This document shows, piece after piece, positions 1 to 28,882 of a stretch of DNA of 28,882 bases (the first letter of the stretch is position 1; each line of letters begins with the position of its first letter). The notes under the pieces were generated by a model that was not told the DNA's origin, did not search any database, and saw only the letters and a program-made list of their open reading frames with translations. The DNA lies in NCBI GenBank assembly GCA_964625645.1, contig CAZVDW010000614.1, forward strand, positions 1-28,882, given 5' to 3'. This DNA is from an uncultured Rhodospirillaceae bacterium. GTDB taxonomy: Bacteria; Pseudomonadota; Alphaproteobacteria; UBA7887. A program made the translations under genes and the position numbers.

Positions 1-1
1 T

Positions 2-289
2 CTTAAATACCAGAAAATAGGCTAGCGGATAGGCCAGCATCATTGCCGAAAATGCGACCAGAATGGCGATTTTTGCCGTCCTGATCAGAACTTGGAAATA
101 TTGCGGGTCGGTGAAAATCTGGATGTAGTTGCCGAACTGGAACGCCGGCACGAAGATTGGATACTGCCGGATATAGAAGCTGTAGGAAAACATGATCAGA
201 TAGGGGATGAACAGAAACCCCAACACCCACAGCAGTGGCCCTGAAACAAGAATATAGGAAGCGACGCGGTTGCGGGTGCTCAGTTTCAA
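2..289 (-). CDS. potB: Polyamine ABC transporter permease, PotB-like (N-terminal part, runs off the window edge)
   Basis: Manual translation from TTG at 289 (TTGA overlap with the potA stop): MKLSTRNRVASYILVSGPLLWVLGFLFIPYLIMFSYSF...FGNYIQIFTDPQYFQVLIRTAKIAILVAFSAMMLAYPLAYFL. This is a typical PotB/CysT N-terminus. Not in the ORF track, whose 3..230 ORF is a different frame. Confidence 0.85.
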   Translation of the reverse strand, partial: MKLSTRNRVASYILVSGPLLWVLGFLFIPYLIMFSYSFYIRQYPIFVPAFQFGNYIQIFTDPQYFQVLIRTAKIAILVAFSAMMLAYPLAYFLVFK

Positions 290-1401
290 TGTCCGGCCTC
301 TATCGGAAACACCGAAACAGCACGCGGATCGAAGGCGACGGACGCACGCACGCCAGGTTGCGGCATGGCCGAAAGCTTGGCTGTCGAACGCATATGCACC
401 TCGACAAAGAACGGGGTTTCCGTTGCGATATCAAGATTCATCTCGATCCGGATCACGTTGCCTTGGAACAGACAGCCGCGGACCGTGCCGGCCACCACGT
501 TATGGCCCTCGGGCGCCATCTCGCCTTCGCCCAGGTAACGGGTTTTCTCCGGCCGGATGCTGATGGTCGCCATCGCGCCGACCGTTAACGACGCGCCATC
601 GAGCAGGCTGCGTATCTCACCGCTTTCAAAGCCGATGGTCGCACCGGTCTTGTCGCTCGCCGAGACGCGCCCCGGGATCATGTTGGAGTTGCCGATGAAG
701 TCGGCGACATAGGCCGAAGCCGGGTGGTCGTACAGCTCGGTCGGCGTGCCCGACTGGGCGATGCGGCCCTCCTTCATCACGACGATGCGGTCCGACATCA
801 CCATGGCTTCGGTTTGGTCGTGGGTGACGAGGACGAATGTCAGCCCCGATCTCTCGTGCAGGTGCTTCAATTCCACCTGCATGGCCTCGCGCAGCTTCGC
901 GTCCAGCGAAGACAGGGGCTCGTCCAGCAACAGCACCTTGGGGTGGCGGATCAGGGCGCGGGCCAAGGCAACGCGCTGTTTTTGGCCGCCGGACAATTGC
1001 CCGGGCCGGTCCTCGGCTTTATCGTCGAGCCCGACCATGCTCAAGGCATCGGCGACCTGCCGCTCGATATCAGACTTCGCGACGCCGGCGACCCGCAAGC
1101 CATAGCCGACGTTGCGGGCAACCGTCATATGGGGAAACAGGGCGAAATCCTGGAAAACGGTATTGACCCGCCTTTGATAGGGCGGCAGCTCGGTGACATC
1201 CTCGCCGGCCAGCGAGACCCGACCATTGGTCGGCGTTTCAAAGCCGGCGATCAGGCGAAGCGTCGTTGTCTTGCCGCAACCGGAAGGGCCAAGCAGGGTA
1301 ACGAATTCGCCCTCCTTGACATCAAGCGACAGATCGTCGACGGCGACAACATCGCCGGGATAGATCTTGGTTAGTCGGCTGAGCTGGATGATGTCGGACA
1401 T
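286..1401 (-). CDS. potA: Polyamine ABC transporter ATP-binding protein, PotA-like
   Basis: Walker A GPSGCGKTT, signature LSGGQKQR, Walker B LLLDEP, H-loop VTHDQ, TOBE-like C-terminus. Start moved to MSDIIQL at 1401. Confidence 0.92.
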   Translation of the reverse strand: MSDIIQLSRLTKIYPGDVVAVDDLSLDVKEGEFVTLLGPSGCGKTTTLRLIAGFETPTNGRVSLAGEDVTELPPYQRRVNTVFQDFALFPHMTVARNVGYGLRVAGVAKSDIERQVADALSMVGLDDKAEDRPGQLSGGQKQRVALARALIRHPKVLLLDEPLSSLDAKLREAMQVELKHLHERSGLTFVLVTHDQTEAMVMSDRIVVMKEGRIAQSGTPTELYDHPASAYVADFIGNSNMIPGRVSASDKTGATIGFESGEIRSLLDGASLTVGAMATISIRPEKTRYLGEGEMAPEGHNVVAGTVRGCLFQGNVIRIEMNLDIATETPFFVEVHMRSTAKLSAMPQPGVRASVAFDPRAVSVFPIEAGH

Positions 1402-1515
1402 TTGCGGGTTTCTCGAACGCTCTTTCCCTGACCCAATGGCCCGGCTGGACACTGTCCCGAAAAAAATCCCGGACAGCCTGTCAGGTCTGCCCGGGAATAG
1501 TACCTGGTTAGTGCT

Positions 1516-2580
1516 CTAATTTGCTGCCTTGACGGCATTCCAGGTGTTGGTATAGGCGCCAAAGCGATCGCCCAAATCGGCCCACAGAAGCAGACTGTCC
1601 AGATAATCCGGATCATCCTGGTGAAGGTCCGTGAACTGCTCGGGCGACATGCAGTTCCTTGCCGCCACAGGATTGGTCGACGAATAGCCGTTGACGTTCG
1701 ACATGCCGCACTGGCCCTGCTCGGAAATCGCCATATTGATCAGCTTGTAGACGCACTCGCTGTTCGCCGTGTCCTTGACGATCATCAACGAGTCGACCCA
1801 GCCCTCAGCCCCTTCCGCAGGGATGAATTCCTCGACCGGAATTCCCTGCTCGGCCAGTAGCGCCGACTGATAGCCACCCCAGGTATTGGAAATCCAGACC
1901 TCGCCATTGGCGTATAGATCGACCAGCTCACCGGCCGTCGACCAGTATTTGCGCACCATCGGCTTTTGTGCGATCAGCTTGATCTTGGCCTCTTCGAGCT
2001 GGGCATCGCTGAGGTTGTAGATATCCATGTTACCGAGTACGCGAGAGGCCACATAAATGGCACTCTTGTCGTCCCACAGCGAAATCTTGCCGGCGTACCT
2101 GTCCGACCACAATTCCGCCAGCGAAGTAGGTGGCGTGGCAATCTTGTCGGTCCGGTACATGAAGGGGATCGAGCCCCAGGAGAACGGCACGCCATAGGTT
2201 TGGCCACCGTCGTGAATGCCGCCGGAAACGCGGAACTTCTCATAGATTTCCTCATAGCGGCCAACCTGCGACAGGTCGATCGGCTCGACCAGGCCAGCCC
2301 TGATAAGCACCGGCGCGGTATCGATGGATGGGGTAATTACGTCGTAAACGCCGCCACCGGCAGCAAGTTTCGGCGCGAAATCGTCGTTCGAGCCGACATA
2401 GGTCGCCGACACCGTGCAGCCGCTGGCCGCTTCAAAATCCTTGATGAAGCTATCGTCCGCATAACCTTCCCAGGTCAGCATGTTGACTTCACCGGCGGAT
2501 GCTTGCGTGGCTGCCATGCCCAGCGCCAAGCCGGCAGCGATAAGCCCGATGCCCAGGCTTGCTGTATCAGGTTTCCTCAT
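1516..2580 (-). CDS. potD: Polyamine ABC transporter substrate-binding protein, PotD/PotF-like
   Basis: Signal peptide MRKPDTASLGIGLIAAGLALGMAATQASA, then VNMLTWEGY, PFSWGS and EGAEGWVDSLMI motifs. AGGGAGG SD upstream of ATG 2580. Confidence 0.85.
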   Translation of the reverse strand: MRKPDTASLGIGLIAAGLALGMAATQASAGEVNMLTWEGYADDSFIKDFEAASGCTVSATYVGSNDDFAPKLAAGGGVYDVITPSIDTAPVLIRAGLVEPIDLSQVGRYEEIYEKFRVSGGIHDGGQTYGVPFSWGSIPFMYRTDKIATPPTSLAELWSDRYAGKISLWDDKSAIYVASRVLGNMDIYNLSDAQLEEAKIKLIAQKPMVRKYWSTAGELVDLYANGEVWISNTWGGYQSALLAEQGIPVEEFIPAEGAEGWVDSLMIVKDTANSECVYKLINMAISEQGQCGMSNVNGYSSTNPVAARNCMSPEQFTDLHQDDPDYLDSLLLWADLGDRFGAYTNTWNAVKAAN

Positions 2581-2722
2581 AACGACTAGATCCTCCCTGG
2601 TGGATTGCGTGGGCTCGGAGCCATCGAACAATTCCGGCCACCGCAAATTCTTGGTAGGTTGTTTCCTGCCTCCGGCGAACCGTACTTTTCAGTCGATGAT
2701 AAATCAACTCGCCGTCGTGTCT

Positions 2723-4207
2723 TTACCAGCCGCCTTCGGCGCGGCGGTCATGCCTTTCTTCGACCCCGAGGTCGAAAACCAGAAGCTTGCGCTCGGTGAA
2801 CGTTTCCAGGAACCATTGCGACAGCTCGCGCCCGACCCCGCTGTTTCCGGCGCCGCCGAAGGGCGCCAGCTGATCCCAATAGTTACTGGTCTCGTTGATG
2901 TTGACGGAGCCATGCGGCAGGGCCTCTCCGACGCGCCAAGCGGTTGCCAGATCCCTGGTCCACAACGAGGCAATGAGGCCGAGGTCGCTTGAGTTGGCGA
3001 TCTCTATGGCTTCATCCGCCGAATTCACCTTGATGATCGGAGCGACCGGGCCGAAGGTTTCTTCCTGGGCGATCACCATGTCGGTGGTCACCCCGGTCAG
3101 CACCGTCGCCGGATAATAGAGCCCCTCCTCGGGCCCGGTTTGTTCGATCACCGCCCCCTTGGCCAACGCATCATTCACATGCTCGACGACGCGCCGCAAA
3201 GTCGTCTCGTTGCAAAGCGGCCCCATCTCGGTGTCTTCCGCGGCGGGATCGCCGATTTTCAGCTGCTTGGTCCGGGCTTTGAATTTTTCGACGAATTCAT
3301 CGTAGATATCGGCATGAACCAGAAGCCGTTCGGCCGAGGTGCACACCTGTCCGGTGTAATAGAAACACCCGTTCATGGCACCATCGACCGCGGCATCGAT
3401 ATCGGCATCGGCAAGGATGATGAAAGGACCGTCGCCACCGAGCTCCAACAGGTGCGGCCGGAGCGCCGCCTTGGCGGCGATCGTGCGCCCGGTCGCGGTC
3501 GATCCGGTGAAGAAGATGCCATTCACGTCAGTGTGCTCGACAAGCGCGGCCCCGGCTTCGCCTTGTCCCTGAACGACGTTGATAACGCCTTCGGGGAGCC
3601 CGGCTTCGATGAACAGGTCGGCCAGCATGGCGCAGGACACGGCGGCATATTCCGATGGCTTCCAGACCGCGGTATTGCCGGCGGCGACAATATGGGCCAG
3701 GGCGATCGACGAGATGTCGGTGGGGAAATTGTAAGGTGTGATCGCCGCGACAACGCCAAGCGGACGATGGCTGAGCACCAGGCGCTTATTGGTGGTTTGC
3801 TCCTGGGTGGACGGGAAAGACAGGCCGCGATGGCGCAACACCTCCTCGGCGGCCTTGCCCCAGGACGGGGCGGCATACTCGAACACTTCCTCACGCGCAT
3901 CGGTGATCGTTTTGGCGATCTCCGCGGTAATCATCTGGGCGATCGGTTCCGCCTTTTCCAGAAAAAGGCCATGAATTCGCCGCATGATCTTCGCTCGCTC
4001 GATGACCGGCATGGCGGCCCAACCAGGATGAGCGGCCTTCGCCGAGGCAACGGCCAGATCGATATCGGCGGTGGAGCACTTGCCGACATTATGCAAGAGT
4101 CCACCCGAATGCGGGGATCGAACCTCGAACGTTCCCGCCGAGCCGTCCACCCACTTGCCATCGATCAATGCTGCCTGGATCGGGGGCTCTGCTCCATCCT
4201 TCGGCAT
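2723..4207 (-). CDS. NAD(P)+-dependent aldehyde dehydrogenase
   Basis: ITPYNFP, WKPSE, FTGS, catalytic Glu in LELGG, catalytic Cys in GQVCTS, EETFGP. AGAGGA SD before ATG 4207 (TTG 4213 is an alternative start). Confidence 0.93.
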   Translation of the reverse strand: MPKDGAEPPIQAALIDGKWVDGSAGTFEVRSPHSGGLLHNVGKCSTADIDLAVASAKAAHPGWAAMPVIERAKIMRRIHGLFLEKAEPIAQMITAEIAKTITDAREEVFEYAAPSWGKAAEEVLRHRGLSFPSTQEQTTNKRLVLSHRPLGVVAAITPYNFPTDISSIALAHIVAAGNTAVWKPSEYAAVSCAMLADLFIEAGLPEGVINVVQGQGEAGAALVEHTDVNGIFFTGSTATGRTIAAKAALRPHLLELGGDGPFIILADADIDAAVDGAMNGCFYYTGQVCTSAERLLVHADIYDEFVEKFKARTKQLKIGDPAAEDTEMGPLCNETTLRRVVEHVNDALAKGAVIEQTGPEEGLYYPATVLTGVTTDMVIAQEETFGPVAPIIKVNSADEAIEIANSSDLGLIASLWTRDLATAWRVGEALPHGSVNINETSNYWDQLAPFGGAGNSGVGRELSQWFLETFTERKLLVFDLGVEERHDRRAEGGW

Positions 4208-4276
4208 GTTCAAAATCCTCTCTGATTGTGTCTTTTTGTCAGCGCGCCCGTCGCGCCCAGACAGCGTTCTTGTCCA

Positions 4277-4975
4277 TCATATCGACGGACCGCCCGACCC
4301 GGTAGGCCTTTGCGGGCGCTCGCCGATACAGCCAATGTGGCGGTCGCCGCGGCAAGCCGGTTTCCGACGGTTCACGGTCTTCTCAATAGCATCTTCGTAT
4401 TCCGCTTCGGACCCGAAGACGTTGATCGAAATTCCCCGCCGCCTTGGCTGGCGAGATTGCTGAGGAACCGGAACCATGAACGAGCTCGCCGCCGGCAGCC
4501 GGTGGAGCCCTGCCTCGAGCCGGGAGACCATACGGCCGAGATCGGCGGCCAGGGCCTCGGGCAACGGCAGCGCGCCGACACCGCCATCCGGCTTCGGCCG
4601 CTTGCGCGCCACATGTCCCGCCACGATATTGGTGCCGGGGATGGCGTGCATGTCCTTGTAATTCGTCGGCAGGGCGCGCCCGAGGGCGTTGAAGGCATTG
4701 CCGCTGTTCGCCAGGGTGCCGGTGATGCGCAGATTGGCCTTGCTCTCGAAGCCGGCGATGGCGGCCGACAGCGAGTCGATATCGCGCGTGCTGTTCCTGC
4801 CGTCGATCGGCCCCGGCCACAGCGGCCGCCCGTTCGATCCCTTGATCTGCTTCAGTGCCGCCTGCACCACTGCCACGTCCTCGATCTTGTTCGGACCCCG
4901 TCTGCCAAGCGCAGCGTATCTTCTGGAAGGCGATCCGTTCGCTATCGGGTTCATGGGCATGATCTGGAACGGCAA
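4277..4975 (-). pseudogene. Truncated paralogue of the N-terminal peptidoglycan-binding-like module of the 5489-7447 protein, fused to unrelated 3' sequence
   Basis: 4538-4891 aligns without gaps to 7055-7408: 105/118 aa identical by hand count, with a 43-bp perfect block at 4675-4717 = 7192-7234. Similarity is lost after about 4490. Start codon uncertain and no clear SD. Confidence 0.7.
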
Positions 4976-5075
4976 AGCAGGAGCTTGGGCTTAAGCATCA
5001 TGTCTTACGCACGGTTGCTCTTAGAATTATCGACGCGCCCGCGCAAATCCACTCCTTTGGCAATGCTTGCACCGA

Positions 5076-5492
5076 TCAAAATCCCTCAAACTCGCCCCAT
5101 CCTCGGTAAATCTCGATGAGCTTTCCGTCTCGGAAGAATATCTTGAAGGTGAGGTATCGCTCACCATCCGGGTGAAAGTACCACAAATCCGCGTCCATCA
5201 AGAAGCCTTCCGCATTCACGTCGTCCAAAGAGAAACTTGATGGCGCTCCCGGGATGAAATTCCCGACAATGGAAATTTGCCTGTCGGAATAATGTCGTTG
5301 GAGGTGTTCAAAGGATTCTTTCTTCGTTGCCCCAACAACAAAACCGTACGCCGAACCTTCGGTGAAGGTATCGTGCCCGACGAAATAGTCCACGTAGATC
5401 ATGGCCGCAAGGAAGGCGACGCCCAACAGGATGATGAGCGCCGCCAGCAAACGCCCGATCCATTTCCATGCTGTCGGCGTGGCGCGCGTCAT
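5076..5492 (-). CDS. 138-aa membrane-anchored hypothetical protein; candidate immunity protein
   Basis: ATG at 5492 overlaps the upstream TGA (ATGA, 5489-5492). N-terminal TM helix WIGRLLAALIILLGVAFLAAMIYV, then a soluble domain ending LTFKIFFRDGKLIEIY. AT-richer than its flanks. Confidence 0.7.
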   Translation of the reverse strand: MTRATPTAWKWIGRLLAALIILLGVAFLAAMIYVDYFVGHDTFTEGSAYGFVVGATKKESFEHLQRHYSDRQISIVGNFIPGAPSSFSLDDVNAEGFLMDADLWYFHPDGERYLTFKIFFRDGKLIEIYRGWGEFEGF

Positions 5493-7447
5493 GGATACTG
5501 GTCGCCGAAATTGATGAGGTCCCAATTGCCGGCACCAAGATAGCCGACAATGCCGGGACTTTCGGGCAGCGGAACTTCTCCGCGTGTATTGGCTTGGTTG
5601 GCGATCGCCTGCGCCGCGGAATTGCTGTTGGCAACGAGGTCGCTTACCACCAACAGGGCATATGCCTGATCCATAACGAGATTCTCGGCAAGCCAGCGCA
5701 CTTCCGTTGCCTCGGCATAGATTGGTGATACCTCCGCCGGCAATGGCCATTTTTTGTTTGCATTGCCCGCCTCTGCCAGGCTCTCCCAGAACGCCACGTC
5801 GTCGCGATGTGTGGTCTCTGACCAGTCATCTTTGAATTCATCGTCAACTCGGCCCAAGAGTTTTTGTGGAATTTCGATACGCGTTCCCTTCAACATGTAG
5901 AGGGTTGATTCGAGGCGTCGCAAGACCGTCCCGGTGCGGGCATAGGAGTAAACGCTGGCTTCGGGATCGCCGATGTATCGCGCACCGGCAACAATGAAGA
6001 GATGCCCGCCGATGTATTCGCCTGCCGGAAAGCCCAGTGGCCTGCCGACGAGAAACGATGCCGTATCGTAGAGTGCGAAAACGTCGTTGTTCACATGCTC
6101 GATGTCACCCACAGCGGCCCGCGGCAGTCGCAGCACCAGGCGCCCCGGCGGCGCGTCCCGATCGAGCGCGAGCGGCGGATATTCGGCAAGGATATCGACC
6201 AAGGCATCGCGGGTCGGCGTCGGCGTTTCGAGCGCCGGCAGCGCGTTGCCAGATGCATCGAGGAATGCGCCATGTCCGAGGCTCATTTCGATCTTGATAT
6301 CGTTGAACACCTCACGCGGCATGGCACGCAGCGTCAGCGCGAGGCCGAAGCGCTGCTCGACCGTGGCGGCAAGCCTGGTCAGGGGCACTCGCAAATCCTC
6401 GGGCACTTGCGCGAGCGGAACCGCCGCCGGCCCGACCTGCCGATCGATATAGGCCAATGGCATGCCGCGCACTCCGCGCAGCCCCTTGAGCTCGCTCGGC
6501 AGCAGCGCCGACAGCGCCTTTACGCTGGCATCGCCGGGTTTGACGGTGCCTGTCGCATCGAGGCCGGCAGCGGCTTGGAAGGCGGACAAAGCCGCGTTGA
6601 GATCGTTGCTTGCCCTGCCATCGACCTTGCCCTCCCAGAACGGATCAGAGGCGCCCGGCGTGGTGATATTGGCCAGCGCCGCCTGCAAGGCCGCCACGTC
6701 ATGGATGGCATTGCCGCCGCCTTTGCCGACCGAGCCCGTGAACACGGGCCAGGCGTTGGAGCCGCCGGCCAGACGCGCGGCAGGGAAGGACTGCGTATCC
6801 GTCGAGACCAACGTCAACTGGGCGCCCTGCATCTGCGAGAGCTTGAAACGCTGCGAACCGCCGACGGCGGTATCAACGAGGCGCTGGATCACCTGCGGCA
6901 CAGGCGCGGTCTTGCCGGGGATGCGGCCCTGGGGGTCGAGGAAGCGCAGGCCGAGATCGACCGTGACCTTGTCGTGGCCGTTGGCATCGGCGCCGTCCGC
7001 GCGCACCGTCGGCAGATAGTTGAGCGCTTTCTCCAGGCGGCGCACCAGAGCCAGCAGGTCGGCGGCCAGGGCCTCGGGCAATGCCAGCTCGCTAACCCCG
7101 CCATCGGGCTTGGGCCGTTTGCGCGCGACGTGCCCGGCGACGATATTGGTGCCGGGAACCCCGTGCATGTCCTTGTAGTTGGTCGGCAAGCCGCGCCCGA
7201 GGGCGTTGAAGGCATTGCCGCTGTTCGCCAGGGTCCCCGTGAGGCGCAAATTGGCCTTGCTCTCGAAGCCGGCGATGGCGGCCGACAGCGAGTCGATGTC
7301 GCGCGTGCCGGTCTTGCCGTCGATCGGCCCCGGCCACAACGGCCGGCCGTTCCTGCCCCTGATCTGCTTCAGTGCCGCCTGCACCAGTGCCACATCCTCG
7401 ATCTTGTTGCTGCTCATTTCGCCGACCGGCCTGGTCATCATAAACAT
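5489..7447 (-). CDS. 652-aa protein with two peptidoglycan-binding-like repeats and a C-terminal putative permuted papain-like hydrolase domain; candidate toxin/effector
   Basis: Repeats RPVGEMSSNKIEDVALVQAAL...DG...AIAGFE...TG and GSVGKGGGNAIHDVAALQAAL...VDG...ALSAFQ...TG match the SVG..N..DV..VQ..L...DG...AI..FQ pattern of PG-binding domains. The C-terminus has GHLFIV and YALLVVSDLVANSNS. AAAGG SD before ATG 7447. Confidence 0.72.
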   Translation of the reverse strand: MFMMTRPVGEMSSNKIEDVALVQAALKQIRGRNGRPLWPGPIDGKTGTRDIDSLSAAIAGFESKANLRLTGTLANSGNAFNALGRGLPTNYKDMHGVPGTNIVAGHVARKRPKPDGGVSELALPEALAADLLALVRRLEKALNYLPTVRADGADANGHDKVTVDLGLRFLDPQGRIPGKTAPVPQVIQRLVDTAVGGSQRFKLSQMQGAQLTLVSTDTQSFPAARLAGGSNAWPVFTGSVGKGGGNAIHDVAALQAALANITTPGASDPFWEGKVDGRASNDLNAALSAFQAAAGLDATGTVKPGDASVKALSALLPSELKGLRGVRGMPLAYIDRQVGPAAVPLAQVPEDLRVPLTRLAATVEQRFGLALTLRAMPREVFNDIKIEMSLGHGAFLDASGNALPALETPTPTRDALVDILAEYPPLALDRDAPPGRLVLRLPRAAVGDIEHVNNDVFALYDTASFLVGRPLGFPAGEYIGGHLFIVAGARYIGDPEASVYSYARTGTVLRRLESTLYMLKGTRIEIPQKLLGRVDDEFKDDWSETTHRDDVAFWESLAEAGNANKKWPLPAEVSPIYAEATEVRWLAENLVMDQAYALLVVSDLVANSNSAAQAIANQANTRGEVPLPESPGIVGYLGAGNWDLINFGDQYP

Positions 7448-7494
7448 TGTTGCGCCTTTCAATTGGGGATGGCAACAAAAATTTCTTTGCACCG

Positions 7495-7564
7495 TCCCAA
7501 TATGGGGATTTACGTCATCGCATCAACCCATCGGGGGCGAGTTTTGGGAGAAAACTCCCAATAT
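7495..7564. promoter_or_regulatory. Putative operator palindromes in the AT-rich divergent promoter region
   Basis: TCCCAATATGGGGA (7495-7508, one mispair), perfect TTGGGAG-AAAA-CTCCCAA (7544-7561), and TCCCAATAT directly repeated at 7495 and 7556. Confidence 0.35.
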
Positions 7565-7760
7565 ACTGAAATCAAGCCAGAAAATAACGCGAGATGTCTT
7601 CGATACTGCTACATAATGTCTCCATTATCTGTCACCAGAAAGTGACATACGGCGAATCGGTGCCGCCGGCGCGGCCGGGAATGGCGGATTGACGGCGGCG
7701 TGCGGGCTGCGGAGAATGGCCGCTTCGGCGGGAGTGGCGGTCAAAGGACGGGAGCTTGGC

Positions 7761-8621
7761 ATGGTGAGTTTCGCGGCGCTAGACGGGCCGTTCGGCGTGG
7801 CGGTGCATGGGGTGGACGTGGCGGCCGGCGTCGATGACGAGACTTTCCGCGCCCTGGCGCAAGCGCTTTACGACAAGCGCGTCATCGTCATCAAGAGCCA
7901 GGACTGCGGCAAGGACGCCTATCTCGCCTTCGGGCGCCAATGGGGGGCGCCGATCCCGCATGTGGTCGACACCGCGCGCATGCCCGATTTTCCCGAGATG
8001 ATGGCGCTCGGCAACACCACGGAATGGGCCAAGGACGATATCAGCCGCAACGCCGCCGCCTTCTGGCACACCGACCAGTCCTACGATGCCGATCCGGCGA
8101 CCTCGACCATGCTCTATGCGCGCAATATGCCGGATGTCGGCGGCCAGACCCGCGTGGCCGACATGAAGGCGGCCTATGACGATCTCGACGAGGAGACGCG
8201 CGCCCGCCTCGACGCTCTCGTCGCCAGGCATTTCTACGGCGCCACCTCGGGCCAGGACGGCGAGCTCGGCATCGCCCGGGTCACCGCGCGCCAGGCCGCG
8301 GAAGTGCCGCCGGTGCCGCACCGTCTGGTGCGCCGGCATACGGTGACGGGCGAGAAGGCGCTCTACGCGGTGGCGGGCACGGCTTACGGCATCGAGGGCA
8401 TGGCGAACGCCGCGGCGCTGGCGCTGATCGCCGAGCTGAAAGCCCATGTCACCCAGGGGAAATATGTCTACGAGCACGCCTACGAGGTCGGCGACATCGC
8501 CATGTGGGACACCCAGATGACCCTGCATGCCGCGACCCCCATCGGCCTGCCCGACGGCCCCGGCAGCGAGCGCCTAGTCTGGCGCATCAGCGTGCGCGGC
8601 AAGCCGCCGATATTCCAGTAG
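7761..8621 (+). CDS. TauD/TfdA family Fe(II)/alpha-ketoglutarate-dependent dioxygenase
   Basis: HxD facial triad in FWHTDQSY, distal His in WDTQMTLHAA, Arg in RLVWRISV, and H.LVRRH..TGEKALY. Start taken at MVSFAAL (7761). Confidence 0.9.
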   Translation: MVSFAALDGPFGVAVHGVDVAAGVDDETFRALAQALYDKRVIVIKSQDCGKDAYLAFGRQWGAPIPHVVDTARMPDFPEMMALGNTTEWAKDDISRNAAAFWHTDQSYDADPATSTMLYARNMPDVGGQTRVADMKAAYDDLDEETRARLDALVARHFYGATSGQDGELGIARVTARQAAEVPPVPHRLVRRHTVTGEKALYAVAGTAYGIEGMANAAALALIAELKAHVTQGKYVYEHAYEVGDIAMWDTQMTLHAATPIGLPDGPGSERLVWRISVRGKPPIFQ

Positions 8622-8652
8622 ATCGACAGTCGAACGACAAGGGAGAGAGGCC

Positions 8653-10289
<1,637 letters not shown>

Positions 10290-10293
<4 letters not shown>

Positions 10294-10394
10294 TTCCGGC
10301 CGGGCACCTTGTGATTGGCCCAGGCCAGCGTCAGGCCGAAAGCGCTGAAGGCGGCCAGGATAAGGATCAGATAAAGAGTCTCGGCGGAGTCCAT
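10290..10394 (-). CDS. 34-aa single-TM small protein
   Basis: MDSAETLYLILILAAFSAFGLTLAWANHKVPGRN*. AGGGAGG SD about 6 nt before the ATG. The TAG overlaps the ligase TAA convergently. Below the ORF-track length cutoff. Confidence 0.7.
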
Positions 10395-10451
10395 GTTTTG
10401 CCCTCCCTGTTTCCCATCGCCAAGAGACTGCACGGGCCAGGTTTTCGCTCC

Positions 10452-10465
10452 TTAACCTGGATTAA
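10452..10465. promoter_or_regulatory. CRP/FNR-family-like box TTAAC-CTGG-ATTAA
   Basis: One mismatch to the CprK dehalobox TTAAT-N4-ATTAA and related to FNR TTGAT-N4-ATCAA. Lies between the divergent small-protein gene and rdhA. Confidence 0.4.
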
Positions 10466-10495
10466 TGTCGTACACTCGCCGCGGGGTGAGTGCCG

Positions 10496-12685
10496 GTGAA
10501 GATTTTCTCGAACAAAGAGCGCGCGTTTCATCTCGGGCCGTTTCCGCTCGAGCGCCTGGCGCGCGCGCCGTTGCCGGCAGCCGAGGTCGAGGGCGTCCGC
10601 CCGCCACGCCCGACACCGCCCGCCGCGCCCTCGGGCCTGGCCGCGGTGCTGACCCGCTACCTTGACCTTTTCTTGCAGTTCAGCGATGGCCTGGCGGCCG
10701 GCGAGCGCGCGCCCATCGCCCTCGACGCGGTCGAAATCGCCAACGATCTCAAGGCCGGCGGATACTTCCTCGACGCCGGCATGATGGCCTGCTGCTCCCT
10801 GCCCACCTCCGCCTGGTACGCCAACGACGCCGACGGCAACGCCTTCGCCCCCTACCACGCCAATGCCGTGGTGGTGATGGTCGAGCATGGCCGGCCCGTC
10901 GAGGCGGGCAACCTCGCCCACGACTGGACGGCGGGCGCGGATGCCGCCGCCGGCGCCTTGCGGGCGCTCGAGATCGCCAACGTCCTGGCCGGCTATATCC
11001 GCAATCTCGGCTGGTCGGCGCGGGCGCATTCGCGCCACGGCGGCGACGTCAACCAGGATGTTCTGGTGGTCCGCTCGGGCCTCGGCGAGCGCCACGGCGG
11101 CAAGCTGGTCAACCCGTTCATCGGCAACCGCTTCGCCACCGCCGTGGTGACCACCGAGATGCCGCTGGCGCCCGACGCGCCCCTGGCGGCGGCACGGCGC
11201 GGGGATCGCGGGCTCGGCTTCTGGCTTGGCCGCGGCGGCTCCTACCCCGAGCTGGCGCGGCGCGCCGAGCGCCGCCGCCCGGCCCATATGAGCCGCTATG
11301 CCATGGAGCGCATCCGCAGCGTTGCCGCGCCCACCACCCTGATCCTCGACGACGAGGTGCCGCGCGTCTCGAAACGCGCCGCCTTCTTCGAGCGTGCGCT
11401 GCGCGGCGACCTCGGCGACAAGGCACGGGCCGAGCGCACCCGCTTCGCCGTCAAGCACCCCTTCACCTTTGCCATGCGAAGCATGCAGGGCGCCATGGTG
11501 CCGCTGCAGGACGGCGAGGCCGCCGAAACCCCACAAGGCGGCGATGCCGAGGCCAACGCCAGGGCGGTCAAGGCACTCTGTTACTGGATGGGCACCGACC
11601 TCGCCGGTATCTGCCGCATCCCCGACTATGCCTGGTTTTCCCATGGCGAGGACGGCACACCGATCACCCCCCACCACACCTACGCCATCGTGCTGCTGAT
11701 CGACCAGGGCTACGAGACCATGGAAGGCGCCAGCGGCGACGACTGGATCAGCGGCACGCAATCGATGCGTGGCTATATGCGCGGTGCCGAAGTGACGGGC
11801 GTGATCGCCGAGCACCTGCGCCGACTCGGCCACTCGGCGCGGTCGCAAACCAATATCGATAGCGAGGTCTTGCATATACCCCTGATCCTCGGTGCCGGCC
11901 TCGGCGAGCTCAGCCGCATCGGCGAGCTGGTGCTCAATCCCTTTGTCGGCCCGCGCTTCAAATCGGCCGTGATCACCACAGACATGCCGCTGGCCGTCGA
12001 TCGGCCGATCGACTTCGGCCTGCAGGACATGTGCGCAAAGTGCAACAAATGTGCCCGCGAATGCCCCTGCTCCGCCATCCCGGCGCGACCCAAGATCATG
12101 TTCAACGGCTATGAGACCTGGAAGCCCGATGTCGAGCGCTGCGCCCGCTACCGCTTGACCAATCCCAAGGGCGCTGCCTGCGGCCGCTGCATGAAGACCT
12201 GCCCCTATAACCACGAGGGCCTGCTCGGCCACCGCCTGATGCTGTGGCTGGCGATCCACGTGCCGGCCAGCCGGCGCTGGATCGCACGCCTCGACGACAA
12301 GGTCGGCAATGGCCGGCGCAACCTCGTCAAGAAGTGGTGGCGCGATCTCGAATGGTCGCGCGACGGCGTTGCGGTGGAGCCCCGCGCGGGCACCAACCAG
12401 CGCGACATCGAGCCCGACAAGGCGATGGATCCGGACAAACAGAAGATCGCCTATTATCCCGCCAGCGCCATGCCTGTTCCCGACGACACCAACGCCCAAC
12501 CCGTCATGCGCAAGCAGGCCCTGGCCGCGGCGGCGCTGATCGAGACGCCCGCTGAGGCTCGCGCGCGCGTCGCCCGCGGCGAGGCGGCGCCGGCCCATTA
12601 CCGCCCGACACCGCCCGGCGGTCAGCGCGGCCCCGAGGTGGCCGTGGGGCGCTCGGGCCTGGCCGAGCCGGAAGCCGGCGAATGA
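10496..12685 (+). CDS. rdhA: Catabolic (non-respiratory) cobalamin-dependent reductive dehalogenase, NpRdhA type
   Basis: Close recalled similarity to Nitratireductor pacificus RdhA: MKIFSNKERAFHLGPFPLERLAR; LIDQGYETMEGASGDDWISGTQSMRGYMRGAE; NPFVGPRFKS; Fe-S motifs CAKCNKCARECPC and CGRCMKTCP; duplicated vestigial N-terminal B12 domain; no Tat signal. GTG 10496 has a GGGGTGAG SD (GTG 10490 is an alternative start). Confidence 0.92.
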   Translation: MKIFSNKERAFHLGPFPLERLARAPLPAAEVEGVRPPRPTPPAAPSGLAAVLTRYLDLFLQFSDGLAAGERAPIALDAVEIANDLKAGGYFLDAGMMACCSLPTSAWYANDADGNAFAPYHANAVVVMVEHGRPVEAGNLAHDWTAGADAAAGALRALEIANVLAGYIRNLGWSARAHSRHGGDVNQDVLVVRSGLGERHGGKLVNPFIGNRFATAVVTTEMPLAPDAPLAAARRGDRGLGFWLGRGGSYPELARRAERRRPAHMSRYAMERIRSVAAPTTLILDDEVPRVSKRAAFFERALRGDLGDKARAERTRFAVKHPFTFAMRSMQGAMVPLQDGEAAETPQGGDAEANARAVKALCYWMGTDLAGICRIPDYAWFSHGEDGTPITPHHTYAIVLLIDQGYETMEGASGDDWISGTQSMRGYMRGAEVTGVIAEHLRRLGHSARSQTNIDSEVLHIPLILGAGLGELSRIGELVLNPFVGPRFKSAVITTDMPLAVDRPIDFGLQDMCAKCNKCARECPCSAIPARPKIMFNGYETWKPDVERCARYRLTNPKGAACGRCMKTCPYNHEGLLGHRLMLWLAIHVPASRRWIARLDDKVGNGRRNLVKKWWRDLEWSRDGVAVEPRAGTNQRDIEPDKAMDPDKQKIAYYPASAMPVPDDTNAQPVMRKQALAAAALIETPAEARARVARGEAAPAHYRPTPPGGQRGPEVAVGRSGLAEPEAGE

Positions 12686-15600
12686 GCGCCTTGCGGGACT
12701 GGCTCGAAGCGCAAGGCCTCGGCGACTATGCCGCGGCTTTCGAGGCCGAGCAGCTCGACCTCGAGCACCTGGCGGACCTCGACGAGGCCGACCTCAAGAG
12801 CCTCGGTTTGCCCATGGGCCCGCGCAAGACCTTGCGCAAGGCGATCGAGGCGGGAGTTGCCGCGCCGGCGGCCTCAGGCGCCCGCGATGCCGAGCGCCGG
12901 CAGATCACGGTGATGTTCTGCGATCTCGTCGGCTCCACCGCATTGTCCGAAGCCCTCGATCCGGAGGAGCTGCGGGAGATCATGCGGGCCTATCAAAAGG
13001 CGGCCGGCAGGGTGATCGAGCGCTATGGCGGCCACGTCGCACAATATCTCGGCGACGGCCTGATGACCTATTTCGGCTGGCCGAGAGCCCATGAGGACGA
13101 TGCCGAGCGGGCCGTGCGCGCCAGCCTCGACATCGTCGTCGCCGTGCACGAGGTGAAATCCCAGAGGCCGCTCGCCGTGCGCATCGGCATTGCCACCGGC
13201 CCCGTGGTGGTCGGCGAGACCGGCGCGGGCGACGCCTCGGTACCCAATGCGGCGGTCGGCGAGACGCCCAACCTGGCGGCCCGCCTGCAAACGCTTGCCG
13301 GACCGGATGAAACTGTCATCAGCCCGTCGACGCGGCGGCTCGTCGGCGACACCTTCGCGCTCGATGCGCTCGGCGACCAGGCCCTCAAGGGCATCGCCGA
13401 GACCGTATCCGCCTGGCGTGTCGGCGGGCTTGCCACCGGGCAAAGCCGCTTCGAGGCATCGCGCGGCTCGCGCCTGACGCCCTTCGTGGGACGTGAGGCG
13501 GAGGCCTCGCTGATCCTCGACAAGTGGGGAATCGCCAAGGACGGCGAAGGCCAGGTGGTCCTGCTGTCGGGCGAGCCTGGGATCGGCAAGAGCCGCATCA
13601 CCGAGGAGCTGATCCGCGCCACGGCGCAAGACGATCCGATCCGCCTGCGCTACCAGTGCTCGCCCTTTCATACCAATTCGGTGCTCTACCCGGTGATCGA
13701 GCAGTTCGTGCATGCCGCCGGCTTCGAGCGCGATGACAGCATCGAGGCGCGCCTCGACAAGATGGAGGTGTTGCTGAGGGAAAGCGGCGATGTCGAGGAA
13801 ACCGCGCCCTTTGTCGCTGCCATGCTGTCGCTCGACAGCGACCGCTACGCAGCGATCGATATGTCCGCCGAGCGCCAGGCGCAGCACCTGCGCGAGCTGC
13901 TTGCCGCACAGATCGGCGGCCTCGCCCGGCAACGCCCGGTGCTGTTCATCATCGAGGACGCACACTGGATCGACCACAGCTCGGAGGAAATGCTCGACCT
14001 CGCAATTAGCCATGCGCGCGAGCATTCGCTGCTGATGGTCATCACCTTCCGGCCCGAATACCAGCCGCGCTGGCTTGGCGGCGGCGACGTGACGGCGCTT
14101 TCGCTGACTCGCCTCGGGCGCCGCCAGGCGGCGAAGATGGTGGCGCGCGTAACCGGCGGCAAGGCCCTGCCCGATGCCGTGCTCGACCAGATCGTGGCGG
14201 AAACCGACGGCGTGCCGCTATTCGTCGAGGAGTTGACCAAGACGGTGCTGGAATCGGGCCAGCTGCGCGAGCACGAAGACCGTTGGGAGCTCGGCGGCTC
14301 GCTGCCCGAGCTTGCCATCCCCGCGACCTTGCAGGATTCGCTGATGGCGCGGCTCGACCGCCTGGCGCCGGTCAAGGAAATCGCCCAGATCGGGGCTTGC
14401 ATCGGCCGTATCTTCCCGCATCGCCTGCTCGAGGCGGTCTCGCCCGTCAAGGGCAACGAGCTTGGCGATGCCTTGGCGCAATTGGTGGAAAGCGAGCTTG
14501 TCTTCCGCCGTGGCCACGGGGCCGACGCGGTCTATACCTTCAAACACGCCCTGGTGCAGGACGCGGCGCACGGCTCGCTGCTGATCAGCCGCCGACGCGA
14601 GTTCCATGGCCGCATCGCGCAGGAGCTGGAACAGTCCGGCGACGCCGAGCCGGAATTGCTCGCCTACCATTACGGTGCCGCCGACAATATCGCCCGCGCC
14701 GTGCCCTTGTGGCATCAGGCGGGTGCGGCAGCAGCCGCACGCGCCGCCAATACCGAGGCGGTTGCACATTTCCGCGCCGGCCGCGACGCCGCGCAAGCCT
14801 GGACCGACGATGCCGAGCGCATTCGCTGGCAGGTCAATATCGGCGTCGATCTGGCCATGACCCTGCGCACTTTCGATCAATTCGACGAAGCCCTGGAGGT
14901 GCTCGACTGGACCGAAGGCATAGCTGGCGAACACGAGGATCCCGCCGAGCGCGGCCGTGTGCACTATTCGCGCGGCAACGTCTATTTCGCACTCGGCAAG
15001 GTCGACGGCCTGCGGGAAGAGCATGAGAAGGCGCTGAAATATGCCCGCGAAGGGGGCTCGGCCGAAATGGAAGCGCGCGCCTATAGCGGCCTCGGCGACG
15101 CCGCCTATGCCGCCGGCCGCATGGCCACGGGGCATGACTACTTCAAGCGTTGCGTCGCGCTTTGCGAGCGCGAGGGCTTCGACGAGATCCAGGCCAGCAA
15201 TCTGCACATGGTCGGCTGGACCGCGCTTTACCTCAACCGCCCCGACCAGGCCGAGGCCAGCGCGCTGGCCTGCGTCGAGTTGTCGCGGCGGCTCAACGCC
15301 CACCGCCCGCACATTCTCGCGGAATCGCTGGCCGGCTATGTCGCCGTCGAGCGCGGGCGCAAAGACGAAAGCCGGGCCGCGCTGGATCGTGCCCTGGAGC
15401 TGAGCCAGCGCGCCGGCGCTTCCAGTTTCGATGCCCAGGCCGCCGCCATGGTGGCGCGTCTGGCCTGGTACGCGGGCGATGCCGCCACCGTGCGCGACTA
15501 TATCGAGCGCGCGATGAGCGGAACGCGGGCCACGGCCATGACCTTTTTCGGCCCCTTCTGCCTCGGCGTCGCGGCCCTGGTCACGGATGATCGAGACAAG

Positions 15601-15933
15601 GCCGATGCCCTGCTGGCCGAGGCCGAGGCGGCGCTCGATGCCGGCTGCGTCAGCCACAACTATCTCTGGTTCATGCGCGAGGCGGTCGAGATCTACGCCC
15701 GGCGCGGCGACTGGGATCAGGTCGAGCGCCAGGCCGACCGCCTCGAAGCCTATACCCGTGCCGAGCCCCTGCCCTGGTGCGAGCTGCAAATCGCCCGCGC
15801 CCGCGCGCTCGCCGCCCACGCCCGCAGCCCCAGCGACGCCACCCGCGACGCGCTTGCCGCCATCCGCGACCGCTGCGTCGCCGCCGAGCTGGCCACGGCA
15901 CTGCCGGCGATAGACCGGGTGTTGGGGGGTTAA
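12682..15933 (+). CDS. SAM + class III nucleotide cyclase + AAA/STAND ATPase + TPR protein (copy 1)
   Basis: SAM LRDWLEAQGLGDYAAAFEAEQLD; cyclase FCDLVGST, YLGDG, GETPNLAARLQ; Walker A GEPGIGKS; Walker B IIEDAHWID; helical C-terminal half. ATGA overlap with rdhA. Confidence 0.92.
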   Translation: MSALRDWLEAQGLGDYAAAFEAEQLDLEHLADLDEADLKSLGLPMGPRKTLRKAIEAGVAAPAASGARDAERRQITVMFCDLVGSTALSEALDPEELREIMRAYQKAAGRVIERYGGHVAQYLGDGLMTYFGWPRAHEDDAERAVRASLDIVVAVHEVKSQRPLAVRIGIATGPVVVGETGAGDASVPNAAVGETPNLAARLQTLAGPDETVISPSTRRLVGDTFALDALGDQALKGIAETVSAWRVGGLATGQSRFEASRGSRLTPFVGREAEASLILDKWGIAKDGEGQVVLLSGEPGIGKSRITEELIRATAQDDPIRLRYQCSPFHTNSVLYPVIEQFVHAAGFERDDSIEARLDKMEVLLRESGDVEETAPFVAAMLSLDSDRYAAIDMSAERQAQHLRELLAAQIGGLARQRPVLFIIEDAHWIDHSSEEMLDLAISHAREHSLLMVITFRPEYQPRWLGGGDVTALSLTRLGRRQAAKMVARVTGGKALPDAVLDQIVAETDGVPLFVEELTKTVLESGQLREHEDRWELGGSLPELAIPATLQDSLMARLDRLAPVKEIAQIGACIGRIFPHRLLEAVSPVKGNELGDALAQLVESELVFRRGHGADAVYTFKHALVQDAAHGSLLISRRREFHGRIAQELEQSGDAEPELLAYHYGAADNIARAVPLWHQAGAAAAARAANTEAVAHFRAGRDAAQAWTDDAERIRWQVNIGVDLAMTLRTFDQFDEALEVLDWTEGIAGEHEDPAERGRVHYSRGNVYFALGKVDGLREEHEKALKYAREGGSAEMEARAYSGLGDAAYAAGRMATGHDYFKRCVALCEREGFDEIQASNLHMVGWTALYLNRPDQAEASALACVELSRRLNAHRPHILAESLAGYVAVERGRKDESRAALDRALELSQRAGASSFDAQAAAMVARLAWYAGDAATVRDYIERAMSGTRATAMTFFGPFCLGVAALVTDDRDKADALLAEAEAALDAGCVSHNYLWFMREAVEIYARRGDWDQVERQADRLEAYTRAEPLPWCELQIARARALAAHARSPSDATRDALAAIRDRCVAAELATALPAIDRVLGG

Positions 15934-17615
15934 GGGTCGGGTGTTTCGCCGCGGGCCTTGGCGAGATCGTTTTCCATGGCTTCGATCCACGACATCTGAT
16001 AGTCAACTAACTTTCCGGCCTCATGCAATGGACGCAAGATAGCAAGACCGCGCTCGAACAGGCCGGCAGCCTCGGCCCAGGTCGCCTCATCCTCAAGCAG
16101 CAATCGCCCCATCTTGCCGCATGATGCGACCACGTCCGTTTGCCATTCGGCATTGTCCGGATCGGCCGCGGCCAGCCCCTCTCTGATCGCCATGCCAGCG
16201 CCATAGCTCTCCAGAGCGGCACCAAGATCGCCCTGGGCAAACAGCACCTCGCCGATCTTGTCGTGCGAGACGGAGAGGTCGCGCTGCCACTGAGCGTTGC
16301 CGGGATCGGCCGCGGCCAAGCGCCCGGCGATCGCCATGCCGGCGCCATAACGCTCCAGCGCTTCGCCGAGATCGCCTAGGGCGCCCAGCACCTCACCGAT
16401 ATTGCTGTGCGAGACGGAGAGGTCGCGCTGCCATTCGGCATTGTCGGGATCGGCAGCGGCCAGGCGCTCGCTGATCGCTATGCCGGCGCCATAGCTCTCC
16501 TTGGCGCCGCCGGGATCGCCTTGGGCAAGCAGCACGTCGCCAATCTTGTTGTGGGAGACCGAGAGGTCGCGCTGCCATTCGGCATTGTCGGGATCTGTAG
16601 CGGCCAGGCGCCCGGCGATCGCCATGTCGGCGCGATAGCTCTCCAGGGCGCCGCCGACATCGCCCTGGTCGCGCAGCACGTCGCCGATCCTGTTGTGCGA
16701 GACCGAGAGGTCGCGCTGCCGTTGGGCATTGTTGGACTCAGCCGAGGCTCGGCGCTCCGCAATGGCGAGGGCCTCGCGGAAGGCGGTGAGCGCACCTACA
16801 CTGTCGCCGCCGAGGCGGAGAATATCGCCCACGCCCACGCGCGACACCATCATGTACCGCTGGTTCTGAGCGATCCGGGAATGATTGCCGAGTGCCTCAT
16901 ACGCAACACGTGCGAGACCTCGGTCGCCGCCGAGTAACGCTAGGTCCGCCAGCCAATACCAGCTCTCAAGATCGTCCGGATCCAGCTCGGTGGCGCGGCG
17001 AAAGGCCGCTATCGCAGCGGCCGTGTCTCGCAGATAGGCCAGATTTCCCATGTGGCGCGCTGCCGCCGCTGCCGTCTTGTTGTGCTCGGCACCGGCCGCG
17101 GCCTCGCGGTCGAGAACGTCCTGGAAGATCGCTTCCGCTTGGCGAGCATCGCCCTTGGCGGCCAGCCGCAAGGCGCGCTCGATCCGTTCCTCGCCGCCGG
17201 CGATGTCGGACTGTTCGGGCAGTGCCTCAATGGCTTCCGTGATCGCGGCTTCCTGGTCGCCGCTGGGTACAAGCTTCTGAAGTTTCTCGATCTGCCTGTC
17301 TTTAGCCGCCAGTTGTTCATCCTTGGCTTCAAGTTGCCGATTCTTTGCCTCATTTTCCTTTAACAGGCCAGCGATCGCTTGCCCAACTACCGGGTCGCGC
17401 TCATGAATCGTAACCGGGCCGCTGGAGACGATCTGGCGGCTGTCGTCCCCGGCCGTGACACCGGCGCCCGAGGCACTGCCCTGGCCACTGGCGACTGCCG
17501 TGTTGCTGCCTTCGCCATTCCCGTTCTTGCCGCGGAACTTCGGGATCAAGGCAATAAGGGCAGCCGCAATAACGGCGCCTGCAGCGATAATCGCGACAAT
17601 AATCTCTATTTCCAC
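15930..17615 (-). CDS. Membrane-anchored coiled-coil protein with tandem 48-aa TPR-like repeats
   Basis: N-terminal hydrophobic helix, G/S linker, KDxQL heptads, then repeats of LAAADPDNAEWQRDLSVSHxxIGxVL..QGD. GTG start. Confidence 0.85.
   Translation of the reverse strand: MEIEIIVAIIAAGAVIAAALIALIPKFRGKNGNGEGSNTAVASGQGSASGAGVTAGDDSRQIVSSGPVTIHERDPVVGQAIAGLLKENEAKNRQLEAKDEQLAAKDRQIEKLQKLVPSGDQEAAITEAIEALPEQSDIAGGEERIERALRLAAKGDARQAEAIFQDVLDREAAAGAEHNKTAAAAARHMGNLAYLRDTAAAIAAFRRATELDPDDLESWYWLADLALLGGDRGLARVAYEALGNHSRIAQNQRYMMVSRVGVGDILRLGGDSVGALTAFREALAIAERRASAESNNAQRQRDLSVSHNRIGDVLRDQGDVGGALESYRADMAIAGRLAATDPDNAEWQRDLSVSHNKIGDVLLAQGDPGGAKESYGAGIAISERLAAADPDNAEWQRDLSVSHSNIGEVLGALGDLGEALERYGAGMAIAGRLAAADPGNAQWQRDLSVSHDKIGEVLFAQGDLGAALESYGAGMAIREGLAAADPDNAEWQTDVVASCGKMGRLLLEDEATWAEAAGLFERGLAILRPLHEAGKLVDYQMSWIEAMENDLAKARGETPDP
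16100..16790. repeat. 144-bp coding tandem repeat, about 5 units
   Basis: TGCC anchor of the (W/R)Q codons at 16141, 16285, 16429, 16573 and 16717, an exact 144-bp period. Outer limits are approximate. Confidence 0.9.
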
Positions 17616-17708
17616 CGAACCCAGCCCCGCAACTCACGGGCGCCACATGTCAGGCTTTCAGGCACCCTGCCGCCACAGTCTAGGCGGGTAGCGCGCGGGA
17701 CGCCACCC

Positions 17709-19844
17709 TCAAGCCGCGAGCTTGCTGTCGTCGTGGAAGCGGGCGCCTATTGCGGCCATGTCGCGCAGCAGCTTGGGCGGGGTGAAGCGGGGGCCGTGGG
17801 CTTGGGCGAGGCGGTCGCAGGCGGCGGTGAAATCGGCCGCGCCGACCATGTCGATCAGCGACAGCGTGCCGCCCGTATGGGCGGGGAAGCCCCAGCCGAG
17901 GATGGAGCCGATATCGCCATCCGCCGCGTTCGTCAAAACGCGTTCCTCGACGCAGCGGGCGGTCTCGATGGCTTGGACGTAGAGCAGGCGCTCCTTGACC
18001 TCCTCCACGTCGGGCTGATCGGCCGCCAGCGGGAAGGTGCCGGCGAGTCCGGGCCAGAGGCGCTTGCGATCGTCCTTGGGGTATTCGTAGAAGCCACCGC
18101 CGGCCTTGCGGCCCGCGCGTCCGAGCTTGGCGACCATGGCCTCCATCACGTCCTCGCCGACGGGCGGCTTGTAGGCCTCGCCGAGATCGGCCTTGGTTTG
18201 CACGGCAACCTTGTGCATGAGCTCGATCGAGACTTCGTCGCTGACCGCGAGCGGGCCGACGGGCATGCCGGCCATGCGCCCGGCGTTCTCGATCAAGGCC
18301 GGGGCGATGCCTTCGGCCAGCATGGCCATGCCTTCCCGCGCGTAGGTGCCGAAGACGCGGCTGGTGTAGAAGCCGCGGCTGTCATTGACCACGATGGGGG
18401 TTTTGCGGATGCGCTGCACGTAATCCATGGCGCGCGCCAGGGTCTCGTCGCTGGTCGCTTCGCCGCGGATGATCTCGACCAGCGGCATCCTGTCGACGGG
18501 CGAGAAGAAGTGCAGGCCGATGAAATTGGCCGGCCGCGCGCTGGCCTCGGCCAGGCCGGTGATCGGCAGGGTCGAGGTGTTGGAGGCGAAGATGGCGTCC
18601 TCGGCGATGACGGCTTCCGTCTTGGCGGTGACATCGGCCTTGATGGCGCGGCTCTCGAACACCGCCTCGACCACCAGCTCGCAGCCGGCGAGATCGGCGA
18701 AATCGCTGGTCGGGTGGATACGTGCCACTACGGCATCGCGCGCGTCGGCGCTCATGCGACCGCGCGAGACGCGCTTGTCGAGCAGGCCCTGGCTGTAGGC
18801 TTTGCCGCGCGCGGCAAGGTCCGCGTCGGTGTCGAGCAGCACCACATCGAGCCCCGCCATCGCGCTGGCATAGGCGATGCCCGCGCCCATCATGCCGGCG
18901 CCGAGCACGCCGACCTTGTCGTAGGCCTGACGCTCGACGTCCTTGGGCCGGTTGCCGAGCTTGTTGGCATTGCCCATGGCGAAGAACAGCGAGCGGATCA
19001 TGTTCTTGGCCACCGGGCCGCAGGCGAGCTTGGTGAACCAGCGCGCCTCGGCCTTCAACCCGGTGTCGATATCGACCAGCAGGCCCTCGTAGACGCAGGA
19101 CATGATGGCTTGGACGGCAGGAAAATTGCCACGCGACTTCTCGTGCGCCATGGCGCTGCCGGCAACGAACGTCTCCATGGCGCCGGGGCCCCAGACGGCG
19201 CCGCCGGGAATGCGATAGCCCTTGCGGTCCCAGGGGTTGGAGGCCTCGGGTGAGCCGGCGAGCCAGGCGCGGGCGGCGTCCATGAGCCCATCCGCCGGCA
19301 CCACTTCGTCGAGAATGCCGGCCTTGAGCGCGGCGTCGGCATTGAGGTTGCGGCCCTGGACCAGCAGCGGCATGGCCGCGCGGGCACCGATCAGGCGCGG
19401 CAGGCGCTGGGTGCCGCCGGCGCCTGGCAACAGCCCGACGGTGACTTCCGGCTGGCCGAACTTGGCTTTGGGATTGGCAGCAGCGATGCGGCGATGGCAG
19501 GCCAAGGCGATCTCCAACCCACCGCCCACGGCGGTGCCGGGCAGCGCCGCGACGGCCGGCTTGCCACCGGTCTCGAGCTTGCGCAGCAGCAGCTGGATGG
19601 CGCGCACGCGGGCGAACATCTCGGCCGGGTCGTCGGCCTGCAACATGGAGCCGAGATCGGCTCCGGCAAGGAAGTCCGGCTTGGCCGAGGTGACGATGAT
19701 GCCGCTCACCGCCTCGTCGTCCAGCGCCCGCTCGACGGCCTCGGCAAAGGCCGTGAACGAGGCGTCGTTGATGACGTTCATGGTGCGCTCGGTCATGTTC
19801 CAGGAAATGACCGCGACGCCGTCGCCGCTCTCGTAGTCGATCAT
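17709..19844 (-). CDS. fadJ: Enoyl-CoA hydratase/3-hydroxyacyl-CoA dehydrogenase, multifunctional enzyme alpha subunit (FadJ/FadB-like)
   Basis: Crotonase GGGLE and PEVTVGLLPGAGG, Rossmann GAGMMG, HAD SNTS and HFFSPVD, DSRGFYTSR. ATG 19844 lies 1 nt after the thiolase stop. Confidence 0.9.
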   Translation of the reverse strand: MIDYESGDGVAVISWNMTERTMNVINDASFTAFAEAVERALDDEAVSGIIVTSAKPDFLAGADLGSMLQADDPAEMFARVRAIQLLLRKLETGGKPAVAALPGTAVGGGLEIALACHRRIAAANPKAKFGQPEVTVGLLPGAGGTQRLPRLIGARAAMPLLVQGRNLNADAALKAGILDEVVPADGLMDAARAWLAGSPEASNPWDRKGYRIPGGAVWGPGAMETFVAGSAMAHEKSRGNFPAVQAIMSCVYEGLLVDIDTGLKAEARWFTKLACGPVAKNMIRSLFFAMGNANKLGNRPKDVERQAYDKVGVLGAGMMGAGIAYASAMAGLDVVLLDTDADLAARGKAYSQGLLDKRVSRGRMSADARDAVVARIHPTSDFADLAGCELVVEAVFESRAIKADVTAKTEAVIAEDAIFASNTSTLPITGLAEASARPANFIGLHFFSPVDRMPLVEIIRGEATSDETLARAMDYVQRIRKTPIVVNDSRGFYTSRVFGTYAREGMAMLAEGIAPALIENAGRMAGMPVGPLAVSDEVSIELMHKVAVQTKADLGEAYKPPVGEDVMEAMVAKLGRAGRKAGGGFYEYPKDDRKRLWPGLAGTFPLAADQPDVEEVKERLLYVQAIETARCVEERVLTNAADGDIGSILGWGFPAHTGGTLSLIDMVGAADFTAACDRLAQAHGPRFTPPKLLRDMAAIGARFHDDSKLAA

Positions 19845-19845
19845 G

Positions 19846-21054
19846 TCAGACGCGCTCGATGATGGTGGCGGTGCCCATGCCGGCACCGACGCAAAGCGTG
19901 GCCAGGCCGGTTTGCTGGTCGCGGCGCTCGAGCTCGTCGAGCAGGGTGCCGAGGATCATGGCGCCGGTAGCACCCAGCGGATGGCCCATGGCGATGGCGC
20001 CGCCATTGACGTTCATCTTGTCGTGCGGCACGTCGAGCGCCTGCATGAAACGCAGCACGACGGCGGCGAAAGCCTCGTTGAGCTCGTAGAGGTCGATGTC
20101 GTCCGCGCTCATGCCGGCGCGCTTGAGCGCCTTTTCGGCCGCGGCGCTGGGGCCGGTGAGCATGATCGTCGGCTCCGAGCCGATCGAGGTGAAGGCGCGG
20201 ATGCGCGCGCGCGCCTTGAGGCCAAGCCTGTCGCCGATCTCCTTGTTGCCGACGAGCACCGCCGCGGCACCGTCGACGATGCCGGAGGAGTTGCCGGCAT
20301 GGTGGACGTGCGTAATGCGCTCGATCTCCGGATAGCGCTGGATGGCAACGCCGTCGAAGCCGAATTTCTCGCCCTGGTCGGTGAACGACGGGTCGAGCGA
20401 GGCCAGGCTCTGCATGCTGGTCTGGGGGCGCATATGTTCGTCGCGGTCGAGCACGGTGAGGCCGTTCTGGTCGGTCACCGGCACCACGCTGCCCTCGAAA
20501 TAGCCCGCATCCCAGGCCGCCTTGGCGCGCTTTTGCGACTCCACCGCATAGGCGTCCACGTCGTCGCGGCTAAAACCGTACTTGGTGGCCACCAGATCGG
20601 CCGAGACGCCCTGGGGCACGAAGTAGGTCTTGAAGGCCACCTCGGGGTCGGCCATCCAGGCGCCGCCGCCCGAGAACATGGGCACCCGCGACATGCTCTC
20701 GACGCCGCCGCCGATGGAGAGGTCGGACTGGCCGCTCATGACCTGGCCGGCGGCCATGTTGACGGCCTCGAGCCCGGAAGCGCAGAAGCGGTTGATCTGC
20801 ACGCCGGAGACACTTTCGTCGTAATCCGCATGCAGCGCCGCGACGCGGGCGATATCGGCGCCCTGCTCGCCCACCGGCTCGACCACACCGAGCACGATGT
20901 CGTCGACTTCGGCGGTGTCGAGGTCGTTGCGGTCGCGGATCCAGGTCAGGGCCTGGGCGGCGAGCCGGATCGGCGTCACCTCGTGCAGGCTGCCGTCCTT
21001 CCGGCCCTTGCCGCGCGGGGTGCGGACGGCGTCGTAGATATAAGCGTCGGTCAT
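19846..21054 (-). CDS. fadA: Acetyl-CoA C-acyltransferase (thiolase)
   Basis: MTDAYIYDAVRTPRGKG, catalytic Cys in RFCASG, NEAF, GHPLGATG, TLCVGAG. GGGGAG SD before ATG 21054. Confidence 0.93.
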   Translation of the reverse strand: MTDAYIYDAVRTPRGKGRKDGSLHEVTPIRLAAQALTWIRDRNDLDTAEVDDIVLGVVEPVGEQGADIARVAALHADYDESVSGVQINRFCASGLEAVNMAAGQVMSGQSDLSIGGGVESMSRVPMFSGGGAWMADPEVAFKTYFVPQGVSADLVATKYGFSRDDVDAYAVESQKRAKAAWDAGYFEGSVVPVTDQNGLTVLDRDEHMRPQTSMQSLASLDPSFTDQGEKFGFDGVAIQRYPEIERITHVHHAGNSSGIVDGAAAVLVGNKEIGDRLGLKARARIRAFTSIGSEPTIMLTGPSAAAEKALKRAGMSADDIDLYELNEAFAAVVLRFMQALDVPHDKMNVNGGAIAMGHPLGATGAMILGTLLDELERRDQQTGLATLCVGAGMGTATIIERV

Positions 21055-21076
21055 GTCTTGATCTCCCCTTGGAGCG

Positions 21077-22213
21077 TTACAGCGAGCGGCCGATGAGCTC
21101 GCGCATGATCTCGTTGGTGCCACCATAGATGCGCGCGATACGGGCGTCGGCCCAGGCGCGGGCGATGGGATATTCCCACATATAGCCATAGCCGCCGTGC
21201 AATTGCAGGCAGATATCAAGCACGCGGTTTTCCATCTCCGTGGTCCACAGCTTGGCCATGGCGGCGGTGGTGGCGTCGAGGCCGCCATTCATATGTTTTT
21301 CCAGGCACTGGTCGACGAAGGCGCGGCCGATGGTGACCTCGGTCTTGACGTCGGCAAGACGGAAGCGGGTGTTCTGGAAATCGGCGATGGCCTTGCCGAA
21401 GGCCTTGCGGCCCTTGACGTATTCTATCGTCCATTCGAGCCCGGCCTCGGCATGGGCGACGGCGCCAATGGCGATGATAAGGCGCTCCTGGGGCAGGTCG
21501 GACATGAGGTATTCGAAGCCCTTGCCCTCCTCGCCGAGCAGATTGGTCTTGGGCACGCGCACGTCGTCGAAGAACAGCTCGGAGGTGTCCTGCGCCTTGA
21601 GCCCGATCTTCTCCAGATTGCGCCCGCGCGAAAAACCTTCGCGGTCGCACTCGACCAGCACCAGGCTGGTGCCGTGGGCGCCCTGGGCGGGATCGGTCTT
21701 GACCACGACGATCACCACGTCGGCCTGCTGGCCGTTGGTGATGAAGGTCTTGGCGCCGTTGATGACGAGATGATTGCCGTCCTCAATGGCGGAGGTGCGC
21801 ACGCCCTGCAGGTCGCTGCCCGTGCCGGGCTCGGTCATGGCGATGGCGCCGACGGCCTCGCCGCTGACCAGCTTGGGCAGCCACTCCTGCTTCTGCTCGT
21901 CGGAGCCGTAATGGAGAATGTAGGGCGTGACGATATCCGAATGCACAGCCACGCCGGGGCCTGAGGCATTGGCTTTCGCCAGCTCCTCGAGCACCACGGC
22001 GGAATAGGAGAAATCGGCGCCGGGGCCGCCATATTCCTCGGGCACGGCACAACACAAGAGCCCGGCGGCGCCCATCTTGTTCCACAGCGCGCGGTCGACC
22101 TGGCCGGCCTTCTCCCAGTCGTCGTGATGGGGCGTGATCTCGCGCGCGATAAAGCGCTTCACAGAATCGCGAAAGGCCTCGTGCTCGGCCGTATAGACGC
22201 CGCCATCGGCCAT
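21077..22213 (-). CDS. Acyl-CoA dehydrogenase, LCAD-type
   Basis: AMTEPGTGSD, KTFITNG, LPQERL (LCAD-position catalytic Glu), QLHGGYGY, IYGGTNEI. Confidence 0.93.
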   Translation of the reverse strand: MADGGVYTAEHEAFRDSVKRFIAREITPHHDDWEKAGQVDRALWNKMGAAGLLCCAVPEEYGGPGADFSYSAVVLEELAKANASGPGVAVHSDIVTPYILHYGSDEQKQEWLPKLVSGEAVGAIAMTEPGTGSDLQGVRTSAIEDGNHLVINGAKTFITNGQQADVVIVVVKTDPAQGAHGTSLVLVECDREGFSRGRNLEKIGLKAQDTSELFFDDVRVPKTNLLGEEGKGFEYLMSDLPQERLIIAIGAVAHAEAGLEWTIEYVKGRKAFGKAIADFQNTRFRLADVKTEVTIGRAFVDQCLEKHMNGGLDATTAAMAKLWTTEMENRVLDICLQLHGGYGYMWEYPIARAWADARIARIYGGTNEIMRELIGRSL

Positions 22214-22307
22214 CGCCTCACTCCACGCTGGATGATCGGAGCCCTAACCTTGACTCATGGGCGCCGCGCGTCAAGGATTCCGCACCGCAAACGGGAGGGC
22301 AACGACG

Positions 22308-22625
22308 ATGGCGATCTACGAGCTGCGCACCTACACGCTGCAAGTCGGCAAAATGGCCGAGGCGGTGGAGATCTACCAGAGCCTCGGCTGGCCGGCCATC
22401 GAGCCCTATCAGAACAATCTGGTGGGCTATTTCACCGGCGATATCGGGGCGCTGAACCAGATCATCCACGTCTGGAAATTCGACGACGACGCCGACCGCC
22501 GCGCCTTCTGGGCCAGGCTCTACGACGACGAGGCCTTCATGACCTTCGCACGCGCCTTCCGGCCGCTGATCCAGGATCAGCAGAACAAGCTGATGCTGGC
22601 CGCACCCTGGGGGCCGCAGCCGTAG
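22308..22625 (+). CDS. NIPSNAP family protein
   Basis: MAIYELRTYTL...VGYFTGDIGALNQIIHVWKFDDDADRR is the NIPSNAP pattern. GGGAGG SD. Confidence 0.9.
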   Translation: MAIYELRTYTLQVGKMAEAVEIYQSLGWPAIEPYQNNLVGYFTGDIGALNQIIHVWKFDDDADRRAFWARLYDDEAFMTFARAFRPLIQDQQNKLMLAAPWGPQP

Positions 22626-22733
22626 AAACGCTGGCGGCGAGCCGCTTGCCGAGCCGGGCTCAAGAGCGCAAGATCGGTTATGCTGACTCACTTCCCCGAT
22701 GTTGGCGGGGAAGACCGAGAGGGGAAAACTGCC

Positions 22734-23885
22734 ATGGTTGGCGTCGAATATCTCAAGCCTACTCTCAACATCACCGCGCAGGACCTGACCGAGAAGGCGC
22801 AGAGCTTTGTCAGGAATTGCGGCGCCTGTGCGGTCGGTATCACCACGCTCGAGACCCTGGCAGGCGGGCCGCCGTCGACCGAGCTCGACTATGTGCTGGC
22901 CGGCGCCAGGTCGGCGGTGACCTTCGCCATGCCCCTGGACCAGGACAAGATCCGCAACTACCTGGCAAAGAAGGACCGCGACTCTCACCAGGTGAACTAC
23001 AACGACACCAACACCCTGGCCACCGGCGTGGCCTCGCAACTGGCCTCGTTCTTCGAGGAATGCGGCTTTCGCTCGGTCGGCGTCCAGGCCAACCAGGTCT
23101 ATCGCAACGACGGGGTCTCGGTGCCCTGGCAGTATCATCCCGACATCTCCCACCGCCTGCTGGCGGTGCGTGGCGGGGTCGGCTGGTTCGGCCTTTCGGG
23201 CAATGTGCTGACCGCGGAATACGGCGCCAACGTGAACCTCTGCACCATGGTGACGACGGCCGAGCTGGCACCGACCGAGCCCCTGCCGCCGGAGCAAAAT
23301 TTCTGCGATTGCAGCTCGATGGAATGCCTGGCCGCCTGCCCCTCGGGCTTCATGCGCGACGCCAAGCGCCAGCGCGTGACCGTGACCATGGGCGGCGAGA
23401 CGTTCAGCTACGGCGAACGCACCAGCTATGACCGCTGCATCTATGTCTGCGCCGGCTTCACCGGCCTCCATCCCTCCGGACGCTGGTCGACATGGTCGCC
23501 CGGCCGCTTTCCCATTCCGAAGCGGGACGAGGACCTGAAAGTGGCCTCGAAGAGGGCCTACCGGGCCTGGACCGAAAGGCCCTATATGGACGGCCACACC
23601 CTACAGGCGCCGCTGCTCTACGCCGCCACGGGACGGGACGTTCAGCTTTCCTGCGGCAACTGCATGCTGGTCTGCACGCCCGACAAGGCGGAACGCGCGC
23701 GCCGGCTGGAAACCCTGCGGACCAGCGGCGTCGTCATCCAGCATGAAGACGGCACCATGGAGGCGGTCTCGCCGCAACAGGCGCAGCATCATCTCGGCGG
23801 CCTGGACGACGACACCCGCGCCCTTTACGAGCCGCAAGATCCCGAGATCTACAAGGACATGGAGCTCACCAGCGACGACGAATGA
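22734..23885 (+). CDS. QueG/RdhA-superfamily Fe-S protein, probably cobalamin-binding; function unknown
   Basis: AVGIT...GPPSTELDYVLAGARSAVTFAMP; ISHRLLAVRGGVGWFGLSGN...YGANVNLCTMVT; Cys motifs CDCSSMECLAACP, RCIYVC and CGNCMLVC. GAGGGG SD. Confidence 0.75.
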   Translation: MVGVEYLKPTLNITAQDLTEKAQSFVRNCGACAVGITTLETLAGGPPSTELDYVLAGARSAVTFAMPLDQDKIRNYLAKKDRDSHQVNYNDTNTLATGVASQLASFFEECGFRSVGVQANQVYRNDGVSVPWQYHPDISHRLLAVRGGVGWFGLSGNVLTAEYGANVNLCTMVTTAELAPTEPLPPEQNFCDCSSMECLAACPSGFMRDAKRQRVTVTMGGETFSYGERTSYDRCIYVCAGFTGLHPSGRWSTWSPGRFPIPKRDEDLKVASKRAYRAWTERPYMDGHTLQAPLLYAATGRDVQLSCGNCMLVCTPDKAERARRLETLRTSGVVIQHEDGTMEAVSPQQAQHHLGGLDDDTRALYEPQDPEIYKDMELTSDDE

Positions 23886-23973
23886 AAAGGGGACAAAAAA
23901 CAAAAGGGGACAGTTTTATAAAACTGTCCCCGCCTCTTTGTCTCCGTCCCCGCCTCTTTAGTCCCCGTCTCTT
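23886..23973. repeat. GGGGACA/TGTCCCC REP-like cluster with a perfect 26-bp palindrome
   Basis: GGGGACAGTTTTATAAAACTGTCCCC at 23906-23931, an extra AAAAGGGGACA upstream, and three GTCCCCG(C/T)CTCTT copies at 23926, 23946 and 23961. Lies between convergent genes, so it may also act as a terminator. Confidence 0.8.
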
Positions 23974-23977
23974 CCGC

Positions 23978-24292
23978 TCAGATCGTCTGGGAGAGCTCGA
24001 CGATTTCCCTCGTGCGCGGCGCCTTGTCGCCCCAGCGCCGATCGAACTCGGCAATCAGCCCCTGCAAAATGTCCGAGCCCATCAGCGCTTGCGCCGCCGC
24101 CAGATCCGGAAATTCGTAAAAGGCGATGTGAACGTCCGCATCCAGGCTGCTCCAGCCCCGCTTGGCGCCGAGCGCCTGATGCGCCCGAAACGCCGCCAAG
24201 GCCTCGGGCAGATGCTCGTTCTGGTACCAGGTGTCGAAGGCATCGTGGATGCCGGGCTCGACCCGGGCGCGGACGATCAGATAAGCGGCCAT
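23978..24292 (-). CDS. Small dimeric alpha-beta barrel protein (EthD/DUF4286-like)
   Basis: AYLIVRARV...DAFDTWYQNEHLPE...HIAFYEFPDLAAAQAL pattern. Confidence 0.7.
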   Translation of the reverse strand: MAAYLIVRARVEPGIHDAFDTWYQNEHLPEALAAFRAHQALGAKRGWSSLDADVHIAFYEFPDLAAAQALMGSDILQGLIAEFDRRWGDKAPRTREIVELSQTI

Positions 24293-24424
24293 GGCGGGTT
24301 CCCGGGTTCGGGGCGGAGAGGGGCGAATAGGGTAGCCAAGGGCGGCGGGGTTGGGAATGGGGCTTGGCGGCCGCGGAGGTCGAGCGGGAATGTCGGAAGA
24401 AGGTCTGCTTTCGCCACCAACGGA

Positions 24425-24588
24425 CTAGAGCATATTTCGATCATACACGATCATTTGATGGCCCGGATCGTCGCACTGGATGCGTTGCGCCGCTTGCCCG
24501 ATGGCACCGCATCGCGCGGTGCGACGCGCCTACCCAGTGCGACGATCCGGGCCATCAAATGATCGTGTATGATCGAAATATGCTCTAG
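24425..24588. mobile_element. 164-bp MITE/RIME-like element with perfect 55-bp terminal inverted repeats
   Basis: 24425-24479 CTAGAGCATATTTCGATCATACACGATCATTTGATGGCCCGGATCGTCGCACTGG is the exact reverse complement of 24534-24588. The 54-bp spacer has an inner GCACCGC/GCGGTGC hairpin. TA lies at both ends (possible TSD). Confidence 0.75.
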
Positions 24589-24655
24589 ATGCGGACGCTG
24601 GCGGTTGGTCGCGACCTGACCCATGTCGGTCAGTCTTGTCAGAGGGAAGCGCCGC

Positions 24656-27600
24656 CTATTTCAGCTCGGTCAGCAGCGCCTCGGCGTCCTTTAGGTCTGG
24701 CAGCTCGAAGCCCTCAGTGAACCAGCTGTAGGCTGGCTCCAGAATGTCACGCGCCTCTTCGGTCCTGCCCTGGTCATGCCATACCCTCGCCATATCGCGC
24801 GCCCCACGCAGCTCAAGCAAGTGATTGTCCTGACCGCGAGCGATCTCGATCGCCGAAACGAATTGGCGCTCTGCCTCTGCGGCGTCTCCCTGGGCTGCCG
24901 CCAACAGGCCACGAGCGTGAGGCACGCCGGGCTGCCACAAATACATACCGGAGCTCTCTACGTCGGCTTCCGCGTCGTCGAGTAGGCTCTTGGTGCGATG
25001 AAAGTCGCCGACAGCCAGCGTCGCTCTCGCCACCTCTGTCAGCAATAATGGTGCCTGGCCGCTACCACCCGCCATCTCGAAAACGGCAATCGCTTCCTCG
25101 AATAAGGGCAAAGCTGCCTCTGCCTCCCCGTTGACTCTGCGTATGATTGCGCGACCAACCTGTGCCCAGGCGGAGTAAAATGGCAGGTATTGCTCCTCGC
25201 CAATGCGCAGGCATCGATCCGCGAAGTCGTCCGCCCTTGCTGCGTCACCTATGATCGCCAAGGCCAAGCCGGCCATCGAATACGCAAGAGTTAATGTGAA
25301 GGGATGGTTCGTTGCCAGCGCCCACTTGACGGCCTCTTCCGCATTGGCGCTCGCCGTTCCGAAACAACCATGGTAGGCCTCGCCAAAATTCGGAAAAGTA
25401 ACCGCGCCTACGCCGATGTCCTGCCCGTACATAGCGATAAGGTGGCCATGCTTTGCAAAATCATAAGTTTCTATGGCACGGCGCGCGATAAGGCGTCCGC
25501 GTGCCACATCGCCATGAGTTACGAGGGCGGCACCCACGTGCTGATCGGCGACCAAATGCAAAGACTCGTCGTTTGATTTGTCCGCAAGGGAAGACATTTT
25601 TTCATACGCATTTAGAGCGGCTCGAATGTTCCCCCTGACCCAGTGATAGGTTCCGATGCCGAAGAGAACAGGGAAAAGCGCGAGTGATTCGGCATTTTCA
25701 TTACACAATGCCTCTGCGCGCAGGAATGCCTCGCCGGCTTCCGGTGCCCCGTAGCCGCGCGTCGCGACGTGAACCAAGCCCTCCAGAGAGCGCAGTCGCG
25801 CTTCGAGCATGGATCGGTCGCTGTTATCGGGGATCGAGCCCATCAGGCTCAGGCCATTTTGGATATGCCGCAGCGCTTCCGCGTAGGCGGTCTGGCCAAA
25901 GGCCTTTTGCCCCGCCGCCAGCCAATAGGGGATCGCCTGATCAGGCTGAGCCGCCTCGGTGTAGTGGTGGGCAAGCAGGTCCGGCTGCTGCTCCACTCTT
26001 CCGGGGATTGCCTTCAGCGCCTCGGCGATGCGGCTGTGCAATTGCTGCCGGCGGCTCTTCAACAGACTCTCATGAGCCGCATCCTGTACGAGCGCATGCT
26101 TGAAGGTGTAGGTGATGTCGGGAGGCGAGCCGCTACGGAACACAAGTTCGCTATTCACCAGTTGCTGCAGCGCGTCCTGAAGCTCGTTGTCACGCAGATC
26201 GGCGACGGCCGCGAGCAGCGCGTAGGAAAACTCGCGGCCGATACAGGCACCGACTTGCGCGATTTCCTTCACCGGGCTGAGCCGGTCGAGGCGCGCCATC
26301 AGCGAGTCCTGCAGAGTGGAAGGGACTGCGAGGGCTCCGCGCCCGGCACTGGTGCGGTAGGTGCCCTGCTCGTCGAGCGCCACGACGCCACTTTCAATTA
26401 CCGTCCTGGTCAATTCCTCGACGAACAGCGGCACGCCGTCGGTCTTGGCAACGACCTGATCAAGAATCTCATCCGGCAGTGGCTTGCCGCCGGTGACCCG
26501 CGCCACCATCTCCGCCGACTGTCGCCGGCCGAGCCTCGACAGGTTCACTTGGGTGACGTGGCCCAGACCCTGTGGCCAAGGCGGGGTATATTCCGGGCGG
26601 AAGGTCACCAGCATCAGCACGCGCGCAGAGGCGATCTGGGGGACGATCAGGTCCAGCGTCTCCTGGGTCGTCGGGTCGATCCAGTGCGCGTCCTCGAACA
26701 GCACCAGCACCGGCCCTTCGGCGGCGGGCGCCGTCAGCTGGCCGGCGATCGCCTTGAGCGTCTCCTCCTTCTGCTTCTGCGGGCTCATGGCGAGCGGTGG
26801 ATAGCGCTCCGAGGCATCAACCTCAAGCAGCCCGGCGATGAGCGCCGGCGTATCCCCTTCGCGTCCGACCAGTGCCTCGATCCGGTCGAGCCGGGTGGTG
26901 GTGGCGTCGTCAGCGCTGATGCCGGCGGCGCGAGTGAGCTGATCGATGATCGGGTGCAGTACCGAGTTGGTGTGATAGGGCGAGCACTGGTAGCGGAGCC
27001 GAGTATGGGGCTCGGCCTCAATGCGCGATTGCAGCTCCTGCATGATGCGGCTCTTGCCGACGCCGGGCTCGCTCGAGAGCAGCACCACCTGGCCTTCCCC
27101 GTCGCAGGAGAGATGCCACTTGTCGAGCAGCAGAGTCAGCTCGGCCCCGCGGCCGACGAACGGGGTGAGATGCCCGCCGCGGGTCGCCTCGAAGCGGCTC
27201 TTGGCGGCGATAAGGCCAGCGACCCGCCACGCACGCACCGGCTCGACGATGCCCTTGAGATGATGCTCGCCCATGTCAGTGAGAGCAAAGGCGCCGCCGA
27301 TCAGCCGCCGGGTCGCTGGCGCGATGACGATCTCGTCGGGCCCGGCCAGGCCCTGGACTCGGGCGGCGAGGTTCGGCGTTTCGCCGACCGCGAGCTTCGG
27401 CACGCTCGCATCGCCCGCGCCGGTCTCGCCCACCACCACCGGCCCTGAGGCGATGCCGATGCGCACCTTAAGCGGCTCGGCCACGCCTCGCACTAACTTC
27501 ACCGTTTCGGTAATCTCGAGACCAGCACGCACGGCCCGCTCGGCATCGTCCTCATGCGCCGTCGGCCAGCCGAAATAGGTCATCAACCCGTCGCCGAGAT

Positions 27601-27988
27601 ATTGCGCGACATGGCCTTCATAGCGCTCGATCACTTGGCCAGCCGCCTGCTGATAGGCCTGCATCAGGCTCCGCAGGTCCTCGGGGTCCAGCGCCTCGGA
27701 AAGCGCGGTCGAGCCCACGAGATCGCAAAACATTACAGTGATCTGGCGACGTTCAGCTGCCGGTGGCTTGACGAGCCCATGATCGTGGGCCTCAACGGGG
27801 CCGGCATCGCCCAACTCCGCAACTGCGCGCAACACTCGCACGCGGTGGCCCATGACTGATACTCCAAGTTTCTCAAGGGCCGTATCGTCCAGGTCACGGA
27901 CTAGGTCGAGGTCGATCTCGTTTTCCTCGAATGCCTCAGCGTATTGCTCCAGATCGAGCCCGTTCAGCCACTCGCGAATGTTCGACAT
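24656..27988 (-). CDS. SAM + class III nucleotide cyclase + AAA/STAND ATPase + TPR protein (copy 2)
   Basis: Same architecture as 12682-15933: FCDLVGST, YLGDG, GETPNLAARVQ, SEPGVGKS, FEDAHWID, and a C-terminal ARDILEPAYSWFTEGFELPDLKDAEALL motif. GGGAGGG SD. Confidence 0.92.
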   Translation of the reverse strand: MSNIREWLNGLDLEQYAEAFEENEIDLDLVRDLDDTALEKLGVSVMGHRVRVLRAVAELGDAGPVEAHDHGLVKPPAAERRQITVMFCDLVGSTALSEALDPEDLRSLMQAYQQAAGQVIERYEGHVAQYLGDGLMTYFGWPTAHEDDAERAVRAGLEITETVKLVRGVAEPLKVRIGIASGPVVVGETGAGDASVPKLAVGETPNLAARVQGLAGPDEIVIAPATRRLIGGAFALTDMGEHHLKGIVEPVRAWRVAGLIAAKSRFEATRGGHLTPFVGRGAELTLLLDKWHLSCDGEGQVVLLSSEPGVGKSRIMQELQSRIEAEPHTRLRYQCSPYHTNSVLHPIIDQLTRAAGISADDATTTRLDRIEALVGREGDTPALIAGLLEVDASERYPPLAMSPQKQKEETLKAIAGQLTAPAAEGPVLVLFEDAHWIDPTTQETLDLIVPQIASARVLMLVTFRPEYTPPWPQGLGHVTQVNLSRLGRRQSAEMVARVTGGKPLPDEILDQVVAKTDGVPLFVEELTRTVIESGVVALDEQGTYRTSAGRGALAVPSTLQDSLMARLDRLSPVKEIAQVGACIGREFSYALLAAVADLRDNELQDALQQLVNSELVFRSGSPPDITYTFKHALVQDAAHESLLKSRRQQLHSRIAEALKAIPGRVEQQPDLLAHHYTEAAQPDQAIPYWLAAGQKAFGQTAYAEALRHIQNGLSLMGSIPDNSDRSMLEARLRSLEGLVHVATRGYGAPEAGEAFLRAEALCNENAESLALFPVLFGIGTYHWVRGNIRAALNAYEKMSSLADKSNDESLHLVADQHVGAALVTHGDVARGRLIARRAIETYDFAKHGHLIAMYGQDIGVGAVTFPNFGEAYHGCFGTASANAEEAVKWALATNHPFTLTLAYSMAGLALAIIGDAARADDFADRCLRIGEEQYLPFYSAWAQVGRAIIRRVNGEAEAALPLFEEAIAVFEMAGGSGQAPLLLTEVARATLAVGDFHRTKSLLDDAEADVESSGMYLWQPGVPHARGLLAAAQGDAAEAERQFVSAIEIARGQDNHLLELRGARDMARVWHDQGRTEEARDILEPAYSWFTEGFELPDLKDAEALLTELK

Positions 27989-28060
27989 GGTGTCCCTCCC
28001 GCGTGCATATTACACGCAGGCAATTCGCTTTGCAGCAGGCTACGAGAAGGTCTGAAAGTG

Positions 28061-28301
28061 TGGAGTTCCGAGTGTGGAGTTCCGGGAGTTCCGGGGGGAG
28101 TTCCGGGGAGTTCCGGGGACATGATACTTAATTGGGAGTTCCGGGGACATGATACTTAATTGCCGCGCTGAGATCAGCGAGATACCGTTGGAGTTCCGGG
28201 GACATGATACTTCCGGAGTTCCGGGGACATGATACTTAATTGCGCGCTGAGATCAGCGAGATAAGTTTCATGTCCCCATAATTGTATGTCCCCATAATTG
28301 T
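28061..28301. repeat. Stuttered GAGTTCCGGGGACATGATACTTAATT repeat cluster (REP-like)
   Basis: Eight GAGTTCCG copies. Full 26-mers at 28108, 28136 and 28216 and a 22-mer at 28191. The CGCTGAGATCAGCG mini-hairpin occurs twice, followed by two inverted ATGTCCCCATAATTGT copies from 28270. Confidence 0.85.
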
Positions 28302-28323
28302 GCGATCTTCCGCTACGCGGAAA

Positions 28324-28397
28324 CCAAGTCTCTCTCCCCTCTCTCCCGCATGCCTTCCTGGTGTCTTGATGCGGGAGCGAGAGAGCGGGAGGCTTGG
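28324..28397. other. Imperfect long stem-loop
   Basis: CTCCCGCAT (28343-28351) / ATGCGGGAG (28369-28377) core, extended imperfectly to CCAAG...CTTGG. Confidence 0.4.
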
Positions 28398-28621
28398 CAA
28401 GCGCGCAGCGCTTAACGAAACACTGTAGCCCCCGATATCTTGGTGGCACGCGGAGCCGCAGAGGGTTTGTGCTTTGCTGCGCGGGCGCTGGCTGTGGGCC
28501 GCTGACCGAAAGCGTGAGTCTCGGCCCCTCCACCCTCCACCCCCACTTTCGCATCGACAGCGCCGCCCCCTCTGGCTTAAGACTCTTGCCAGCGCGCAAT
28601 CGCAGGAATGGGGTCTGAGAC

Positions 28622-28882
28622 ATGTTCGAGAACCTTCAGTTCAATATGGCCGGCGGGCTGGATCTGCCTTTGCCGCGGATGGCGCGGGTGCGCCAGCTTT
28701 TCGACGACCATGCGCTGGCGGACGTGGCCGCTGCGGTGACCGCCGAGTTCGACAGGCCCGGCGTCGGCGACGCCATCAGGCCCGGCGCCAGCATTGCCAT
28801 CGGCGTTGGCAGCCGCGGCGTGAACAATATCCAGACCGCGGTGCGCGCGCTGGTCGCCGGCATCAAGGCGCGCGGGGCTGAG
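28622..28882 (+). CDS. LarA-like (lactate racemase domain/DUF2088-DUF362) protein, N-terminal part, runs off the window
   Basis: Manual translation MFENLQFNMAGGLDLPLPRMARVRQLFDDHALADVAAAV...IRPGASIAIGVGSRGVNNIQTAVRALVAGIKARGAE. The IAIGVGSRG motif is typical of this family. Not in the ORF track in this frame. Confidence 0.75.
   Translation, partial: MFENLQFNMAGGLDLPLPRMARVRQLFDDHALADVAAAVTAEFDRPGVGDAIRPGASIAIGVGSRGVNNIQTAVRALVAGIKARGAE

Follow-up and report, generated by a model that had tools for sequence, protein, structure and literature searches.

Positions 4277 to 7447 of the window (the whole 28,882-nucleotide stretch analysed here), read on the minus strand, are likely to be the locus of a polymorphic toxin in an uncultured Rhodospirillaceae-like alphaproteobacterium, a grade that we give jointly to the whole explanation set out below. 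The toxin is modular, C-terminal toxin domains (tips) are swapped among related carriers, toxin and immunity genes co-vary across carriers, and base composition breaks between carrier and tip. We read the 652-aa protein as an antibacterial toxin of modular build on a conserved carrier (aa 1-445), and propose that a horizontally exchanged cassette of lower GC would bring both the toxin domain (aa ~459-652) and its cognate 138-aa immunity gene. A sequence-only reading of this DNA had proposed a polymorphic toxin with a conserved carrier, a variable low-GC tip and a coupled immunity gene, and every testable element of that proposal is supported. The same reading called the pair undescribed, which fits the family and not the principle, since a permuted NlpC/P60 effector acting in the periplasm has been published (Tox-Act1/TseH; PMC12994826).

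Layout of the locus

The features are as follows.

4277..4960, minus strand: truncated paralogue of the carrier N-terminus, 227 aa, from alignment to the toxin
5076..5492, minus strand: immunity gene, 138 aa (P0087), from sequence, hydropathy and homologues behind the same tip
5489..7447, minus strand: toxin gene, 652 aa (P0001), from translation; double PG-binding (PGB) carrier plus C-terminal toxin domain
5492..6073, minus strand: C-terminal toxin domain, aa 459-652, low GC, from homologues, conserved columns and an AF2 model
6113..6430, minus strand: module 2 alpha/beta domain, aa 340-445, where conservation among carrier homologues ends
6497..6748, minus strand: module 2 PG_binding_1 domain, aa 234-317
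6788..7084, minus strand: module 1 small alpha/beta (ferredoxin-like) domain, aa 122-220
7193..7447, minus strand: module 1 PG_binding_1-like three-helix domain, aa 1-85, from the internal repeat and weak structure matches
7448..7688, minus strand: AT-rich intergenic region upstream of the toxin (GC 0.465 at 7400-7599)

An AAAGG Shine-Dalgarno-like site stands ahead of the toxin start, an ATG at 7447 whose Met is also the start in homologues; the gene stops with the TGA at 5489-5491. One sigma-70-like promoter, a consensus match alone, lies at 7475-7446, and 7448..7688 is presumed to be the putative promoter region of a toxin-immunity operon. By hydropathy the toxin has neither a signal peptide nor a transmembrane (TM) segment, and its first 60 aa contain no hydrophobic segment (Kyte-Doolittle maximum, 0.45). 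Metabolic genes flank the pair. The metagenome-assembled genome (MAG) of the window, G000, consists of 872 contigs and is 87% complete with 6.4% contamination; the habitat of the host is given as soil/water. Pfam, NCBIfam, PHROGs and PADLOC searches with the toxin, the 138-aa protein and the truncated copy matched PG_binding_1 alone, with no phage or defence family of PHROGs or PADLOC at the locus beyond the PGB domain.

GC falls from 0.678 in the carrier (GC3, 0.84; 6113-7447) to 0.567 in the tip (GC3, 0.63; 5492-6073) and 0.528 in the 138-aa gene (GC3, 0.655). The break lies at aa ~445-455, or about nt 6080-6113, and coincides with the junction of carrier and tip, bearing out the earlier observation that the last ~200 aa are AT-richer, with a switch near 6100.

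The 138-aa open reading frame overlaps the toxin stop by ATGA (5489-5492), an arrangement of translational coupling. Its product has a single strong hydrophobic helix at residues ~16-34 (Kyte-Doolittle mean, 2.78 over 19 residues), giving an N-terminal TM anchor followed by a ~100-aa domain that is predicted to be periplasmic. Both the coupling and the N-terminal anchor had been read from the sequence and hold.

Carriers, tips and immunity genes vary together

The carrier consists of two tandem modules, each a PG_binding_1 domain followed by a small alpha/beta domain. Residues 3-184 align to residues 235-411 with 30% identity (E, 2e-10), the first copy beginning PVGEMSSNKIEDVALVQAAL (that is, PVG) and the second SVGKGGGNAIHDVAALQAAL. 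Two ~140-aa repeats, each starting SVG, had been described; the repeat itself stands, with a unit of ~185-230 aa and a different start of the first copy. Pfam PG_binding_1 (PF01471) matches the second copy only (aa 250-302; E, 2.2e-8), and this HMM match together with the three-helix PGB fold places the domain in the family. Module 1 has no Pfam match; it is PGB-like according to the internal alignment and weak structural matches to the PGB domain of proMMP-2 and to PGB proteins in AFDB.

Carrier homologues share 52 to 67% identity over the common portion of aa 1-445 and bear at least three unrelated C-terminal classes (alignment A1), and single-module carriers bear M23 or alpha/beta-hydrolase tips. 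Several carrier paralogues with swapped tips occur per genome, and a 100%-complete congener genome has 11 carrier matches. The collected homologues thus have the expected pattern, with a constant N-terminal ~445 aa, varying C-termini and downstream genes that vary with them. The class A tip goes with immunity family A (the window, L009, L010 and L041; weakly L042), the hydrophobic class B tip is followed by a multi-TM family (L004, L005, L036 and L037), and different neighbours again, with a signal peptide or TM segments, accompany the single-module carriers with M23 or alpha/beta-hydrolase tips. The closest homologue, P0002, has an overlapping 139-aa neighbour known by its size and position alone, and the neighbours of P0002, P0004 and P0006 are known by size and Pfam alone.

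Outside the window, four unrelated loci have family A behind the tip, L042 with a weak match only. In L009, the PGB-carrier homologue P0011 (35% identity) is followed by three tandem family A copies. In L010, a copy with a Shine-Dalgarno site and a TTG start stands behind the Rhs protein P0043 and is a lipoprotein with the lipobox signal MRQVVNRWVLVGIGVLMLG|C. The neighbour of P0012 matches family A with an hmmsearch E of 1e-27 and that of P0018 weakly (E, 0.0012). Tandem arrays or mixed immunity genes occur in L009 and L041. Word-indexed database searches with the 138-aa protein and with a five-sequence profile returned their inputs alone; family A is small and was recovered by gene neighbourhood only. 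The immunity protein is located at the cell envelope and, since family A members are TM- or lipid-anchored, they face the periplasm, which supports the periplasm-facing partner envisaged from the sequence.

The tip occurs well beyond PGB carriers. Used alone as a query, it recovered 77 homologous cluster representatives, many at the extreme C-terminus of large proteins; in several, the tip makes up the final ~160-190 aa and the full length is 1058-2264 aa, with an RHS_repeat/RHS core, SpvB plus TcdB_toxin_midN, or Laminin_G_3. It stands on Rhs proteins (P0043 and P0019), on an SpvB/TcdB-Rhs protein (P0066), on Laminin_G_3 proteins (P0038 and P0029) and on the PGB carrier (P0001 and P0011). In about 24 relatives, a DPxG[LR] junction lies ~20 aa ahead of the conserved His, the junction type that closes the Rhs core in Rhs-bearing members. 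The tip is, with this distribution, a genuine module of polymorphic toxins. Among the features that define polymorphic toxins (Zhang et al. 2012), alternative C-termini, co-varying immunity genes and one tip on different carriers are all present, and an N-terminal secretion/trafficking domain or linked secretion system is not found.

Fold and predicted activity of the tip

We infer that the tip forms a clade of its own, new and of serine type, within the circularly permuted NlpC/P60 (papain-like) superfamily, with His482 (nt 6002-6004), Asp494 (5966-5968) and Ser608 (5624-5626) as predicted catalytic triad. Ser608 lies within an N607-S608-N609 motif, which reads N-S-N in 62 of 63 relatives and N-C-N in one (P0067, NCNT), so the Cys nucleophile typical of circularly permuted NlpC/P60 proteins is replaced by Ser in nearly the entire set. 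His, Asp and N-S-N are invariant or nearly so over 40 to 63 diverged sequences on many carriers, a sign of selection on an active site. The window's lineage has a 25-aa insert at aa ~506-530.

In the AF2 model (pLDDT, 88.8), invariant H482 lies in a strand (model residues 27-35) and N607-S608-N609 opens a helix (154-165). This is the order of circularly permuted NlpC/P60 proteins, a His strand before a nucleophile at the start of a C-terminal helix, and it marks the permuted group. Apart from one mitochondrial-complex chain, the top eight VIA-align matches belong without exception to permuted or related papain-like enzymes: Aichivirus 2A H-NC, TseH, DeSI/PPPDE, PLAAT4, YiiX, CLN5, MARTX RID and 3kw0. 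The second best is TseH of Vibrio cholerae (PDB 6v98). Foldseek found nothing in the PDB (E of at least 1), and its best AFDB matches are DUF4105/Lnb_N. ESM features point to DUF3750, IcsB_M, TseH and Lnb_N.

The tip has no Pfam or NCBIfam match, a sequence-profile search of the PDB returned nothing, and a Pfam scan of 40 homologues stayed at noise level, with one PPPDE match (E, 0.033) and none of the 40 matched by the DUF3750 HMM (PF12570). With crude alignments, hhalign pairs the tip with DUF3750 at P 0.0067 (probability, 5.7%; 109 columns), where Lnb_N versus TseH, families reported to be related, gives P 0.011 as a yardstick from equally crude alignments; the pairing superimposes the His strand and the G-x-NSN-[ST] motif. 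The same procedure was negative for self-made Lnb_N and TseH alignments. By ESM features and profile-profile alignment, DUF3750 is the nearest Pfam family. It has been classed as a papain-like family with Ser replacing Cys (PMC10318531); unlike the tip, DUF3750 proteins stand alone, have ~250-290 aa and have no known role as toxin tips.

What would such an enzyme do? By analogy with Tox-Act1, TseH, LRAT/PLAAT and Lnb, the tip is most likely a periplasm-acting acyl-hydrolase. Ser608, at a helix N-terminus, would act in the His482/Asp494/Ser608 triad to cleave or transfer the fatty-acyl bonds (ester or amide) of phospholipids in the membrane or of lipoproteins, and the attack on a rival cell would take place at the periplasmic face. 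In kin cells, the immunity protein would sit in the inner membrane by its anchor, its ~100-aa periplasmic domain binding and blocking the incoming toxin. We infer both this substrate class and this mode of inhibition.

The second candidate reaction is cleavage of the peptide stems in peptidoglycan. A tip working as an amidase or endopeptidase like Tse1/Tae or classical NlpC/P60 enzymes, with the carrier positioning it on the sacculus, is possible if somewhat unlikely. The carrier does have two PG-binding domains, there are sibling carriers tipped with an M23 peptidoglycan endopeptidase, TseH was at first proposed to be an endopeptidase, and BamE/BLIP-like features of the immunity protein, which we treat as a lead only, are typical of inhibitors of periplasmic enzymes. 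However, permuted-group members assayed so far act on acyl-lipid bonds, phospholipase activity has been measured for TseH (PMC12994826), and other sibling carriers have alpha/beta-hydrolase and membrane-active tips, so a peptidoglycan substrate does not follow from the carrier.

An acyl-hydrolase tip has its nearest published counterpart in Tox-Act1/Imm-Act1, a Salmonella type VI secretion system (T6SS) effector pair (PLoS Biol 2026, PMC12994826), in which a permuted NlpC/P60 phospholipase with His43/Cys151 acts in the periplasm and the immunity protein is a membrane protein. Compared with Tox-Act1, here through its published description only, and with TseH, the tip has Ser at the nucleophile position (62/63) in place of Cys, and no T6SS was found in its host genomes. 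It has no sequence similarity to TseH detectable by hhalign. Imm-Act1 has two TM helices, whereas in family A a soluble periplasmic domain follows a single TM helix, or the protein is a lipoprotein. The tip would extend lipid-targeting permuted NlpC/P60 effectors to a clade with near-universal Ser for Cys, a natural test of serine chemistry in papain-like folds. We know of no natural toxin shown to use a catalytic Ser nucleophile in a papain-like fold.

Delivery and relation to known systems

How would a toxin that lacks a signal peptide leave its producer? Pfam finds no trafficking domain in it. TssC is absent from all seven genomes searched (G000, G020, G021, G022, G013, G496 and G716), six of them carrier-bearing, a set that includes the 100%-complete congener and, from another family, a 100%-complete genome in 10 contigs (G496); for G000 the T6SS test is limited by MAG incompleteness. 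VgrG/Phage_GPD, VirB4 and phage/contractile sheath proteins are absent from the five closest genomes (G000, G020, G021, G022 and G013). The sole Hcp-family match, a weak one in G000 and G022, is an open reading frame with a Sec signal peptide that has a TPR gene on one side and a symporter gene on the other, an unrelated context. The earlier remark that no signal peptide or secretion genes are seen thus stands and extends to T6SS, T4SS and contractile-sheath markers. From these genome searches we rejected T6SS delivery on the lack of TssC and VgrG and the nature of the Hcp-like match; the X-T4SS, with no VirB4 and with C-termini that are variable toxins and not XVIPCD; and eCIS/tailocin particles, with no sheath and no GPD spike.

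That the protein is an ordinary cargo effector of a T6SS, or of another known contact-dependent system, whose apparatus genes were lost to incomplete assemblies is therefore improbable. A signal-less toxin, a periplasmic immunity protein and an orphan site among housekeeping genes are typical of such cargo, and an 87%-complete MAG in 872 contigs with a weak Hcp-family match leaves some room for it, but TssC is missing also from the two complete genomes, and the remaining markers and the context of the Hcp-like gene speak against it.

Neither a secretion signal nor a trafficking domain nor a secretion system was identified, and intercellular delivery of the proposed toxin is put forward only from polymorphic-toxin logic and the Rhs context. 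Tentatively, and with some doubt, we suggest that the double-PGB carrier may serve a delivery independent of T6SS, T4SS and eCIS for polymorphic toxins that act in the periplasm, used by free-living alphaproteobacteria, and that the tip may be the first natural toxin family of permuted NlpC/P60 type with a Ser nucleophile. Such delivery could use a bacteriocin-like release-and-uptake pathway or an unrecognised exporter. Since the carrier is multi-copy in genomes without T6SS, T4SS or contractile-sheath markers, the delivery of signal-less, periplasm-acting toxins becomes a testable question.

In common with Rhs, CdiA and MafB (Zhang et al. 2012, PMC3482391), the system has a constant N-terminus, a variable C-terminal toxin with immunity directly downstream, a compositional break at the junction and tips common to different carriers. 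Its carrier differs from theirs in lacking YD/Rhs and filamentous haemagglutinin repeats, any PAAR/VgrG/TPS/WXG domain, a signal peptide and a releasing peptidase; in that survey, PGB1 appears as an accessory adhesion domain only (PMC3482391). The locus yields three unnamed families: the toxin domain (on Rhs, Tc-like and lectin carriers), the immunity family and the PGB carrier. Its sequences are seeds for annotating dozens of "hypothetical" Rhs tips.

The protein also resembles the modular endolysins of Gram-negative phages such as phiKZ (gp144) and Burkholderia AP3, which have an N-terminal PG_binding_1 domain, a C-terminal enzymatic domain and no signal peptide. Together with a PHROG endolysin match (E, 0.0012) and the coupled small membrane protein downstream, this likeness would suit a prophage-derived modular endolysin with a holin/spanin-like partner, or else a housekeeping wall-remodelling enzyme with its regulator, and so no weapon at all. 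We consider this very improbable: the PHROG and structure matches reach no further than the PGB domain, phage genes are absent from the flanks of all loci inspected, and the tip and small protein also stand behind an Rhs core. In contrast to those endolysins, the PGB module is duplicated with an extra alpha/beta domain, and the tips are swappable, non-lysozyme and accompanied by dedicated immunity genes; tandem or mixed immunity genes, swapped-tip paralogues and the GC break all fit conflict systems.

A catalytically dead papain-like domain acting through binding, or a decaying locus, is hardly credible either: Ser does occupy the canonical Cys site, the active-site charge of DUF3750 was judged unfavourable for peptidase activity (PMC10318531) and a truncated paralogue adjoins, but the triad positions are conserved across diverged sequences, both open reading frames are intact and coupled, and a dedicated immunity family is maintained.

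The truncated paralogue confirms the partial N-terminal copy noticed in the sequence. Its residues ~18-156 correspond to toxin aa 8-146 with 81% amino acid identity (88.9% nucleotide identity across 351 nt; 22 synonymous versus 13 non-synonymous codon changes), after which a ~70-aa tail turns unrelated to the toxin. As a hallmark of polymorphic toxins it does not serve: unlike the orphan CT-immunity modules of Rhs/CdiA systems, of which none lies downstream at the window locus, the remnant at 4277-4960 is an N-terminal carrier fragment. In a related MAG, comparable fragments adjoin full-length genes.

Toxin locus and carrier

The toxin-immunity pair at this locus is real and has good support. 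The principle, in which a polymorphic toxin delivers a permuted NlpC/P60 effector acting in the periplasm, is already known; the three families that make up the locus are unnamed. The toxin-locus genes, all on the minus strand, and the two genes flanking them are as follows.

2723-4213, aldehyde dehydrogenase gene (flank)
4277-4960, minus strand, truncated carrier ORF of 227 aa, separated from the small ORF by a 115-nt spacer
5076-5492, minus strand, small ORF encoding the 138-aa candidate immunity protein P0087; its start overlaps the toxin stop in ATGA at 5489-5492
5489-7447, minus strand, toxin gene encoding P0001, 652 aa
7689-8621, TauD dioxygenase gene (flank)

The remaining genes of the window are metabolic or signalling. 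Two paralogous proteins of ~1100 aa (12682-15933, plus strand, and 24656-27988, minus strand) combine SAM, class III nucleotide cyclase, AAA_16 STAND ATPase and TPR domains.

The internal repeats with a PG-binding-like motif that had been seen in the toxin by eye are real: aa 3-184 align with aa 235-411 at 30% identity (E 2e-10). Pfam PG_binding_1 matches only the second repeat unit (aa 250-302, E 2.2e-8) and the first module matches PGB domains weakly; the AlphaFold model of aa 1-452 (pLDDT 76.8) contains two modules, each a three-helix PGB plus a small alpha/beta domain. The low-GC C-terminus likewise has a true boundary, with a sharp compositional switch at aa ~445-455, where GC/GC3 falls from 0.678/0.84 in the carrier to 0.567/0.63 in the tip (small gene, 0.528/0.655). 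Nine database homologues share the carrier (aa 1-445) at 52-67% identity across the shared part, but the tip is common to the query and P0002 alone; the rest are truncated or close with an unrelated stretch of ~220 aa that is hydrophobic and Gly-rich. This homologue collection bears out the conserved carrier with a variable tip proposed in the sequence-only reading.

Single-module carriers, with one PGB and alpha/beta unit, occur at L021, L031, L023, L008 and L032 (contigs of G013, G021 and the window's genome, G000) and end in Peptidase_M23, an alpha/beta hydrolase/thioesterase-like domain or an unrecognised region; the gene downstream encodes a signal-peptide or TM protein that differs from one to the next. 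Tipless proteins of ~278 aa with a single module recur beside full-length toxin genes (P0002 and P0006 contigs, L018, L015 and L025); instead of debris, these could be accessory partners.

The partial N-terminal copy noted downstream is real. ORF 4277-4960 repeats toxin aa 8-146 at 81% amino acid and 88.9% nucleotide identity, with 22 synonymous versus 13 non-synonymous codon changes followed by complete divergence; it is an N-terminal fragment whose mostly synonymous change arose before or since truncation, and not an orphan CT/immunity cassette. Similar fragments and the ~278-aa module-only paralogues adjoin full genes in related MAGs; either cassette turnover left them behind as scars, or they are PGB-only proteins that may have their own role. 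At L036 in a related MAG (9123-10937, plus strand), 66 aa of a carrier N-terminus, with 82% identity to the window toxin, lie in frame with a Fer2/FAD/NAD-binding oxidoreductase ORF, probably as a remnant abutting a real gene.

The tip domain and its likely activity

By an exhaustive phmmer search, P0001 aa 430-652 has 77 tip homologues among 1.8 billion representatives, mostly short fragments or stand-alone domains. In about a dozen, the domain forms the extreme C-terminus of proteins of 1058-2264 aa, including by Pfam the Rhs proteins P0043 and P0019 (DUF6531, RHS_repeat and RHS core), the SpvB/TcdB_toxin_midN/RHS protein P0066, and Laminin_G_3 proteins. About 24 relatives carry a DPxG[LR] motif ~20 residues ahead of the conserved His, and in the Rhs members the Rhs core ends at a junction of this type; the tip of P0001 begins at ASFLVGRPL (aa ~462), right where GC falls. 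By these C-terminal positions and the junction, the domain behaves as a polymorphic-toxin tip.

The tip has no match in Pfam, NCBIfam or PDB sequence searches, and Foldseek of its model (pLDDT 88.8, pTM 0.87) against PDB was blank. Among AFDB clusters the model matches DUF4105/Lnb_N, and ESM features point to DUF3750, IcsB_M, TseH and Lnb_N. With crude alignments, hhalign of the tip against 15 DUF3750 sequences reached P 0.0067 across 109 columns, in which sHnFIV is aligned to vHtWI and G-NSNSAA to GPNSNTF; the literature-related pair Lnb_N/TseH, equally crudely aligned, gave P 0.011. Across 40 aligned members, H482, D494, S501, T546, D550, W554 and N607-S608-N609 are invariant or nearly so, and this conservation of active-site-like residues makes it unlikely that the tip is a dead enzyme. 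In the model His482 lies on a beta-strand and Ser608 at a helix N-terminus. Asp494 follows His482 by 12 residues, the spacing of the second catalytic His in LRAT-family enzymes. Of 63 relatives with a recognisable motif, 62 have N-S-N and one N-C-N.

The individual structural scores are weak; on their consistency, and on the motif logic, we read the tip as a putative new Ser-type clade of permuted NlpC/P60 toxins. Published work agrees with this placement: DUF3750 is listed as a papain-like family with Ser in place of Cys (PMC10318531), and the T6SS effector Tox-Act1, whose permuted NlpC/P60 core is related to DUF4105 and TseH, acts in the periplasm as a phospholipase, needs His43/Cys151 and is neutralised by a membrane protein (PMC12994826). 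We lean slightly towards an acyl-lipid or lipoprotein as the substrate of the tip; a peptidoglycan amidase seems rather unlikely.

Immunity genes and their co-variation with the tip

P0087 has, by hydropathy, a single strong TM helix (residues ~16-34) preceded by Arg/Lys, in agreement with the N-terminal anchor first noted. Next after P0002 comes an overlapping gene of 139 aa, known by size and position. Downstream of P0011, which has the P0001 architecture at 35% identity over full length, lie three tandem TM-anchored P0087 homologues (28-33% identity, E 1e-13 to 2e-16). A P0087 homologue (33% identity, E 1e-9) also lies behind the Rhs protein P0043, which carries the same tip; read from an SD-preceded TTG, this homologue starts with MRQVVNRWVLVGIGVLMLG followed by C, a lipoprotein signal. 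P0012 precedes another family member (profile E 1e-27), and P0018 a TM-anchored ORF, unannotated, that shares the C-terminal motif and gives a weak profile match (E 0.0012).

Other tips have other neighbours. Carriers with the Gly-rich tip, here class B, are followed by a multi-TM family (L004, L005, L036 and L037; the P0004 neighbour is DUF1240-like), single-module carriers with Peptidase_M23 or alpha/beta-hydrolase tips by yet other signal-peptide or TM proteins, and more divergent tip subclades (P0021, P0038) by multi-TM proteins. Tip and downstream gene thus vary together, the point that the sequence-only reading had suggested checking. All candidate immunity proteins are membrane or periplasmic proteins; this places toxin action in the cell envelope and upholds the earlier idea of an envelope-targeting effector with periplasm-facing immunity. 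The Rhs context contradicts an endolysin/holin reading of the pair, as do the arrays of immunity genes, the families of paralogues and the absence of phage genes.

Gene calls can obscure these partners. At L010 (8281-8652) the public call puts the immunity start inside the lipoprotein signal peptide, and a better start is the TTG at 8281, which has a GGGAGG SD; at L042 (~3617-4006) the calls miss the immunity ORF and give an antisense ORF of 142 aa in its place. Class-B tips (P0004, P0006-P0010; L004 and L005 on G000 contigs C720 and C850; L036 and L037 in a related MAG) always have a multi-TM protein of 150-217 aa behind them, whose gene often overlaps by 4 nt and whose end carries a conserved ...GY..C......R.AWVLD..DC motif; the pair has the look of a tip that disrupts membranes and an immunity family of integral membrane proteins. 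At L041 an orphan class-B immunity gene lies downstream of a class-A pair, that is, one with the P0001-type tip.

Delivery and host genomes

The N-terminus of P0001 is not hydrophobic, in line with the first remark that no signal peptide is seen, and none of the genes in the 28,882-nt window is a secretion or phage gene. TssC is absent from all seven genomes tested, and VgrG/Phage_GPD, VirB4 and phage sheath from the five closest, extending the initial remark that no secretion genes were seen. The window's MAG (872 contigs, 87% complete, 6.4% contamination) might conceal a T6SS, which is unlikely since complete genomes also lack TssC. The sole Hcp-family match, a 164-aa protein with a Sec signal peptide at L038 (G000 contig C47, 267-761, plus strand), has a TPR gene on one side and a symporter gene on the other. 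It matches T6SS_HCP at 30.7 bits, just above threshold, with a homologue in congener G022 and no other T6SS genes in this 87% complete MAG. P0001 thus has no signal peptide, its genomes lack the injection machines commonly used, and its targets lie in the periplasm; delivery may be by lysis or bacteriocin-like release, by vesicles or through an unrecognised exporter.

Five other contigs of the MAG carry at least six more carrier matches. Only 23 species make up its GTDB order, where the carrier is present in two genera, one of them the window's own. Sampling 400 Alphaproteobacteria brought in just two more carrier-bearing genomes, one of them, G496, 100% complete in 10 contigs and among those without TssC. 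In G496, from a different alphaproteobacterial family, ORF 682-2844 of contig C5 (L088) encodes a 720-aa double-PGB carrier that contains a helical region and ends in a glycine-zipper segment (…GGVVGGKVGTLVGFAVCGPVCAIGGFFIGSALGG…), and adjoins a transposase fragment.
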